Shown here piece after piece: positions 1 to 64,000 of a DNA stretch of 64,000 nucleotides. The first letter of the stretch is position 1; the number at the start of each line of letters is the position of its first letter. Made by a program: the position numbers and the translations under genes. This DNA comes from Candidatus Anstonellales archaeon. Its GTDB lineage: Archaea; Micrarchaeota; Micrarchaeia; Anstonellales; J096. The notes beneath the pieces were generated by a model that worked only from the letters and a program-made list of their open reading frames with translations, made no database searches and had not been told where the DNA came from. The stretch spans positions 253,880 to 317,879 of the forward strand of contig JAWAFD010000001.1 in assembly GCA_038890745.1 (NCBI GenBank), given 5' to 3'.

Positions 1-391
1 ATTCAACAATTATGATTGAGGCATGCGCTTCATCAACAACAAAACCCCTCTCTCTTTTCTCAAATCTTAAACATAAAAGCTGGGAGCTTATCCCAATCTC
101 ATCCAACAAAGCATATGTAAACCTTGAGTATTCTAAACAATTTAGTTTTATAATTTGCTTATTTTCTATTGCATTGCATATCTGGAAATTTGAATAAGGA
201 GTTCTTGGGTTTGATCCGTTGTATGATTTGATGAATTTGTTTTCTATTATGAAGCTATAAACAAACTTTGCTTTATCCTTCTCTGTGCTAACATGGCCCC
301 AGTCAGTTTTTAGTCTTAAATCTATTGCAAGCTGTTGTCTTATTCCATCAGTTATCCCAAGAATACCATAATCTGGTATTTTCTTATTTTC
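1..391 (-). pseudogene. Transglutaminase-like protein fragment, probably frameshifted; continues beyond left window edge
   Basis: Manual minus-strand translation gives an open frame ...LNCLEYSRFTYALLDEIGISSQLL...EAHASII, resembling the C-x-[DE]-Y...LL..GI...HA transglutaminase core. No ATG after the in-frame stop at 392-394; an upstream frame (…EKELGIGEIIPK) could join via a frameshift. Confidence 0.4.
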
Positions 392-463
392 TTAGGTATT
401 ATCTCACCTATACCGAGCTCTTTCTCTAGTTTTGGCTCCTGTATTTGGATTTGTCCGGGGCAG

Positions 464-985
464 TCACGTTCTTTTGGAGTTGATTTTTTTTCTTATAAGT
501 TTTGTTCGTTGGTTCAGTCTTGCGAAGTCACGCTCTACAAGTTTCTTAACTTTCCCAATAACATTTTTTATTCTTTTCCAATGTCCTCCTTCCCAATAAA
601 CCTGTCCGCATCTTTTACATACCCAGAACTCCTTAATTTTTTCAAGCACCTTTCTAGGAACCCTATGCTTAACCTCTTCTTTTTTAGCTTTTTTCAACTC
701 TCCATTACAGAGCGCGCATCTCGTCTCCCTTATCTTTAAACTCAACCTAAAATGTTTGACAATATCAGCCATTTTTTCATAAAAATTTTTTCCCTTCACA
801 ACATATATCCTAACCTCTTTGCTCTTCATCTTTTCATCGCGCGTTAGGATAACCCTACCCTCTTCTAATGCTTTCCTCACTATCTCTTCATCCTTAACTT
901 TTTTCACATAGGCGGCGTCGTACCCAAGGATGCGAAGCCATCTTGCAACATCGCCCAGCATTTCGTCAACAAGGAATTTTGGCAT
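464..985 (-). CDS. Mut7-C RNase (PIN-like, DUF82) domain protein with Zn ribbon
   Basis: KFLVDEMLGDVARWLRILGYD, LTRD, RCALCNG, CKRCGQVYWEGGH motifs. Confidence 0.9.
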   Translation of the reverse strand: MPKFLVDEMLGDVARWLRILGYDAAYVKKVKDEEIVRKALEEGRVILTRDEKMKSKEVRIYVVKGKNFYEKMADIVKHFRLSLKIRETRCALCNGELKKAKKEEVKHRVPRKVLEKIKEFWVCKRCGQVYWEGGHWKRIKNVIGKVKKLVERDFARLNQRTKLIRKKINSKRT

Positions 986-1026
986 GAAGACTATTTATCT
1001 AACAAAATTATAAAACTAACTAAACA

Positions 1027-1338
1027 TCAGCCTAAAATTATTTTCACAAAAACATCATCCGGAACCTTTATCCTCAAAATCTGTCTTAAATTCTTCTCGT
1101 CCCCCTCTATCTCAACTATTCTTCTGCTTATTCTTTTCTCCCATCTTTCGTAAGTATCCGAGCCATCCCCGCATGGGGTCCTCCTAGTAGCGATCAAAAG
1201 TTTTTTTCTTGGCATGGGGATTGGACCCTTTATTTTCATATCAAGTGTTTTTGCAATTTGTTTTATCTGGTCTATTACATAGTTTATGCTCTCTGGTTTT
1301 TCAGCTTCCAAACGGATCCGAGCCTTCGCCCTTGTCAT
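1027..1338 (-). CDS. rps10: 30S ribosomal protein S10 (uS10)
   Basis: GPIPMP…TRRTPCGDGSDTYERWEKRI; follows EF-1alpha as usual in archaea. Confidence 0.97.
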   Translation of the reverse strand: MTRAKARIRLEAEKPESINYVIDQIKQIAKTLDMKIKGPIPMPRKKLLIATRRTPCGDGSDTYERWEKRISRRIVEIEGDEKNLRQILRIKVPDDVFVKIILG

Positions 1339-1378
1339 CCCTTTTCACTCCTCCAAAATAATAAACAAAAAGAAAAAA

Positions 1379-2647
1379 TTACGCAGATTTTGGCTTTACG
1401 TCAAGCACAATCCCTGCCGCGATGGTCATACCCATGTCCCTGATTGCAAACCTTCCGAGCGGCGGGAAGTCTTGGAATTTTTCCACAACTACTGGTTTCA
1501 CGGGTTTTATTTTTACAACCCCAACATCCCCGGTTTTTAGGTAGTTCGGCTTTCCTTCGCTCTGGCCCGTTTTCGGGTCTTTCTTTTCCACAAGTTCAAC
1601 AATCTTTCCTGCAAACTGCGCGGTGTGGATATGGAAGACCGGTGTATATCCGACCGTAATCGCGGTTGGGTGGTTTAGCACAACAATCTGCGCTGTGAAC
1701 TCTTCAGCAACCTTCGGTGGGTTGTCTGGGTGGCCTATTACATCCCCTCTGTTAATATCTTTTCTTTCAACCCCTTTTACGTTGAATCCTACATTGTCCC
1801 CCGGAACCGCTTCTGGAATTTCCTGGTGGTGCATTTCTATTCTCTTTACTTCTCCCTTTGCACCAGATGGCATGAAAACAACAGTTTCACCAGGCTTGAG
1901 CTTTCCAGTCTCAACCCTTCCAACCGGAACTGTTCCGTGGCCTGTGATCGTAAACACATCTTGGATGGGCAGCCTCAGCGGTTTATCGATTGGTTTTGGA
2001 GGAACCTTCAGCGTGTCCAAAGCCTCGAAAAGCGTTGGTCCTTTGTAATATGGAGTTTTATCGCTCTTTTTTACGAGGTTGTCTCCGTAGTATGAAGAAG
2101 CTGGGATTATGGGTATGTTCTCAACTTTATACCCTATTCCCTTTAGAAGGTTTTCAACCTCTGCTTTTACTTTTTTATAATCTTCTTCTTTGTAATCAAC
2201 CGCGTCCATCTTTGAGAGAAGCACTATCAGCTGGTCTATTCCAAGAACCTTTGCAAGGAATGCGTGCTCTTTTGTCTGAGCCTGAACCCCATCCTTTGCG
2301 GAAACTACAAGAACAGCCGCATCCGCCTGGCTTGCACCGGTGATCATGTTTTTTACAAAGTCCCTGTGCCCCGGAGCATCTATGATTGTAAAGTGGTATT
2401 TTGGGGTTTCAAACTCTTGATGGCTGACATCTATCGTCAGACCCCTCTCCCTTTCCTCCTTCATGGTGTCCATTACGTACGCAAACTCGAAAGTTGGCTT
2501 TCCTAACTTTTCTGCCTCTTCTTTTAGTTTTCTTATTACATTATCCGGTACCTTGCCTGTTTCGTAAAGCACTCTTCCCACTGTAGTTGACTTTCCCGCA
2601 TCGACATGTCCTATAAAGACAATGTTTATATGCTCTTTTTTTGCCAT
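1379..2647 (-). CDS. tuf: Translation elongation factor EF-1alpha
   Basis: [49 protein letters not shown]. Confidence 0.99.
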
Positions 2648-2852
2648 ACCATCACCCCATAAATTTTTTGCTCAGAATCTATGAACTTATACACCTATCC
2701 TTTTTTAAATGTTTTCCCATCCCCTCTCGGCATATACTTCGAGATGTGGTGAGGTGGTAAGCGCAAGGCTCCACCCCACCCCCCATTTATTCCCTAAGGG
2801 AAAGAGCAGATAGTAGGAAATGTTTTTATAACTTTTGTTGCTCCATTTTTCT

Positions 2853-3962
2853 ATGAAGAAAGTTTTTCTCCCATTTTTCATTTTCCTCCTATTTTTCCTT
2901 GCCTGCGTGGAAAAAGAGTCCCTTCAACCCGTCGCTGAACCCGCATCAAAAATAACTTTCGAAACATACATTCCAGCGTATGTTCCGGATGACAATTTTT
3001 GGATTGAGCAGGCCAAATACAACAACAATTTCGAGATATGTAAAAAGGTAAGCGAGGAAAACAGGTCTGAATGTTATTCCTTGTTTGCGTACGAGGATTT
3101 GGACGCGTGCGTTCTCCTCCGTCCCCCGGAGGAAGACGACTGTCTTTTTCACCATGCAACAACCCTTTCAAAATGGGAGCTCTGTTCTGCGATTCAGAAC
3201 GCAACGCTTAGGGCGGTATGCGACCAGCTGCTAGGGCCATGTTCCACTCTCTACGGAGCAGAAAAATCCAGATGCCTTGCCTTCTACTACAACGACTCTT
3301 CATACTGCGAGGATGAAAACTGCTTGTTTGATTATGCAATAGTGTTCAAAGATCCATCCATTTGCAGCGCGATTTCAAGACCGGATTTGAATGCAGCATG
3401 CAAAACATATCTTTTGAACAAGGATTATTGCAAGGAGGTTCAAGCAAACAATGCGGATTTCTGCTACTATTTTGTTGCGACGCATAAAAACCAACTTCAT
3501 CTCTGCTCAAAGATATATTCAAACTACTACCGCTTAGAATGCGCAGTGTACAAAGCCGTGTATGAAAGAAACCCATCCGCATGCTCTCTTATGGAGTACA
3601 ACACAGCATACTATACCTGTCTTAGGAGATATGCGATGGAAATGAACGATGTAACCGGTTGCCTTATGATAGATTATCGCGCACCTTCTCATAACGGCTG
3701 TTTGTATGAACTCGCGGAAAAATACCGCAACCCGGCGTACTGCGTTAACATTACAGATTCAAACATGAAAACAAACTGCTATCTCATGACCATGGGGATA
3801 GAAAATATCACATACTCTCTTTCAGATTGCATGAAAATAGACCATGAGGTTTGGAGAGAAAAATGCATTCTTAGGCTTGCTCAACATAATAAGGATTCTT
3901 CTCTTTGCAAATATTTAACATATTACTATGTGTCCTGCATGGCCTCTGTTTCCGGCGGATAA
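2853..3962 (+). CDS. Secreted or lipid-anchored Cys-rich repeat surface protein
   Basis: Basic N-terminus, hydrophobic stretch, LAC lipobox-like motif, then about 12 repeats of C..I……R..CY..LA….D…C; start moved to ATG 2853. Confidence 0.75.
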   Translation: MKKVFLPFFIFLLFFLACVEKESLQPVAEPASKITFETYIPAYVPDDNFWIEQAKYNNNFEICKKVSEENRSECYSLFAYEDLDACVLLRPPEEDDCLFHHATTLSKWELCSAIQNATLRAVCDQLLGPCSTLYGAEKSRCLAFYYNDSSYCEDENCLFDYAIVFKDPSICSAISRPDLNAACKTYLLNKDYCKEVQANNADFCYYFVATHKNQLHLCSKIYSNYYRLECAVYKAVYERNPSACSLMEYNTAYYTCLRRYAMEMNDVTGCLMIDYRAPSHNGCLYELAEKYRNPAYCVNITDSNMKTNCYLMTMGIENITYSLSDCMKIDHEVWREKCILRLAQHNKDSSLCKYLTYYYVSCMASVSGG

Positions 3963-4589
3963 CTATTCCCCTTCCTCTTCAATTTCGATTTTTTCGAAGT
4001 GGCTTAACGGATATTTAAACTCACTGTAATTTTTTATGGTTCCGTTTTTTACCATCATCTCACGTGTGAGCAGCCAGAAAAACAACGCCAAGGATTTTCT
4101 TCCCTTGTTGTTCATAGGGATTATAAAATCAACAAATTCGCTTGTGTTATCTGTATCCACCAATGCAATTACCGGAATATTCATCATCTTTGCTTCTCTC
4201 AGTGCCTCCCTTTCCCCTTTCGGGTCGCACACAACAATAATTTTTGGTTCTCTGAAGCTCTGCGAGTTTATATTGGTAAAAGTTCCCGGGTGGAACCTTC
4301 TGGTTATAACATCAAAACCTACGAGCTCCTTTGCTTTCAGCGCAGAGTTTCCTGAATACGTTCTTGTTGCAACAACACTTACCTCCTCTGGTTTGTAGTT
4401 TTTCAAAAGGTTGAATGCAAGCCTGAGCCTCTCATCTATCATCTTTAAATCTATTATGTATATCCCATCCTTTCTTTTCTTAAAAACAAACCTTTTCATG
4501 TCTCCTGTTCTTACCTTTGTACCTATATGCACGCCCGCTTCAAGATATTTATCCGGGCTCACAAGCATTCCTTCTTCTTCCTCAGCCAT
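3963..4589 (-). CDS. rps2: 30S ribosomal protein S2 (uS2)
   Basis: YLEAGVHIGTK, PGTFTN, IPVIALVDTDN, IIPMNNKGRKSLAL; start set at MAEEEEG (GGAGG upstream) because the longer ORF runs through tRNA-Pro. Confidence 0.97.
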   Translation of the reverse strand: MAEEEEGMLVSPDKYLEAGVHIGTKVRTGDMKRFVFKKRKDGIYIIDLKMIDERLRLAFNLLKNYKPEEVSVVATRTYSGNSALKAKELVGFDVITRRFHPGTFTNINSQSFREPKIIVVCDPKGEREALREAKMMNIPVIALVDTDNTSEFVDFIIPMNNKGRKSLALFFWLLTREMMVKNGTIKNYSEFKYPLSHFEKIEIEEEGE

Positions 4590-4607
4590 CATCATCCTCC
4601 TCTTTTT

Positions 4608-4701
4608 TGGGGCCGCCGAGATTTGAATTTCCGTGCTTTTACAAGCATCTCGGATAACAGGCACCCCAAGCCTGCAGGATACCAGGTTACCTCACGGCCC
4701 C
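4608..4701 (-). tRNA. tRNA-Pro(GGG) with 21-nt intron at position 53/54 (4628-4648)
   Basis: Minus strand: GGGGCCG acceptor/CGGCCCC-A, anticodon arm CAGGC-TTGGGGT-GCCTG, T-stem CCGAG/CTCGG interrupted by ATGCTTGTAAAAGCACGGAAA before TTCAAAT; usual position between rpoN and rps2. Confidence 0.92.
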
Positions 4702-4708
4702 TTGAGCA

Positions 4709-4906
4709 TCACATCTTTCTGTACTTTATTACTTCATCCTCCAGCTCCACATGGGTTATGAACATCCTCCTGCAGCAGTATCTGCTTATTCCAAGCTCGT
4801 CCATCGCCTCCTTTGGGCTTTTCCCATCTGCGACAAGTTTTTTGTACTGCTCGTACATATGCCCTATAATCTTCCCGCATGTGAAACATCTTACTGGAAA
4901 CTCCAT
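4709..4906 (-). CDS. rpoN: DNA-directed RNA polymerase subunit N (Rpo10)
   Basis: PVRCFTCGK…LGISRYCCRRMFITH. Confidence 0.98.
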   Translation of the reverse strand: MEFPVRCFTCGKIIGHMYEQYKKLVADGKSPKEAMDELGISRYCCRRMFITHVELEDEVIKYRKM

Positions 4907-4915
4907 TCTATCTCC

Positions 4916-5422
4916 TCACCTATAAGATTTTTGATACCTTGCCCTTGCCTTGGGCCCTTTGTATTTCTTCGGTTCTACCTGCCTTACATCATCAACTACA
5001 AGATGCTTATCAAGCTCGAAGTATTTTTCCCTTAGCTTTTCATCCTCAAAATACTCCACAAGCCCCTTTGCGATCGCAGTTCTCGCTGCCTGCATCTGAC
5101 CCATCACTCCCCCGCCCCTCACGCTAACATCTACATCAACCTTTGTTGCCCTCTCTCCTATGAGCGCGAACGGTTCCATTAATATTTCCTTTATATACCT
5201 ATTGTCTATCGCGTTTATATCCATCCTGTTTATCCTTATTCTTCCCTTCCCTTCGCGCACAACCGCCCTTGCAACCGCTGTTTTTCTCGTTCCCCTCTTT
5301 ATAATCGCTTTAATTTCTCTTGCCTTCCTTCTTTTCACCTTCTGTTCGCTTGTTTTTTTCTGCGTGGGTTGTTTTTTTGTTTTCTTTTCCATATTTTTTG
5401 TCTTTTCTGCTTCCTCAGCCAT
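4916..5422 (-). CDS. rps9: 30S ribosomal protein S9 (uS9) with Lys-rich N-extension
   Basis: GTRKTAVARA, VRGGGVMGQ, EPKKYKGPKARARYQKSYR. Confidence 0.97.
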   Translation of the reverse strand: MAEEAEKTKNMEKKTKKQPTQKKTSEQKVKRRKAREIKAIIKRGTRKTAVARAVVREGKGRIRINRMDINAIDNRYIKEILMEPFALIGERATKVDVDVSVRGGGVMGQMQAARTAIAKGLVEYFEDEKLREKYFELDKHLVVDDVRQVEPKKYKGPKARARYQKSYR

Positions 5423-5423
5423 C

Positions 5424-5831
5424 CTACCCCCTCCATCCCAGCTCCTTGCACAGCTCACCAACGGTTATCTTCTTCGCAAGCTCTTTTGTTTCCATCTTTT
5501 CAGCCTTGTCAAAGTTTTTTGGATTTCCTATATAAACACGAAGTTTTTTGAATGCATTCCTCCCCTTCGCTTTTTTCCTCGGTAGCATTCCCCTTATTAC
5601 CCTTCTCACCAACAGGTTCGGGACCTTTGGCCATTTAGGGCTCTTCTCTGGATTCTGCTTGCTTTTCAGCCTCCTTCTTACCCTATACCTTTCAACTATC
5701 TGATTTTTGTTTCCAGAGATAATTATCTTTTCAGCATTTATCACATGAACCTCTTCATTGTTTATGAGATGCTTCGCAACCTTTGCAGCCATCCTTCCCA
5801 AAACAGCCCCGTCCCCATCGATTACTATCAT
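5424..5831 (-). CDS. rpl13: 50S ribosomal protein L13 (uL13)
   Basis: MIVIDGDGAVLGRMAAKVAK, RGMLP, KLRVYIGNP. Confidence 0.97.
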   Translation of the reverse strand: MIVIDGDGAVLGRMAAKVAKHLINNEEVHVINAEKIIISGNKNQIVERYRVRRRLKSKQNPEKSPKWPKVPNLLVRRVIRGMLPRKKAKGRNAFKKLRVYIGNPKNFDKAEKMETKELAKKITVGELCKELGWRG

Positions 5832-5841
5832 TTTTTGCACC

Positions 5842-6195
5842 TCATATAACAATCATCGCGTCCTTTGCCTCCTTATTTTTCTTATAATACTCCTCAATCT
5901 CTACACATTTCGCTCCGGCGCTTTCAATCATTCTTCTTGCACTCTCGCTGAAATTGAACGCAACAACATTAACCTTTTTTGTCAGTCTTCCGTTTCCGAG
6001 TACCTTTCCGGGTACGACAACCGTATCTCCTTCTTTTGCAAGCTTTTCTATTTTGCTAATATTCACCTCAACCCTTCTCCTCTTTGGTTTTGCAAGAAGT
6101 TCAGCAACCCTTCTCCAGAATGGCTTCTGCTCCTTCCTAAGCGTATCCAGTATGCTCAGCAATCTCTCGTTTTCAGCGTTTGTTTTTATTTTCAT
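5842..6195 (-). CDS. rpl18e: 50S ribosomal protein L18e (eL18)
   Basis: VNISKI, VVVPGKVLGNG, FNFSESARRMIESAG. Confidence 0.96.
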   Translation of the reverse strand: MKIKTNAENERLLSILDTLRKEQKPFWRRVAELLAKPKRRRVEVNISKIEKLAKEGDTVVVPGKVLGNGRLTKKVNVVAFNFSESARRMIESAGAKCVEIEEYYKKNKEAKDAMIVI

Positions 6196-6290
6196 TTTTT
6201 CGCCCCTATTCGCTGTTTCCAGCTCGCCCCTTCTTCAGGGACTTGAAGGAGAAATAGTATTCTTACGGAGAAAGGTTTTTATAATTATGC

Positions 6291-7226
6291 TCATACCATC
6301 CTTACTTTTTTCCCACCCCAAACATCCCTCTCAAATCTTAATCCATACTTTCCTTTATGATAAACCGCTGGCTCAAGCGCCATTACGCTTCCCTTTATTT
6401 TATCCTTTGATTTTTCCTTCAGCCTTGGGAACTCATGCACCTCCAAACCTATTCCATGACCAACAGAGTGTGGCATTTTTTTCAGTTCTAATTTTTCAAA
6501 AATCCTCAGATATAGTTTATGCACATCTCCTCCGGTTTCGCACTCATTCAAACCATCAACAATTTCATGGAACGCATTCTCCAACCTTTCGTACTCCTCT
6601 TTTGCTTTTTTATTTCCAAAAAAGAAAACCTGAGAAATGTCTGAGCAATAATGTTCATGCTTTACCCCAAAATCAATCAGCAATATTTCTTTCAGTTTTC
6701 TATCCCCAACCCTTGCATGCGGGATTGCAGAGTTTTCATCCACAGCAACGATGGGCTCAAACGCCAACTCAACCCCTCTCTCAACCGCTTTCATTTTCAG
6801 CATTTTTTCTATCTCCCTCTCACTCATCCCTTTTCTTACCTCCGCTCCAGTTTCAAAAATAATCCCGCTCGCAATTTTCACAGCCTTTCTTATTTTTTCA
6901 ACCTCCCACCCTTTCTTCAGCATTCTCATTCTGAAAAGCTCTTCGCTTACATTCCTTACCCTCCTCGCATTCTTCTCAATTCTCATGCAAAAATAGGCGC
7001 TCATGTTTTTTGCATCCAGCTCTATGTTCTTTCCTTTCACGAGTTTTTCAAATTTTTTCCACTCAAAGATCTTCCTTTTTCCGCTAAGCTTATCGTAAAA
7101 TATCTCTTTCTTTCCGTTATTGTGGATTACAAGAACCCCGGGCACCTCATCTTTTGTAATATAATAATAGTTTGGGTTGAAATGCTCAAGGGAAGAAATA
7201 ACTTTCATGGGGAATGCTTTACGCAT
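6291..7226 (-). CDS. Xaa-Pro aminopeptidase (M24 family)
   Basis: AIPH, LIDFG…YCSDI, HSVGHGIGLEVHEFP, LEPAVY, GLRFE metal ligands. Confidence 0.9.
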   Translation of the reverse strand: MRKAFPMKVISSLEHFNPNYYYITKDEVPGVLVIHNNGKKEIFYDKLSGKRKIFEWKKFEKLVKGKNIELDAKNMSAYFCMRIEKNARRVRNVSEELFRMRMLKKGWEVEKIRKAVKIASGIIFETGAEVRKGMSEREIEKMLKMKAVERGVELAFEPIVAVDENSAIPHARVGDRKLKEILLIDFGVKHEHYCSDISQVFFFGNKKAKEEYERLENAFHEIVDGLNECETGGDVHKLYLRIFEKLELKKMPHSVGHGIGLEVHEFPRLKEKSKDKIKGSVMALEPAVYHKGKYGLRFERDVWGGKKVRMV

Positions 7227-7341
7227 AATCCTTTAAAATACTGCTCCATCTTTTTGTCCTTCAATTATTAGCCTATAACTTATCCCTACATTTTTATTTA
7301 AAAAAGTAAAATTTATAAATATGTAGTGGTAAGAATTATGC

Positions 7342-8244
7342 ATGGTGACTATTAAAAAAAGAATTATTGGGAAGCAAACATATTATTACCTAGAGCATAC
7401 CCTGAGAAAAAATGGCAAGGTGGAAAAGAAAGAAAAATACATTGGAAAGGTTATACCGAATAATGTTCAGGACATGAAGAAAGAGTTTCTTTCTGAAATT
7501 TATAAGGAAAAATGGTACCCATTATTCTATAGAATAAAAGAAAACTTTTCTAAAGAAATAAGACGAATGCCGAGCTTTGCTGCAGAAAAAGAAACCGAAA
7601 CATTTGCAATTAAATTTACTTATGATACGCAGAGAATAGAGGGTTCAAAACTAACGCTGAAGGAAACTGCGGATTTACTTGAGAGAGGGATTACACCAGC
7701 AGCAAAACCAATCCAGGACGTTAAGGAAGCGGAGGCGCACAAAAAGATTTTTTATGAAATGTTAAAATACAAAAAAGACCTCTCTCTGCAGATTGTTTTG
7801 TACTGGCACAAAAAGCTTTTTGAGCTGTCCAAGCCAGATATAGCCGGAAAAATAAGAAATTATCAAGTAAAAATTTCTGGTAGCAGGTTTGTTCCGCCCC
7901 TTCCTGCAGAGGTCTACCCCTTGTTAAGAGAGTTTTTTAGATGGTATAACAAAAATAAAAGTAAACTACATCCAGTTGAGCTGGCAGCGCTGGTGCATTT
8001 GAAATTTGTAACCATTCACCCGTTTGCAGATGGCAATGGTAGGATATCTAGATTACTAATGAACTTTGTCTTGAAGAAGCATGGCTACCCGATGCTTACC
8101 ATTCCTTATGAAAAAAGAACAAGTTATTACAACGCGCTTGAAAGGTCTCAGATTAAAAAGATGGATAATATCTTCTTACAATGGTTTTTCAGGAGGTATG
8201 TTAAGGAATTTGAGAGGTATCTCAAAGCCGGAGGTAAGCCCTGA
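7342..8244 (+). CDS. Fic family protein (AMPylase)
   Basis: Canonical HPFADGNGRISR motif; TQRIEGS inhibitory-motif-like segment. Confidence 0.93.
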   Translation: MVTIKKRIIGKQTYYYLEHTLRKNGKVEKKEKYIGKVIPNNVQDMKKEFLSEIYKEKWYPLFYRIKENFSKEIRRMPSFAAEKETETFAIKFTYDTQRIEGSKLTLKETADLLERGITPAAKPIQDVKEAEAHKKIFYEMLKYKKDLSLQIVLYWHKKLFELSKPDIAGKIRNYQVKISGSRFVPPLPAEVYPLLREFFRWYNKNKSKLHPVELAALVHLKFVTIHPFADGNGRISRLLMNFVLKKHGYPMLTIPYEKRTSYYNALERSQIKKMDNIFLQWFFRRYVKEFERYLKAGGKP

Positions 8245-8284
8245 AAAGGAAAAACATTTAAAACTTATTTTATGAAAAAAAACC

Positions 8285-8614
8285 ATGCGCCCCCTTTCGA
8301 TGCTAGTCAACGTAGCAACTGTTTTGCTTGTGCTTTTTCTCATTCTTGAGTTTTTTTATGAAATAACATTGGCCAAGGAGATAATATTTGCTTTGAGCGT
8401 GCTCATTCTTGTTGATTTGGTTGCGAGATTTTATGCCGCGAAGAACAAGCTGTCATTTTTAAAGTTAAACTTTTTTGAGATTCTATCCTTTCTTCCATTT
8501 CTAGAGGGATTGAGGATGCTGAGGATAGAGTCAACTATTTTGAGGCTAGCCAGACCTGTTATGAACATAGTCAACATACTATCGAGCCTTTCCAGCTTGA
8601 GGTGGATGAAATGA
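8285..8614 (+). CDS. Small membrane protein resembling an isolated voltage-sensor (S1-S4) domain
   Basis: Four helices: S2-like DLVARF, S3-like NFFEILSFLPF, S4-like LRMLRI…LRLARP; no pore segment. Confidence 0.6.
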   Translation: MRPLSMLVNVATVLLVLFLILEFFYEITLAKEIIFALSVLILVDLVARFYAAKNKLSFLKLNFFEILSFLPFLEGLRMLRIESTILRLARPVMNIVNILSSLSSLRWMK

Positions 8615-9600
8615 GGATAGTCCTGGACCCAGAGGTTTTTTCTCAGGATTTCATGCCCCCGGCTATTCTTCACAGGGAAACACAGATAAACTCGCTTAAA
8701 CTTCTGTTTTCAAAAGGAACTGCAAACGCACTTCTCTATGGCCCTCCGGGAACAGGAAAGACAACAGTTGCAAAATATACTGCAGAACAGCTTTCAGAAG
8801 TTAAGAAACTCTCAAAACTATACATAAACTGCTGGCACCTTTCCACAAAATCGGCAATCTTTAGTTATATAAACACTCAATTTGGAATCATCTCTCCTAG
8901 AAGAGGGGTGAGCAAGGAGGAGCAGTTCGAATGTTTTGTCCAGCAGTTCCCAAAAACCCGGGAGGTTTTTTTCATTCTTGATGAGGTTGATGCTATTAAG
9001 GATGGAGCGCTTTATGATATGCTTAGGTTGAAGGAGGTATATTCCTTGAAGGCGAGCGTTGTTGGAATAACAAACGTTCCGAATTTTCTTTCAAGGCTTG
9101 ATGCCCGTGCAAGAAGCTCCTTTTCCTCAGCAATAGAATTCCCTCCCTACAAACCCAATGAGTTGAAGGATATACTTAAGGAGAGGGCCATTACCGGGCT
9201 TATGCCGAACACCTGGGATGAGGATGTGATAGCAAAATGCGCCGGCTTCGCCGCAAAATACGGAGATGCAAGGATCGGTATTTCCCTTCTCTACAATTCC
9301 GCTCTTATTGCAGAAGAGGAGGAGGAAAGAATAAAGATTCAGCATGTTGAGAAAGCGAAGAGCAGAACGATTGTTCATTTAGTAGAAGCTGAGAAGCAGC
9401 AGCTTGGGGAGAATGAGAAAAAGATTCTCACCCTCGTAGAAAGCGCTGGAGCGATTTCAGTTTCAGAACTCTACCCAAAAGTAAGAGGGATAAGCGAAAG
9501 AACCGTACGGGAAATTTTGGATTTGCTTGAGGGAAAGGGGTTTATAGTTATTGAGAATGTAGAAGGAAAAAGAGTAGTGAGGGTAAGGTTTAAGGTTTGA
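8611..9600 (+). CDS. cdc6: Orc1/Cdc6 family replication initiator
   Basis: FMPPAILHRE, GPPGTGKT, YINC, ILDEVD, FPPY, GDARIGI, C-terminal wHTH. Confidence 0.9.
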   Translation: MRIVLDPEVFSQDFMPPAILHRETQINSLKLLFSKGTANALLYGPPGTGKTTVAKYTAEQLSEVKKLSKLYINCWHLSTKSAIFSYINTQFGIISPRRGVSKEEQFECFVQQFPKTREVFFILDEVDAIKDGALYDMLRLKEVYSLKASVVGITNVPNFLSRLDARARSSFSSAIEFPPYKPNELKDILKERAITGLMPNTWDEDVIAKCAGFAAKYGDARIGISLLYNSALIAEEEEERIKIQHVEKAKSRTIVHLVEAEKQQLGENEKKILTLVESAGAISVSELYPKVRGISERTVREILDLLEGKGFIVIENVEGKRVVRVRFKV

Positions 9601-9653
9601 AAAGAGCAGGCAACAAAAACCATTTTAAACCCTTCCCTATAGAAATTCTATTA

Positions 9654-10079
9654 ATGGGATCAGAAATAAAAGTAGGAGAGGTAATGAGAAAAACCGTAGT
9701 AACAGCGAGTAAGGACAGCACAGTTACAGAAGCAGCCTCTCTTATGAAAAAGTATAATGTTGGCTCCGTTATCGCATTGGATAATGGGAAGGCGGTTGGC
9801 ATCCTTACAGAGCGGGATATAGTGAGGAAGGTCGTTGCGGTATCCAAGAATCCAGCGGAAGTGAAGATTGGCGAGGTTATGTCGAGACCTTTAAGGGTGA
9901 TTACTCCACAGGTTTCGCTTGAGGATGCAGCAAAGACGATGAAAAAGTTTGGTGTAAGGCGCCTTCCTGTTATAAATGAGAGCGGAGAGCTGGTCGGCAT
10001 AATAACAGAGAACGACATAATGAAGCTTTTCCCTTCGGTTGTTGACCTTATAGAGGAGAAGGCTGCTCTTCAAGGATGA
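9654..10079 (+). CDS. CBS domain pair protein
   Basis: VGEVM…GILTERDI…RRLPV…GIITENDI. Confidence 0.93.
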   Translation: MGSEIKVGEVMRKTVVTASKDSTVTEAASLMKKYNVGSVIALDNGKAVGILTERDIVRKVVAVSKNPAEVKIGEVMSRPLRVITPQVSLEDAAKTMKKFGVRRLPVINESGELVGIITENDIMKLFPSVVDLIEEKAALQG

Positions 10080-10178
10080 TGCTCACTGCGCGTGGATGGC
10101 ACCGCGAAAGGCATGAGCGTTCTGCCAACCCCGCGCAGCACACCTTCCTGCTTTTTCTGGTTCCATGGAAATAAGAGT

Positions 10179-10442
10179 ATGAGGGTTGAAGTAAGAGTGA
10201 TTCCAAATGCGAACCGGTTTGCAATCAGGCTAGAGAATGGTGTGCTGAAAGTTTGGGTTGAAAGCAAGCCGGAGAAGGGAAAAGCAAACAGGGAGCTTGT
10301 TCAAAAGCTCAGCGAAATATTCGGAAGTGCCGAGCTTGTTTCAGGGCAGAAATCCCGTAGGAAGTTTGTTGAGGTGCAGGGAGATGAGGAATACTTACGA
10401 AGAAAAATCGAAAGCATTGAAAGCGTTGGAAAACATTCTTGA
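10179..10442 (+). CDS. DUF167 (YggU-like) protein
   Basis: VRVIPNA…PEKGKANREL…ELVSGQKSRRK. Confidence 0.88.
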   Translation: MRVEVRVIPNANRFAIRLENGVLKVWVESKPEKGKANRELVQKLSEIFGSAELVSGQKSRRKFVEVQGDEEYLRRKIESIESVGKHS

Positions 10443-10761
10443 GGACCTAAGGAATGGGTTTGTGGTTGTTGAGGGTGAGAAGGATGCTGCATCGCTTGCA
10501 GAGTGCGGTATAACTGCGATTCCAGTTTCAGGAAGGGAGGTCTCAGCCATACGTGCAGAGGGTAACGTGATCATTCTCACCGACCTTGATGAAGCAGGGG
10601 ATGAGCTGGCTAGAATGCTTCAGAGGGAGTTCGTTTCCAGAAAGAGTGTAAGGAAGGTTGATTCCTCAACAAGAATCAAACTGGGAGGACTGCTGAAGCT
10701 CGTACATTTTGAGAACTTTTCCGAAAAGCTTGAAAAAACAAAAAAAGAATTGGAGGTGTAA
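10384..10761 (+). CDS. Small Toprim-domain protein
   Basis: VVVEGEKD…IILTDLDEAG; usual position upstream of archaeal dnaG. Confidence 0.88.
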   Translation: MRNTYEEKSKALKALENILEDLRNGFVVVEGEKDAASLAECGITAIPVSGREVSAIRAEGNVIILTDLDEAGDELARMLQREFVSRKSVRKVDSSTRIKLGGLLKLVHFENFSEKLEKTKKELEV

Positions 10762-10763
10762 GT

Positions 10764-12032
10764 ATGTCAAAAATATATATAGATACAGTAAAGTATTTGG
10801 TGTATGCAAACTTTGAGGTGGACGGGATAGTTGACAAGCCGGATGTTGTAGGAGCGATATTCGGTCAGACAGAGGGCTTGCTTGGAGAAGACCTTGATCT
10901 AAGGGACTTGCAGAAAAACGGGAGGATAGGAAGGATTGAAGTAGATTTGACTGTTCAGAAGGGAAAAACATACGGGGTTATAAAGATTCCTTCAAGTTTG
11001 GACATGGTCGAGACATCAATAATCGCAGCTGCTCTAGAGACGGTAGATCGGGTCGGGCCGTGTGATGCAAAAATAACATCCTCGCGGGTTGAGGATACGA
11101 GAAATGAGAAGAGAAGAAGGATAATAGAAAGGGCTAAGGAGTTGTTGAAAAACCTTCTTGCAACAGAGATTCCTGAGAGCCGGGAGATAAGCGATATGGT
11201 AAGGCTTGAGGTGAAAACAGCAGAGATAACCCCATACGGACCTGAGGGATTGCCAGCAGGCCCGGCAGTGCAGAGCTCAGATTCGATAATTCTTGTTGAA
11301 GGAAGGGCCGATGTGATAAACATGCTGAGAAACGATATCACAAATGTAATAGCAATAGGCGGCGCAAAGGTTCCGAAGACAATCGTGGAGCTTTCAAAGA
11401 AAAAGGAGGTTACCGTTTTCCTCGATGGCGACAGAGGAGGGGATATAATACTCAATGAACTGCTGGATGCGGGTGTTGAGATCGATTTCGTTGCAAGGGC
11501 CCCTGTTGGTAGGGAGGTTGAGGAGCTTACAAGAAAAGAGATAATAAAATGCCTTCGCAACAAGATTCCTTCAGAGCAGGAGACAACCTCTCCAGCTAAG
11601 CCGTACAGAAAAGAGCAGGTCTTCAAGCAGGAGGAAAGGCAAACGGTGAGGGAAGAGGGAAGAGAAATAAAGGAAGCCAAAGAAGAGAAGAAGAGTGAGG
11701 AAAAGAAAAAAGAAGAAAAGCCGAAAAAAGTTCTGCGGATGCCAACTGAAAAGGACATGAATTTTCTTAGAGAAGAGCTTAACACGCTCGCAGATACCTT
11801 AAAGGCAAGATTTTATGATGAGGACCTGGCGCTGATTTCAGAGGTTCCGGTAAGGGATCTGATAAAAACCCTTACAGAATCAGAGGATGTTTTCGGTGTT
11901 GTGTTTGACGGAATAATCACCCAAAGGCTTGCGGACCTTGCCTCTGAGAAAGGCGTGAGGGTGCTTGTAGGCTTGAAGCTTGGAAACGTAAACAAAAAAC
12001 CAGAAAACCTTGAGATAGTGGTAGCAAGATGA
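10764..12032 (+). CDS. dnaG: Archaeal DnaG-like protein (exosome-associated Toprim)
   Basis: KPDVVGAIFGQTEGLLG…DLRDLQKNGRIGRI, VEGRADV, LDGDRGG, FDGIITQRL. Confidence 0.97.
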   Translation: MSKIYIDTVKYLVYANFEVDGIVDKPDVVGAIFGQTEGLLGEDLDLRDLQKNGRIGRIEVDLTVQKGKTYGVIKIPSSLDMVETSIIAAALETVDRVGPCDAKITSSRVEDTRNEKRRRIIERAKELLKNLLATEIPESREISDMVRLEVKTAEITPYGPEGLPAGPAVQSSDSIILVEGRADVINMLRNDITNVIAIGGAKVPKTIVELSKKKEVTVFLDGDRGGDIILNELLDAGVEIDFVARAPVGREVEELTRKEIIKCLRNKIPSEQETTSPAKPYRKEQVFKQEERQTVREEGREIKEAKEEKKSEEKKKEEKPKKVLRMPTEKDMNFLREELNTLADTLKARFYDEDLALISEVPVRDLIKTLTESEDVFGVVFDGIITQRLADLASEKGVRVLVGLKLGNVNKKPENLEIVVAR

Positions 12033-13270
12033 AGGTATACATAGAAACCTATGGATGCACGCTGAATCAGGCTGAAAGCGATATGCTTGCCGGTCTTCTC
12101 AAGGCCGGCGGTTTTTCTTTAGTTTCCGATGAGCGCAATGCTGATGTTGTTGTTTTGAACACATGCACGGTTAAGCTCTCAACACAGAACAAGATCCTTG
12201 CGAGAATAAGAGAAATAAAAAAACCGCTCGTTGTTGCCGGCTGTCTCTGGGTTTTGAAGGAAAAGATAAGAAGAGCAAACAAAAATACGGTTTTACTCTC
12301 CCCCTCTTCCATTCCGATGGTTGTAGACGCTGTTCGCGATGCGTACAACAAAAAATGGGCCGACTATTCCCTTGAGTTTGCAGAAAAAAACTTCTCCCCC
12401 CGGGAATACACGGCCCCCATACTCCGTGTTCCTATTCAGGAGGGGTGCGTAGGAAACTGCACATTCTGCCAGACAAAACTCGCCCGACCAAAGCTTGTAA
12501 GTTTTGATGAAAAATGGATATGCGAGCAGATAAAAAATGGAATAAAAAACGGCGCAAAAGAAATCCAGATTACCGGTATGGACGCCGGCGCGTATGGATT
12601 GGAAAGAAACACCAATCTAGTAGAACTTTTGAGAAAAATAGTTCGTGTAGATGGAGAGTTTTTTGTTAGGTTGGGAATGGTAAACCCCCATCATGTTAAG
12701 AGGATGCTTTCGGATTTGATACAGATTTATAAAAATAAAAAAATGTTTAAGTTTTTGCATGTGCCGGTGCAGACAGGAAGCGAAAAGGTTTGCAGAGAAA
12801 TGAACCGGGGGCATACCGTAAAGGATTTTGTTGAGGTTATAGGTGCTTTCAGAAATGAAATCCCGGATATCTCAATCGCAACGGATATTATCGTTGGTTA
12901 CCCAACGGAGAGCGAGGAGGATTTTGAAAAAACCATCATGCTCCTCAAAAAAATCAAGCCGGATGTTGTCAACATATCAAAATTTACCCCAAGAGAAAAA
13001 ACAAAAGCTGCGGGTCTGAGGCAGCTCCCGACAGAAACGATAAAAGAAAGAAGCGTTTTTCTCTCAAGGTTTGTAAGAAATTTAGTTTGGAAAAAAAATC
13101 AAAAATTTTTAGGAAAAAAACTGAAGGCTCTTATTACCGAGAAATTTGGGAAAGGGGTAAAAGGAAGAACGATGAACTATAGGCAGGTTTTTGTAAATAG
13201 AAAGATCCCCCTCGGAAAAATTATTGAGGTGAGAATAAAATCCGCAACAAACACAACCCTTTTTGCATGA
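12029..13270 (+). CDS. tRNA methylthiotransferase (MtaB/e-MtaB type radical SAM)
   Basis: ETYGCTLN, NTCTVK, GCVGNCTFC, HVPVQTGS, TDIIVGYPTE, TRAM-like C-terminus. Confidence 0.92.
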   Translation: MKVYIETYGCTLNQAESDMLAGLLKAGGFSLVSDERNADVVVLNTCTVKLSTQNKILARIREIKKPLVVAGCLWVLKEKIRRANKNTVLLSPSSIPMVVDAVRDAYNKKWADYSLEFAEKNFSPREYTAPILRVPIQEGCVGNCTFCQTKLARPKLVSFDEKWICEQIKNGIKNGAKEIQITGMDAGAYGLERNTNLVELLRKIVRVDGEFFVRLGMVNPHHVKRMLSDLIQIYKNKKMFKFLHVPVQTGSEKVCREMNRGHTVKDFVEVIGAFRNEIPDISIATDIIVGYPTESEEDFEKTIMLLKKIKPDVVNISKFTPREKTKAAGLRQLPTETIKERSVFLSRFVRNLVWKKNQKFLGKKLKALITEKFGKGVKGRTMNYRQVFVNRKIPLGKIIEVRIKSATNTTLFA

Positions 13271-13732
13271 CTATGTGTAAAGATAAACATCAACAATTAC
13301 GGGTACTTCCTCACCACTCCTGAGGATTCCTGTCCCAACCCTCGTTATTTTTACAATCCTTTCAGTTTTTTTCATCAATGGATTTATACCAGCTTCCCAT
13401 CTCTGCGCGCCGGCATACCCAACTCTAATCTCTATATAAACATCATACGGAGTATTATAAACCTCTCTCATCTTAGATGCTGCAAATGTCAACATATCAG
13501 GCCTTATCCTCTTGTCGTTCCATGAAACAGCAATCCCCCCTCTTGAAAGGTCAGGAGTAAAAACAGCATTGCTTATCCTTATCGCCTCTTTTTCCATGAA
13601 TCCCTGCTCCTCAGCAAGGCTGGATTTCAATGCGTTCCAATAACTGAAGAAAGCAAGTATTGTCATCAAAAATATTATTGTCGCAACCATGGCATCAAAG
13701 CTGAAATACTGTCCTTTTAGCACTCCTGCCAT
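13271..13732 (-). CDS. Pilin-like protein with class III signal peptide
   Basis: LKGQ|YFSFDAM followed by hydrophobic helix. Confidence 0.75.
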   Translation of the reverse strand: MAGVLKGQYFSFDAMVATIIFLMTILAFFSYWNALKSSLAEEQGFMEKEAIRISNAVFTPDLSRGGIAVSWNDKRIRPDMLTFAASKMREVYNTPYDVYIEIRVGYAGAQRWEAGINPLMKKTERIVKITRVGTGILRSGEEVPVIVDVYLYT

Positions 13733-14160
13733 AGCACTACCTCCTGACCGTTGTTTGAGATCAAAACATCCTTATTCACATCTATCACATACCATCCCTT
13801 TTCTGTTGGTATGCACCCGCCTTTTACAATTTTTCCGCTGTATGTTGGATAGGGATAGGTCGTATTCCTTCCATCAAGAACGGTAAGATGCACCATCCCT
13901 TCCTGTATCTCCACTCTGTAAGGAATTCCGTTTATGTCACTCCCTAAATTCATTCTATAACTAAACCCCTCCTCAGCACTTCCAACCAATGCGATAACAT
14001 TCGCAACCCTCATCACCTTTTCTCGAGCAACCGCAGCATTCCTTCCTTCAAGCTCTATCTTTTCAACCAAACCTATGCCTACAGAGATTGCCATGAGCGC
14101 GAGGAGGAAAATTGCGGAATACGCAAAAAACTCCATTGCTATCTGTCCCTTCCTATCCAC
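13717..14160 (-). CDS. Pilin-like protein with class III signal peptide
   Basis: RKGQ|IAMEFF plus hydrophobic helix. Confidence 0.8.
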   Translation of the reverse strand: MDRKGQIAMEFFAYSAIFLLALMAISVGIGLVEKIELEGRNAAVAREKVMRVANVIALVGSAEEGFSYRMNLGSDINGIPYRVEIQEGMVHLTVLDGRNTTYPYPTYSGKIVKGGCIPTEKGWYVIDVNKDVLISNNGQEVVLWQEC

Positions 14161-14605
14161 TCACCCTCACCCCCATGAGCAAAACATACCCATACTCCCC
14201 CAAAAGTTTTCTTTCGCACTTTATCTCTATCGGAACTACTCCTCTTCTTGTACTCCTAAAATTTTCTCCATAGTTTAGCAAAACAACAGTGTTGTTAGCA
14301 TCGCTGAGAAGGACAGGATAGGAATACTCATCCTCCCTTATTTTTACAACTGCCTCATTCTTGTTTATCTCTATGTGCTCAACATTATTCGGAATCTTTA
14401 TAACAAGCGTTTTCTTCGCCGGGCAGGTCGCAAAAACCTCATTCACACCTTCCCCCAATTTTCTTGCGATCGCCCTTGCCTGCATCTCCTCCATGTTCTC
14501 AAGCTTCACAGAGGAATAGCTAAGCATCAAAAAAACTACTGGGATGGTGAGTACGAGAAAGATCCCAACCGTGATCAAAAGCTCGATGGATGCCTGTCCT
14601 TTCAT
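14153..14605 (-). CDS. Pilin-like protein with class III signal peptide
   Basis: MKGQ|ASIELL plus hydrophobic helix. Confidence 0.82.
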   Translation of the reverse strand: MKGQASIELLITVGIFLVLTIPVVFLMLSYSSVKLENMEEMQARAIARKLGEGVNEVFATCPAKKTLVIKIPNNVEHIEINKNEAVVKIREDEYSYPVLLSDANNTVVLLNYGENFRSTRRGVVPIEIKCERKLLGEYGYVLLMGVRVSG

Positions 14606-16159
14606 CTACCCACCCGCCCCTAATTCTTTTTCGCATCCAGCCCTCCCATCATTGCACGCTATCTCATCCATGTTGTACTCTCCTAAACTTTCTTCTGTTA
14701 AAGCAAAGTTTCCGATAGGCGTATGTCCAGAGCACATCTCAAAACTCTTGCACCCCGGCATTCCCCTTACCTTTATTCCTTCCATTTCCTTAATAAATTC
14801 CCAGTCAATCCTGCTCCAGTTTCTTGCTTTTGAGTAAAGCTCTCCTCCGTAAACCTCTCCAACAACAAACCCCTCTATTCCATACTCGCTCGTTCTGTTT
14901 TCAGCATTCTCCAAAAACCTCTGCAAAAATGATGGCGCTTCTCCGTATGCTGGGAAGTAGTACCCGCATATTACTTCATCTCTGAGCATTTCAATATCAT
15001 ACACAAGTCCTTCACCGTGCCCATTTACCTTCTCCTCTCCCCCGCTTCTTTCTACCTCTTCGGGTGTATGCTCGTTTACAAAAAGAACAGCGTACTTTCC
15101 ATCCCCATCAGTATCGGCCATCTCTATGTAAAAATCAGGCGCAACTGCAAATGGTTTGTCTGTTTTAATATAATTTGAATTTATTTTTGCTTTGCATCCT
15201 TCCTTAGGGTCGTACAAAACTGCATTGAAAACATACATCTCATTGTATTTCCCAGGGCAATTCCCGGATGCTTGGGTATCGATTGAGTTCGTTAAAACAT
15301 ACCCTCCAAACTCATCCAATATCCCCTGATCTTCGAGCAACTCAAAATCGCTGTAATCCCCAACAACAATATACTTCCATCTTTCAGTTTCATTCACTTC
15401 TTCTGTTTTGTTCGCTTTTCTCGCGCTTACAAGCGGGCCATAAAACCATCCCTGTCCGTGTGTAGCATAAGTTAGGATTTTTGGATTCTGCGGAGGATAG
15501 GGAGCAAACCATATCTGTCTGCTCGCGTTATCAAACCCGTGTTTTCTTAGCCATCTCAAAACCATCGGGTCATCCATCCCTTCTATCTCAAGCGTTCTGT
15601 GTATTCTGTATACTTTATCTAACCGTGCTCCTTTTCCTGATATGTTCAGCAAAATAACAGCCTCAACATTCAGCTTGTTGTACTCTGTTTGCGAAATATT
15701 TACATAAGATACGTTGAATGCTTCGAGCTTCATTCCTGTTTTTTCTAAACTCTCCTTCAACTTCGCGCCAAGCCCATCAAATGTATAGTCCCCCTTTTCC
15801 TCTTCGTTGTACAAAAGGGCACTTCCTGCGAAATGCCCTCTTTTTGACTCTCCGCTCTGAACAAGCTCCCTAAAAACCTCTCTGAAATGCTCGAGCTCAT
15901 CTTTCTCACCTGCTTTGATGGGTTCTTCAGCAGTGTGGTTTATCATTTTGTATATTGCATAGTATGAATATATATCCACAATTTCGTTCATGGTTTCATT
16001 GCTCAACTGAGCAAGTACAATATCATATGTTGCAATCTTTATCGTTTCTTCATACCCCTTCCCGCTCTCATCTATCGCTCTCGTGTATGCCTGCAGGGAC
16101 ATGGCAACATAAACAAGAAGAATGAAAATCCCGAGGACAAAAAAGAACCCTTTTTTCAT
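14606..16159 (-). CDS. Large pilin-like / adhesin protein with class III-like signal peptide
   Basis: MKKG|FFFVLG hydrophobic N-terminus; DTDGDG Ca-binding-like loop; C-terminal cysteines; ATGA overlap with the upstream gene. Confidence 0.65.
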   Translation of the reverse strand: MKKGFFFVLGIFILLVYVAMSLQAYTRAIDESGKGYEETIKIATYDIVLAQLSNETMNEIVDIYSYYAIYKMINHTAEEPIKAGEKDELEHFREVFRELVQSGESKRGHFAGSALLYNEEEKGDYTFDGLGAKLKESLEKTGMKLEAFNVSYVNISQTEYNKLNVEAVILLNISGKGARLDKVYRIHRTLEIEGMDDPMVLRWLRKHGFDNASRQIWFAPYPPQNPKILTYATHGQGWFYGPLVSARKANKTEEVNETERWKYIVVGDYSDFELLEDQGILDEFGGYVLTNSIDTQASGNCPGKYNEMYVFNAVLYDPKEGCKAKINSNYIKTDKPFAVAPDFYIEMADTDGDGKYAVLFVNEHTPEEVERSGGEEKVNGHGEGLVYDIEMLRDEVICGYYFPAYGEAPSFLQRFLENAENRTSEYGIEGFVVGEVYGGELYSKARNWSRIDWEFIKEMEGIKVRGMPGCKSFEMCSGHTPIGNFALTEESLGEYNMDEIACNDGRAGCEKELGAGG

Positions 16160-16650
16160 ATGAACACCGTAAGCTTCACGGTTGAGGTGTATACTTTCCC
16201 CGGGTTGTAGTTTGAAGGTAGCGGTTCGCATGGCACCATCGTTCCTTTGCATGTTTTATACCTATACCAGTTTTCCCCTTTATCCCGCGGCTCTTCTGCG
16301 CCCACAACAACCGCAACAGAGCTCGCTTTGACTTTTCTATACTCCCCTCTGCTTGCGATCACCTTCCCATCCACTTCTAGCTCATACCCATACTGTGCTG
16401 GAATGAGCGAGTCGAGTATTCCGGTTCCACCCTCCTCCTTTATTATCGCATCAAGATAACTATTTCCTAGGGCGGTATCTGTGGTTATGAGCGTTTTCAG
16501 TGTATCCGTGGCCAAAGCTTTGCATTGGTATAGAATTGGGTAGTATGCGGTTGGAATGGAGTAGAAATATATAAGGAGATTTATCGCAAGGGTTGCAATT
16601 GTTAAAGCAACAAAAGCATCCAAGGAATAAACAAAAGCCTTTTTCATCAT
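16156..16650 (-). CDS. Pilin-like protein with class III signal peptide
   Basis: KKA|FVYSLDA plus hydrophobic helix. Confidence 0.72.
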   Translation of the reverse strand: MMKKAFVYSLDAFVALTIATLAINLLIYFYSIPTAYYPILYQCKALATDTLKTLITTDTALGNSYLDAIIKEEGGTGILDSLIPAQYGYELEVDGKVIASRGEYRKVKASSVAVVVGAEEPRDKGENWYRYKTCKGTMVPCEPLPSNYNPGKVYTSTVKLTVFI

Positions 16651-16691
16651 TTATGTTTTGAAAAAAACATTTAATAAAGTTTGCCCATTTC

Positions 16692-17612
16692 TCATTTAAA
16701 TTCAATGCTTATTTTCTTTTTTGCTATTTCATTTATCCCCTTCAAAAAACTTTCTCCAAAAATCCCACCCGAGTACTTGCTCGGGAACTCGATTTCGCAA
16801 ACCGGTACCTCCTTCTCGTATTCTATCCCCCCCATCTCCGCGGCTTTTTTCAGTGCATCCTCTTTGCTTCCCAGCTCATCCACAAGCCCATAAGAATACG
16901 CCTGCCTCCCGCTCATGATCCTTCCATCAAAAATCTCATTCATTCTCTCCTTATCAATCTTCTTCCCTCTATTCTCAATAACAACACCCTTGAATTCTTC
17001 GAAAGTTTCGTTTATTATGCTCTGCATAATTTCTCTCTCCTCATCGCTCATCGGCCTTTCAATGCTTCCAATATCCTTATGCTCGCCGCTTTTTATGCTC
17101 GTAAAATTTATTCCCAACATATCAAAAAGTTCTGAAAATTCAGCAACGGTTGCGATCACACCTATGCTCCCAGTGAGGGTGTTTGGGTCAGCAATTATGT
17201 AGTCCGCTCCGGATGCAACATAATACCCTCCGCTTGCCGCAACCTCCCTTAAATAAGCAACCTTAGGTTTCTTTAAATCTTTCACTGCAGAGTATACCTC
17301 CCTTGTTCCCACCACACTTCCGCCGGGGCTGTTCACCACAATCACAACAGCACCCACATCATCCCTCTTGTTCAATCCTTCTATAGTTTTTGCCATCTCC
17401 TCAGAACCTGGCTTTCCGATGGAAAATATTCCTGCCTCCTCACCCTCCACAGTTATTTCCCCATCTATGTTCACCACGCCGACGCATTTTCCGAAGATTC
17501 CCTTTCCGCTCAGTTGCGTAAAAACAACTAAAAGCAGGAGCAAAAGCACAAACCCAAGCCCCAAAAACCCAACGATTACATACTTCCATCCGCTCAGATC
17601 ACTTTTTTTCAT
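16692..17612 (-). CDS. sppA: Signal peptide peptidase SppA (S49)
   Basis: VNSPGGS, AASGGYYVA, TGSIGV, KSGEHKD, GLVDELG. Confidence 0.95.
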   Translation of the reverse strand: MKKSDLSGWKYVIVGFLGLGFVLLLLLLVVFTQLSGKGIFGKCVGVVNIDGEITVEGEEAGIFSIGKPGSEEMAKTIEGLNKRDDVGAVVIVVNSPGGSVVGTREVYSAVKDLKKPKVAYLREVAASGGYYVASGADYIIADPNTLTGSIGVIATVAEFSELFDMLGINFTSIKSGEHKDIGSIERPMSDEEREIMQSIINETFEEFKGVVIENRGKKIDKERMNEIFDGRIMSGRQAYSYGLVDELGSKEDALKKAAEMGGIEYEKEVPVCEIEFPSKYSGGIFGESFLKGINEIAKKKISIEFK

Positions 17613-17731
17613 TCAATCATCCTCAAAATTCTGAATTCGAAGAATTTTAAAGCAATCGTAATGTTTATAAACGTTTCTGTGCTTAAAAACCTCTCCATAA
17701 CCAAAAAGTTTAAAAATTTTTAGGTGGTTCG

Positions 17732-18664
17732 ATGAAGGCAAAAAAGAAGGAAAAGAAAGAGGTTACGATTTGTCCGGAATGTGGAAGTAGTAGATTGATT
17801 AGAGATTACGAGAAAGGAGAGTTGATATGCACAAACTGCGGTCTTATTATAGAGGAAAGCATTCAGGATATGGGCCCTGAGTGGAGGGCTTTTGATTCCG
17901 AACAAAAGAAGAAGAGGGCGAGGGGTGGCGCACCGACCACACTCATGAGGCCTAACAAAGGGCTTGTTACCGAGATAGATCAGTATAATAGGGATATTAG
18001 AGGGTCGAAGATAAGCCCAAAAAAACAAGCCCAGTTGAGAAGGATGAGAAAATGGCACAAGAGGATAAGCATAGCTACTAGTATGGAGAGAAATCTTGCC
18101 ATCGCTCTTGCCGAACTTGATAGGGTTGCTTCTTATCTAGGTCTTCCGGATAATGTTAAGGAAAGCGCGGCCCTGCTTTATAGAAGAGCGGTTAAAGAAG
18201 AGTTGATTAGGGGAAGGTTGATAGAAAGCGTCGTTGCAGCTGTTATATATGCGATATGCAGGGTAATGGGGATCCCGCGCACTCTTGATGAGATAAGCAG
18301 AGCGAGCGGGGTTGAGAAGAAGGAGATAGGTCGGGCTTACAGGTTTCTGAAAAGCCAGCTTGAAATAAAGGTTCCCCTCACAGACCCGAGCCAGTATGTT
18401 CCGAAATTTGCGGTTGCTCTTAAATTGAGCACAGAGGTTCAGCAGGAGGCGACGAGTTTGATAAAAAAGGCCCTTAGAAAAGGTTTGATTTCTGGGAGAG
18501 GGCCTACAGGCGTTGCAGCCGCTGCGCTTTACATAGCATCTGCCCTAAAAGGAGAGAGAAGAACGCAGAAAGAGGTTGCGGACGTTGCCGGTGTTACAGA
18601 AGTAACCATAAGGAACAGATACAGAGAGTTGAAAAAAGAGCTTAAACTGAAAGTAAATCTCTAA
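17732..18664 (+). CDS. tfb: Transcription initiation factor IIB
   Basis: CPECGS…CTNCG Zn ribbon, GPEWRAF, two cyclin repeats, GVTEVTIRNRY. Confidence 0.99.
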   Translation: MKAKKKEKKEVTICPECGSSRLIRDYEKGELICTNCGLIIEESIQDMGPEWRAFDSEQKKKRARGGAPTTLMRPNKGLVTEIDQYNRDIRGSKISPKKQAQLRRMRKWHKRISIATSMERNLAIALAELDRVASYLGLPDNVKESAALLYRRAVKEELIRGRLIESVVAAVIYAICRVMGIPRTLDEISRASGVEKKEIGRAYRFLKSQLEIKVPLTDPSQYVPKFAVALKLSTEVQQEATSLIKKALRKGLISGRGPTGVAAAALYIASALKGERRTQKEVADVAGVTEVTIRNRYRELKKELKLKVNL

Positions 18665-18679
18665 TTTTTCTTTTTTATT

Positions 18680-18752
18680 TGAGCCCGCCAGGAATTGAAC
18701 CTGGGATCTCCGCTGTGTGAGAGCGGCGTCTTAACCTCTCGACTACGGGCTC
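18680..18752 (-). tRNA. tRNA-Val(CAC), intronless
   Basis: Minus strand GAGCCCG…CCGCT-CTCACAC-AGCGG…CCAGGTTCAATTCCTGG CGGGCTC-A. Confidence 0.96.
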
Positions 18753-18817
18753 TGGATTTAAATAAACCTTCCGCAAGGATTAAAAACATATTCACTTACA
18801 TCCATCTCGGTGTTTGG

Positions 18818-19012
18818 ATGGAAACAAAAATTATCGTCTTGGCTTTAGCATTTGTCCTTCTTTTTGGAATGGCAGTTGTGCAGGCATACAGCGATTATGA
18901 TTGGGAGGACGACTGGGACAGCTCTGACTATGACTATGGTTATTCCTGCTGCGGGCCGAGCTTTTTAATATTGGCGCTCGGGTTGGGTTTGGTTTCACAA
19001 AAACATTTTTAA
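18818..19012 (+). CDS. 64-aa secreted acidic peptide with CGP-CTERM-like anchor
   Basis: Signal peptide ending VQA, core YSDYDWEDDWDSSDYDYGYS, then CCGP, a hydrophobic stretch and a short polar/basic tail. Confidence 0.65.
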   Translation: METKIIVLALAFVLLFGMAVVQAYSDYDWEDDWDSSDYDYGYSCCGPSFLILALGLGLVSQKHF

Positions 19013-19037
19013 ACCTTATCTAACACAAATATAAAAT

Positions 19038-19628
19038 ATGGTAAAAGATGGGTGTATGCGAAACGGGCGATTGAGGTACGAGGAGTTGAAGGCTTACGCT
19101 TTAAATGGAGTATGTAAATGGTCCAGTGAAGAGAGAAGACAAATCTTCTCCTGGGTCTATGGTATGATTGAAGAGATACAAAATACTTATAATACGAGTA
19201 ATGGGAATGGATTTGATAAACTAAACGGTGTTTTTGAAAATAAACTGGAGTCCCTTCGATCCCAAGGGATAGCCCAAGCAAAAAAACTCTCCCTTATAGC
19301 TATTTTAGATGAAAGCCCAGTAGTAAGAAGGGTTGCTGTTGTGCTTCTTCTCGGTCTTGCGACTAAGATAACGAATTCTGAAAAAAACCCAGAACGTGAA
19401 GAGATTCAGCTCGCTCATGATATATTTCGTTTCGTTATATCCTACGTGCAAGATTCCGAGATTGCAAGAGTACAGCAGGATTGTAGTTTGCTAAATTTCA
19501 TATTAAAGAAAAGTGAGGCATATCGTTCAGTGATACTAACGCTAACGAACCTTCACGCTCAACCTGAAGAACCAATTTCCGTTAAGGATTGGGACTCGAT
19601 GATTCAGAAACAAAACTCTGTAAATTAA
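19038..19628 (+). CDS. Hypothetical helical protein
   Basis: 196-aa ORF; weak HEAT-like DESPVVRRVAV motif. Confidence 0.55.
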   Translation: MVKDGCMRNGRLRYEELKAYALNGVCKWSSEERRQIFSWVYGMIEEIQNTYNTSNGNGFDKLNGVFENKLESLRSQGIAQAKKLSLIAILDESPVVRRVAVVLLLGLATKITNSEKNPEREEIQLAHDIFRFVISYVQDSEIARVQQDCSLLNFILKKSEAYRSVILTLTNLHAQPEEPISVKDWDSMIQKQNSVN

Positions 19629-19655
19629 AAACATCCCATCGCTATGCCATCTCCC

Positions 19656-20285
19656 CTATTTCAAAACCTTTCCTGTTTCGATATACCACAAGTATAGATC
19701 CAACTCACCAGGTTCTAATCCAGTCCTTTCCGCCAATTTTTTCAAAACACCTTCGATCTCAAAATATTTTTTTCGAGTGATTGCTTTGGGTTTTTTTATC
19801 ATTCTATTTTTTACGAGTAAATCAACAATATGGAAGTCAACTATTCCAAGGTCCATAAACCCTACATTCCTTAAAAAGTGGCTCGCCTCCTTATACCCTA
19901 ACCCCTTAACATTTTTAACAAGCCATTCCCTTGCTTCTCTTCCATCAGCAAAAGAAAAAACAATTTCCTTTATTTTTTTTGCAAATTTTTTTCTCGCCTC
20001 AACTATGAACTTCGCCCTAGTATTCGGAAACCTATGACCCAATTTTTTCAATTTCTTAGCAAGCGCCTTTTCACCCATTTTCAAAAATCCATCCCCGATT
20101 TCTTTTTGTATCCTTATCCCCCCTTCCGCTGAATAATTTGCAGTAAGAATGCAAAAACAAAGCTCGCTAAAAATTCTTTGCTTAGAGCTTTTTCCAGCTC
20201 GCTTGAATTCTTTTACTCTTTTATCTATCAGCTTTTTTACTCTGCCTTTTCTCAATCTCTTTATTTTTTCCAGAATTTTTTTCAT
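19656..20285 (-). CDS. ogg: 8-oxoguanine DNA glycosylase/AP lyase (Ogg2 type)
   Basis: [49 protein letters not shown]. Confidence 0.95.
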
Positions 20286-20671
20286 TCCATCTCTGCCTTC
20301 CAAAGCCCATGTATATTACAGTATTCCCTCACCGTTGCAACATCTTCAATTTTTATTTTGAAATCTGCCTTTGGTTCCATCCCTGGTTTTAAGAATGCGA
20401 TTTGCGAATACCCGCTCTTTGTGATCACCTCAACCCATTCGATATAGTGCTTCTCTTCCATCGGGTGCGGAACAGACCCAACCCTTACCCTTATCCCCTG
20501 CTTGATTTTCTCAACAACAGGAACATGCTTTTCATTTCCAACATCTTGAGTTTTTTCTTTGAGGAGTTCCATCGGCTGTCCGCAGCACACCAGAGTACCA
20601 ACCCCTGCGTGCATTACCTCAACTATGTTTCCGCAAACATTACATCTATAAACCTGCAATCTTTCAGTCAT
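20282..20671 (-). CDS. dfx: Desulfoferrodoxin / 2Fe superoxide reductase
   Basis: YRCNVCGN…[30 protein letters not shown]. Confidence 0.97.
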
Positions 20672-20712
20672 CCTCTCAACCTTTTCCGAGGGCTTTAGCC
20701 CCAGGTATCAAC

Positions 20713-21186
20713 CTAAAGTTCTTGAAGGAGATTCTCAAATCTCTGTTCGTGCTCCATCTCTTCTTTCATGATGTGGAGCATCAGCTCATATGTTATTTCA
20801 TCCTTATCCTTCACCATATCCGCAATTTTCTTATAAACATCTATCGCGCATCTTTCTCCCTTCACCCCTGCTTCAATCGCTTTTTTCACGTCCTCATTCG
20901 GGATTTCATAACCGCAGTTTGTTTTTGTATAATATTGTTTCGGGTCAACTATGGGTTTTCCTTCAAGCTGGATTATTCTCTCCGCAAGTTCTGTTGCATG
21001 CTCTAATTCTTCCTTTGCAATCTCCTCAAGTTCCTTTGCAGCAATCGCGGCCATTTTCCCCTTTATTATTTTTGCAGAGTTCCAGTACTGCAAATAGGCA
21101 AGCCATTCATCCGCCAAGGCTTTGTTCAGTTCCGCAACAACTTTGTCCGCTAAATTCCCAACTATTTCATGTGCTTTCTTACTCAT
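20713..21186 (-). CDS. Ferritin-like / DPS-like protein
   Basis: ALADEWLAYLQYW, EELEHA…ERIIQLEG, ERCAI, EEMEHE di-iron motifs. Confidence 0.9.
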   Translation of the reverse strand: MSKKAHEIVGNLADKVVAELNKALADEWLAYLQYWNSAKIIKGKMAAIAAKELEEIAKEELEHATELAERIIQLEGKPIVDPKQYYTKTNCGYEIPNEDVKKAIEAGVKGERCAIDVYKKIADMVKDKDEITYELMLHIMKEEMEHEQRFENLLQEL

Positions 21187-21245
21187 AATCTCACCCATGA
21201 TACTTACATAATAAAATTAAAAAACCTATTGCAAGAACTCTCCCT

Positions 21246-21656
21246 ATGCCGAAGGATTTTTTGAATAAGAAAAACATACTTGCTGTTGTGGGCGCGAGCC
21301 GGGATAAGGAAAAGTTTGGGTACAAAATCTACAAAGCGGTTCTAAATGCCGGGTATAAAGTTTATCCAGTTAACCCAAATGCAAAGGAAATAGATGGAAA
21401 TCCATGCTACCCATCGCTCGCTTCCCTTCCAAAAAAGCCGGATGTTGTGATTGCGGTTGTTCCGCCCAAGATCACAGAAAAGATTGTTGAGGAAATTGCA
21501 GAATTGAAAATAAAAAAAGTTTGGATGCAGCCGGGCAGCGAATCTGAAAAGGCGATAGAATTCTGCAAAAATAACAGAATTAAAGTGGTTGCGTGGATGT
21601 GTTTTGTTGCTGATGGCCTTAAAGAAAATTTGGAAAAACTTGCATTTGGTTTATAA
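21246..21656 (+). CDS. CoA-binding protein
   Basis: AVVGAS, YPVNP, VWMQPGSE. Confidence 0.92.
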   Translation: MPKDFLNKKNILAVVGASRDKEKFGYKIYKAVLNAGYKVYPVNPNAKEIDGNPCYPSLASLPKKPDVVIAVVPPKITEKIVEEIAELKIKKVWMQPGSESEKAIEFCKNNRIKVVAWMCFVADGLKENLEKLAFGL

Positions 21657-21678
21657 TTTTTTTCTTTCTATCTAAAAC

Positions 21679-22146
21679 ATGGAAAAACTATACTACCTTC
21701 TTTATCCCATGCGCGTCTGCCTCATCACCTCTTCGTACAGCGGGAAGGACAACATAATGGCCGCTGCATGGGTTTATCCCCTTTCATTTGACCCTCCGCT
21801 GTTTGGGGTTTCTGTTTCAAAAAAACGCTTCTCTTATGATTTGATAAAAAAAGGAAGTGCATTTGGGATAAACACATGCTCTCCTGATATGAAAGAGGCA
21901 GTTTTGGTTTGCGGAAGGAGAAGCGGAAAGGAGATCGATAAGTTTAAGGAGGCGAAGCTTACAAAAGAAAAGGGAAAATTTGTTCCACTCATAAAAGAAA
22001 GCCCTGCGAGTATAGAATGCGAAGTAATAAAAGAGATAGAAATGGGCGATCATGTTCTGTTTGTTGGGAGAGTAATAAATGTTTTGAAAAGAAAAGAGGG
22101 GAAAGGACTCTACCATGCAGGCGGGGATAACTTTTTAGAGATCTGA
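21679..22146 (+). CDS. Flavin reductase family protein
   Basis: NIMAAAW..PLSFDPP, IECEV, GDHVLFVG. Confidence 0.9.
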   Translation: MEKLYYLLYPMRVCLITSSYSGKDNIMAAAWVYPLSFDPPLFGVSVSKKRFSYDLIKKGSAFGINTCSPDMKEAVLVCGRRSGKEIDKFKEAKLTKEKGKFVPLIKESPASIECEVIKEIEMGDHVLFVGRVINVLKRKEGKGLYHAGGDNFLEI

Positions 22147-23118
22147 TTACCATCCAAGAACATACGCAAAAATAAGCGGCGCAACTATCGAGGCATCCGA
22201 TTCTATCATAAACTTTGGTGTATCTACATCAAGCTTTCCCCATGTTATTTTTTCATTCGGCACGGCACCCGAATAGGAGCCGTAGCTTGTGGTTGAATCG
22301 CTTATCTGGCAAAAGTATGACCAGAAAGGCACCTTTTCTTTCATGTCTTGAAGAATGAGAGGAACAACGCATATCGGAAAGTCTCCTGCAATCCCACCAC
22401 CTATCTGGAAAAACCCAATCTTATGTTTTTTTGATTCTTCTTTGTACCATTTGATTAGTTCTTTCATGTAATAAAGACCTGATTTTACAGTATCAAGGTT
22501 TTTTATCTTTCCTTTTACATGATTAGCCACGAACATATTCCCTGATGTTGAATCCTCCCAACCGGGAACAAAAAGCGGCAGGTTTTTTTCCGCAGCTGCA
22601 ACTACCCAACTATCTTTTGGGTCAATCTCGTAATACTTTTCCAACTTTCCTGATCTTATCATTTCATAAAAGTATTCATGGGGGAGCATGCTTTCCCCTT
22701 TTCTATCCTTTTCTTTCCAGATTTCCATCAGATTGGACTCGATCCTTCGCATGGCCTCTTCCTCTGGAATGCATGTGTCCGTTACGCGGTTCAGCCCCAT
22801 TTCAAAAAGTTTTTTTTCCTCAGGAGGGGTAAGCTCACGATAGTTTGGGATCCTTTTGTAGTGCGAATGTGCAACAAGGTTATAAACATCTTCTTCTAAG
22901 TTTGCGCCCGTGCAGCTTATTGCATGCACCTTATCTTTTCTTATCATTTCAGCAAGGCTCTTCCCTATCTCTGCCGTGCTCATCGCGCCAGCCATCGCAA
23001 GAAACATTTTTCCTCCGGAATCAATAAGTTTGGAGTACTCTTCTGCAGCGTCGGCAACAACAGCAGCGTTGAAGTGCTTGAAATGAGATTTTATAAAATT
23101 TTTTATTGGAGAAATCAT
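22147..23118 (-). CDS. Deoxyhypusine synthase family protein (bacterial-like, possible homospermidine synthase)
   Basis: AGAMSTAE, ISCTGANLEED, QIGGGIAGDF, SYSGAVPNEKITWGK. Confidence 0.9.
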   Translation of the reverse strand: MISPIKNFIKSHFKHFNAAVVADAAEEYSKLIDSGGKMFLAMAGAMSTAEIGKSLAEMIRKDKVHAISCTGANLEEDVYNLVAHSHYKRIPNYRELTPPEEKKLFEMGLNRVTDTCIPEEEAMRRIESNLMEIWKEKDRKGESMLPHEYFYEMIRSGKLEKYYEIDPKDSWVVAAAEKNLPLFVPGWEDSTSGNMFVANHVKGKIKNLDTVKSGLYYMKELIKWYKEESKKHKIGFFQIGGGIAGDFPICVVPLILQDMKEKVPFWSYFCQISDSTTSYGSYSGAVPNEKITWGKLDVDTPKFMIESDASIVAPLIFAYVLGW

Positions 23119-23258
23119 TCCATCACCATAAAAATATTGCATTAAGAATTTAAAACTTTTGCTATTTTTTATTTTTCATTTTTGCATTTTAATTCTTAAA
23201 TTTTAGTAAAAATTCAAACAGTTTTATTTTTAAATATTTTCATAAAAAAGAGCGATAC

Positions 23259-23801
23259 ATGGTTCCTACAAAAGTTTTTTTTACAAAAGGGGTGGGGGTT
23301 CACAAGGACCGGCTTGCTTCTTTTGAGGCCGCACTCAGGATGGCTGGCATAGCGCAGTTCAACCTTGTGTACGTTTCGAGCATTCTCCCTCCCGGATGCA
23401 AGATCATTTCGGAGCAGGAAGGATTGAAGGAGATGAAGCCCGGTCAGATTGTTCATGTGGTAATGGCAAGGAACGAAACAAACGAGCCGAACAGACTGGT
23501 ATCCGCAGCCATAGGTGTTGCAATCCCGAAAAACCCTGAGGTGCACGGCTATCTTTCAGAGCACCATGCTTTTGGAGAAACGGATGAGAAAAGCGGGGAG
23601 TATGCAGAGGATTTGGCTGCAACCATGCTTGCAACTACACTCGGAATAGAATTCGATCCAGAAAAGGACTGGAGCGAGAGGGAGATGGAATACAAAGCAA
23701 GCGGCCACATATTCAAAACAACAAACATCGTCCAGTCAGCAAGGGGGAACAAGGATGGTCTTTGGACAACGGTAATTGCGGTGGCAGTCTTTGTCCCATG
23801 A
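23259..23801 (+). CDS. pdaD: Pyruvoyl-dependent arginine decarboxylase
   Basis: [25 protein letters not shown] (S-S cleavage site), GYLSEHH. Confidence 0.95.
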
Positions 23802-23821
23802 AATAATTTTATTGTGATTTT

Positions 23822-24553
23822 ATGGATGTTTTGTTTTTGATTCTTGCCGTTCTAGTGATAAACACTCTTCTCGGGGCCGTGGGAATTTTTTCATTTTGGG
23901 TAAAAGAAAAAAATTTGCGTACGGTTTCTTTTTTTCTCATGGCGTTTGCAGCCGGGACGCTTTTGGGCGGCGCATTCTTCCATCTTTTTGAAGAGTCATT
24001 GGAGCAAGGACTCGAATCAGAAACCGTTTTTCTTTTTGCCTTAGGTGGGTTTGTTGCATTTTTCATATTTGAGAACTGGCTTCACTGGCACAGGTGCGCG
24101 GAATGCAAAATTCATCCCTACACGTTTAACATTCTTATAGGTGATGGTATACACAATTTAATAGATGGTATTATTGTTGCAATTACTTTTTTGATCTCTG
24201 TTGAGCTTGGGCTTGCTGCAAGCATAGCGATCCTCGCGCATGAAATCCCCCAAGAGCTTGGAATTTTTGGGGTGATGGTACATGGAGGTCAGAACAAAAA
24301 TAAATCGGTTATCTACTCCGTTGCTGCGCAGTCTACATCCATAATCGGTGGCTTGCTCGGATATTTTTTCGCACCTTCACTTAGCCCGTATGTTCCTCTT
24401 CTCCTTCCGCTCGCAGCAGGAGGGTTCATCTACATCTCTTCATCCGACCTCATACCCGAGATTCACAAGAGCGAAAGAACGCAGAAGATTTTTGGGATAG
24501 TTGCTCTTTTTATTGGGCTGCTTTTTATGTGGATTTTGAAAGGAGCACACTGA
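23822..24553 (+). CDS. ZIP family metal transporter
   Basis: FAAGTLLG, GDGIHNLIDG, HEIPQELG, DLIPE. Confidence 0.94.
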   Translation: MDVLFLILAVLVINTLLGAVGIFSFWVKEKNLRTVSFFLMAFAAGTLLGGAFFHLFEESLEQGLESETVFLFALGGFVAFFIFENWLHWHRCAECKIHPYTFNILIGDGIHNLIDGIIVAITFLISVELGLAASIAILAHEIPQELGIFGVMVHGGQNKNKSVIYSVAAQSTSIIGGLLGYFFAPSLSPYVPLLLPLAAGGFIYISSSDLIPEIHKSERTQKIFGIVALFIGLLFMWILKGAH

Positions 24554-24557
24554 ACAT

Positions 24558-25778
24558 TTAATACCTCAAAGCCTCGATAGCAGGAATCTCAGCCGCGCTT
24601 TTTGCAGGAAAATAACCAGCAAGAATTCCAACTGCAGCTCCATACAGCAAAGCAAAAGCAAAAAGTTCAGGGGTTATTACATAAGGAATCCCAAAACTAT
24701 TTACTATTTCTGCGCCAATCCATCCAACAGCAAGCCCCAAAATTCCTCCAAGCAAACCTATTATCCCTGCCTCTGCGATGAACAAAATTATAATCTGTTT
24801 TTTTGTTGCCCCTATGCTTTTCAAAACCCCTATTTCTCTTCTCTTTTCAGCGACTGCCATGTACATTGTATTCGCTATCCCTATCCCTCCGATTATGGAT
24901 GAGACAACTGCGATCGCAAAAAGAAAACTCGTTAGCATCCCCATTACAGCATCTGTTATCTCCATTATGAAATCCCGGGTCATCACGGTGAAATCCTTTT
25001 CATCTAAGCTTACATGGTGGTTTCTTGCGAGTATCTCTTCTATTTTTTCTTTCACCTCGTTTACATTCGCCCCATCTTTCAGATCAACCATTATAGTATA
25101 CACTTCATCCTTTGCAAGAACATCCTTAAACATCTCCTTTCCATCTTCATAAGGTATAAAAATAACTGCATCATCCTGTTCGCTGAGCGCAGTTCCTATT
25201 CTCTCAGCTATTCCTACAACCCTGAACTTTTTCCCCCCTATTGTCATGTAGTTTCCTACTCTTATTCTGTTTTTTCCAAAATACTTGTTCGCGATATCAT
25301 TCCCGATAAAAACGACCCCTCTCTCATTTTCTTCAGGGTATCTTCCCTCCTCAACTTTAAAATAGTCCTCCCACATCTTAAAACCAGCAGTATCGCCTGG
25401 AAAAACAGGAGAATATAGCTCCACACCCCGAAATTCTATTGTTGTTCTCCCCATATTCATTTTTGCCACGGTTTCAACCTCAGGTAAGGTTTCAATGTCT
25501 TCCGCATCCTTTTCTGTAAGCTTTCCGGATGTTGGTCCTCTTCCAGTAAGCGCCCCTCTACTTGTTATGCTATCCATACTTATTGGAACAATGGCAAGCT
25601 TATCCTCTCCAAAAACTTCCATCTGCTCTTCAACATATCCTTTAACACCCTGCGCAATTCCCATCAGCACAACAATGGTAGCGATCCCTATTATAATACC
25701 GATTAGAGTAAGCCAGCTCCTCAAACTTCTGTGCGAAAGGTTTCTTGTTGCATACTCAAAAACATCCTTAGCGTTCAT
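24558..25778 (-). CDS. ABC transporter permease (MacB/FtsX family)
   Basis: RSWLTLIGIIIG, GGIGIANTM…EIGVLKSIGA, ALRY. Confidence 0.93.
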   Translation of the reverse strand: MNAKDVFEYATRNLSHRSLRSWLTLIGIIIGIATIVVLMGIAQGVKGYVEEQMEVFGEDKLAIVPISMDSITSRGALTGRGPTSGKLTEKDAEDIETLPEVETVAKMNMGRTTIEFRGVELYSPVFPGDTAGFKMWEDYFKVEEGRYPEENERGVVFIGNDIANKYFGKNRIRVGNYMTIGGKKFRVVGIAERIGTALSEQDDAVIFIPYEDGKEMFKDVLAKDEVYTIMVDLKDGANVNEVKEKIEEILARNHHVSLDEKDFTVMTRDFIMEITDAVMGMLTSFLFAIAVVSSIIGGIGIANTMYMAVAEKRREIGVLKSIGATKKQIIILFIAEAGIIGLLGGILGLAVGWIGAEIVNSFGIPYVITPELFAFALLYGAAVGILAGYFPAKSAAEIPAIEALRY

Positions 25779-26981
25779 CTACTCATACCTCAGCGCTTCC
25801 ACAGCGGGAATCTCAGCTGCGTTTTTTGCCGGAATAGCACCAGCAATCAAACCTACAACAAAAGCAAACACCGCAGCACCAACAACAACCTCGGGCAGGA
25901 TTATGACCGGTGTGATAAAACCAACGAGAAATCCAAGAACAAATGCAGAGAGTATTCCAATAATCCCTCCTACAAAACCTATGATGCCTGCCTCCATCAA
26001 AAATATTGCTACTATTTCATTGTTTTTCATCCCTATCGCTTTCAGCGTCCCTATTTCTTGAGTTTTTTCAAGAACAGAAGTAAACATTGTGTTGCTTATC
26101 CCTATGCCTCCAACAACCAGCCCTATTCCAGCTACAGCCCCTACGAGCAGGCTTAGGATGCCGATCACAGAATCAACCTGCTCGTTTATGTATTTTGGGG
26201 TGATTACAGAAAAATCCTCTTCCCCTTCTCCAACCCTGTGGCTCGCCCTCATCTCTTCCCTTACCCTTTCCCCAACCTCCTCAACATCATAGCCGGGGCT
26301 TACCTTCATTCTTATTATCGTAATCTCCTTCTCAGCCATTATATTCTTGAAGAGCTCCCGTCCATCATCAAATGTCACAAAAACATAGTTGTCCAGCTGG
26401 CTTAAGGTGTTTCCTGTTTTTTCCAGGGTTCCAACAATTCTGAACTTCTCTTCACCTATTTTTATGTACTGCCCTACTTTTACATCCTCGCTGAAGGTAT
26501 CTTCCGCGATGCTCGCACCGACAACAGCAACATGACTGTCCCCGTCTCTCAAAAACCTACCTTCTTTAACCTTTAGGCTTGTTGACATCTGCTCAAAAAC
26601 AGACGGCTCCACCCCACCTATTGTCGCTGTTACCGTATCACCCTTGTAAGTAATGCTGGCCCTATTCCCTATTACCTTTGATATCATTTCTATTCCAGGT
26701 ATTTTCTTCAATTTTTCATAGTCCTTTTCCCAAAGCTTCCCTTTTGTCGGAACATAAAAAGAAAAGGCCGGGCTCTGCACGTTGAATGCTACAACCGCGA
26801 TGGTGTCAGTTCCGAACGCCTTCAGCTGATCATTAATTCCTTCTTTCAACCCCTGTGCGATCCCAAGTAGAAGGACTATGCTTGTAATTGCTATTACTAT
26901 CCCCACTATCGTAAGCCAGCTTCTAAGCTGGGCGTACCTAAGGCTTTTGACTGCATAGTTAAATATTTCCTCCACTTTCAT
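25779..26981 (-). CDS. ABC transporter permease (MacB/FtsX family), paralog
   Basis: RSWLTIVGIVI, GGIGISNTM…EIGTLKAIG, ALRYE. Confidence 0.93.
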   Translation of the reverse strand: MKVEEIFNYAVKSLRYAQLRSWLTIVGIVIAITSIVLLLGIAQGLKEGINDQLKAFGTDTIAVVAFNVQSPAFSFYVPTKGKLWEKDYEKLKKIPGIEMISKVIGNRASITYKGDTVTATIGGVEPSVFEQMSTSLKVKEGRFLRDGDSHVAVVGASIAEDTFSEDVKVGQYIKIGEEKFRIVGTLEKTGNTLSQLDNYVFVTFDDGRELFKNIMAEKEITIIRMKVSPGYDVEEVGERVREEMRASHRVGEGEEDFSVITPKYINEQVDSVIGILSLLVGAVAGIGLVVGGIGISNTMFTSVLEKTQEIGTLKAIGMKNNEIVAIFLMEAGIIGFVGGIIGILSAFVLGFLVGFITPVIILPEVVVGAAVFAFVVGLIAGAIPAKNAAEIPAVEALRYE

Positions 26982-26984
26982 TCT

Positions 26985-28433
26985 CTAAACCCGGCTCTTT
27001 TTTCTCATTTTAAGGAAATAGTACACTCCGGCGATTAAAACAACCCCAAGTATAATCAGCAGCATGGTTCCGTTTCCGCTTTCCTGCACCGCGCCTTCTA
27101 TTAGCAGTTTTGCTTCTACGTTTTTCGTTACCCATTCTCCTGAGTAGTCCCTATAGGTTATTTTGATACTTATTGGATATACCCCCGGCTCAACATTCTT
27201 CACCTTTACTTTAAACTGCTCGCTGCTGAAATCATCGTACTCCAACCCACCTATGTATTTTTCTGCCTGAGCTTCCTGTATCTCAAAAACATCGCTCTGC
27301 AGGCTCACGCTTACAGAACCGATAGCATAGCTCCCAAGGTTTGCAACTGTGATGGAAAGGGTATGCTCACCATTCGCCCTTATGGGCGCCGGTTTTGCCT
27401 CAACATACACCCCAACATCAGCATCGCTCTTTATCCTCATTGGAACCGTGATTATATCCTCTTTCTTTTCTCCATTCTCCTCCCACTCAATTTTTACCTG
27501 CACATTCGTTATCCCGGGTTCTGCGTTCACGTACACTTTTGCATCTAGTTCCTTGCTTCCTCCCTTTGCGATCTCTCCAGCATCTATTTTGCTCATTCCC
27601 ACAAGCTTTATAGCATTATCAACAAAGCTTATCCTTACATTTTTTGCATCATTCCCCTTGTTCGAGACTAGCAGTTTAAGCGTTGTTTCTGTTTTTGTCT
27701 GCACATCTTCTAATTGCTCCAGTGAGAAATCGCCCTCCCTCTTATTTACAACAACATTTACTGTTTTTTCCTCTGTTTTTTCCTCTCCCAGTTCATTTTT
27801 GTAGTTGAGGATTAGTTTTAGGGGCGTGCTTCCTTCGCTCGCGCTACGGGCGTCGAACAAAACATTTTTGTTTACGCATCCCTTTCCAACAGTTCCTACG
27901 TAAACGCTGTCCGTCCCTGAAAACCTTATCTCCCCACCAGGCTCTATACTCATATCCCTTGCCTCTCCACCATCATTGCATATCGTTAGCGTGGCCTTGG
28001 TTTCCTTCCCAAGTTCTGTTTCATCCAATCTAACGCTCAGCACTGGAGTTTTAACTACCTTTACAGCCGCGATACTTTCGGTTCTTTTAAATTCTATGGG
28101 CGTTACGCTCGTTATGCTTCCCCTTGCATCAATGGTCACAAAGTACATTCCGCTTGTCGCTGTTTTCACAACAGTAATCGGAATGTTTATGGTTGTAGAG
28201 CTTGCGGGCCCTAGATCACCTATGTTTAGGACGGTTGCTCCGAGCGCGATGTTTCCACCTGCGCTTAATTGAAGCGTGATATCATTCACGCTTGCAACAT
28301 CCCCATTTTTTAGTACTATAGTAATGTACCCAGTATCCCCAGGAGCATAGCTCATTTTGTCTGTTGAAACAGAGCTTATGCTCAGCCCAATCACCGTTCC
28401 TAAGACCAAAAACAACAAAAGCAATTTTTTCAT
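26985..28433 (-). CDS. COG1361-type S-layer/Ig-like domain protein associated with the ABC exporter
   Basis: Signal peptide, repeated beta-sandwich motifs (IGDL.P, V.N.G), C-terminal TM helix and basic tail. Confidence 0.8.
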   Translation of the reverse strand: MKKLLLLFLVLGTVIGLSISSVSTDKMSYAPGDTGYITIVLKNGDVASVNDITLQLSAGGNIALGATVLNIGDLGPASSTTINIPITVVKTATSGMYFVTIDARGSITSVTPIEFKRTESIAAVKVVKTPVLSVRLDETELGKETKATLTICNDGGEARDMSIEPGGEIRFSGTDSVYVGTVGKGCVNKNVLFDARSASEGSTPLKLILNYKNELGEEKTEEKTVNVVVNKREGDFSLEQLEDVQTKTETTLKLLVSNKGNDAKNVRISFVDNAIKLVGMSKIDAGEIAKGGSKELDAKVYVNAEPGITNVQVKIEWEENGEKKEDIITVPMRIKSDADVGVYVEAKPAPIRANGEHTLSITVANLGSYAIGSVSVSLQSDVFEIQEAQAEKYIGGLEYDDFSSEQFKVKVKNVEPGVYPISIKITYRDYSGEWVTKNVEAKLLIEGAVQESGNGTMLLIILGVVLIAGVYYFLKMRKKSRV

Positions 28434-29107
28434 TCTTTCACCTCTCCATCCTTTATTTTTATTACTCTTTCAGCATGTTTTGCGATATCCTCATCATGCG
28501 TTACCACAACGATTGTTTTCCCCTCCTTATTTAGCTTTGTGAATATTTCCACGACCTCATGCCCGCTTTTTGTGTCCAGGTTTCCCGTTGGCTCGTCCGC
28601 AAGAATAACCTCTGGCTGGTTTGCCAAAGCCCTTGCGATTGCAACCCTTTGCCTCTGCCCCCCGCTGAGCTCAGCCGGCTTGTGCGTGAGCCTTTCCCCA
28701 AGCCCGAGTTTTTCCAATAACTCCCTTGCTCTCCTCTCCCTTTCTTCCTTTCCAGCCCCATATATCATCATGGGTATTGCAACATTCTCCAATGCGTTCA
28801 GGCTGGGGATGAGGTTGAACATCTGAAAAACAAAACCTATCTTCTTCCCCCTTATCTTCGCCCTTTCATCCTCGCTTAGCTGCGACACCTCTTTCCCATC
28901 GATATACACCTTCCCTGATGTTGGGACATCCAATATCCCCATCATGTGCAAAAGGGTTGATTTTCCACTTCCGCTCCTTCCGAGCACTGCAACATACTCC
29001 CCTCTATAAATTTTAAGATTAACATTCTTCAGCGCAACTACCTTGGTGTGCCCCATAGGGTAAACTTTTGAAACATTCTCCAGCTCTATTATAGGAATCT
29101 TTTTCAT
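28430..29107 (-). CDS. ABC transporter ATP-binding protein (LolD/MacB type)
   Basis: GRSGSGKST, LSGGQRQR, ILADEPTGNLD, VTHD. Confidence 0.96.
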   Translation of the reverse strand: MKKIPIIELENVSKVYPMGHTKVVALKNVNLKIYRGEYVAVLGRSGSGKSTLLHMMGILDVPTSGKVYIDGKEVSQLSEDERAKIRGKKIGFVFQMFNLIPSLNALENVAIPMMIYGAGKEERERRARELLEKLGLGERLTHKPAELSGGQRQRVAIARALANQPEVILADEPTGNLDTKSGHEVVEIFTKLNKEGKTIVVVTHDEDIAKHAERVIKIKDGEVKE

Positions 29108-29481
29108 CTTACCATCTCTTTGAAGAACTCTCTCTTCAGGCCCTTTAGAAACCATCTCCTTCCTGCTTCCAGAACCATCGTTCCCTTAAGCGTAGTTTTG
29201 TAGTATTTTTTTCTTCTTCCTCCTTCTGTTTTTTCCCTCACTTTGAGATATCCTTTTCTGACCATCTTCTTCAGTATGGGATAAACATTTGAAGGGGTTG
29301 CCCTATGCATCCCTTCCTCCTGCATTGTTTTTATTATCCCGTACCCATGCATCTCCCTTTTTTTCAGCATCCATAGCATGAACACAGCCAGGAATTTTTT
29401 TATCATGAATTTTCCTAACTGCGCATCGCTCATCCTCTCTATTCTCCGCACCTCTTTTCTCACTTCATCACTAATCCCCAT
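29104..29481 (-). CDS. PadR family transcriptional regulator
   Basis: MHGYGII, VYPILKKM..GY, RRKKYYKTT.KG. Confidence 0.9.
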   Translation of the reverse strand: MGISDEVRKEVRRIERMSDAQLGKFMIKKFLAVFMLWMLKKREMHGYGIIKTMQEEGMHRATPSNVYPILKKMVRKGYLKVREKTEGGRRKKYYKTTLKGTMVLEAGRRWFLKGLKREFFKEMVR

Positions 29482-29540
29482 AGCATCACTTTTAGATATA
29501 TACAAATTTATATATATTGAAAAACGAACTATTTAAAAAC

Positions 29541-30116
29541 CTATTCTTTAAACTTCCCCTTTATGATCTCTTCTGCATAGTATATGAATACCTGGCATTT
29601 TTTCCACTCCTCCGGAAGCAGCCCTGCTTTCATGGCTAAATTCTGCAGGAACTCTTCTTTATCCGAGAAGTGCTCCCATACCTGCGGGAGATAGGTTGCC
29701 AGATTATACCCTTTTTTCAAAATTACACCATGCTTGTGAGGAACAAGCTTTTCCAAAACCTCTTTCCAATCAGAGTAATGCAGCTCTTCCGGAACGCTTA
29801 GAACGGTAATCTCGATATCCAAATAGGGCAGGTCCCTTTCCTCAACAGGTGCAAACCTTGGGTCGTGTATTGCTGCATCTATTGCGCGTCTGTACACACC
29901 CAGCCAAAGCGCCTCCCTAGGCCATATATCCCCTATACATCCCTGCAGCTCTCCTTTCCTCTCAAGCGTAACAAAAACACCCTTTCTTTTCATCAACTCC
30001 TCATGCAAGAATATTTTTTTATCCTCTGGTGGCCTTTCCACCCCTTTCACAGCATCCCTTACCCCTTTCCTCGCAATCTCCAACAAAATACCCTTTTCTT
30101 CTTCACTTAGCGCCAT
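29541..30116 (-). CDS. amrA: AmmeMemoRadiSam system protein A (AMMECR1 family)
   Basis: GVFVTL…LQGCIG, AAIHDPRF, ATYLPQVW, KAGL. Confidence 0.92.
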   Translation of the reverse strand: MALSEEEKGILLEIARKGVRDAVKGVERPPEDKKIFLHEELMKRKGVFVTLERKGELQGCIGDIWPREALWLGVYRRAIDAAIHDPRFAPVEERDLPYLDIEITVLSVPEELHYSDWKEVLEKLVPHKHGVILKKGYNLATYLPQVWEHFSDKEEFLQNLAMKAGLLPEEWKKCQVFIYYAEEIIKGKFKE

Positions 30117-31159
30117 ACCCCCTCCACCTTTCTTCCGCATTCCGGGCATTTTCCGTTCTTTATATTATTCCTCACAACATCAAACCATCTCCTTTCAACT
30201 AGTAAAAATTTACACTTTGGGCAGTATGTGTTTTCCTTTTCCCCCGCGCTTATGTTTCCAACATAAACATACTCCAGCCCTTCTTCCTTTCCTATCTCCC
30301 ATGCTCTGATTAGCGTTTTCTCTTCAGTTGGCGGAACATCCATCATTTGATAAGCCGGAAAGAATCTTGTAACATGCCAGGGCATTCCCCTATCCAACTC
30401 AGCAATCCATTTCGCAACCCATCTTAAAAATTCCTCGCTGTCATTCCATCCAGGAATGATGAGCGTTGTAATCTCAACCCATTTTTTTCTTTTTTTCAAT
30501 TCCTTTATTGCTTCCAAAACAGGCTCCAGCCTTGCACCGCTCAGCTCCCTGTAAAACCTATCATCCCCTTTTATATCTATATTATATGCATCTATGTATC
30601 CATCCGCATACTCTATCGACTCTTCTGTAATAAATCCATTAGAAACATAAACATTATACAGCCCCTTCTTCTTCGCGATTTTCGCGCAGTCCACGGCGTA
30701 TTCGCTGAATATTGTAGGCTCGTTGTAGGTATATGCCATCCCTTCGCACCCTTCAGCAACAGCCTCCTCTACAGCTCTTTCCGGAGCAAGGGATATGCTT
30801 CTCTCCTCAACCGCCCTCCTTGCCATTTCGGCCCCTTGCCCATAGGCTATTGCTTTTGGAAACTGGCTTAAATCCCAGTTCTGGCAAAACCTACACCTAA
30901 AATTGCATCCAAAAGTTCCTATCGAGTAAGCCCTTGTCCCGGGATAAAAATGAAAGAATGGTTTTTTTTCTATTGGGTCTATGTTCACAGCAGAAGGCCG
31001 ACCGTAAACAAAAAGATAAAGTTTTCCATCAATATTCCCTCTTATTCCGCATACACCCGTTTTTCCGTTTTGGATCGTGCACCTGTGCGCGCATGCCTTG
31101 CATCTCACTGCTTTGTTCTCCAGCTTCTCGTATAGAACGCACTCGTGCAACCCATTCAT
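30107..31159 (-). CDS. amrS: AmmeMemoRadiSam system radical SAM enzyme
   Basis: C..CAHRC…G.CG.R, DPIEKKPFFHF, GCNFRCRFCQNW, YTYNEP, TYCPKC. Confidence 0.94.
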   Translation of the reverse strand: MNGLHECVLYEKLENKAVRCKACAHRCTIQNGKTGVCGIRGNIDGKLYLFVYGRPSAVNIDPIEKKPFFHFYPGTRAYSIGTFGCNFRCRFCQNWDLSQFPKAIAYGQGAEMARRAVEERSISLAPERAVEEAVAEGCEGMAYTYNEPTIFSEYAVDCAKIAKKKGLYNVYVSNGFITEESIEYADGYIDAYNIDIKGDDRFYRELSGARLEPVLEAIKELKKRKKWVEITTLIIPGWNDSEEFLRWVAKWIAELDRGMPWHVTRFFPAYQMMDVPPTEEKTLIRAWEIGKEEGLEYVYVGNISAGEKENTYCPKCKFLLVERRWFDVVRNNIKNGKCPECGRKVEGVWR

Positions 31160-31229
31160 GGAATACAAACTCAAACAAAGCTTTAAATAGTTTTTGTGCG
31201 AAGCAGAGCCATTGTTTTGGGGTGGCCAT

Positions 31230-32342
31230 ATGTACAAAACAGATGAATTCGGTCCAGAGAGGGTACTCGAAGTTTATGACCAGAGAACAGGAATGCACGG
31301 GGTTCTTGTGATAGACAACACCGCCCTTGGTCCTGGAAAGGGCGGGATAAGGATGGTTCCTGACATTGCAACAGTAGAAGTGATGGGGCTTGCACGCGCC
31401 ATGACATGGAAGAATGCGCTCGCAGACCTTCCCTTTGGGGGTGCAAAGGCTGGAATAAGAGGAGACCCAAACTCCCCAAACAAGCTGGAAATCGTCCGGG
31501 CCTTTGCAAAAAAAATAAAAGAATTCATCCCATCCCTTTACGTTGCAGGTCCTGATATGTATATGGGAGAAAAGGAGATGGCAACAATCGCAGATGAGCT
31601 CGGGCCTGATTCCTGCACAGGAAAACCTTTTCACATGGGTGGTCTTCCTCACGAACTCGGCTCAACAGGGTTTGGGGTTGCGTGGTGCGCTCGTACTGTT
31701 ATGGATGAGCTTGAGGCAGGAATAGAAGGAATGAAGGTTGCAATAGAGGGGTTTGGAAATGTCGGAACATTCACCATGAAGTCCCTCGCGGAGTGGGGCG
31801 CGAAGGTTGTTGCTGTGAGCGATTCAAAAGGAACGATTTTCAATCCCGATGGATTAAACTATGAGAGGTTGATGGAGGTAAAGCAGAAATCCGGAACGGT
31901 TACTGCTTACAAACCCGGTGAGATTTTATCCAAAGAAAAACTTTTCGAGCTTGATGTTGATATCCTAATTCCTGGTGCAAGGCCAAATGTGATAAATGAA
32001 CAGAATTGGCAGAAAATAAATTCAAAATATATCGTTGAGGCTGCAAACATTCCGATTCCTGTTGATGTAGAGAAGAAGCTTGAGGATAAAGGTATGGTTG
32101 TTGTTCCTGATATATTAGCAAATGCCGGTGGTGTGATAAGCTCATACTGCGAAACAAAAAACATGAACCCCGAGCAGATGTTTGATACTGTAAGGTATAA
32201 AATAGTGACAAATACAAAGCTGGTAATAAACAAGCGTAGCGAGTCTAGATATACAAGGGATGCTGCCATGAGCATAGCAAGGGAAAGGGTAGTGGATGCG
32301 ATGAAGAAGAGGGGATGGAAACCAAACAATAAGCGTGTCTAA
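31230..32342 (+). CDS. gdh: Glu/Leu/Phe/Val dehydrogenase
   Basis: GPGKGGIR, MTWKNA..LPFGGAK, EGFGNVG, PDILANAGGV. Confidence 0.93.
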   Translation: MYKTDEFGPERVLEVYDQRTGMHGVLVIDNTALGPGKGGIRMVPDIATVEVMGLARAMTWKNALADLPFGGAKAGIRGDPNSPNKLEIVRAFAKKIKEFIPSLYVAGPDMYMGEKEMATIADELGPDSCTGKPFHMGGLPHELGSTGFGVAWCARTVMDELEAGIEGMKVAIEGFGNVGTFTMKSLAEWGAKVVAVSDSKGTIFNPDGLNYERLMEVKQKSGTVTAYKPGEILSKEKLFELDVDILIPGARPNVINEQNWQKINSKYIVEAANIPIPVDVEKKLEDKGMVVVPDILANAGGVISSYCETKNMNPEQMFDTVRYKIVTNTKLVINKRSESRYTRDAAMSIARERVVDAMKKRGWKPNNKRV

Positions 32343-32407
32343 TGATTTAGAAAGCCATTTAAACCCTTCTTATTAAAATTATTCCTCATTTGATTGAGGT
32401 GAGAAAT

Positions 32408-33463
32408 ATGACAAAAGAAAGACTAGCCAGCGACGAGTATGCAAAACTCGCAGCGATTGGCTTAATTGGATTGATAGTTGGTTTGCTGATAGGACCGATG
32501 ATAATTCCAGCGCAGCCAGTGGTTGAAAACAAAACAGAAGAGGTTTTTTCTCCAAACATGCAGAAGATAAATGAAATAAAAGCGCTGTTCGAGGACTACT
32601 ACTATCTACAAACCGGTAAAAAAATCACTCTTTCTTATGTGAGCACTCAAAAGCTGGGAAACTTGTTGCTCATAAAATTTCAAACTCCAGACAATTCGCC
32701 GGTTCAGGTGTACACTACAGAAGACTATGTCTATCTTATACCGAACGTGATAAAATACGCTGACTTAAAACAAAGCATAGACGCTGCAAAATCCCAACTT
32801 GAGCAGATGGAAAAAGAATCCCAAACGACTCAGATGAAATCCGAAAAACCAGATGTTAAACTCTATATCATGAGCTTCTGTCCTTATGGAAACGTTGCTG
32901 AGCAGGCTTTCAATTCTGTAATACATACGCTCGGTGATACCATCGCCTTTGAACCGGTTTACATAATCTACGATGAAACTGTCAGCCCAGCATACAGCGC
33001 AAGCAACACAGAGTATTGTACTGTGGATGATAAGAATGTTACATACTGTTCTATGCATGGAATGAATGAGCTTAGGCAAGGGATTAGGGAAATAGCGATA
33101 TACAAACTTTATGGTGCAGGTACATGGGCGGATTATGTTGATGCTGTCGATAAGCAATGCACCCTCCAAAATATCGAAGAGTGTTGGAAAACGGTTGCAG
33201 AAAACATGAACCTAAACTCATCCGAAATAGAAGCATACTACAATGAGCACATGTACGAAATACTTGCAGACCAGAAAGAGAAAACATTCTCAGCAGGAAA
33301 GTTCGGCTCACCATCCATAGTAATAAATGGAAAGGATTACAGCGGCTCACGAACATCAGAGGCTTTCAAGACAGCCATATGCGCTGCATTCATCGCTCAA
33401 CCCGAAAACTGCAACGCAACGCTTTCAGAAACCCAAGCAGCACCCTCTGGTTCTTGCGGATGA
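32408..33463 (+). CDS. Membrane-anchored thioredoxin-fold (DsbA/GILT-like) protein
   Basis: N-terminal TM helix, MSFCPYG, SMHG..E, GSPSIVING, C-terminal cysteines. Confidence 0.75.
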   Translation: MTKERLASDEYAKLAAIGLIGLIVGLLIGPMIIPAQPVVENKTEEVFSPNMQKINEIKALFEDYYYLQTGKKITLSYVSTQKLGNLLLIKFQTPDNSPVQVYTTEDYVYLIPNVIKYADLKQSIDAAKSQLEQMEKESQTTQMKSEKPDVKLYIMSFCPYGNVAEQAFNSVIHTLGDTIAFEPVYIIYDETVSPAYSASNTEYCTVDDKNVTYCSMHGMNELRQGIREIAIYKLYGAGTWADYVDAVDKQCTLQNIEECWKTVAENMNLNSSEIEAYYNEHMYEILADQKEKTFSAGKFGSPSIVINGKDYSGSRTSEAFKTAICAAFIAQPENCNATLSETQAAPSGSCG

Positions 33464-33492
33464 ATTAAAAACACTTCTTTTCTTTCTTTTTT

Positions 33493-35130
33493 ATGGAACC
33501 AAAAAAAATTCTTATTACAGCCGCTCTTCCTTATGCAAACGGTCCGTTGCATCTTGGCCATATCAGGAGCACGTATCTCCCGGCAGATATATGCGCAAGG
33601 TACAATAGGCTCAAGGGGAATGAAACCCTTTACATATGCGCAAGCGATGAGCACGGCACGCCCATAGTTTTCAACGCTGAGAAGGAGGGGAAATCTCCCA
33701 AAGAGTTTGTAGATTACTACCATGAAAAAGACAAGCAGGAGTTCGAGGCATTGGGTTTCAGCATGGACATTTTTCACAGAACAAGCAGCAAAGAAAATGT
33801 TGAAATGACCCAGCACTTCTTTCTAAGGTTAAAAGAAAATGGGCATGTATACAAAAAGTCCGTTGAGCAATACTACTGCCCAAAAGAAAACCGTTTTCTT
33901 CCAGACAGGTATGTAAAGGGAACATGTCCCTATTGCGGTGCGGACGAGCAGTACAGCGACCAATGCGAATCCTGTGGGAGAACCTTAAAACCGGGCGAGA
34001 TACAAAACCCAAAATGTGCTGTATGCAAAACCCCGCCCATTCTAAAAGAGACAGAGCACTATTTTTTTGCACTCAGTAAATTCTCAGAAAAACTCAAAGG
34101 ATGGATAGAAAGCAACCCGGAGTTTCAGGTTGAGGTAAAGAATTTTGTTCTGAACTGGATTGAAGAAGGATTGAGGGACTGGGACATAACAAGAAACCTT
34201 AATTGGGGCGTTCCTGTTCCAAATGAAAAAAACCTTGTTTTCTATGTATGGTTTGATGCACCCATTGGCTATCTCAGCTCAACCGTTGCGCTCACTAAAA
34301 AATGGCAGGAGTTTTGGAAAAATAAAAACGCAAAAATCATCCATTTCATCGGTAAGGACATCACCTACCACCACTACCTCTTCTGGCCGGCTATGCTCAT
34401 GGGAACAGATGAAAATTTCAATCTTCCGAATGCAATTCCTGTGCGCGGATACTTAAATCTGGAGCAAAAAAAATTCTCGAAGAGCCGTGGCTGGTACATA
34501 ACGCTTGGGGATTATTTAAAAATTTTCCACCCCGATTTTCTCCGCTACTACGAAACAGCCATTACCCCCCACGCACCGACGGATGCAAGCTTTTCCTTGG
34601 AAGAGTTTAAGGACCGTGTGAACAATGAGCTTGTTGCAAACTTCGCAAACCTTGCATTCAGGATTCTTTCACTCATGAACAAAAAGCTTGATGGAAAGAT
34701 TGAAGAGAGTAAACTAGATAAGCATGGCGAACTTCTTATTGAGAAGATTATAGAAGAAAGTAAAGAAATAGATGCGCTTTATGAAAAATATGAATACAAA
34801 GCAGCGCTAGAAAAAGCCATGCACCTTTCTTCAGAAGTGAATAGGTACATAAGCGAGAGGGAGCCGTGGAAAGAAACAGATCAAGAAAAAATAAGACGGA
34901 CGCTCTACACCTCCCTGATTTCTCTCTTCTATGTTTCCATCCTTCTTGAGCCCATCATTCCGTTTACCTCAAGAAAATTCTGGAAAATGCTGCAGGTGGA
35001 TGAAAAAAGCGTAAGATGGAGTGATATAGGAAAGAGAAAAATAGAAAAACTTAAATTGGAGAATGTTGAGCATTTGTTAGATAAAATAACAGATGAGCAA
35101 ATTGGGGAGATGAGAAAACTTTTAGAATGA
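33493..35130 (+). CDS. metG: Methionyl-tRNA synthetase (no C-terminal Trbp domain)
   Basis: ALPYANGPLHLGH, Zn knuckles, YVWFDAPIGY, KFSKS. Confidence 0.98.
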   Translation: MEPKKILITAALPYANGPLHLGHIRSTYLPADICARYNRLKGNETLYICASDEHGTPIVFNAEKEGKSPKEFVDYYHEKDKQEFEALGFSMDIFHRTSSKENVEMTQHFFLRLKENGHVYKKSVEQYYCPKENRFLPDRYVKGTCPYCGADEQYSDQCESCGRTLKPGEIQNPKCAVCKTPPILKETEHYFFALSKFSEKLKGWIESNPEFQVEVKNFVLNWIEEGLRDWDITRNLNWGVPVPNEKNLVFYVWFDAPIGYLSSTVALTKKWQEFWKNKNAKIIHFIGKDITYHHYLFWPAMLMGTDENFNLPNAIPVRGYLNLEQKKFSKSRGWYITLGDYLKIFHPDFLRYYETAITPHAPTDASFSLEEFKDRVNNELVANFANLAFRILSLMNKKLDGKIEESKLDKHGELLIEKIIEESKEIDALYEKYEYKAALEKAMHLSSEVNRYISEREPWKETDQEKIRRTLYTSLISLFYVSILLEPIIPFTSRKFWKMLQVDEKSVRWSDIGKRKIEKLKLENVEHLLDKITDEQIGEMRKLLE

Positions 35131-35514
35131 TTACTTAATCAAAACTCCGTTCACGACTCCATCCTGCCCGGGCCTTGAAGTAACCTTTACCTTTCCTATC
35201 TCTGTATTAATGATCGCACCTTTTGTGATTATATTCTGCCTTGTGTAGTGAGGGTTGTTCCCTTCTAACACAGAAATTATTTTAGCCTTTTTTACCCCTT
35301 TATCCGTTGCAACATTTACGTATACTGCTTTTTGTAGCTTAATCTTTCTTCCCCCACCTTTTGTTCTCACCATTTTCTTCTTCTCGCTCTCACTTGTTTT
35401 TGTGGATGCGAACTCTCCTCCAACATGCGCAAGCCTCTTATCCCTATTCCCTATCCTTTTTCCACCTGTCCCTTTCGAAACCTTTCCTCTGTAAGCCTCG
35501 TGATACTGCTCCAT
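35131..35514 (-). CDS. rps8e: 30S ribosomal protein S8e
   Basis: TGG, RTKGG, RQNIITKGAII.TEIG…VTSRPGQDGVVN. Confidence 0.96.
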   Translation of the reverse strand: MEQYHEAYRGKVSKGTGGKRIGNRDKRLAHVGGEFASTKTSESEKKKMVRTKGGGRKIKLQKAVYVNVATDKGVKKAKIISVLEGNNPHYTRQNIITKGAIINTEIGKVKVTSRPGQDGVVNGVLIK

Positions 35515-35578
35515 AGCCTTCTCCCTCTCCATTTTTTATACTAGCTTTTATATTCCTTTCCGAACTATTTAAAAAGTT

Positions 35579-35926
35579 ATGGAAATGTTTATCGTGGGGC
35601 AGGAAGAAGCTGATAGATGGAAAGAAAAAAGGAACGTGCTCGTTCTTGATCCTGAGAAGGTTTCTCTGGAAGGGATACGACTTGCGTATGCGCTCGCAAA
35701 AAAAGCTTTTGAGGAAAAGAAAAACATCGCCACCTCTTTTCACATGGAATTCGCCCTTTGGCTTAGCGGAAAGACAAACATCTCCTCTGCTCTGAAAGAG
35801 CTTTCTCCGAATCAAGAAAGGGCGCTGGTGCTTGATTTCAATTCCAAAAAAAAGAGAATTGCGAGAGGAATAAGAAAAAACGCAACATGGCAGGAGATAG
35901 AAAGGATTTCTTTAAGCCGGCTCTAA
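35579..35926 (+). CDS. cgi121: KEOPS subunit Cgi121-like protein (short)
   Basis: AKKAFEEKKNIATSFHMEFALWLSGKTNISSAL resembles the Cgi121 core. Confidence 0.7.
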   Translation: MEMFIVGQEEADRWKEKRNVLVLDPEKVSLEGIRLAYALAKKAFEEKKNIATSFHMEFALWLSGKTNISSALKELSPNQERALVLDFNSKKKRIARGIRKNATWQEIERISLSRL

Positions 35927-37150
35927 CCCAAGCTGTTTATACAATAACTCCTTATCAACAGGCAACTCTATTCCCAAAACTTTATGTATGAACAAAAATA
36001 TATCAACAACGTTCGCCTTCTCTTTTTTCTCAGCATATATCATATCGGCCATCTGCTTGAAATTCATCTCTCCTCCTATGAGTTCGTAAAGCATGACCCC
36101 TTCCAGCCCATATTTTTTAAATATTGTATACGCATCCTCCCCGTACCTTTTTCGTATCTCCTTTCTCGTAAGTGGTTTAAGCACAACCACCCCATACATT
36201 TCCAGCTCTTTCAATATTTTTTTAACAGTATATATGGGAACACGCAGCTTTTTGCTTATTTGAATTACATCGTTCTTTCCATCTATACTGTCAAAAATTT
36301 TTCCTCCTTCATTTCCATACGAGATAAGAATTCTTGCCCTTGCCTTTATCCCTTTTATCACATCCGCACCCCTTGATTTTATTGGTACCTCAATTGGCGA
36401 GACCTCGGTAGGTAGCTTCTCTTCTTCCTCCACCTCTCCAAGCTCGCCGGTGATGGGACCGAACCTCTCCTTCTTCTCTTCAGCTTTTTTCTTTTTTTCC
36501 GGATGCTCGAGTTTTATTATTCCCTTCTCTTCCAAAAAATTTAATATCTCGACTAATTTTTCCTCGCTTATCCCAACCTCGGACATTATCTGCTCAGCAG
36601 TTCTTATCCCATCTATTCTGTTGTATACTTCCAACCCTATCTTCCCATACTTGTCGTATATTATTTTATCCACAGGAGTGAGCTCCTTTTCCTCCTTTGG
36701 TTTTTCTTCCTCGATTTTTTCCGCCTCTATCGGCTTTATGGCTGGCTTTATCTCCTCAGGCTCCTTTGTTTCAGGTACCTCGGCAACTTCCTCTTTTTCT
36801 ACAACAATCTCCTCTTTTTCCTCCGGCATTTCTGGTTTTATCTCTTCTACCTTCTTTTCCTCTCCTACCTCGATTTTAGTTGGTTCTGCTTTTGGTTTTA
36901 TCGGCTCCTCGCCCTTTGCACTCGCCACCCCCTTTTCAAGCATAAAATTTACCATCTCCAAAACCTTCCCTTCCTCCAGCCCGATTTCCTTTGCTATCTC
37001 CCCAACCGTTTTCTTTCCATCTAGCGCATTGTACACTTTAAGCGCATCCTTTCCAAACTTTTTAAGAACGATATTCTGATTTTTGAACTTCTGCAAAGGA
37101 CCCGTCTCTATTTTTTCAACGACACTATCCTTATCAATAGCCATACTCAT
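35912..37150 (-). CDS. Protein with four repeated winged-HTH-like modules and an acidic linker
   Basis: Repeated K.G..G..VY..IDG..T…I….G motif; divergent from the pilus operon. Confidence 0.65.
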   Translation of the reverse strand: MSMAIDKDSVVEKIETGPLQKFKNQNIVLKKFGKDALKVYNALDGKKTVGEIAKEIGLEEGKVLEMVNFMLEKGVASAKGEEPIKPKAEPTKIEVGEEKKVEEIKPEMPEEKEEIVVEKEEVAEVPETKEPEEIKPAIKPIEAEKIEEEKPKEEKELTPVDKIIYDKYGKIGLEVYNRIDGIRTAEQIMSEVGISEEKLVEILNFLEEKGIIKLEHPEKKKKAEEKKERFGPITGELGEVEEEEKLPTEVSPIEVPIKSRGADVIKGIKARARILISYGNEGGKIFDSIDGKNDVIQISKKLRVPIYTVKKILKELEMYGVVVLKPLTRKEIRKRYGEDAYTIFKKYGLEGVMLYELIGGEMNFKQMADMIYAEKKEKANVVDIFLFIHKVLGIELPVDKELLYKQLGLEPA

Positions 37151-37204
37151 CCTGAATTTAGTTTTCCCAAAATATTTATTAATCATACCTATAAAATAAA
37201 AAGC

Positions 37205-38932
37205 ATGGAAGATGCGCTGTCTGATGCCCTCATTTCTACTGCCATCGACAAATTCATCAGGCTTATAAAAGAAAAAGGAAAGATAGAGTTGGGGCTTGCT
37301 TCAAGAATTCTCAATGTCCCAACAGCAACAATAGAAGAGTGGGCGCACATTTTGGATGATGAGGGAATAATAGATATAGAGTACAAGCTATCGAAGGTTT
37401 ATGCTGTGTGGGTTGTGCCTTCCGAAGAAGAGATTGCGAGGGAAAAGGGTGAGTTTGAGGAGCATAGAAAAGAGGTTGTGGCTGAGTTTGAGAAAACAAA
37501 AGAAAGGGTAGAGAAGGAGAAGGCAGAGATAGAATCCATCTCTTCCCTGCTTGAGCAGTATGATGAGAAGATAAGCAAAAGGGTAGCGGGGATAGAATCA
37601 ACGCTCCGCGCGCTCGAAGAGGAGAAGAAAAAACAGGAGGATGCCTACTACGAAAATCTGGACAAGCTTGAAAATATCCTTGCAAAAATTTCTGAGATAA
37701 ACGATTCCATAAATTTCTTAGAAGCAAACCTGAGAAAGATTTCTGAAAAGATGACCTCGTTTGATATCTCTGAGAATGTTGAGGGAATAGAAGGGATGAA
37801 AAAAGAAGTGGAGGAGCTTAACAGAAAATACTCTGAGATAGAGAAGCGCGTGGAGTCCACGAAAGAATCCCTGCTGAAATATACTGGAAGCACGGATGTA
37901 TCCAGCATTGTTTCTAGGTTTGAAGATATAGAAAAACAATATGCAAAATTGAGTAAGGTTTTTGAGGAGATAAAAGAGGCCTCCCATACCCTTACATCCT
38001 CATCCGAGATCATAGAAAGCACAACAAAAGCCCTCGAAAATTTGGAGGTTAGGAAGAATGCACTTCTCAAAGAGCTGCGCTCTGTTTCCGGAAGCCCTGA
38101 AGAGGTTGAGAGAAAACTTGCTTCAATAATAGAAAGAAAAAAATCTGTTGAGAAAGAGCTCTTTGAATTAGGAGAAAATCTTGAACTCGCAAAATCTATT
38201 CTGAGCGGCGCAGAGGTCCAGGATGTCCTAGCCAAGGTAAGGGAGGCAGATAGTAAATTCCTTTCTTTGGGCGAGGAGATGGAAAAATTAAGGAATGTTG
38301 TAAGCAGCATTGAAAGGTTTAAGGATGTTGATGAGATCATAAATGAACTTTCAGAGCTGAAGGATAGGGTAGAGGCGAGCAGGGAAAGGCTCGCGAGCGA
38401 GGCCGGTGCGATATTCGATGCCGTCAACGAAGAGGTCTCTACCTTTGCTTCCTACCAGAAGATAAAGGATAAAATAATGGCTGCTGTGCAGGAGCAGTTC
38501 GGCCAGCTTGAGGACATAAAACGAAAATACAGCGCTGTTAAGGAGGATGTTGAAAAATTAGAGGGCTCTCTTGATGCGCTATTCAATAAGCTCAGGGGGG
38601 AGGGAATAAGCGATGAAGCCAAGGCTGCTTTTGAAGAGGCAGAAAATTTGGTCAAAAAGAAAAGATCATTTGAGGAGATAAAAGCTACAATCTCCGATTT
38701 GAAAAACAGGATCACAAACCTGGCAAAAGAAATAAGTCTTCTTTCAAAAGAGCTCGAGCTTATAAACCTCAGAGCCGGTGGAGAGGGGCTTAAGGAATTT
38801 GAAAGTAAGGCAGAATTGACGGGTGAGGAGCTGAGGAGGTATGAGGAAAAAAAGAGGGAGGTAAGCGAGATTGTGAAAAGGCTCTGGGAGGCTGAGGGTG
38901 AAAAAGAAAAAGATAAGGGTGAGAAAGAATAG
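37205..38932 (+). CDS. Long coiled-coil protein with N-terminal wHTH-like domain (pilus operon)
   Basis: IDKFIRLIKEKGKI….ASRILNV….IEEWAHIL…GII N-terminus, then about 500 aa of heptad-rich helix. Confidence 0.7.
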   Translation: MEDALSDALISTAIDKFIRLIKEKGKIELGLASRILNVPTATIEEWAHILDDEGIIDIEYKLSKVYAVWVVPSEEEIAREKGEFEEHRKEVVAEFEKTKERVEKEKAEIESISSLLEQYDEKISKRVAGIESTLRALEEEKKKQEDAYYENLDKLENILAKISEINDSINFLEANLRKISEKMTSFDISENVEGIEGMKKEVEELNRKYSEIEKRVESTKESLLKYTGSTDVSSIVSRFEDIEKQYAKLSKVFEEIKEASHTLTSSSEIIESTTKALENLEVRKNALLKELRSVSGSPEEVERKLASIIERKKSVEKELFELGENLELAKSILSGAEVQDVLAKVREADSKFLSLGEEMEKLRNVVSSIERFKDVDEIINELSELKDRVEASRERLASEAGAIFDAVNEEVSTFASYQKIKDKIMAAVQEQFGQLEDIKRKYSAVKEDVEKLEGSLDALFNKLRGEGISDEAKAAFEEAENLVKKKRSFEEIKATISDLKNRITNLAKEISLLSKELELINLRAGGEGLKEFESKAELTGEELRRYEEKKREVSEIVKRLWEAEGEKEKDKGEKE

Positions 38933-38945
38933 GAGGATGGTTTTT

Positions 38946-40439
38946 ATGGTGGATGAAAAAAAGATAAAAATACTTGAAAGTTATGGGTTTAAGAGTGAGG
39001 GAATACCTGTTGTTGTGACTATTGTAAAAAAAGACGACTTTGTCCCCTACTATGAAATAAAGATCCCTGGGATTGCAGAAGGAACAAAGGTTCTGCTCGA
39101 AACAAAGCTAAAGGGAGAGCTTCTTGCAAAGGTAGAGCTGGATATAAGCGATATCCTAGACCCTAAAAAATCCGCTGAGGTAAAGGAAAAATTCTTCAAG
39201 GCGGCCATGGAGCTTCTTGAAAAAAATTTCGCTTCCCTTCCTCCAGAGAAAAGAGAGCTTCTTGCCTCATACCTGATACAAAACACCCTGGGGTTGGGTG
39301 AGCTTGAGGTCATACTTTCTGATGAAAGGCTTGAAGAGGTAGTAATAAACAATGCAAAGGAGCCGGTGTGGGTGTATCACAAAAAATTTGGCTGGTGCAA
39401 GACAAACCTTAAAGTGCGGGATGAACAGACCATCTACGATTACTCCTCGCTCATTGCAAGAAAGGTGGGAAGACAGATAAACGTTCTCAATCCATTGCTT
39501 GATGCCCATCTCCCAAGCGGAGACAGGGTCAACTCGACGCTTTTTCCAATCTCTGGATTCGGGAATACGATTACAATAAGAAAGTTTGCAAAAAATCCAT
39601 GGACGGTCACAACGATCATGGAAAACGGTACGGTTAGCGCGGATGTTCTTGCGCTTATATGGCTTTGCATACAGAATGAGCTTTCCCTCCTTGTTTCAGG
39701 TGGAACCGGAAGCGGAAAGACATCCTTCCTCAATGCAATCGCAGGCCTTATTCCAGCGAACCAGAGAATAATAAGCATTGAAGATACCAGAGAGCTTACC
39801 CTTCCTTCATTCCTTCACTGGGTTCCGTTAGTAACCCGCGAGCCTAACCCTGAGGGAAAAGGAGAGGTAAGCATGCTCATGCTTATGATAAACTCCCTCA
39901 GGATGAGGCCAGACAGGATAATAGTAGGAGAAATAAGGAGAGAGAGGGAGGCAGAGGTTTTGTTTGAAGCCATGCACACAGGCCACAGCGTTTACTCAAC
40001 CCTCCATGCAGATAATGCTGAACAAACCATCTCCCGTCTTACTACACCGCCCATAAACCTTCCACATGAGGTTCTTGATGCCTTGGCTGGGATAGTTGTT
40101 CAAATAAGGCACAGAAGGTTCAATTTTAGGAGATGCCTTGAGTTTGCAGAGGTGCATAAGAACGGAGAGTTGAATATAGTTTACAGATGGGATGCGAGAA
40201 AGGATGAGATCCGACAGGTCAATCCTTTAGACAGAATAATTACTCTTCTAGACCTTTACGCAGGAATGACAGAAAAGGAGATAGAGCAGGATATTGAGGA
40301 GAAAAAGGATATCCTAAAATGGATGGTTTCAAAAAAGTACTTTGATGTTGACCTTGTTGGGAAAATAGTTTCAAGCTACTACATGAACCCAGATGAGGTT
40401 GTTGAGTACGCTCGGGCCGGAAAGGACTGGGTGTTCTGA
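38946..40439 (+). CDS. Type IV pilus / Tad secretion ATPase (CpaF/VirB11 family)
   Basis: GGTGSGKTS, IEDTREL, LRMRPDRIIVGEIR, AMHTGH. Confidence 0.96.
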   Translation: MVDEKKIKILESYGFKSEGIPVVVTIVKKDDFVPYYEIKIPGIAEGTKVLLETKLKGELLAKVELDISDILDPKKSAEVKEKFFKAAMELLEKNFASLPPEKRELLASYLIQNTLGLGELEVILSDERLEEVVINNAKEPVWVYHKKFGWCKTNLKVRDEQTIYDYSSLIARKVGRQINVLNPLLDAHLPSGDRVNSTLFPISGFGNTITIRKFAKNPWTVTTIMENGTVSADVLALIWLCIQNELSLLVSGGTGSGKTSFLNAIAGLIPANQRIISIEDTRELTLPSFLHWVPLVTREPNPEGKGEVSMLMLMINSLRMRPDRIIVGEIRREREAEVLFEAMHTGHSVYSTLHADNAEQTISRLTTPPINLPHEVLDALAGIVVQIRHRRFNFRRCLEFAEVHKNGELNIVYRWDARKDEIRQVNPLDRIITLLDLYAGMTEKEIEQDIEEKKDILKWMVSKKYFDVDLVGKIVSSYYMNPDEVVEYARAGKDWVF

Positions 40440-41932
40440 TGGAGCTTGATGACCTGCTTGCGCAGTATGAGGAGATACACAAGAATGCAAAGAAGGTTGA
40501 GGTTGCTATTCCTTTGGCAGAGGTGAGTAAAACTTTTGATGATGCTCCAGAAGACCTGATAAACCTGGAGTATAGCGATCTACTTAATATGTACAAAAAA
40601 ATACAAAAGATAATAGAGATAAAGCAAAAATTTCAAACATATGAGGTGCCCGAGAGGCGGGTGAGTATAGAGATGGCTGAGAAGCCCGAGAAGCCAGCGG
40701 GTAGAATAGTTGAGGAGATGCCGGTTGCAAGACCTTTACCTCCACCCCCTCCTCCACAAAAACCAGTGGAACTGCCCCCACCTCCAAAACCAGCAGAGGT
40801 TCCGCCTCCTCCACCCGTTCCAGCGCCAGAGAAGAAAGAAGAAGTTTTAAAACTTCCGGAAGAAAAAATTAAAAAGCATGAAGGATTAATATTCCCAAAA
40901 GGTGAAGAGATGGAGGAGGAAGAAGAAAAAAAACTTGAGGTGGCAGTTCCATACATCCATAGCCATGAGGAAATTATAATAGAGATGCCAAAGCAGCTTT
41001 CTGTTCCGGTTGATGAGGCGGCGAAAAAGAAGATAGAAAGTGTTCTTAAAAGATACCAACAAGCAGGAGAAATAAACAAGTCTGATTTGAAAAGAAGAAT
41101 GATAGAGCTTACAAGGGAGCTTTTCAAGGAAAAGTCTGCTGAGAGAAAAGCAGAGCTTAAAGCAGAGATAGTTGAGTTAAAAAAGATGATCGAACAGAAG
41201 GAGGCAGAGAAAAGGGGGGAGGGTGTTTTTGAGGCACTTATGAAAGAGCAGGATGAGGAGCTTAACGAAGTTCTTTCAGGGTTGCTCGGAACTTTCAACA
41301 CGAACTTCGATAAGGTAAATAATGAATACCAGCAAGCGAAATTGGTTATATTTGAAGACCCTTCCCTAACAGCAAAGGCAGATTCACTATTTCTCTCTGA
41401 TTTGGACAGCATCCTTTCTCAGATGACGAGAATCATAGATGCATATCTAGATTATATAGTAAAGGTTCATGTTGCAGAACTGGAACATTTGAAGGGATTT
41501 GGAGGTGTGGATGCCGAAAGCATAAACAAAAGAGTAGAGTATGTGCGTCTGAACTATCCTTCAAGGTTTGATGAGCTGAAAAAGAGCATCCATTCAACAA
41601 TAAACAAAGCAAAACCTTCGGCCAAACCAGCCCCACCTGCTCCGGCTAGAGAGGAAAGGGTGGTTTCAGCCCCTCCTGTAGAAAGACCTGGGCCTTCTGC
41701 CCCACCGGCCGAAAAGAAAGAAGAGGCGTTAGAGGGAAAGGATGTGCTCGATGAGATAAGCAGGATGCATGAGGGCGAGCTCCTTCACTACCTGAGCGCA
41801 CGGGATAGGAGGATTTTTGTAAGCTATGTACGTGGCGAGATCTCAAAGGAAGAGGCAGTAAGGCAGGCAAGAATCCTTCTTGCGAAGGAAAGAGGGGTCA
41901 GCGATACCCTTATAAAAACTTACTGGGGTTAA
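40439..41932 (+). CDS. Hypothetical Pro/Glu-rich cytoplasmic protein (pilus operon)
   Basis: Poly-Pro linker and helical domains; ATGA-type coupling to the ATPase gene. Confidence 0.7.
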   Translation: MELDDLLAQYEEIHKNAKKVEVAIPLAEVSKTFDDAPEDLINLEYSDLLNMYKKIQKIIEIKQKFQTYEVPERRVSIEMAEKPEKPAGRIVEEMPVARPLPPPPPPQKPVELPPPPKPAEVPPPPPVPAPEKKEEVLKLPEEKIKKHEGLIFPKGEEMEEEEEKKLEVAVPYIHSHEEIIIEMPKQLSVPVDEAAKKKIESVLKRYQQAGEINKSDLKRRMIELTRELFKEKSAERKAELKAEIVELKKMIEQKEAEKRGEGVFEALMKEQDEELNEVLSGLLGTFNTNFDKVNNEYQQAKLVIFEDPSLTAKADSLFLSDLDSILSQMTRIIDAYLDYIVKVHVAELEHLKGFGGVDAESINKRVEYVRLNYPSRFDELKKSIHSTINKAKPSAKPAPPAPAREERVVSAPPVERPGPSAPPAEKKEEALEGKDVLDEISRMHEGELLHYLSARDRRIFVSYVRGEISKEEAVRQARILLAKERGVSDTLIKTYWG

Positions 41933-41962
41933 TACTATGGCATTTTGCGGTCCTATGGTGGT

Positions 41963-42817
41963 ATGATGGCGAAAAAGAGAGGAAGGATTCCGTTGTTTTC
42001 AATATTCTCCGACGGTGTTCTTCCCTATTTTCCCGGCCTTGATAAAAAGCTTAAGATAGCCTTGATAGAAAAAACCCCGCACGAGTTTATGGACTGGGTA
42101 ATGTTCTCTGCATTTGTCCTTTCGCTGTTTCTTACCCTTCTGGTCGGATTGATTGCGAATTCTGTTGGCATAACCCTCCTTTGGCTCATCCCAATATTCC
42201 TACTCTCCTTTGCGTTCTCTTTTTTCTACTACCTAAACTATCCGGATGTACTCATGCTCAAGATGAGAAAGGAGATAGATTATGAAATAGTTTTTGCAAC
42301 CAGGCATCTTCTCATAGCCCTCCGCTCAGGCATGCCTCTTTTCGATGCGATAGTTGGGGTGAGTAAGGGGTATGGAGCAGTGAGCAAAGAATTCAGAAAG
42401 ATAGTGGATGATGTTACTCTTGGAAAACCCCTTAGCCAATCCTTGAGGGAGGTTGCCGATGTCTCTCCATCCTCTGCCCTCAAACGCATCCTTTTACAGA
42501 TTGCAAATGCGCTCAGCTCTGGTTCTGATGTTGCGGATAGTTTGGAGGGCGTTCTGAATCAGATAGCAAAGGAGCAGGTAATCGCGCTTAAAGAATACGG
42601 GCAAAAGCTAAACCCCTTAGTAATGTTTTACATGATATTCGGTATAATATTCCCTTCACTCGGAATCGCATTTGCAATAATCCTTTTCTCTTTCGTAGGT
42701 GGTGGATTGCAGATACCTTCATCCTACCTTTTCCTTATTGTGCTTGTGATAGCCCTGCTGCAATTCCTTTTCCTGGCAATGGCCGAGAGCTCAAGGCCGA
42801 AATATTCGGTGGTGTGA
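41963..42817 (+). CDS. Type II secretion system F (TadB/TadC-like) membrane platform protein
   Basis: LRSGMPLFDAI…YGAVSKEF…SSGSDVADSL; multiple TM helices. Confidence 0.9.
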   Translation: MMAKKRGRIPLFSIFSDGVLPYFPGLDKKLKIALIEKTPHEFMDWVMFSAFVLSLFLTLLVGLIANSVGITLLWLIPIFLLSFAFSFFYYLNYPDVLMLKMRKEIDYEIVFATRHLLIALRSGMPLFDAIVGVSKGYGAVSKEFRKIVDDVTLGKPLSQSLREVADVSPSSALKRILLQIANALSSGSDVADSLEGVLNQIAKEQVIALKEYGQKLNPLVMFYMIFGIIFPSLGIAFAIILFSFVGGGLQIPSSYLFLIVLVIALLQFLFLAMAESSRPKYSVV

Positions 42818-42818
42818 T

Positions 42819-43856
42819 ATGATAAAAACAATCGGGAGATTATTACCCCGGGAAAGGGTGAGAAAAATAGAAAAGCTCGCCGCATCCGCAGGCATGGAAG
42901 CAAGCGGTGAGGAAATTTCCGGCTACCTTATAATTTTTTCATTAATATTTTTTATCCTCTCAACAGTTGTTCTCCTAAACTTTCCGGACTCAAAATCCTT
43001 CATTGAAGAGATTTCATTTTCCATAAACCCAGCATACGCGGGTGCGCTCTCACCCTTAATTGCTATCCTAATTTCCCTCCTTATTGTTGTTCCATTCTTT
43101 GTCCTCATGGTTTATACATACCTCTCCCTCAGGGCAGAGGCTAGGAGGATGGCAGTAGAGTCTATCCTCCCGGATTTCCTCACCCTCGTTGCTGCTAATG
43201 TTAGGGCCGGAATGCCGCTGGATCAGGCAATGTGGCAGGCATCCAAGCCAGAGTTCGGTTTGCTCGCAGAGGAAACAAAATCTACAATAAAATCCTCTTT
43301 TGGCGGAGAGCCATTGGATGATGCATTGGACAGGCTTGCGATGAAATTTGATTCCCGGCTTATTTCCAGAACAATAGAACTCTTGAAGCAGGCGCTCGCG
43401 AGCGGAGGAGAGGTTGCAACGATTCTGGAGAGGACAGCCGAGGAGGCAAGGGAAGGGATGCTAGTAAAAAAGGAGATACAGGCAAGCCTCATAATATACA
43501 TAATATTCCTTTTCTTTGCAGCAGCCATAGGTACACCTTTCCTTTTTGCGGTTTCTGAAAAACTTTTGGTTGTTCTTCATTCAGCATTTGCATTCGTTCC
43601 GCAAACAGCAGAAACCTCTGCCCTTACAGGCCTTACCCCAACATCCCCGCCCATTACAGCAAAGGATTTCCACTACTTCGCGCTTTTCTCCATGCTCGTA
43701 ACCTCCCTTTTTGGTTCTTTTATAATTGGCGTGATACAGACAGGTTCAAGAAATCAGGGACTGCGCTACTTCCCGTTCATTCTCCTGATTGCTTACTTGG
43801 TATTTTTCTTTGCATCCTCCCTGCTGGATGCATTCTTCGCAGGGTTTATTGCATGA
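42819..43856 (+). CDS. Type II secretion system F (TadC-like) membrane platform protein
   Basis: LPDFLTLVAANVRAGMPLDQA…FGLLAEE…SGGEVATILE. Confidence 0.92.
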   Translation: MIKTIGRLLPRERVRKIEKLAASAGMEASGEEISGYLIIFSLIFFILSTVVLLNFPDSKSFIEEISFSINPAYAGALSPLIAILISLLIVVPFFVLMVYTYLSLRAEARRMAVESILPDFLTLVAANVRAGMPLDQAMWQASKPEFGLLAEETKSTIKSSFGGEPLDDALDRLAMKFDSRLISRTIELLKQALASGGEVATILERTAEEAREGMLVKKEIQASLIIYIIFLFFAAAIGTPFLFAVSEKLLVVLHSAFAFVPQTAETSALTGLTPTSPPITAKDFHYFALFSMLVTSLFGSFIIGVIQTGSRNQGLRYFPFILLIAYLVFFFASSLLDAFFAGFIA

Positions 43857-43865
43857 GGTGAGAAT

Positions 43866-44402
43866 ATGGAAAATAAAAAAATAATGTGCAGCAAAAAAGG
43901 ACAGGCTGCTATGGAATACCTGATGACGTATGGATGGGCAATTTTGGCAATCCTTATAGTTCTCGCAATCCTGATTACCCTTTTCGGAATGATAAAGCTT
44001 CCGAGCATATGCAACTTTCCGAGGCAGGAGTTTGCATGCGAAGGCACCCCTCAGCTGTATGCTGATGATAACAACTATGTTTACATAAACATAAAAGTTC
44101 TGAATAATAATCCGGAAATTGTTGAGATAAAAAAGGTTGCATGCGTGGAAGGAAACAAGGTTCTTGATGCTGCTGCGCAGACAAGCGAAAAATCCCTTCT
44201 CAGTGGAGAAACAGGAACATTCCTTAACATACCATGCTACGATGCTACAGGTGCAAGGTTAAGAATGGTCCCTGGCTCAGAATTCCGTGGCAAATTCGCC
44301 GTATGGTATAATCTAAGGTCAGACCCTGATAAAACAGTTCTGAGAACAACAGATGCAACCATAGTGAGTGAGGTCGCACAGAAACTAAGCCAAACCCCCT
44401 AA
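43866..44402 (+). CDS. Type IV pilin (class III signal peptide)
   Basis: KKGQ|AAMEYLMTYGWAIL. Confidence 0.9.
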   Translation: MENKKIMCSKKGQAAMEYLMTYGWAILAILIVLAILITLFGMIKLPSICNFPRQEFACEGTPQLYADDNNYVYINIKVLNNNPEIVEIKKVACVEGNKVLDAAAQTSEKSLLSGETGTFLNIPCYDATGARLRMVPGSEFRGKFAVWYNLRSDPDKTVLRTTDATIVSEVAQKLSQTP

Positions 44403-45595
44403 CTCCCAATTATCTCATTTTTTCCCATATAATTCTTTATCATACTCACTATATTCTTTCCTTCAATATGCCCCAACCCTCCCTTCATTCCGCTGTACTC
44501 ATCAAACTTTTTCCCATCATCCTTTCTCACAAGCCCTCCGCTGAAAACAATGGGCACCTCATGCCCAGTATGCCTTTTCAAACTCCATGGGGTTGAATGG
44601 TCCCCGGTGACAACAATTACATCTGTTTCAAAATCAAACCCAATCTCCTTGTCTATTTTTTCAATAAACTGCTTTTTTCCCTCAAAATTCCCATCATGAG
44701 AAAAGGAGTCCGTTGCCTTTATGTGAAGAAAAACAAAATCATATTTTTTCAACGCGCTCTGCACCGCTCTCCTCTTCGCCTCTAAATCTGTATTCTTATC
44801 CCCGCTCGCTCCCTTTACTTCTATCACATCCATACCAACATACTTTGCAACCCCTTTATAAAGCGCCCCTCCTGCTATGCATGCCCCTTTCATTCCAAAC
44901 TTCTTCTCAAACCTCTCAACCTTTCTGTATGCCCCAGCCCCTCTCAGCAGAATAGCATTTGCCGGTAATTTTCTTTTTTTATTTATTTCATTTTTGCTCA
45001 AAATTTCCATAACTTTTTTTGTCCATTTATTTACAACTTCCGCTGTTTTCTTTGCCTCTCCTGTTTTTTCCAGTGGCTCGCATCTTCTCATCTCTCCGAT
45101 CGCATGTGGGTCAGTATCGGTTATTTTTGCGCTCAATCCGCTTCCCCGCAAAACAACTGCCCCCCTATGTTCTGTTGAATGCTTGAAAAATACCTCAACC
45201 CCCTCTACCCTAATCCTCTCAACTTCCTTTGCAATCTCTTTAGCCTCTTTGCTCTCTATCCTTCCAGCCCTTCTATCAACAATCCTATTTCCACTAACAG
45301 TTGCAAAATTTGCCCTGAACGCAACATCCCCTTCTTTTAGTTCCATCCCAACCCCAAGGGCTTCCAAAGGACCTCTTCCAGGATAGTCCTTTTTCCAATC
45401 ATACCCTAGAATTGCCAGATGCCCTGTGTCGCTACCAGGAGCGAGCCCTCTCCCAAGCGTGCTCATCATCCCAACTGCCCCTCTCTCAGCCAACCCATCT
45501 AAATTTGGCTTTTTTGCTTCCTCAAGAGGAGTGCCCTTTCCATGAGCCCTTATATCCCCAACCCCATCTAAAACAACAAGCAGTGCCATAAACAT
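44399..45595 (-). CDS. apgM: 2,3-BPG-independent phosphoglycerate mutase (archaeal type)
   Basis: VLDGVGD, TPLE.A..PNLD, GSDTGHL, GRGPLEA.G, TGDHSTP. Confidence 0.96.
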   Translation of the reverse strand: MFMALLVVLDGVGDIRAHGKGTPLEEAKKPNLDGLAERGAVGMMSTLGRGLAPGSDTGHLAILGYDWKKDYPGRGPLEALGVGMELKEGDVAFRANFATVSGNRIVDRRAGRIESKEAKEIAKEVERIRVEGVEVFFKHSTEHRGAVVLRGSGLSAKITDTDPHAIGEMRRCEPLEKTGEAKKTAEVVNKWTKKVMEILSKNEINKKRKLPANAILLRGAGAYRKVERFEKKFGMKGACIAGGALYKGVAKYVGMDVIEVKGASGDKNTDLEAKRRAVQSALKKYDFVFLHIKATDSFSHDGNFEGKKQFIEKIDKEIGFDFETDVIVVTGDHSTPWSLKRHTGHEVPIVFSGGLVRKDDGKKFDEYSGMKGGLGHIEGKNIVSMIKNYMGKNEIIGS

Positions 45596-45619
45596 TCTTT
45601 TAGCAGAATGTTTAAATAG

Positions 45620-48040
45620 TTATAAGCTTGCGGCAAAATATCTTAGATGTGATTTCATCGTTAATTTATCCTCTTCACTCCATCTGGCCTTTGCGAGCAA
45701 CTCATTCATTTTATTTGCTTTTTCTTGGTCAATTCTTTGCATATACGGAGCTATCTCCTCCCAGATTTTTTTTGCTTGTTCATGATCCCCTGCATCTATT
45801 GCGTTTCTCATTTCTCCTATACTCTTTTTTAGGTTTGTTTTCATTTGCTTTACATCTGCTGTCTCGCTCCCTTCAAGCGCCTTTTTAAATTCAGGGTGAT
45901 ATTTCAGCAGCTCTGCCCGTGGAATCTCTTGCGGGTTTACTATTGCAAGATAGGTTATTTTTGGGTAGTGCTCCTTAAATATCTTATCTTGAAGTTCTGA
46001 TGGCATGCCCTCATAGAGAATAGAGCTGGCTGCATTGTAGTACGCCAAAGCCGATTCATACTCTCTAGCTTTATCCATATTTCTTTCTTCCATTGCTTTT
46101 CTCCATTCTTTCGCAGCCTCTTCAACCCTATCCATCATTCTTAAAAATAAATGCGCTGCCATTTTTTTGTCTTGGTTTATCAGCCCATTTATGTACTTGC
46201 TTTCATTTTCAGCTTCCTCTTCATTTAACACATTTGAGTAATATGCCATTGCGTATGCTCCAATGATCGATTGCAGCTCAAGTTCGCTATCAACCCTTTC
46301 CCCAATTTCCTGCTTTTCTGAGTAATAACTTGCTTTTATGAGAACAGGATCTTGTGGCCTGCCAATTCCGCTTGTTTGTGCCTCGATCTGGAGGTAGGAA
46401 TACTCAGGAGGGATGTTACCTAAATTGCCCGTTAATATATCGTTCAAACAGGTAAGCCTGTATGCGTTATCATATTTTCCATTTTTAATTTCTTCTCTCC
46501 ACGAGTTAATCTTTCCTGTAAGTTTATCTATTCCCTCAGAAACCGCTCCAGCAAGCTCATCTTTCGGAACAACGCATGGCGAGAATTCTTCAAAAATTTC
46601 TCTTCCTGAGGCACTTGTTTTGTTAACTCCGCCAAGCTTCGCAGAAAGATAAGCAGTGTTCTGCTCAACATTTTTGCCCTGTTTTATCTCTTCAATCGCT
46701 TTTCTTGTGTTCTCCTCTATCCTCTTCTTAGCTCGTGATTTCTTCCATCCTGGTGGGAAGAGCGTGAATGGCAGACCTACATAAGCACCCATTATATCAA
46801 TTCTATCTCTCATACTCATAAGATACCCTCTAAACTCAGGGGGAAGTTTCTCATACTTAAGCCACATATCTACATCATCCTTTGCTTTATCTATCATTCC
46901 CTCCCCAAGCTCGCGTTCTACTTTCTGCCGCATTTTTTCTATCTCTTCTGGTGTAAATTCCCTCGTTTTCGCATCCTTAGGAGTTTTTGCCCTGAAAACA
47001 AACCTATATAGAGAATTCACAAACAATCTCCATGGCTGAACAATTCCAACCTGCAACCCAACATATCCAATCGAAGCAAACATTCCTTTGAAGAAATGCC
47101 CAATACTATAAAAAAATCTTTGGAACCAATTCCCCTTACTTCTTTTCCATGCCCTTGTTCCCTCTCTTATTCCGCTGCTTAACCCTATTAATTCCCCAAG
47201 GCCAGCAAAAACCTTCTTTCCAGTTCCGCATCCTTCGCACTCGTTCATCCCTTTTGAAAAAGCAGTTTGTGCATACGATATTATTCCTCCCCATACATTA
47301 AACCCGCCGTAAAAACCTCTTGTTACTGGGTTGTAGAGAAAATACCATGGCCCATAGTTCAAACCAAAATAAGGCCTCACCCACGCACCTGTTTTTTTCC
47401 AATCCACTTTGATATTCCATGGCCTCTCCAACCCTCTCATTAAAACAACATCTTCAATATCCCCACTCATCAGCCCAAATTCTAGAGGGCCACCCATCCC
47501 AACTTTCCATTTATCCGTTGCAGCTGAAATAAAAAGGTCAGCATAGCTTACTGTTCCTCCATAAGCACCAGCACTTGTATAGCTAAACTCTCCCCCCCAG
47601 GTTTTTCCGTATTTTTCCGTTCTTTGAACCCCAATTCGGCCACCTCCTTTCTCAATTCCTTTTGCTTCCCTATCCTCTGCTTTTACAGGAATGCCTACCT
47701 GCGCACCTGCTTCAAACCCAAGTGTTCCTTTTCCAAGACTATCCGCCTTTCTCATTTCTGCAATATCTTTGCTTAGCTCTTTTTCAAGGCTTTTTGGGTT
47801 TTTTGATGCTCTATATCTCTCTATTGCTTTCACTACCACATCTTCAGGAACCCTGTCCCCTACTTTATACTCATTGCCCGAGTATCTAAATAAAAAGGAA
47901 AGGGGCACCTCCCCCTTTCCGCTTCCAACAGTATAAACCCTCTCCTTTTTCCCATTAATTTCTATTATTTCCCCTTCTCCAAAAACCCGTCTCGCAACAT
48001 TCCCAACATCTGCCCTTTCTTTCTGTTTTCCATTACTCAT
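45620..48040 (-). CDS. Large hypothetical protein (Gly/aromatic beta-rich region, amphipathic helices, helical C-terminus)
   Basis: About 806-aa ORF with GAGGGG SD; last gene of a three-gene operon. Confidence 0.75.
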   Translation of the reverse strand: MSNGKQKERADVGNVARRVFGEGEIIEINGKKERVYTVGSGKGEVPLSFLFRYSGNEYKVGDRVPEDVVVKAIERYRASKNPKSLEKELSKDIAEMRKADSLGKGTLGFEAGAQVGIPVKAEDREAKGIEKGGGRIGVQRTEKYGKTWGGEFSYTSAGAYGGTVSYADLFISAATDKWKVGMGGPLEFGLMSGDIEDVVLMRGLERPWNIKVDWKKTGAWVRPYFGLNYGPWYFLYNPVTRGFYGGFNVWGGIISYAQTAFSKGMNECEGCGTGKKVFAGLGELIGLSSGIREGTRAWKRSKGNWFQRFFYSIGHFFKGMFASIGYVGLQVGIVQPWRLFVNSLYRFVFRAKTPKDAKTREFTPEEIEKMRQKVERELGEGMIDKAKDDVDMWLKYEKLPPEFRGYLMSMRDRIDIMGAYVGLPFTLFPPGWKKSRAKKRIEENTRKAIEEIKQGKNVEQNTAYLSAKLGGVNKTSASGREIFEEFSPCVVPKDELAGAVSEGIDKLTGKINSWREEIKNGKYDNAYRLTCLNDILTGNLGNIPPEYSYLQIEAQTSGIGRPQDPVLIKASYYSEKQEIGERVDSELELQSIIGAYAMAYYSNVLNEEEAENESKYINGLINQDKKMAAHLFLRMMDRVEEAAKEWRKAMEERNMDKAREYESALAYYNAASSILYEGMPSELQDKIFKEHYPKITYLAIVNPQEIPRAELLKYHPEFKKALEGSETADVKQMKTNLKKSIGEMRNAIDAGDHEQAKKIWEEIAPYMQRIDQEKANKMNELLAKARWSEEDKLTMKSHLRYFAASL

Positions 48041-48051
48041 TTTTACCCCCT

Positions 48052-51000
48052 CTAATCGATGGGTATTACAATACCAAGGTTCCCACCAAACCATACTATT
48101 CCGTATCTCTGTGATTCTGGTGCGCCCTTTGGTTTTAGTGTTTGATAGACAGCTGAGATCTCTCCGTATTGTTTGCTCCCCCTGTTAACAAGTTCAACCC
48201 TAAAAGCCCCACCGAACTCATGCTCTTCCAATTCGGTAAGGAAGGGTTCTTCTGTACTTCTTATTTCCTCGCCACTTTTTATCTTTCCAGCTCCAAAAAG
48301 CCCTGCAAAACCATAAATGATTTGCTTTCCTGTAAGTGGGTCTATTCTCATCATAGTCCATCCAGGCTCAAGCTTCCATTTTTTCCACTCCTCACCAGTT
48401 AAATCAATACGATACGGAGTAAAGACACCATTTTCATATTTCATCAAAACATAAACCTCCTGTCTTGTTCCTTTTGCCATTCCCTCTAATGGTCCTCCCC
48501 ACCATCCAAACACTCCACTTTCATAGGTCGTTACATCTGTCCTTCCTGGTAACATCCGACTGCTGGTTATCCATTCACCTTTTCTTCCCGCTACTACTCC
48601 TGCTCCCTTTTCAGAATATGGATTGCTTATTATACCACCAAATACAGCATTTCCTTTTCCGTCCAAACTTGTCCATGCCCCACCTTGAATTGTAGCCAAA
48701 GCATCTCCGAGAGGCATTATTATCTTCCCACCACCTGTTTTCAACCTTACATCTGTTCGGTATCCAAAGTTTGCGCTTGCACCTGTCCTGTCAAATTCAA
48801 TAAAAGTATTCGCAAGCATTGCCAAATAGTCTTTGCTCGCCCCGAGCGCGGCCTCAAGCCCAAATCCACCACCTATAAACTGGGCAGTCCAGTACTGCTC
48901 TCCTGCTGCGGCCAAGAAAAGCCTGTTCGCAATGTTCCTCCATCTCTCTGCTTCTTTTTGCACAATGAGCAGCCTTTTTTCAGCATCCCTTAACTTCGCC
49001 TCCAGTTCTTTGTATTCAATAACACTCTGTATAGGCTTCTGCAGCTTCTTCCTATACTCATCTATTTCTTCAAGTATGTCATTTTGCTCCTTCATTTTTT
49101 GAAGGAATGCATTCCTTGCTGCTTGGAACTGATAGTGTTTTAATTCTCTATTTGCATGGAACCAAGAAACCTGCAATCTCGGCTTCCCCAAAAAAGTTTC
49201 ATCCTTGAACTCAATTGCACCCACAGCCCCTTCTGTTCCTGTTAGACTATATAAGAAGTTGCTCATTATGAATGAGTAAAACTCGCTGTTTTCAAAATAC
49301 CCTCCCCATCCTGCCCTTCCTCTTTTTCTGCCCTTTTCATCAGTTCTGTGTAGCCATGCTGCATCTACCCCAACATTCCTTTTCTGCCATCCAAAACTTG
49401 CGACAAGGTCAGCCGTTCCTCTCCCTATTCCCCCAAGCACCCATCCTCTTTCTATGAATTTACCCATATCAGTATCCTCTTCTGATTCCCACTCATAAGC
49501 CGCCCCAGCACCCATGAATCTTTCCATAGTTATTTTTGAAAGGTTGCCTCTCGTATCCCAAAATGTTGCTAAATAAACAACACCATTGTTTAGATTTCCT
49601 GTTGTACTAGACTCAAGAACGATATCCATTACTGTTCCTAAGTTAATCTTCCCCTCCTTATCATATATCACTGCTCCACCTATCCCTTTTGCTAAAAGGT
49701 CTGTTTGCAACCCTAGAATAAATCCAGTCATTCCCTTTCCTTCTGTAAGCATCATCCTAATATCTTTTGATGTTGTTGTGTATCCTGCGAACCAGTTTAC
49801 TGCTTGCTCTTCGCTTAACCTAAACACTCCGGCCCTTACCCATACCGGCTCCTCTCCTTCTTTCATAGGAGGCCTTAGATGGTATACATAGACATTGTAG
49901 TATCCGTTTATCGTATTCTTTTCAGCGAACATCACGGTATCAGAGTTTGTCTGTCGGTGGTAAAGGTCAAGCATGGCCCTTACGTCTTCGTTTAAAACTT
50001 CACTCTCCTTCCCTTCAGGCGTGTAGTATGTAACATCGCTTTTTGTGTACACAACATTAAAATTATCTATGTTCCAATCCTCGCTTCCTAAATCCTTTGC
50101 AACTATTTTTGCCATGTATGCATCGTTCACCTGGCCTCTTTCATCAACAGGGTTCTCAAGAGCCGCCTCTCCTGCGGCCCCGATTAATTCTACCATACTC
50201 CTCGGTCCAAAAAGCCCAACGCTTGCAGTTCCCCTCCCAGTTCCTGTTGTTATCCCTGCCCATTCAACAAGTCCATCTGCCGCGCTCTGGCCTCTCAAAG
50301 TTGTGAACTCAGTTCCTAACAGTAGTCTTTCCCACTCCACCCGCGCAAGCCTCGCAATCAGGTCAAAATAACTTCCTGGTGGAGGCCGCACTGCCCAGTA
50401 GTTTCTTTCAGGAAGCATCCTTAAGCTTGCAAGAGAGAACACATCCCTATATATCTCCCTCACGCTCTTTATGTCAACACCAACCCTCGCCCGCACATCA
50501 TCCGGAGTGAGGTAGAGATAGGTTTCTCCTTCAAACAAAGAGAAGTTCTGAGGCAATCTTATATCTAATGGAGTTATGTTTGCCCCGGCTCTCATTTGAA
50601 GCATTCTCTCCCATTTTGTTACCGGGTCCTCCATTTCAAACCTTTTTCCCCAGGGTATTCTTTCTCTTCCGGGTGTTATCGCGCCAAGTGCTTCTGATGG
50701 GTCCTTGAGTAGGTACTGCTCTGCCCTTCCCAAGAATGCTCCAAGGGCAGCGTCAAGTGCAGCAGGCACCTGAACCTCGCAATAATGTTTCATCACCCTT
50801 GAGCTTATTGGCGCATAATGGCTCTGTATCCCATCTGCTGTTACTTCTATTGTTTCAAGAATGCTCATTATTGTGTTATATTCATTATAATACCCGAGTA
50901 TTCTTGGAATACCCCTCGCAAACAATCCTGCCTGGCCTGCATACCCAGTAGCCATTGCCACATCCCCGCATTTTTCTATCATTTCTTTTGTAAACTGATC

Positions 51001-52125
51001 CGGGTCAACCTGTTCGGGTTGGTTGTAATAATCATTGATGGATTGAGAGTAGAATGTTGCCCTTCCAGCTGCTTCTATGGCTGGTAGTGTCCATGTTAAG
51101 AAGCTGTACTGCCCCATCAAATCCATCTTCAAAAGCGTATCCTCCCCATATTCGTTTATGAAATCCCTCTTTTTTTGCCTGAACCCTCTATCATTTATTA
51201 TCTGCCTTCCTATATCATGCAGAATTTCTAACCCATCCTTTCCTTTTGCTCCAGTCCACATACTCTTGAGCATATCCTCAGCAGTTATCCTACTTCCTGT
51301 AGTTTCATCAGTGTGTGTGTAAAGTCCGTAAGTATATCTCACTGCAAGATTATACGCTGCCCTTCTTTCACCACCCACTCTTTCTATCTTTTTCCAAGCA
51401 CTTTCGTACTCATCTATTTCTTTTGCGCTTGAGAATTCGGATATAAGCATCTGTGTTCCTGCATATGCATCCGCGAGCATTTCCCCCTTATCATAAAAAT
51501 CCCCTTTGCTAAATATCTCTTTAAGCAAATCCGTGTGTGGTTCAAGTGCATGCTTTATTACAAGTGATTTGTTTTTGCCCATCCCTTTACATGCTGTCTC
51601 CCAGTCGCCAACCAGCATAGCCCTTGTCCGTTCATTTATCTCGCTCCTTGCAGCATCTCTGTATTCCGAAGGTACCTCTCCCCATACTGATTGGAATGCT
51701 TTCCAGTTTTCCTGCGTTGGGTCTGCAACAAACCATAAAAATGATTCATACGCTCTAAGAGTTCTTTTCTTTACTTCAGCCCTTGTTGTTGGGTCTGAAA
51801 TTTCATCTAACTTTGATTCATACTCATAGACAGGAACCACCTTTCCTTCTGTTGCCTCTTCTATGAGTTTTGATAGTGTTATTATCCTATCATGTACCTG
51901 CACTACGGTCGTTCCGGGCTTGTAGAGAAGTTTTATGGTTTCATCTATCTCCTTTACTATTTTCTTATAATCTGATTCTTTTATCTCTCCATTTTTGTAC
52001 GCTTCCTCAACTTCTTTCATTAAATCTATCAACCCATCATGAAGTTCTACTCTTATACCTTCTTTATTATCATAAACAACATCCAAAAACTTATTCGTGT
52101 TGAAAGCCACAACCATATCCTTCAC
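48052..52125 (-). CDS. Very large hypothetical protein; helical N-half, beta-barrel-like C-half
   Basis: 1357-aa ORF; GTG start overlaps the upstream stop. Confidence 0.8.
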   Translation of the reverse strand: MKDMVVAFNTNKFLDVVYDNKEGIRVELHDGLIDLMKEVEEAYKNGEIKESDYKKIVKEIDETIKLLYKPGTTVVQVHDRIITLSKLIEEATEGKVVPVYEYESKLDEISDPTTRAEVKKRTLRAYESFLWFVADPTQENWKAFQSVWGEVPSEYRDAARSEINERTRAMLVGDWETACKGMGKNKSLVIKHALEPHTDLLKEIFSKGDFYDKGEMLADAYAGTQMLISEFSSAKEIDEYESAWKKIERVGGERRAAYNLAVRYTYGLYTHTDETTGSRITAEDMLKSMWTGAKGKDGLEILHDIGRQIINDRGFRQKKRDFINEYGEDTLLKMDLMGQYSFLTWTLPAIEAAGRATFYSQSINDYYNQPEQVDPDQFTKEMIEKCGDVAMATGYAGQAGLFARGIPRILGYYNEYNTIMSILETIEVTADGIQSHYAPISSRVMKHYCEVQVPAALDAALGAFLGRAEQYLLKDPSEALGAITPGRERIPWGKRFEMEDPVTKWERMLQMRAGANITPLDIRLPQNFSLFEGETYLYLTPDDVRARVGVDIKSVREIYRDVFSLASLRMLPERNYWAVRPPPGSYFDLIARLARVEWERLLLGTEFTTLRGQSAADGLVEWAGITTGTGRGTASVGLFGPRSMVELIGAAGEAALENPVDERGQVNDAYMAKIVAKDLGSEDWNIDNFNVVYTKSDVTYYTPEGKESEVLNEDVRAMLDLYHRQTNSDTVMFAEKNTINGYYNVYVYHLRPPMKEGEEPVWVRAGVFRLSEEQAVNWFAGYTTTSKDIRMMLTEGKGMTGFILGLQTDLLAKGIGGAVIYDKEGKINLGTVMDIVLESSTTGNLNNGVVYLATFWDTRGNLSKITMERFMGAGAAYEWESEEDTDMGKFIERGWVLGGIGRGTADLVASFGWQKRNVGVDAAWLHRTDEKGRKRGRAGWGGYFENSEFYSFIMSNFLYSLTGTEGAVGAIEFKDETFLGKPRLQVSWFHANRELKHYQFQAARNAFLQKMKEQNDILEEIDEYRKKLQKPIQSVIEYKELEAKLRDAEKRLLIVQKEAERWRNIANRLFLAAAGEQYWTAQFIGGGFGLEAALGASKDYLAMLANTFIEFDRTGASANFGYRTDVRLKTGGGKIIMPLGDALATIQGGAWTSLDGKGNAVFGGIISNPYSEKGAGVVAGRKGEWITSSRMLPGRTDVTTYESGVFGWWGGPLEGMAKGTRQEVYVLMKYENGVFTPYRIDLTGEEWKKWKLEPGWTMMRIDPLTGKQIIYGFAGLFGAGKIKSGEEIRSTEEPFLTELEEHEFGGAFRVELVNRGSKQYGEISAVYQTLKPKGAPESQRYGIVWFGGNLGIVIPID

Positions 52126-53147
52126 CCCGCGAGTTCAGAGCCAGCAGTTATAAGCGTTTTCCTTAGATCTTCTTGCGCAAGCCAATATTCTATTATCTCT
52201 TCCGGGTTTTCGCTTTTCTTCAGCATTTCCAATGCAGCAAGCATCTTTCTTTTAGCTTCCGGGTCTTTTTCCCTCTCTACAATTTCCATAATCTCTTTAG
52301 GTATAACAAACTCTCCTCCAGATACGGGCGATGGTTCCGGTGTAATGGCTGTTTCTTCTTCCATATATCTCTCAATTATATATGCGATTGCTTTTGCCTC
52401 TTTATTCGTGAATTCTTTTTCTCCATTGAGCGCAGCCTCTAAATCTGTTTTCGTTACTTTCCAGTCTTTTTTTTGGTCTTTATTGTACTCACTTAGATAT
52501 GTTCTCGCATCCTCGCTCAACACATACTTTCCTTCATCATCCTTTAAAACAACCCCCATCTCGTACAGTTCTTCGCCGTATTCTTCCTCCCATTCGAACC
52601 TTTCATTCGGGCTGCTCTTTTTTGTTATTCTTTTTACATCTTTGGAAAAGTCCTCAAGGTTTTTTCTAGTAGGGATTTGTTCTTCCTCTTCCGGCATTGT
52701 TACCCTTTCCGGCACTTTTCCTCTTGCCGGCTTTCCCATCACCTCTTCCAGCATTGCAGTGTTTCCAGTGAGCAACGCAAGCGTTCCGCTCCATGTTTCT
52801 ATTCCGAAATACCCATCTACAAGAATTCCCATTCCTGTTTTTTCATTTATCTGTTTCTGCAAGTTTTTTATTGCAGCAGCCGTCTCATCCCCATACTTCC
52901 CGTCCTCGCTTATTTTCTTTCCAGTAATTATTCCCTCATCAATCATCCTATTGTAAAGTACTTGAAAAGCAACAACCTCTTCCCCATACCTAAGCCCACT
53001 CGCACCCCCCAAATAAATCTTTCCTTTATAAGTACGATAGTTACCTCTTGGCTCAAGGTTTATTGCGCTCAGAACACCCTCCATTTCCATAGAATAAAAT
53101 TTTTCTCCAGATATTTTTGCAGCCTTCTGCGCCATATTCGCCACCAT
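52122..53147 (-). CDS. Protein with peptidoglycan-binding-like (PG_binding_1) domain
   Basis: GEEVVAFQ…EDGKYGDETAAAIKNLQK…GILVDGYFGIETW (two DG.[YF]G..T repeats). Confidence 0.75.
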   Translation of the reverse strand: MVANMAQKAAKISGEKFYSMEMEGVLSAINLEPRGNYRTYKGKIYLGGASGLRYGEEVVAFQVLYNRMIDEGIITGKKISEDGKYGDETAAAIKNLQKQINEKTGMGILVDGYFGIETWSGTLALLTGNTAMLEEVMGKPARGKVPERVTMPEEEEQIPTRKNLEDFSKDVKRITKKSSPNERFEWEEEYGEELYEMGVVLKDDEGKYVLSEDARTYLSEYNKDQKKDWKVTKTDLEAALNGEKEFTNKEAKAIAYIIERYMEEETAITPEPSPVSGGEFVIPKEIMEIVEREKDPEAKRKMLAALEMLKKSENPEEIIEYWLAQEDLRKTLITAGSELAG

Positions 53148-53180
53148 ATCTACTTACTCATCAAGTATTTTTAATACTTT

Positions 53181-54305
53181 CTAAAACACCATCCTAATCA
53201 ATGTTGGAAATATCACCGCTCCCATCAGACTCGTTCTCTCCACCCTCATTAAATTCGCCAGCGTTCCAAGAGCAAAACCAGCGAAAACAACAGGCAGGCT
53301 ATCCATTCCATCGACTACGATACAGAGTGCGATCAGATAAATTGCTAGTGCAACAGCAAAAGGTTTCAAATCCATACCCGCAAGTTTTACTATCCATTTT
53401 CGCGAAAAATACAAAACAATCGCAGCAACAGCCATGGAAATAGAAAAATACAGCAACACCCGCTCTATTTCCTCTCCAATGTTTATGGATTTTGATGCGT
53501 ACACAACCGCACCCGTCCTTGCTTTCTCAACAGTTGCCATGGAAACAAAGGAGTGAAAACCATTGCTAACGGCAATGCTCGGCAGAACAGCCAAATATCC
53601 CTGTTCAGACAGTCCTATGGTTGCAAAGGTTGCGACCTGTGCCGGTGAGCTAACCCCGGGAAGAATAACAGCAAATATCCCGAGCAAAAATCCAAAAACC
53701 GAGAGTAAGAAAACAGATTTTGGGTCTGGTGCCTCATCCCTCTGCTCCACCACCCTTCCTCTCTTATAAAAAATTAATACTGGAAGAGCAAACATGCTTG
53801 AAAATAAAGGTAGAAATGGGTCATCCATTCCGAGTTTTAGAGCTTCTTTCCCGAGTATCCCGGCTGCCAAGAAAAGTGTTGTATAGAGAACCGGATTTTT
53901 TGATTTTGCAATAAGCACAGCAACAACAAGAAGAAGGATGTATGGGATGTACGGTTGAACGACTGAGAAAATGGATGGGTAGAGCAGAAGAATAATTCTG
54001 TAAAATATTACGCAAATGAGAAGTGTGAGGAGGGCGGAGGATGCGACTATTCTAAGAGCCTTCATCCCCTCACCCCTCGCAGCCATTCTCTGCCCGGGCA
54101 GAACGCTCAGCACAGTTGTCTCATCAGGAACAGAAAAGAATATTGCCGGAATGAATGAGAATAGTGTTTGGGCGGCAAACATAGCAACAACAAAATACCC
54201 TTCGTTCTCAACCAGCGCGGCAACTGTATTAGAATGGAGCCCAGGAACAAGCCCGCAAACAATTCCAGCAACCATCCCAAAGATCAGGTCCAGCACCCTC
54301 TCCAC
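53181..54305 (-). CDS. TctA-family (DUF112) membrane protein
   Basis: GLVPGLHSNT, FIPAIF.SVPD…LSVLPGQRM…GEG, LPGVS. Confidence 0.85.
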   Translation of the reverse strand: MERVLDLIFGMVAGIVCGLVPGLHSNTVAALVENEGYFVVAMFAAQTLFSFIPAIFFSVPDETTVLSVLPGQRMAARGEGMKALRIVASSALLTLLICVIFYRIILLLYPSIFSVVQPYIPYILLLVVAVLIAKSKNPVLYTTLFLAAGILGKEALKLGMDDPFLPLFSSMFALPVLIFYKRGRVVEQRDEAPDPKSVFLLSVFGFLLGIFAVILPGVSSPAQVATFATIGLSEQGYLAVLPSIAVSNGFHSFVSMATVEKARTGAVVYASKSINIGEEIERVLLYFSISMAVAAIVLYFSRKWIVKLAGMDLKPFAVALAIYLIALCIVVDGMDSLPVVFAGFALGTLANLMRVERTSLMGAVIFPTLIRMVF

Positions 54306-54313
54306 CCAGAAAT

Positions 54314-54347
54314 TACTATCGCCCGATAGTTACTATCGCCCGATAGT
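54314..54347. repeat. Tandem 2x17-bp palindrome (TACTATCGCCCGATAGT)2, left copy
   Basis: Identical to 55446-55479; each unit is the dyad ACTATCG-CC-CGATAGT. Confidence 0.97.
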
Positions 54348-55415
54348 GGACTTAAGGCCATTCCTAACAAGAGGGTCAGCGATGGAGTATTTTCCATCCT
54401 TTTTCTCTATGAATGAATACCTGCCAAGCTGCTCTAGATAGTTACTCAACCGTGCATCAGTTACATTAGGCATGAGCGCCTTTATCTCCTTCCAAGTTTT
54501 TTCTCTTTCACATAGGCTCTTAAGTATCCTAAGATATCTTATTTTATTAGGTCCCTTATTCTTCAAGAAGCTTTCTATTTCGTTTGAGGTTATACTTGTT
54601 GCTTCCTCTGCAACTTTTCTCATGGCTTTTGTGTGCGACATCCTCTTTCTGTAATGACCGTACATGGTCAACCATCCTATTATCCCATCAAGATTTTCTA
54701 CAGCATCTTCAAGCTCGTTCTCGGGAACCTTCATTCTAATTTCTTTAAAACCGAGCGTTAGGAATTCCAATGATTGGGAAGGAGGAAGCCTTTTCATCTC
54801 TATCTCTTCCTTCGCGCGCCCATAGAGCGGGGAGTCTGAAGAATATCCAGAAAATTCTTCAAGCACACCGACTTCAGAACCCGTAATGACCATGGTTATG
54901 TTTTTAGTGTTATCATAGATGAATGAAAAGAGGGCGTTTGTGCCAAACCTTTTCGTTATCTGAACCTCATCAAAAAACAAAACCGCTTTCTTGTTTCTAT
55001 TTCTTAGTTTTTCATCTAATTTTTCGATACTCTCTGCTATGTTTTCATAGGAAGGGAATCTAAATACCGCTCCTACCTCAAACATCCCCACCTTACTTAT
55101 TACCTCTATACCCCTGACAAAACGCGTAATCTTTTTTGTTGCATCCAAGCTCTCCATTAGTCTGTTAAAGCATCCCATGAGAACAGCGTTCCACTCGGAT
55201 GGTCGTGAGGGTGAGATCCCCCTTACATCTATGTATGCTTTTGGTTGTGCTATTTCAGAATACACAACTTTTATGAGTGAGGTTTTCCCTACTCTCCTGA
55301 TCCCCTTAACAACAACAAGCTTCTCTTCCTTTATTGCCCTTTTTAGCGCAAGGTATTCACTTTCGTAGTTGTAAAGGTCTTTTCTGTTTGTTTTTGGGGC
55401 CGTGTCGAACAGCAT
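54333..55415 (-). CDS. Archaeal ATPase (ATPase_2 family) with C-terminal winged HTH
   Basis: MLFD..PK….LY, GIRRVGKTS, FFDEVQ, ITGSEVG, PLYGR, LDGIIGWL, YSIADP. Confidence 0.92.
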   Translation of the reverse strand: MLFDTAPKTNRKDLYNYESEYLALKRAIKEEKLVVVKGIRRVGKTSLIKVVYSEIAQPKAYIDVRGISPSRPSEWNAVLMGCFNRLMESLDATKKITRFVRGIEVISKVGMFEVGAVFRFPSYENIAESIEKLDEKLRNRNKKAVLFFDEVQITKRFGTNALFSFIYDNTKNITMVITGSEVGVLEEFSGYSSDSPLYGRAKEEIEMKRLPPSQSLEFLTLGFKEIRMKVPENELEDAVENLDGIIGWLTMYGHYRKRMSHTKAMRKVAEEATSITSNEIESFLKNKGPNKIRYLRILKSLCEREKTWKEIKALMPNVTDARLSNYLEQLGRYSFIEKKDGKYSIADPLVRNGLKSTIGR

Positions 55416-55445
55416 AGGTTCTGTTATGGGTGCAAAACCTTTTAA

Positions 55446-55479
55446 TACTATCGCCCGATAGTTACTATCGCCCGATAGT
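55446..55479. repeat. Tandem 2x17-bp palindrome (TACTATCGCCCGATAGT)2, right copy
   Basis: Identical to 54314-54347; abuts a TATA-like element of the ATPase gene. Confidence 0.97.
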
Positions 55480-55548
55480 TATATCCGTCGTCTTTAGGAA
55501 GGATAATTTTAAAAATGGATTTTATAATAATCATCCAAGGTGATACTT

Positions 55549-55779
55549 ATGGGCACGAGAAAAAAAAGTGTTGGTGCATGCATGGTTTGCGGGGCGAGGT
55601 TGGGAGGGATAGGAAAAGGAGCAAAAACAGAGCGCAGGCCTGAGAGAAAATTCGGCGGCGCCCTCTGCCACAGGTGCGCTGAAGAGATAATAAAATACTC
55701 GACAAGGGTAAAATCGGGAGCGATTTCCATAGAGGATGTTCCGCTCGAATACAAAAAATATGTAGAGGGAATGAAATGA
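55549..55779 (+). CDS. rpl34e: 50S ribosomal protein L34e (N-terminally short)
   Basis: C..CGARL.G…KTERRPERKFGGALCHRC; usual L34e-cmk-L14e-cbf5 order. Confidence 0.88.
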   Translation: MGTRKKSVGACMVCGARLGGIGKGAKTERRPERKFGGALCHRCAEEIIKYSTRVKSGAISIEDVPLEYKKYVEGMK

Positions 55780-56294
55780 AAAAATATAGCATAATAACCA
55801 TAAGCGGTTTTGCGGGTGCAGGAAAAACAACGCTCGGAAAACTTCTTGCAAAAAAACTAAACTACCGATTTATTGCGCCAACATTCAAGGATATCGCAAA
55901 AAAGGAAGGAATAACTCTTATGGAATTTCAGAGAAGGGCAGAAAAAGACCCGGATATAGATAAGAAATTTGATAACTATATAAAGAAAGAAGCGAAGAGC
56001 GGAAGGTGTGTGATCGCGACATGGCTTGCACCATGGATGGTGAAAAATAGTTTTAAGATTTGGGTTTTTGCACCTTTGGAGATAAGGGCAAAAAGATTGG
56101 CAAAAAGAGATGGAATAAGCATAAAAGAAGCAAAAAGACATATACTAGAGAGGGAGGAGAGCAACCGAAAAAGGTATAAAAAAGTGTATGGAATAGATAT
56201 AATGGATTACAGCATATTTGATGTGTGTTTGAATGCAAAAACATTCAAGCCAAAAGAGATGGTTGGTATCATAATGGAGGCATTGAAGAGGTGA
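55776..56294 (+). CDS. cmk: Cytidylate kinase (archaeal)
   Basis: ITISGFAGAGKTT, DPDIDK, RE.S..KRY…YGID. Confidence 0.92.
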   Translation: MKKYSIITISGFAGAGKTTLGKLLAKKLNYRFIAPTFKDIAKKEGITLMEFQRRAEKDPDIDKKFDNYIKKEAKSGRCVIATWLAPWMVKNSFKIWVFAPLEIRAKRLAKRDGISIKEAKRHILEREESNRKRYKKVYGIDIMDYSIFDVCLNAKTFKPKEMVGIIMEALKR

Positions 56295-56299
56295 GCGGT

Positions 56300-56470
56300 A
56301 TGGCGGCTATAGAAAAAGGAAAGAATGCAATAGTATTAAGAGGGAGAAGGGCCGGGGAGAAGGTTATTATCACGAAGGTTGAGGGGAGCTTTGCATATGT
56401 AAAGCTTGCTGGTGCGAAAGAAGGGAAGGAAAGGAAGATTTCCATAAGACATCTTGAGCCGGTTGCTTAA
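56300..56470 (+). CDS. rpl14e: 50S ribosomal protein L14e (short)
   Basis: GRRAGEKVII…RKISIRHLEP. Confidence 0.85.
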   Translation: MAAIEKGKNAIVLRGRRAGEKVIITKVEGSFAYVKLAGAKEGKERKISIRHLEPVA

Positions 56471-56472
56471 GT

Positions 56473-57321
56473 ATGGAATGTACAATAAACGATGGTTTCA
56501 TAATCCTGGATAAGCCCCCTAAAATGATATGCCATGAGGTTACCTCATGGGTCAAAAAAATAGTTGGTGCTAAAAAAGCAGGTCATGCAGGAACGCTCGA
56601 CCCGGATGTCACCGGCGTTCTTCCGATTGCGTTCGGTCCATCAACAAAGCTTCTTCCTTTTATTTCTGGAAAGAGAAAGGTTTATGTTGGAATTGCCTAT
56701 TTTAAAAAAGAAAAAACAAAAAAAGAGATAGAAAAAATTTTTTCAACATTCATGGGTGAGATAGAGCAGGTTCCTCCTAAGGAGAGTGCGGTTGCAAAAA
56801 GAAAAAGAAAGAGAAGGATATATGCGCTCAAACTTCTTGAGATTAAGGAAAGACGAGCATTGTTTTTGGCGGATGTTGAGGCAGGTACTTACATCCGAGT
56901 TCTTTGCAAGGATATGGGTGGGGAAATGGCAGAGTTGAGAAGGATAAAGGTAGGGGAGATAACCGAGAGTGATGCGGTTAGGATTCAGGATGTAATAGAT
57001 GCGATGTGGGCATGGAGAAACAAAAATGATGATTCGCTGATCAAAAAAATTCTCATCCCTCCTGGTGATATGATGGCCCGGGTCATGAAAAGGATGATCA
57101 TAAAAGAGGGAGCAGCAAAAGCCATTCTCAGCGGAGCCCAGCTCATGGCCCCCGGAATAAAAGAAGTTCCGGATAGGTTCGAAAAGGATGAGAATGTTGC
57201 GCTCTTTTCGGATGGAAAATTTGTTGGGGTTGTGAAAGCGCTTTTCTCATCTGAGGAGATAAAAAATATGAAAAGAGGGCAGGTGGCAAAAACACTGCGG
57301 GTCCATCCATCATCCTTTTAA
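56473..57321 (+). CDS. cbf5: H/ACA pseudouridine synthase Cbf5 with PUA domain
   Basis: LDKP, GHAGTLDPDVTGVLP, AGTYIR.LC, GAQLMAPG. Confidence 0.95.
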   Translation: MECTINDGFIILDKPPKMICHEVTSWVKKIVGAKKAGHAGTLDPDVTGVLPIAFGPSTKLLPFISGKRKVYVGIAYFKKEKTKKEIEKIFSTFMGEIEQVPPKESAVAKRKRKRRIYALKLLEIKERRALFLADVEAGTYIRVLCKDMGGEMAELRRIKVGEITESDAVRIQDVIDAMWAWRNKNDDSLIKKILIPPGDMMARVMKRMIIKEGAAKAILSGAQLMAPGIKEVPDRFEKDENVALFSDGKFVGVVKALFSSEEIKNMKRGQVAKTLRVHPSSF

Positions 57322-57361
57322 ATCTTTTCTGAACAAAAAATAACTTTACTTTCATTCATCT

Positions 57362-57598
57362 GCCGGGATGGCGGAATCCGGTAACGCGTACGCCTGGAGC
57401 AAATTTCCTTATGGAAAGCGTATGCCCGCAAGGGCTCGTGGGTTCAAAACCAAACCCAGGGGGAAGTTTCCCCCTAGGTTCCAGGTCTCCTCCTTAACCC
57501 CCTCATTTTTGCTCGTATAAGATAGGGGGGTGGAAGAGGCAGGGGGTCTTAGAAATGCTTAAGTACCCCCTGGTCTGGTGGATATCCCACTCCCGGCG
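57362..57598 (+). tRNA. tRNA-Ser(GGA) with two introns: about 17 nt in the anticodon loop (57400-57416) and 136 nt at 59/60 (57449-57584)
   Basis: GCCGGGA/TCCCGGC-G acceptor, TACGC/GCGTA anticodon stem, long variable arm GCCC-GCAA-GGGC, GTGGG-TTCAAA|…|T-CCCAC; BHB TTCA/TGGA with CCA/TGG outer helix; usual position before rps13. Confidence 0.9.
57505..57576 (-). repeat. Element A copy (antisense) inside the tRNA-Ser T-loop intron
   Basis: Reverse complement of the 73-bp unit at 60306-60524; about 65/73 identical by manual alignment. Confidence 0.93.
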
Positions 57599-57614
57599 AT
57601 TAAAAAGTGATAAG

Positions 57615-58253
57615 ATGGCAAAGGTTGGAAAAGCACCAAAAAAAGAAGAGAAGCATGAAAGGAAGGAGAAGCCTGCGATGAAAATAGCCGAAGGCATGGA
57701 GAGAGAAGGGTTTAGAGGAATTGTTCGAATTGCGGGAAAGGATTTAAGAGGAGATCTTAAGCTGAAAAGGGCGCTCCTCTACATAAAAGGAATAAGCTAT
57801 TCGCTAAGAAACCCTGTTGCAAAACTCATTTCTTCTGAGTTGGGCATAAGTGAAGACGCGCAAGTCGGTTCTCTTACCGATGAGCAAATCGCTTCAATAG
57901 ATAAGATTCTATTCAATTTAGATTCTACAAAACTTCCGGCGTACCTTCTGAATCAAAGGGCAGATATTTATGAGGGAAACAGCCGGCACGTAATAATGAA
58001 TGATTTGGATTTTATGACTAGAAGGAATATAGAAAACAAGAAAAAAATATGGAGCTGGCAGGGAGAGAGATGGATAAAGGGAAAGAAAGTAAGAGGGCAG
58101 AGAACAAGAAACACCGGAAGAAGAGGACTTGCGGTTGGTGTTATGAAAAAGAAGGAGATGCCCGGAGCTGCTCCAGCAAAGCCAGCAGCCGCAGGAAAGC
58201 CCGAGGCAGCCACGAAGCCAGAAGCGCCGGCTAAAACAGAAGCTAAGAAATAG
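57615..58253 (+). CDS. rps13: 30S ribosomal protein S13 (uS13) with charged terminal extensions
   Basis: GIVRIAGKDL, IKGI, KVRGQRTRNTGR; start moved past the tRNA. Confidence 0.95.
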   Translation: MAKVGKAPKKEEKHERKEKPAMKIAEGMEREGFRGIVRIAGKDLRGDLKLKRALLYIKGISYSLRNPVAKLISSELGISEDAQVGSLTDEQIASIDKILFNLDSTKLPAYLLNQRADIYEGNSRHVIMNDLDFMTRRNIENKKKIWSWQGERWIKGKKVRGQRTRNTGRRGLAVGVMKKKEMPGAAPAKPAAAGKPEAATKPEAPAKTEAKK

Positions 58254-58261
58254 GTGTTTGC

Positions 58262-58822
58262 ATGGGAGACCCAAGAAAACTCAGAAAAAAATACAAGGCC
58301 CCAAAGCGTTTGTGGGATAAGGCAAGAATTTTGGAACAGAGCAAGCTAAAGCGCGAATACGGATTGAAGAACATGCGCGAGCTCTGGATATCTGTTCAGG
58401 AACTCAGAAGGGTGAGGAGAGAAGCGAGAAGGCTTCTTTCCCTGAGCGAAGAGGAAAGGGCGATAGAGTCAAAAAAAGTGCTAAACAAGCTTACGAGGCT
58501 TGGCATTCTTTCTGAGACAGCATCCATAGATGATGTTTTATCCCTTACGGTTCGGGATTTTCTGGAAAGAAGGCTGCAGACATTCGTTTTTAGGAAGGGT
58601 TTTGCGAAAACACCACTCCAAGCAAGGCAGCTTATTACACACGGGTTTATTTCCGTATCCGGCAGAAGAACAACCTCTCCTAATTATCTCATAAGAAAAA
58701 ATGAAGAAAATTCTATTGCTTACTATAAACCAATTAATATTGAACCTCCGGTTAGAGAAGAAAAAGAAGGTGAAAAGCAGGAGGCTCCAAAAGAAAGTGA
58801 AAAAGAAAAGGTGGAATCATGA
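58262..58822 (+). CDS. rps4: 30S ribosomal protein S4 (uS4)
   Basis: [36 protein letters not shown]. Confidence 0.97.
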
Positions 58823-59208
58823 AGGAAGGAAAAACAGCGATGATTAATGTATTCTCTTCAAAAAACGATACCATAATTACTGCAACTGATATGAGCGGGG
58901 CGGAGACGATCACATGGGCAAGCGGCGGAATGATAGTAAAGGCTCACAGGGAAGAGGGAAGACCTTACGCAGCCATGCAGGCGGCAATAAAGGTCGCCAA
59001 CGCGCTCAAAGAAAAAGGGATATCAAAAGTTGTGATAAAGATACGGGCCCCGGGTGGAAACAAATCAAAAACACCCGGCGCAGGGGCGCAGGCTGTTGTA
59101 AGAATGATCTCGAGAATGGGGTTGAGGATCTTAAGAATAGAAGATGTTACTCCTTTACCTACAGACTCCATGAGGAGAAAAGGCGGGAGGAAAGGAAGGA
59201 GGGTGTAG
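58819..59208 (+). CDS. rps11: 30S ribosomal protein S11 (uS11)
   Basis: [21 protein letters not shown]…[21 protein letters not shown]. Confidence 0.97.
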
Positions 59209-59209
59209 C

Positions 59210-59797
59210 ATGAAAGTTGAGATTGTAAAGAATACACCGGAAAGGGTTGAGCTTGTCTTTGAAGACATTCCTTACTATATTGCAAACATCATACGCAGAT
59301 ACTGCATTTCCGGGGTTCCTGTTTATGCCATAGATTCGGTTGTTTTCTACCAGAACAATTCTTCTTTTTTTGATGAGTACATCGCTCATAGAATAGGTAT
59401 GATTCCGATAAGAACACCGAAGGGTTCTCCTGCTGAATCCAATGTTGGGTTTTACTTAGATGCCACAGGTCCAAAAAAGGTTTATTCCCAAGAATTAAAA
59501 AGCACTGATAAAGAAATTGTTGTCGCTGTTGAAAACATCCCGATTGTTAAGCTGGCTGAAGGCCAGAGTATAAGGCTGGAAGGAAAATTGAAAAAAGGTA
59601 TTGGTAGGAATCACATGAAATTCCAATCCGGCATTGCTTCCTATGAGATAGTGGATGATAAAAGAATAAATTTTTTCTGCGAAAGTTTATACCATATGGA
59701 CGCAGGCGATGTTGTGAAAAGGGCGATTGATGAGATAATCCATGATTTGGATTCCCTTGAAAAAGAAATAGAAAAAGCAACAAAAAAGGCAAAATAA
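59210..59797 (+). CDS. rpoD: DNA-directed RNA polymerase subunit D (Rpo3), lacking the Fe-S insert
   Basis: ANIIRR…VPVYAID, NNSSFFDEYIAHRIGMIP, IPIVKL. Confidence 0.95.
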   Translation: MKVEIVKNTPERVELVFEDIPYYIANIIRRYCISGVPVYAIDSVVFYQNNSSFFDEYIAHRIGMIPIRTPKGSPAESNVGFYLDATGPKKVYSQELKSTDKEIVVAVENIPIVKLAEGQSIRLEGKLKKGIGRNHMKFQSGIASYEIVDDKRINFFCESLYHMDAGDVVKRAIDEIIHDLDSLEKEIEKATKKAK

Positions 59798-59807
59798 AAA
59801 ATAGGTG

Positions 59808-59815
59808 TATTTAAA
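59808..59815 (+). promoter_or_regulatory. Putative TATA box for tRNA-Leu
   Basis: TATTTAAA about 30 nt upstream of the tRNA 5' end. Confidence 0.45.
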
Positions 59816-59886
59816 TTTTTTCTCATTCTCTATACTAATGTTTGCAGGGGTAGCCAAGCGGTCAAAGGCGCAGGGTTTAGGAATAA

Positions 59887-60000
59887 GGGCACCTAACCCT
59901 ATACTAACCCCGTGCCCTTATCAACCCCTTCCGCCTTTTGGTGGAGGGTAGATGGGACGGCGGTTGGGCACCTAACCATTTACTAACCCCGTGCCCTTAT
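59887..60000 (+). repeat. 35-bp direct repeats (59887-59921, 59966-60000) flanking a 44-bp hairpin inside Leu intron 1
   Basis: GGGCACCTAACCCTATACTAACCCCGTGCCCTTAT vs GGGCACCTAACCATTTACTAACCCCGTGCCCTTAT (33/35). Confidence 0.93.
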
Positions 60001-60075
60001 GAAAATACCCTGTCCCTTAGTGGGTTCGTGGGTTCAAAAGCCCAGGGGGGCTTTAACTCTTTATCATCCCCCCCC

Positions 60076-60238
60076 TGATGCGGTGAAACAACCCAAAGGG
60101 CTTCGGTGCGACCCAACCCTCCTAAACTTTTGGGTCGCACTTGTTTCACCGCATCACTGATGCGATGAAACAACCCAAAGGGCTTCGGTGCGACCCAACC
60201 CTCCTAAACTTTTGGGTCGCACTTGTTTCGCCGCATCA
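60076..60238. mobile_element. Element B, two tandem 81-bp MITE/REP-like copies (60076-60156, 60158-60238) in Leu intron 2
   Basis: 16-bp terminal inverted repeats TGATGCGGTGAAACAA/TTGTTTCACCGCATCA and internal 11-bp stem GTGCGACCCAA/TTGGGTCGCAC; mobility is inferred. Confidence 0.7.
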
Positions 60239-60305
60239 CGCTTCCACCCCATATCTGTTTAGGATGGTTTGGAGGGTGGTTTGGCTGAAAATCCCATCCC
60301 CTGCA

Positions 60306-60562
60306 TTAGACCAGGGGGTACTTAAGCTTATTCTCAGACCCCCTGCCTCTTCCACCCCCTATCTTATCTAAGCAAAAGTTAGACCAGGGGGTACTTAAGC
60401 TTATTCTCAGACCCCCTGCCTCTTCCACCCCCTATCTTATCTAAGCAAAAATTAGACCAGGGGGTACTTAAGCTTATTCTCAGACCCCCTGCCTCTTCCA
60501 CCCCCTATCTTATCTAAGCAAAAATTAGACCAGGGGGTACTTTAACTTATTCTCAGACCCCC
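60306..60562 (+). repeat. Element A tandem array: 3 full 73-bp units plus a partial one, starting immediately after tRNA-Leu
   Basis: Units start at 60306, 60379, 60452 and 60525; each has hairpin CAGGGGGT…ACCCCCTG. Confidence 0.97.
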
Positions 60563-60643
60563 TGATGCGATGAAACAACCCAAAGGGCTTTGGTGCGACC
60601 CAACCCACCTAAACTTCTGGGTCGCACTTGTTTCGCCGCATCA
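60563..60643. mobile_element. Element B, third copy, inserted in the fourth element A unit
   Basis: Near-identical to 60158-60238; follows CAGACCCCC of element A. Confidence 0.7.
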
Positions 60644-60684
60644 CCTTACTCTACTATCCCCTATCTCCTCTAGGATAAGAAAAA

Positions 60685-61452
60685 TTATTTTTTACTCAAT
60701 CCATGCTTTTCGAAAACCTTTACAATTCTTTCATCTTTCGGTTTCCATCCAAACTCTGATGCCGCCGACAGAAGCCTTTCCACAATAAGTTTTTTTAATT
60801 CCTCATTTTTTATCTCACCAATTTTTATCAAAAGAAAATCCGGATCTAAAATGCTCAAAAATTTTGAAATCGTTTGCTTTTCTTTTTCATCTATTTTTGA
60901 TTCGCTGGTTATGAGTTTCAGCAGTCTGAATGCTGCTTCCGGATTTCCCATCCCGGTACTGAGAATATAATTCAATCCTGCAAAAACCAGGTACTTCTTG
61001 TCTTCCCATTTCTTTAGCATTATGTCCAGAAGCTCAACGGCCCCATCTGCAGATTCTACATCATTTACTGCTTTGTTGAGCGCTACAATGTTCACTATGT
61101 TTAAGTCCATTTTTTTTAGGGTGAGCTTTATCTCTTCACTCTCAAGCATTTTCCACACGATTTCTTTTTCATTTTCAGGAAGCTTTTCGTATGCGTATAT
61201 TAGGTTTAGGAAGAGTCTGACAATATCCTGTTCCGTGAGAGGGAATACGCCTTCTGTACTTGTCTTTTGTATTTCTTCAGTGAGTATCCTAATCCACAGG
61301 GTGAATTTTGATGCATTCTTCTTCATTTGGAAAATTCTGAGCAGCTTGATTTTAACATTTACATCTAGAGCGCGTACAAAATTCCTTATTGCCTTCTCGT
61401 TTATTTCTTCGCTACCATCATTACCGTTAATATTTATGAAAACCTCATCCAT
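60685..61452 (-). CDS. Hypothetical helical protein
   Basis: 255-aa ORF, no recognisable motif. Confidence 0.6.
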   Translation of the reverse strand: MDEVFININGNDGSEEINEKAIRNFVRALDVNVKIKLLRIFQMKKNASKFTLWIRILTEEIQKTSTEGVFPLTEQDIVRLFLNLIYAYEKLPENEKEIVWKMLESEEIKLTLKKMDLNIVNIVALNKAVNDVESADGAVELLDIMLKKWEDKKYLVFAGLNYILSTGMGNPEAAFRLLKLITSESKIDEKEKQTISKFLSILDPDFLLIKIGEIKNEELKKLIVERLLSAASEFGWKPKDERIVKVFEKHGLSKK

Positions 61453-61542
61453 AAATATTCTAATGTTAATAGGTGTTTAAATATGTTTCGGTTAAGAATT
61501 AAAAACCTTTTGTGTGAGAAAAAACGGGTTAAGGGTGAGTGA

Positions 61543-62190
61543 ATGGCTCTGCTCGATGATGAAACAAAAAACCAGCTTAGGAGAATGCTCTCCGGGCTGA
61601 GTGGAAAGGTGAAATTGATTTTTTTTAAACCTTCTGCTGGCTGTCCTTTTTGCAGCCAGATTGAGGAGCTTTTAGAGGAGGTTGCATCAACCAGCCCCAT
61701 TCTCTCTGCAGAGATGCATGTTCTGGAAAATGAAAAAGAGCTTGCAAAAAAATATAAAGTGGACAAAGCCCCAGCAATAATAATAGAAGGAAAAAACAAA
61801 GGGTTAGTGAGGTATTTTGGGATTCCCTCTGGATATGAGTTTTCTTCTTTCATTCAGGATATCATGGATGCCTCAACCGGAGAAATAGAACTCCCAGAGG
61901 ATATAAAACAAAGAATACGTGCAATAGACTTTCCGCTCCACATTCAGGTTTTTGTAACCCCTACCTGTCCATACTGCCCTCCCATGGTGAAGCTTGCTCA
62001 TGATTTCGCTTTCCTCAATCCGAATGTGATTGCGGACATGGTTGAGGCGATGGAGTTTAGGGAGCTTGCGATAGCATACCGGGTGCAGGGGGTTCCAAAG
62101 ACTATTGTTAACAACAAGCTTGAGCTTGAAGGTGCCTACCCTGCAGATATTTTTTTGAAAAGGGTTTTTGAGTTAAAGGGCAAGGTTTAA
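61543..62190 (+). CDS. pdo: Protein disulfide oxidoreductase (two thioredoxin folds)
   Basis: CPFC and VFVTPTCPYCP, GIPSGYEF, VQGVP. Confidence 0.93.
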   Translation: MALLDDETKNQLRRMLSGLSGKVKLIFFKPSAGCPFCSQIEELLEEVASTSPILSAEMHVLENEKELAKKYKVDKAPAIIIEGKNKGLVRYFGIPSGYEFSSFIQDIMDASTGEIELPEDIKQRIRAIDFPLHIQVFVTPTCPYCPPMVKLAHDFAFLNPNVIADMVEAMEFRELAIAYRVQGVPKTIVNNKLELEGAYPADIFLKRVFELKGKV

Positions 62191-62214
62191 GTTATTTGCT
62201 GTGCTTATTTTTTC

Positions 62215-63594
62215 ATGGCCTTGCGTTTCAAGACAACAGCAGACATACCCATCCCATCCGACCCATTTGAGCGCATAGTGGGGCAGGAGAAGGCAGTGAA
62301 GTTTGCTAAGATTGCAGCAAAGCAAAAAAGACATCTTCTTTTGGTTGGCCCGCCCGGAACTGGAAAAAGTTTGATCGCAAAGGCGATGGCATCTGTTCTT
62401 CCGAAACCAACCCAGCAGATTTCTGTTTTTCCGAATGAAAAAAATCAGAACAGACCAATTCTGAAAATTGAAACTCCTGAAGAGGTTGGAGAGAAAGAGG
62501 AAAAAGAATTGGGTAAACTTGTTCATCCATTCGAGGTTCCTTCAGAGGTCGCAGAAGAGTTAGGATACAGATGCAGAAGGTGCTTTGAGCTCAGCCCCCC
62601 TTCTGTTGAATTCTGCCCAAGCTGCGGAGCAAAAAAACAGCCTGAGGCATTGCTGGATGTTTTCGGTGGAAAATTAAAGAGAAAAAAATCCATTTCTGTT
62701 GGTGGTGTTGTGTATGATGCTTATGATGAGGGAAGGATAAGGATACTGTCAGAAGAGGAGGCAAAAAGAATACGGGAGGGAGGAATCCTCCCAAAGAAGA
62801 AGGTTCTCGTTCCGCTCAACCGCTCAACATTCGTCCAGGTGGTAGGTGCAACAGAAGCAGAGCTTTTGGGGGATGTTGAGCACGACCCATACGGAGGGCA
62901 TTCTGAAATCGGTATCCCTGCTTATCTGCGGGTTGTTCCCGGAGCGGTTCATGAAGCGCATGAGGGGGTATTGTTCATAGATGAGCTTTCCTCCCTTTCC
63001 AAATCCCTTCAAAAAAGCATCCTTACTGCCATGCAGGAAAAAAAGTTTCCGATTACCGGAAGGAGTCCTGGAAGCACGGGTGCGGTAGTTAAGGTTGAGA
63101 ATGTTCCTTGTGATTTTATCTTGGTTGGTGCGTTGAACATGACTGACCTTGAATCTGTCCTTCCTGCTTTAAGAAACAGAATAAAAGGAGATGGGTATGA
63201 GGTTTTAATGGATGTTTTTATGGAGGATAATGCGCGGAATAGAGAAAAGCTCGCACAGTTTGTTGCTCAGGAGGTATTTTTGGATGGAAGGATTCCGCAT
63301 GCGAAAAAAGATGCGGTTGATGAGATAGTACACTACGCAAAAAAGGTTGCAAAATGTATAGATGATGTAAATGGTTTGACCCTTAGGTTGAGAACACTTA
63401 CCGGAATTATTCGTCTTGCTGGTGATATTGCTGTTGAAGAAAACTCAGGATATATAGAAAGAAAACATGTGAAAAATGCGATAGAGAACGCAAAGAGCAT
63501 AGAGGAGCAGATTTCTGAAAAATACCAGACTGCATACAGAGCTGGGATTGCAGATTACGGAACAGAAGAGAAAAAACAAAGCGGGATTGTTTAG
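62215..63594 (+). CDS. LonB-like AAA+ ATPase lacking the protease domain, with Zn-finger insert
   Basis: TTADIPIP.DP..RIVGQE, GPPGTGKS, LLGDVEHDPYGG, GAVHEAHEGVLFIDE, ALRNRI; CRRC…CPSC. Confidence 0.85.
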   Translation: MALRFKTTADIPIPSDPFERIVGQEKAVKFAKIAAKQKRHLLLVGPPGTGKSLIAKAMASVLPKPTQQISVFPNEKNQNRPILKIETPEEVGEKEEKELGKLVHPFEVPSEVAEELGYRCRRCFELSPPSVEFCPSCGAKKQPEALLDVFGGKLKRKKSISVGGVVYDAYDEGRIRILSEEEAKRIREGGILPKKKVLVPLNRSTFVQVVGATEAELLGDVEHDPYGGHSEIGIPAYLRVVPGAVHEAHEGVLFIDELSSLSKSLQKSILTAMQEKKFPITGRSPGSTGAVVKVENVPCDFILVGALNMTDLESVLPALRNRIKGDGYEVLMDVFMEDNARNREKLAQFVAQEVFLDGRIPHAKKDAVDEIVHYAKKVAKCIDDVNGLTLRLRTLTGIIRLAGDIAVEENSGYIERKHVKNAIENAKSIEEQISEKYQTAYRAGIADYGTEEKKQSGIV

Positions 63595-63659
63595 GAGCGG
63601 GGTAAAAAAATTTAGAGAGATTAGAGGTTTAGTTATCCTCCTACTCTGTCCATACGTTC

Positions 63660-64000
63660 CTATTCTTTTTCCTCTCCAATCAACTCTTTTGTTTTTTCTA
63701 TAATTTCTTTTTCTATAATTTCTTTTACCCTTTCCATTCTTTCCTTATCCAAATTTTCCAAGTTTTTTTCAGCCATCTCCAAAGTATCCCTTATCAGCTC
63801 ATCCAATAACTCCCTCGCTTCTTTTCCATGCTCTTCTTCAATCCTTTTTCGGAGCTCTTCAATTTGGTTTACAACAGCCTCCCCAGCCTGCATCTCCTCA
63901 GTTCCTCCAAACATAGGCCTGAGAACCTTTTCAATGTACTCATCAAGATAATTAGGACTAAATTCAAACAAAGAGATAGCAAGCGGAACTAACTTATCCA
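63660..64000 (-). CDS. Hypothetical protein, C-terminal part (may start outside the window)
   Basis: Glu/Lys-rich helical ORF end. Confidence 0.5.
   Translation of the reverse strand, partial: DKLVPLAISLFEFSPNYLDEYIEKVLRPMFGGTEEMQAGEAVVNQIEELRKRIEEEHGKEARELLDELIRDTLEMAEKNLENLDKERMERVKEIIEKEIIEKTKELIGEEKE

What the first reader, a model, noticed from the sequence alone, without database searches (positions are those of the whole stretch)
59844..60305. 462-nt tRNA-Leu(TAG) gene with 125- and 253-nt introns
Seen: the exons assemble into a complete class II cloverleaf. The 59/60 intron has a textbook BHB (TTCA/TGAA, two 3-nt bulges, GCC/GGC) and the 37/38 intron has a 10-bp outer helix. About 82% of the gene is intron. 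Known: archaeal tRNA introns are mostly tens of nt, and the long ones (around 100 nt, e.g. tRNA-Trp) carry guide RNAs. A 253-nt intron is exceptional and standard tRNA finders would probably miss or truncate this gene.
Basis: partly seen in the sequence, partly recalled or inferred. Interest (0 to 1): 0.8.

Follow-up and report, generated by a model that had tools for sequence, protein, structure and literature searches.

The report
Repeat-stuffed introns in archaeal tRNA gene
This small hot-spring archaeon's only leucine(UAG) transfer-RNA gene is split by two unusually long introns built from hairpin repeats that also fill its other tRNA introns and the DNA just behind its tRNA genes, which gives a close view of how archaeal tRNA introns are gained, swapped and enlarged.

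Summary
Exons 59844-59881, 60007-60038 and 60292-60305 splice to an 84-nt tRNA-Leu(TAG), the genome's only one. The 59/60 intron has a strict BHB; the 37/38 intron a relaxed one. ARAGORN and Rfam miss the gene.

It is not a one-off and no guide RNA was found. My search gave 44 tRNA genes, 37 with introns; 13 of 47 introns exceed the 129-nt maximum of a 2014 review (longest 407 nt). Both introns are mosaics: intron 1 is a small hairpin intron extended by a 79-nt unit, intron 2 a 90-nt scaffold plus two 82-nt palindromes. Their modules recur in other tRNA introns and 3' trailers, in both orientations. The syntenic gene of a sister species has neither introns nor trailer, and relatives show empty, filled and multiplied versions.

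Best reading: DNA-level copying among tRNA loci, tolerated because splicing removes it; no mobilising enzyme was found. Splicing itself is untested (no RNA data), and folding models do not favour the 59/60 BHB. This scan noted the same repeat system before, in this genome and other DPANN archaea; my literature searches did not find it.

The parts
59210..59797 (+). rpoD (RNA polymerase subunit D), end of the S13-S4-S11-rpoD cluster; synteny marker
   Evidence: Pfam PF01000/PF01193, S13, S4, S11 upstream; used to find the orthologous locus
59810..59815 (+). TATA-like TTTAAA about 30 nt before the gene
   Evidence: sequence; same hexamer before the G002 orthologue; promoter role inferred
59844..59881 (+). 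tRNA-Leu(TAG) exon 1 (positions 1-37)
   Evidence: identical to the intronless G002 orthologue
59882..60006 (+). 37/38 intron, 125 nt, relaxed BHB; two copies of a 38-nt hairpin head (59887-59924, 59966-60003) at period 79 around a second hairpin (59921-59965)
   Evidence: 97-98% to the 204-nt Leu(TAA) intron; family in Cys, iMet and Thr(CGT) introns of relatives
60007..60038 (+). exon 2 (positions 38-59, with variable arm)
60039..60291 (+). 59/60 intron, 253 nt, strict hBHBh'
   Evidence: 90% global identity to the 247-nt Arg(TCT) intron
60039..60075 (+). scaffold head: G-run/C-run hairpin, homologous to trailer units
   Evidence: (family D4)
60076..60156 (+). palindromic module P, copy 1 (81 nt, 16-bp terminal inverted repeat)
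   Evidence: 15 hits in the genome
60158..60238 (+). palindromic module P, copy 2 (period 82)
   Evidence: tandem copy number not confirmed by independent contigs
60239..60291 (+). scaffold tail: C-rich/G-rich hairpin and 3' strand of the BHB
   Evidence: 96-98% to the Leu(GAG) and Ser(GCT) intron tails
60292..60305 (+). exon 3 (positions 60-73; no encoded CCA)
   Evidence: identical to the Leu(TAA) 3' exon
60305..60564 (+). 3' trailer: 3.6 tandem copies of a 73-nt hairpin-plus-linker unit, starting 2 nt after the discriminator
   Evidence: 35 hits in the genome; absent behind the G002 orthologue
60563..60643 (+). module P, copy 3, inside the last trailer unit
57362..57598 (+). second hidden gene of the same system: tRNA-Ser(GGA) with 17-nt (37/38) and 136-nt (59/60) introns
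57507..57576 (-). inverted copy of the 73-nt trailer unit inside the Ser(GGA) 59/60 intron
   Evidence: 90% identity

Best explanation
A working tRNA-Leu(UAG) gene whose two BHB introns are cut by the epsilon2-type EndA and joined by RtcB. The introns carry no message of their own. They are passengers: a genus-level family of GC-rich hairpin modules is copied at the DNA level between tRNA loci by ectopic recombination and template switching on short shared sequence (T arm, anticodon arm, G/C runs), then duplicated in tandem and nested. Copies survive where processing removes them: inside the BHB stem, and behind the discriminator base. Shown: gene anatomy, module sharing, both orientations, presence/absence and copy-number series, EndA and RtcB genes. 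Inferred: that splicing occurs, that copying is DNA-level and needs no dedicated enzyme, that survival reflects selection.
For: Only Leu(TAG) gene among 44 found; exons differ from the intronless G002 orthologue at 7 of 84 sites. EndA matches ARMAN-2 epsilon2 (4fz2, E=2e-88, residues 6-374), an enzyme shown to cut 37/38 and relaxed 59/60 substrates (PMC3239211, passages); RtcB present. Of 66 module hits, 27 lie in tRNA introns, 33 within 600 nt of a tRNA gene, 6 near contig ends; such zones are 5.8% of the genome and 24% of non-ORF bases. 6 of 27 intron hits are reversed. 24 of 46 gap-free introns have a >=80% partner in another tRNA gene, 0 in 5 shuffles. Series for intron 1: 43-nt monomer (G002 iMet), 120-125-nt dimers (this gene; iMet in L168; Thr in L174), 204-nt trimer (Leu TAA), and a 239-nt Thr(CGT) version with a palindrome added. 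Series for intron 2: P-free 97-nt homologue (G001 Thr CGT), one P (Ser GCT), one inverted P (Leu GAG), two P (this gene, Arg TCT); a run-X4 contig has the scaffold without P. Trailers with direct and inverted re-copies of the host's own T arm, and 59/60 introns inside dead 3'-end copies behind G002 Arg(GCG), point to DNA-level events.
Against: No RNA evidence. ViennaRNA gives the 59/60 BHB about 0 probability in the full precursor; forcing both BHBs and the stems costs 10-13 kcal/mol. Most short 59/60 introns also score low, so the test is weak, but this intron's cost (6.1 kcal/mol alone) is the third highest of 26. The 37/38 BHB has a mismatch. Module P has 16-bp terminal repeats and a related subfamily is TA-flanked and also sits at the end of a protein gene, which looks more like a transposase-moved element. 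Trailer units start within 1-2 nt of where the homologous introns start, which an RNA route would also explain. G002's T arm differs from the family's, so intron loss in G002 is not excluded.
Confidence: 0.6

Rival explanations
1. The modules are non-autonomous mobile elements (MITE- or REPIN-like) moved by an enzyme supplied in trans, aimed at the T loop and the tRNA 3' end; splicing hides them.
For: 16-bp terminal inverted repeats with compensatory changes between G000 and G002 copies; TA-flanked subfamily of 105-107 nt; units begin 2-3 nt after the discriminator at 5 other genes besides this one; introns in non-functional T-arm copies; 22-47-nt duplications of tRNA 3' ends around ~90-nt units.
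Against: Not found in those searched: Y1 transposase 0 of 5 genomes, tyrosine integrase 0 of 5, IS630 DDE_3 0 of 13, resolvase 0 of 13, GIY-YIG over cut-off 0 of 5. TnpB genes of G002, G006 and G022 share no sequence with the modules. No consistent target duplication for P at this locus. Genomes are 75-97% complete.
Confidence: 0.2
2. RNA route: excised introns or trailers are ligated into other cut pre-tRNAs by RtcB, concatenated, reverse-transcribed and recombined back.
For: Whole introns recur at the same positions with the same ends; trailer and intron 5' ends coincide; 21 of 27 intron hits and 23 of 29 trailer hits are in the sense orientation; EndA and RtcB present.
Against: RVT_1 over cut-off in 0 of 5 genomes; reversed modules inside introns; tandem periods (79, 82, 73 nt) are not whole-intron lengths; no encoded CCA on this gene.
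Confidence: 0.12
3. The introns encode functional RNAs (box C/D guides or structured regulators), or the load is an adaptive shield against virus integration.
For: Very stable folds (z -9); hairpin layout kept across three species; the shield idea is in print (cited in PMC3293823, first fifth read).
Against: No Rfam match near its gathering score (8 weak matches); intron 1 has no C or D box; intron 2's only C-like motif is a variant site inside P's stem, 123 nt from the next CTGA; sense and antisense fold alike (-118.0 vs -121.5; -49.8 vs -49.5); modules come and go between species.
Confidence: 0.04
4. Assembly artefact or pseudogene.
For: Several contig ends and scaffold gaps fall in these arrays; a G001 scaffold joins a Cys 5' exon to an iMet 3' exon across such an array and a gap; no listed contig spans both P copies.
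Against: All four junctions appear in separately assembled contigs; exons are intact; no other Leu(TAG) gene found; all 44 spliced genes pass ARAGORN.
Confidence: 0.04

Closest known systems
Archaeal BHB tRNA introns of ARMAN-2 (Ca. Micrarchaeum acidiphilum) cut by epsilon2 EndA (Fujishima 2011, PMC3239211; passages read)
   Same: Same enzyme type; positions 37/38 and 59/60; strict and relaxed motifs; many genes interrupted (56% there, 37 of 44 = 84% here).
   Different: Introns here reach 253 and 407 nt and are mosaics of repeats shared with trailers; the passages read describe no such repeats.
[quoted passage not shown]
   Same: Near-identical introns in different tRNA genes: 28.3% of 272 at >=80% there, 24 of 46 here by a different method.
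   Different: Here the shared material is also sub-intron modules, nested, tandem, inverted and present outside introns.
Box C/D guide-nesting tRNA-Trp and tRNA-Met introns (PMC4090602, passage)
   Same: Long intron at 37/38.
   Different: No box layout in either intron; length comes from repeats. Even this genome's Trp 37/38 intron lacks a C box and is a repeat module.
Bacterial REP/BIME/REPIN mosaics and TA-flanked MITEs such as ERIC, RUP, Correia (recalled, no call)
   Same: Short palindromes, hairpin-plus-linker mosaics in both orientations, lineage-specific bursts.
   Different: Almost confined to tRNA loci, sit inside spliced introns, and no RAYT/Y1 or IS630 transposase found.
Intron-rich Asgard tRNA genes (PMC11291895, passages; bioRxiv 10.64898/2026.10.13.758758, abstract, section 2.5, passages)
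   Same: Most genes interrupted, missed by annotators, repeated gains.
   Different: Asgard introns have median 22-23 nt and show little copying between genes (1.5%); route of arrival left open.

Membership tests
Archaeal BHB tRNA intron | Removal restores a canonical cloverleaf | tested here: met
   ARAGORN, 84-nt tRNA-Leu(tag)
Archaeal BHB tRNA intron | Bulge-helix-bulge at the junctions | tested here: met
   59/60 strict; 37/38 relaxed, 3 of 4 central pairs
Archaeal BHB tRNA intron | BHB forms in the folded precursor | tested here: inconclusive
   Probability about 0 at 59/60; also under 0.2 at 37 C for 23 of 26 such introns
Archaeal BHB tRNA intron | Broad-specificity EndA and RtcB encoded | tested here: met
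   (sequence only)
Archaeal BHB tRNA intron | Cleavage and ligation occur | not testable with these tools
   no RNA holder listed
Box C/D guide-nesting intron | C and D boxes at guide spacing | tested here: not met
   Rfam
Box C/D guide-nesting intron | Antisense element to an rRNA or tRNA | tested here: inconclusive
   none found, but the Met-intron control also gave none
Thermoproteales-type transposed introns | Near-identical introns in different tRNA genes of one genome | tested here: met
   intron 2 90% to Arg(TCT); 24 of 46 introns at >=80%; intron 1 97-98% locally to Leu(TAA)
Thermoproteales-type transposed introns | Recent gain against intronless orthologues | tested here: met
   Leu(TAG) intronless in G002, G004, G007, G011, G013, G016; loss in G002 not excluded
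REP/BIME/REPIN | Palindrome mosaics in both orientations | tested here: met
REP/BIME/REPIN | Cognate Y1 HUH transposase (RAYT) | tested here: not met
   PF01797 in 0 of 5 genomes
MITE (IS630/TA type) | Terminal inverted repeats | tested here: met
   16 bp
MITE (IS630/TA type) | Target-site duplication | tested here: inconclusive
   TA flanks in a related subfamily only; none consistent for P
MITE (IS630/TA type) | Cognate transposase | tested here: not met
   PF13358 in 0 of 13 genomes
Integrative element at a tRNA 3' end | Duplicated tRNA 3' end at this locus and an integrase | tested here: not met
   no second 3' end behind Leu(TAG); PF00589 in 0 of 5; duplications do occur at Ala(CGC), Thr(GGT), Ser(TGA)
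Group I / group II intron | Catalytic core | tested here: not met
   no Rfam match

The most novel reading that the evidence does not exclude
The modules are an undescribed class of tRNA-targeted selfish DNA in DPANN archaea: an element that recognises the T arm and 3' end of tRNA genes, brings or builds its own BHB (intron ends resemble an inverted and a direct copy of the T arm, whose TTCGAA is self-complementary), and so creates spliceable introns de novo. That would be an archaeal counterpart of introner elements and a concrete answer to how tRNA introns arrive.
Probability: 0.25. Interest if true: 0.85.

Novelty: new variant of a known kind. Interest (0 to 1): 0.55.

Why it matters
How archaeal tRNA introns arrive is stated as open in a 2026 preprint (10.64898/2026.10.13.758758), and the mechanism of Thermoproteales intron transposition as unknown (PMC4090602). 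This genus shows donors, empty sites, filled sites and copy-number steps side by side: 14 of 49 gene comparisons with two sister species differ in intron position, while three family outgroups have only 4-8 long matches among 43-44. It also shows that BHB introns can be two to three times the reviewed maximum, and that annotators lose over half of such a genome's tRNA set (20 of 44 loci called by ARAGORN with introns allowed, several mis-called).

Tried and rejected
No RNA holder listed; the four runs laid are DNA contigs from one study. A run-X2 contig skipping intron 1 has only 22 letters on one side and is probably another organism; an X1 skip is another Leu gene. Guide-RNA reading: not supported. 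Intron ORFs: longest open stretch 55 codons. Enzyme searches negative as listed. Cas1 sits beside the CRISPR array of G000 and was found in 0 of 2 sister genomes, so I dropped a casposase-like route. TnpB ends unrelated. Exact P pattern: 0 metagenome hits. Degenerate P hairpin: 15 genome hits, 3 in Micrarchaeota records that may be genomes already searched and are not counted as independent, 12 bacterial with no similarity to the modules; 2 viral hits, likewise none. Intron-1 pattern: 119+ metagenome hits, DNA beside the match fetched for 80, 2 true family members. L168's Leu(TAG) locus could not be searched. Fold-back pairing of intron start with the T arm: 16 of 26 against 19% in shuffles, but these introns are kin, so only suggestive. 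Co-conversion of the T arm with intron 2 rejected: family outgroups already have this T arm. The sigma-70 scan does not apply. My first tRNA finders over-called; the final list combines 35 finder calls, 8 genes placed by hand and Ala(CGC). The Asgard supplement was cut and its intron table not reached; bioRxiv supplements are closed, so longer published introns may exist unseen.

Full report
Observation. The window is G000:C1:253880-317879 of a 989,524-base, 5-contig genome, 93.8% complete. Matching DNA runs are hot-spring metagenomes. I place it in Micrarchaeota (DPANN) by inference: its EndA matches ARMAN-2's over its whole length, and the only true genome-collection hits to one of its modules are in records titled Micrarchaeota. 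The gene follows the S13-S4-S11-rpoD cluster. The three exons give an 84-nt class II tRNA-Leu(TAG). The 59/60 intron has a strict BHB, the 37/38 intron a relaxed one with a 10-bp outer helix; shuffles matched this in 11 and 1 of 200,000 trials. Logan contigs cover all four junctions but none listed spans both 82-nt copies.

Genome context. A spliced-alignment search of my own, with eight genes placed by hand, gave 44 tRNA genes, all accepted by ARAGORN after splicing; Pro(GGG) and Arg(CCG) were not found. This is the only Leu(TAG). 37 of 44 genes carry 47 introns, median 51 nt; 13 exceed 129 nt; the longest is 407 nt in a 567-nt Trp(CCA) gene. One intron contains a scaffold gap and the two D-loop introns did not pass my BHB check, so their boundaries are uncertain. 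A 2014 review gives 11-129 nt for archaeal tRNA introns (PMC4090602, passages).

Anatomy. Intron 1 has two copies of a 38-nt hairpin head at period 79. It is 97-98% identical to the 204-nt Leu(TAA) intron, which has one more unit. Intron 2 is a 37-nt head and 53-nt tail with two 81-nt palindromes (P) between them; it is 90% identical to the Arg(TCT) intron. Behind the gene lie 3.6 copies of a 73-nt unit and a third P. Head and trailer units align with each other and with introns and trailers of sister species. Using the six modules as queries gave 66 hits: 27 in tRNA introns (6 reversed), 29 in 3' flanks, 4 in one 5' flank, 6 near contig ends with no tRNA in view. The 5'-flank array begins right after a protein gene's stop codon, and a P relative ends another gene, so confinement to tRNA loci is strong but not total. 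The window's own Ser(GGA) gene holds an inverted trailer unit in its 59/60 intron.

Comparison. Among 40 relatives, intron-interior matches came from the two same-genus genomes; other genera matched exons. The syntenic Leu(TAG) of G002 has no intron and no trailer, and Leu(TAG) is intronless in five other family members; G001 gave no rpoD match. Family outgroups G007, G008 and G006 have 43, 44 and 43 tRNA matches, of which 4, 8 and 5 span over 90 nt (my count). The sister species carry the same module families at other genes: 14 of 49 gene comparisons differ in intron position. Intron 1 exists as a 43-nt monomer, 120-125-nt dimers, a 204-nt trimer and a 239-nt dimer with an added palindrome. 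The intron-2 scaffold exists with no P, one, one inverted, or two; the X4 and X3 contigs are probably the Leu(GAG) paralogue, by inference from where their match begins.

Mechanism. Splicing is inferred from the junctions, the epsilon2 EndA (substrate range from PMC3239211, passages) and RtcB. Against it, ViennaRNA does not form the 59/60 BHB at equilibrium because the intron start can fold back on the T arm. The same holds for most short introns here, so the model discriminates poorly, though this intron's cost is among the highest. For spread, I favour DNA-level copying. Modules occur reversed; tandem periods are not whole introns; a Ser(TGA) 3' half with its flanking modules was copied to a non-tRNA site; three trailers hold an inverted then a direct copy of the host's own T arm; and behind G002's intronless Arg(GCG), two dead 3'-end copies carry a 59/60 intron, where splicing cannot be selected. 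One weak marker fits conversion from Leu(TAA): T65 makes a wobble here but a normal pair there. No reverse transcriptase, Y1 transposase, tyrosine integrase, IS630 transposase, resolvase or GIY-YIG nuclease was found in the 5-13 incomplete genomes searched. P's 16-bp terminal repeats and the TA-flanked subfamily keep a trans-acting transposase alive as the main rival; coincident 5' ends of introns and trailers keep the RNA route alive.

Against a guide role: no Rfam family, no box layout, equal folding of both strands. My antisense test failed on its Met-intron control, so it counts for little.

Known and new. It works like an ordinary BHB intron and meets the Thermoproteales pattern of shared introns (24 of 46 here; 28.3% of 272 there by another method). 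It differs in size and in being a nested mosaic shared with trailers. It resembles REP/BIME and MITE repeats (recalled) but fails their enzyme tests. Eight paper searches (listings and abstract starts only, six papers opened in part) showed no description of repeat-built archaeal tRNA introns; the library lacks most subscription papers, including Fujishima 2010. This scan's earlier notes report the same system in this genome and similar ones in other DPANN genomes; I had reached the reading before opening them, and they are not independent support.

Verdict. A real, probably functional gene; a new variant of a known kind. The single gene is one example of a genome-wide repeat system whose interest lies in the open question of intron arrival. 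Interest 0.55.

Noticed in passing
window 57362-57598 (+): Unannotated tRNA-Ser(GGA) before S13 with 17-nt and 136-nt introns; missed by ARAGORN and Rfam.
   Followed up: yes
G000:C4:58113-58679 (-): tRNA-Trp(CCA) of 567 nt with a 407-nt 59/60 intron; its 87-nt 37/38 intron has no C box and matches the Ser(TGA) trailer module reversed.
   Followed up: partly
L045:622-960 (G002): Intronless tRNA-Arg(GCG) followed by tandem copies of its own 3' end, each after an inverted T-arm copy; two dead copies carry a 59/60 intron.
   Followed up: partly
G000:C1:103867-104018 (+): tRNA-Ile with anticodon TAT (also in G001, G002), as reported for ARMAN-2; TiaS not checked.
   Followed up: no
L014:1339-1782 (G000:C1 near 152350): A second, 147-aa EndA-like protein besides the 375-aa epsilon2 enzyme.
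   Followed up: no
G000:C2:135073-135179: 107-nt palindrome of the P family, TA-flanked, at the 3' end of an aminotransferase-like gene (label recalled, not scanned), extending its frame.
   Followed up: partly
G000:C2:227690-227874: Copy of the tRNA-Ser(TGA) 3' half with flanking modules, far from the gene.
   Followed up: partly
G000, G001, G002, G007, G008 (whole genomes): No tyrosine recombinase (PF00589) found, so no Xer homologue with this query.
   Followed up: no
G000:C3:24772-35524: CRISPR array with Cas1, Cas2-like and type III-like genes (labels from sequence look; only Cas1 scanned).
   Followed up: no
G000:C5:13088-22059: Tandem array of about six convergent gene pairs with shared N-termini and variable C-termini.
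   Followed up: no
window 54313-54347 and 55446-55485: Same 17-nt tandem repeat on both sides of a 360-aa ATPase-like gene.
   Followed up: no
L040:1625-1782 and L003:921-986 (G002): Miniature IS605-type remnants (ends of the TnpB element L094) near tRNA genes, unrelated to the hairpin modules.
   Followed up: partly
L002:1170-1660 (G001): Scaffold joins a Cys 5' exon to an iMet 3' exon across an intron-1-family array and a gap; probable mis-join.
   Followed up: partly

Follow-up and report, generated by a model that had tools for sequence, protein, structure and literature searches.

The window analyzed in this study is a stretch of 64,000 nucleotides from the genome under study, hereafter G000 (C1:253880-317879; C1, C2 and so forth are its contigs). 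Genes resembling rps13, rps4, rps11 and rpoD, as read from the sequence and with rpoD-type domains detected by Pfam, precede a region in which interrupted tRNA genes are combined with two repeats: A, a host repeat with a G/C hairpin, and B, an 81-bp element bounded by terminal inverted repeats (TIRs), whose relatives are referred to as B', B2 to B6 and B8. The features of this region are as follows.

57362-57598, + strand: tRNA-Ser(GGA) gene with a 136-nt T-loop intron (57449-57584), which holds an empty A unit in reverse orientation
59844-60305, + strand: three-exon gene for tRNA-Leu(TAG) (exons 59844-59881, 60007-60038, 60292-60305), in which B copies 1 and 2 reside
59882-60006, + strand: 125-nt anticodon-loop (37/38) intron with two copies of another hairpin repeat (59887, 59966)
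60039-60291, + strand: 253-nt T-loop (59/60) intron with a bulge-helix-bulge (BHB) junction, central helix TTCA/TGAA, inner helix GCC/GGC
60039-60075, + strand: A-like G6/C8 hairpin that opens the T-loop intron; left flank of B site 1
60076-60156, + strand: B copy 1, 81 bp, perfect 16-bp TIR
60157, + strand: 1-nt spacer C of the B-C-B tandem, with an identical junction at two further loci
60158-60238, + strand: B copy 2
60239-60250, + strand: A-like right half that resumes after the B tandem; CG class, without direct repeat
60306-60524, + strand: three empty 73-bp A units (60308, 60381, 60454), directly 3' of the tRNA-Leu(TAG) gene
60525-60562, + strand: left half (hairpin) of a fourth A unit; left flank of B site 2
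60563-60643, + strand: B copy 3, a mosaic haplotype with a 5' part like the intron copies and a 3' part like the CCTG class
60644-60661, + strand: CC direct repeat, then the TTAC-type right half of A

A sequence-only reading of this region had described three near-identical 81-bp copies with 16-bp TIRs and a three-way-junction fold, all of which agrees well with the present analysis: the copies differ pairwise at 2, 5 and 3 bases, the TIR of copy 1 is perfect, those of copies 2 and 3 having mismatches at positions 8 and 9, and B folds into a 16-bp stem, a CCC-AAA-GGG hairpin and an 11-bp stem (-30.9 kcal/mol, z -9.8), with no equally stable sequence among 200 shuffles. A alone folds no better than its shuffles (z -1.1). 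The 23-mer of the right end of B gave 3 matches against 0.00 expected, and Rfam gave three matches, each under its gathering score. Empty and filled sites coexist as that reading stated, three empty A units lying between the two B sites. It had placed B behind the C-arm of A at both locations, and both sites do follow the C-run of a G5/C5 hairpin, but what precedes B at site 1 is the A-like hairpin opening the tRNA T-loop intron rather than a standard A unit, and this site holds two B copies one C apart. The lack of a clear target-site duplication likewise holds for site 1 only: copy 3, which had been compared with the TGCC-type empty unit and not with the TTAC type, reads CC[B]CC against the TTAC-type empty A, present in 8 copies in G000. 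The tRNA setting was absent from that reading; copies 1 and 2 are located within the T-loop intron and copy 3 just downstream of tRNA-Leu(TAG).

Interrupted tRNA genes as hosts of B

The unspliced tRNA-Leu(TAG) gene is missed by ARAGORN, but after in silico removal of both introns an 84-nt tRNA-Leu(tag) is recognized by the same program. The intron at 60039-60291 has the features of an archaeal BHB intron, that is, a BHB at the junction and restoration of the tRNA on removal, and forcing the BHB costs 2.3 kcal/mol relative to the free fold, as compared with 2.3-3.9 kcal/mol in three sister introns. The orthologue in G002, which belongs to the genus of G000, carries no intron and no A array. 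A near-identical relative of the hairpin repeat in the 125-nt intron is present in another tRNA gene (C2:249039-249323), with related stretches in G001. The tRNA-Ser(GGA) gene (57362-57598) contains an additional 17-nt anticodon intron and is also missed by ARAGORN.

Scanning of G000 for T-loop introns yielded 33 candidates, of which 11 were dropped by eye since no tRNA 5' half was found upstream; removal of the intron gave an ARAGORN tRNA for all 22 that were kept, three of them mistyped owing to a second intron, and 2 more were found via intron starts, making 24 in all. These 24 introns form three sequence families of 13, 7 and 4 genes, and B resides in all four introns of the smallest family, including that at 60039-60291, and in one of the seven introns of the middle family. 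Genome-wide, 20 tRNA calls stand against 24 T-loop-interrupted genes, and the interrupted genes explain why standard tRNA finders miss many tRNA genes of G000. A splicing endonuclease is encoded in G000 (C4:104854, PF01974, E 1.6e-21, 383-aa frame), and the corresponding enzyme of ARMAN-2 cuts a 59/60 intron in vitro (PMC3239211). The B-bearing T-loop introns are predicted to be removed by tRNA processing and may be spliced in vivo.

Near-identical introns at one position of different tRNA genes have been reported for the Thermoproteales (Fujishima et al. 2010, as cited in bioRxiv 10.64898/2026.10.13.758758). The 24 T-loop introns of G000 in three families resemble these transposed introns as there summarized, but in G000 the introns are up to 407 nt long and contain nested TIR elements whose presence varies from strain to strain, and the same repeats fill the tRNA flanks. 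In the accessible text of this 2026 preprint, the arrival of archaeal tRNA introns is called open, no general route having been found in Asgard archaea.

Behind two tRNA-Ala genes (C1:179294-179794 and C2:313720-314089), A-type units alternate with repeated tRNA 3' ends, each consisting of the T-arm and acceptor; these arrays resemble integration scars without an integrase.

Genomic distribution, junctions and empty alleles of B

A total of 14 full copies of B were located at 11 sites in G000, all 11 directly behind the C-arm of an A-type hairpin (a pattern search of G000 lists 51 such hairpins, 11 of them filled). Five sites, with 7 copies, are within T-loop introns; ten sites lie 535 bp or less from a tRNA T-arm, and the 11th is 293 bp distant from the end of a contig. 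A solitary end of B (C1:142110) and a copy in decay (C3:239) were found outside the usual site. B-C-B tandems exist at three sites, and because the paired copies share an inner haplotype that is distinct from those of the other tandems, the doubling must have recurred, giving three separate tandem doublings. One copy (C2:163260) is inverted within unchanged flanks.

The right flanks of the B sites belong to three classes, CC+TGCC (4 sites), CC+TTAC (2 sites) and CGC (5 sites), for which matching empty A units of the TGCC, TTAC and TCA types are present in 14, 8 and 11 copies, respectively. A 2-bp direct repeat, CC, flanks B at the CC+TGCC and CC+TTAC sites (6 of 11), and none is found at the other five; the CGC class corresponds to the TCA-type empty unit with the last three bases of B supplied by the target. 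The TG, TA and TCA spacers of empty A were also considered as excision footprints, but this candidate was dropped, because the A hairpin is completed by TG or TGG, and G001, which is without B, has the TTAC type.

The inner sequences of B differ on average by 0.82 bases within a flank class and by 3.16 between classes (11 sites, permutation p=0.0004). Since the haplotypes of B track the right-flank class, the sites descend from few founders that were copied together with their flanks, possibly by gene conversion. Duplication of an A::B composite as a unit, one of two possibilities raised in the sequence-only reading, accounts for most of the pattern within G000, in agreement with both this linkage and the occupation of all four introns of one family. 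A variant, AA, is private to the three B copies of the window and, together with the mosaic nature of copy 3, points to local conversion. The other possibility, that B targets A specifically, is correct insofar as the family is mobile on its own and prefers the feet of hairpins, but A is not the sole target, as seen from B', a 107-bp relative and members in G028 at other places (see below). In its strict form, with an active B inserted independently at each of the 11 sites, this possibility is very improbable: the occupation of one position of A at 11 of 11 sites, the inverted copy, and the presence of a different family member at that position of A in related records, in both orientations, would all fit, but independent insertion is largely refuted by the linkage of haplotypes with flanks, and the family uses other targets.

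Empty forms were observed at two orthologous sites. A contig of run X4 (4356 bp, depth 11.2, like the single-copy contigs of X4) leads from unique DNA into the T-loop intron of tRNA-Leu(GAG), where 91 bases of G000 are replaced by GGCGCTTCCA in an alignment of 334 nt on the left, with 4 differences, and 72 nt on the right, the contigs being those of one study. As this intron is empty in X4, B is absent there in the X4 strain. The empty allele is of the GG/TGG type and misfits the reading in which TCA is shared between target and element. The second case is the 107-bp relative with a perfect TIR at C2:135073-135179 (L128:574-680), located in unique DNA between two genes, where GC-[element]-CTCG of G000 stands against GC-TT-CTCG in both sister species, one of the two replaced bases matching the TIR end. 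These alleles indicate that B is a mobile unit. The joint on the opposite strand across B in runs X1-X3 was rejected as evidence of a rearrangement; it is best read as a contig crossing a collapsed repeat into the inverted copy.

One tRNA gene is intron-free in a sister species and doubly interrupted in G000, its T-loop intron belongs to a copied family, and the nested B is present in one strain and absent in another; such layers can be dated and their junctions tested directly.

The 107-bp relative at C2:135073 is situated at the overlap of its two neighboring genes, with the upstream frame entering the element and stopping inside, and it may supply the start of the downstream gene. We take the flanking genes to be aminotransferase-like and, from a motif, tRNA C56 methyltransferase-like.

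The wider family, its fold and its target sites

A TIR-pattern scan was performed for 401 genomes of the class, together with a reversed control. Among the 44 genomes matched, paired and repeated hits are confined to four: G000 (27), G002 (17), G028 (15, or 58 at one mismatch), which belongs to another family than G000, and G058 (one element); the remaining genomes carry 1-2 hits each, as in the reversed control. The G058 element lies at a contig start and is possibly mis-binned, as its flanks are almost identical to those in G002. In G001, A is present (6 hits) and B ends are absent. A GTDB scan gave 12 loci, 9 family-like ones in Ca. Micrarchaeota records and 3 chance matches without the fold; a metagenome scan included one chance match without the fold among 9 loci, and of two viral scans one yielded 3 hits by chance and the other none.

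Full-length members of the family are 103-107 bp long, and B corresponds to such a member minus most of its first inner hairpin. An alignment of 16 members gave 64% column identity, 96.8% pairing cells against 32-43% in slid controls, and two-sided changes in 17 of 27 pairs, figures that describe the family more than they test it, since these members were chosen to span subfamilies, are related and were picked on TIR pairing. Almost every one of the changes exchanges one Watson-Crick pair for another, which is what inverted repeats of DNA should show. Positions 3, 12, 14 and 16 of the TIR are invariant, position 9 is non-Watson-Crick in 11 of the 16 members, and the outer two bases vary (TG, TA, AA, GA); the ends are TG...CA in B, B', B3, B4 and B6 and of other kinds in B2, B5 and B8.

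With 7 of the 14 copies in G000 lying in introns that must be transcribed, and with the fold conserved, B might be regarded as a nested intron or a structured domain of RNA, either active in an excised, circularized tRNA intron or spread via such an intron by reverse transcription. We consider this highly improbable, given that RVT_1 was found in none of five genomes, that both orientations occur, that the covarying pairs are Watson-Crick ones with hardly an exception and lack the G-U steps characteristic of RNA, that the G028 copies viewed by eye are not in tRNA-like contexts, and that no Rfam family reached its gathering score.

As to the target sites, B', the closest relative of B, is located at the foot of another hairpin, D, and B2 occupies the A site in both orientations (forward in L026, L033 and L066, reverse in L024, L028 and L069). 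Members in G028 are inserted in 6-bp-type repeats, in the hairpin of another repeat, in the linker joining another member's two hairpins, there just 3' of a hairpin, and in the TIR of another member. Two groups of junctions can be distinguished. Group 1 has a 2-bp direct repeat and includes the CC classes of B and five B3 sites in G028 (CC, CC, CC, TC, TG), the empty form being seen for one B3 site type only. Group 2 has no repeat and 1-3 target bases lost or shared; it includes the CG class of B, B2, B', B4 and B5, and the final 1-3 bases of one TIR come from the target in the CG class of B against TCA-type A, in B2 against TA-type A, in B', at two B4 sites and in B5. For B6 the empty form is a prediction, and counts of empty forms outside G000 stand for presence only, the fetched loci being overlapping.

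The junctions of group 1 would be accounted for if B were a MITE of the ordinary kind and owed its movement to a trans-acting DDE transposase of copy-out/paste-in mode (IS30, IS3 or IS21 type) that makes 2-bp duplications. B-C-B would then be an end-to-end junction made by the transposase, as described for this pathway with spacers of at least one base (PMC3299598, PMC7780238), and the other junctions would be products of later erosion, for instance a 5-nt slip at the TCAC repeat converting CC[B]CC-TCAC into the CG class. The TG...CA ends of five subfamilies, the repeats of three different dinucleotides at 6 of 11 sites in G000 and five sites in G028, and the three tandems, each of its own haplotype and all with a 1-nt spacer, are in agreement with this view. 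We nevertheless regard it as a rather unlikely alternative, because it is the outer two TIR bases that vary and inner positions that are invariant, because at least six site types are without duplication, and because enzymes of the rve, IS4/5, IS630, IS256, IS1595 and IS6 kinds were found neither in G000 nor in G002 and the DDE elements of G028 end differently.

Several single loci of the family may be added. Nested members in the linker and TIR of other members in G028 are found at L077:2041-2245 and in L084, L088, L092 and L101, and 66-nt chimeras with one inner hairpin in L091 and L093. At L073:1238-1340 of G028, B3 and its host repeat lie inside a coding sequence, presumably of a radical-SAM, TYW1-like protein, and the reading frame is kept open, in which respect this insertion resembles the Rickettsia palindromic elements. 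At L023:2041-3065, B2 is at the center of an inverted duplication (434 of 460 bases alike) including a membrane-protein gene, which may be either a real rearrangement or a chimeric contig.

Candidate mobilizing enzymes and proposed mode of spread

For identification of the mobilizing enzyme, we searched assemblies of 82-94% completeness. In G000 (93.8% complete) no match was obtained for 12 families, PF00589, PF01797, PF01548, PF01609, PF13358, PF00665, PF00078, PF00872, PF00239, PF12762, PF13610 and PF02371, and PF07282 gave only E 9e-4 for a 110-aa frame. Neither G000 nor G002 yielded a Y1 protein, and TnpB was the only match in G002 among the families searched. G028 has 14 Y1, 8 TnpB, 2 IS630 and 1 rve matches, but none of the fetched G028 transposase loci, including 8 of the 14 Y1 matches, is bounded by the family TIRs, and the rve/DDE elements carry other inverted repeats at their ends. 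An autonomous IS sharing the end of B, the search for which had been suggested in the sequence-only reading, was thus detected neither with the 12 Pfam families in G000 nor at the fetched G028 loci. When the ORFs of 13 transposase loci of related genomes were compared with G000 by tblastn, those among the matches listed were apparently neighboring host genes.

Three further possibilities were discarded. A 255-aa helical ORF next to copy 3 (60685-61452, - strand), with a homologous stretch at the same place in G001 and G002, was without a match in Pfam and without an ESM Atlas hit above 0.80, and was dropped on that account. A region of G000 (C3:29536-35531) includes the gene for Cas1 together with a CRISPR array of 61 repeats, each 37 nt long; as a shared mover, Cas1 was rejected since Cas1/CRISPR of G000 is found in neither G001 nor G002, and the CRISPR spacers of G000 matched none of the fetched loci and gave only 16-22-nt matches of chance length in the genome. 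The presumed likeness of the family to integron attC sites was abandoned as the AAC/GTT core holds in some subfamilies only.

The failure of 12 families to match in G000 is in line with a situation in which no dedicated enzyme operates at present: starting from a small number of old insertions, host recombination, replication slippage and template switching at strong hairpins would have brought about the spread, doubling, inversion and loss of copies, new sites being break-repair captures at hairpins with 1-3-nt microhomology. The heterogeneity of the junctions (+2 to -3), the mosaic A arrays, copy 3 of the window as a local recombinant and the chimeric G028 members with one inner hairpin all point in the same direction, and template switching is described to homogenize arms and to invert spacers (PMC8604942). 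Host processes by themselves are, however, an unlikely explanation for the occurrence of complete elements, neither TIR end damaged, at numerous unrelated places, unique DNA and a coding gene among them, for a length of 103-107 bp and an architecture kept across families at 64% column identity, and for exactly one spacer base in three of three tandems, even though the 4-nt repeat CCTG would favor two at C3.

We consider it highly probable that B belongs to a mobile family which uses hairpin-foot sites and has spread as a composite in tRNA introns and flanks. According to the mechanism that we propose, B would belong, as a shortened and non-coding form, to a family of three-helix inverted-repeat mini-elements, which would insert as a folded single strand of DNA at the 3' foot of other hairpin repeats, using an enzyme supplied in trans from elsewhere, most likely a transposase of the HUH/Y1 type as proposed for REPINs. 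B probably entered hairpin A one to three times in G000 and would thereafter have spread mainly by copying with A or with whole T-loop introns, through recombination between tRNA loci, accompanied by doubling, inversion and loss; the linkage of haplotypes with flanks and the occupation of all four introns of one family support this composite spread. As the introns and flanks would be removed in tRNA maturation, the load is likely neutral and B may be tolerated, which is consistent with the position of 10 of 11 sites near a T-arm, the presence of a splicing endonuclease and the 59/60 cleavage by the ARMAN-2 enzyme.

The complete model, including the single-strand chemistry and a HUH-type enzyme acting in trans, is possible, if somewhat short of probable, and is put forward tentatively. 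The conserved fold, the mismatch kept in the TIR, the targeting of hairpin feet, the nesting and the stem-completing junctions, from which an asymmetric intermediate is suggested, argue for it, as do the 14 Y1 matches of G028, where the family is most abundant. Against it are the absence of Y1 from G000 and G002 and of family ends around the fetched Y1 loci of G028; the 2-bp direct repeats at 6 of 11 sites in G000 and at five B3 sites in G028, which are not made by HUH insertion; and the use of both orientations at one target, which is not known of IS200/IS605 insertion, unless the interiors were inverted later. The empty allele in X4, GG/TGG and not TCA, does not fit the rule of shared bases, at C2:135073 only one of the two replaced bases matches the TIR end, and the TIR arms are not REP-like palindromes.

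B works like a MITE or a REPIN. As in MITEs, it is short, non-coding, bounded by TIRs, multicopy and missing from empty orthologous sites; MITEs have a target-site duplication of fixed length and a partner IS; B has 2 bp at 6 of 11 sites in G000 and none at 5, with +2 or -1 to -3 family-wide, and no IS with matching ends in 12 Pfam families of G000 or the fetched G028 transposase loci. The pneumococcal MITEs BOX, RUP and SPRITE are described to insert into one another (PMC10969869), and B, like these and other prokaryotic MITEs, clusters with and nests in other repeats; it is unlike them, as characterized there, in that the junction length is not fixed, the two-hairpin interior is kept across diverged families, and archaeal tRNA introns and flanks are occupied. 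For the REPINs of Pseudomonas fluorescens SBW25 and their RAYT (Y1/HUH), an asymmetric intermediate was argued (PMC3116915); according to that account B shares with them the folding into a long stem, the presence or absence at orthologous sites, tandem clusters with flanks, insertion into other copies and a target that seemingly completes the stem. It differs from REPINs in that its ends are plain TIRs and not two inverted REP palindromes, its two inner hairpins are different, some sites have 2-bp duplications, G000 and G002 gave no RAYT-like gene, and in G028 none of the 8 Y1 loci fetched out of 14 has copies at its flanks. With IS3, IS30, IS21 and IS256, as treated in PMC3299598 and PMC7780238, it has in common TG...CA ends (in B, B', B3, B4 and B6), an end-to-end junction with a short spacer (the three B-C-B tandems) and short direct repeats at some sites, but no transposase was found among the families searched, the terminal bases are not conserved family-wide, and target bases are lost at many sites.

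Insertion of repeats into one another (PMC10969869, PMC3116915) and copying of introns between tRNA genes are already known from the cited accounts; what is new is the extent of the family across the order, along with the empty alleles, the junction classes and the test of linkage. Our literature search, covering sources other than subscription papers and preprint supplements, revealed no account of TIR elements residing within tRNA introns of archaea, and in the accessible part of a 2026 survey of archaeal IS elements MITEs are mentioned once and tRNA not at all (PMC13343696). A MITE- or REPIN-like family persists in a 1-Mb genome without a detectable mobilizing enzyme. A bolder proposal, which we think quite unlikely, is that B represents an undescribed class of archaeal mobile element, a three-helix fold-back that would move as a single strand by an enzyme of no known family, choose any hairpin's 3' foot through pairing with 1-3 target bases, nest in its own kind and use T-loop introns as safe havens. 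If true, whole introns would carry B between tRNA genes and provide a live, strain-polymorphic, DNA-level route for the gain, growth and spread of archaeal tRNA introns without a recognizable transposase.

Elsewhere in G000, the segment C5:12936-22059 consists of alternating, oppositely oriented pairs of paralogous ORFs with shared N-termini.
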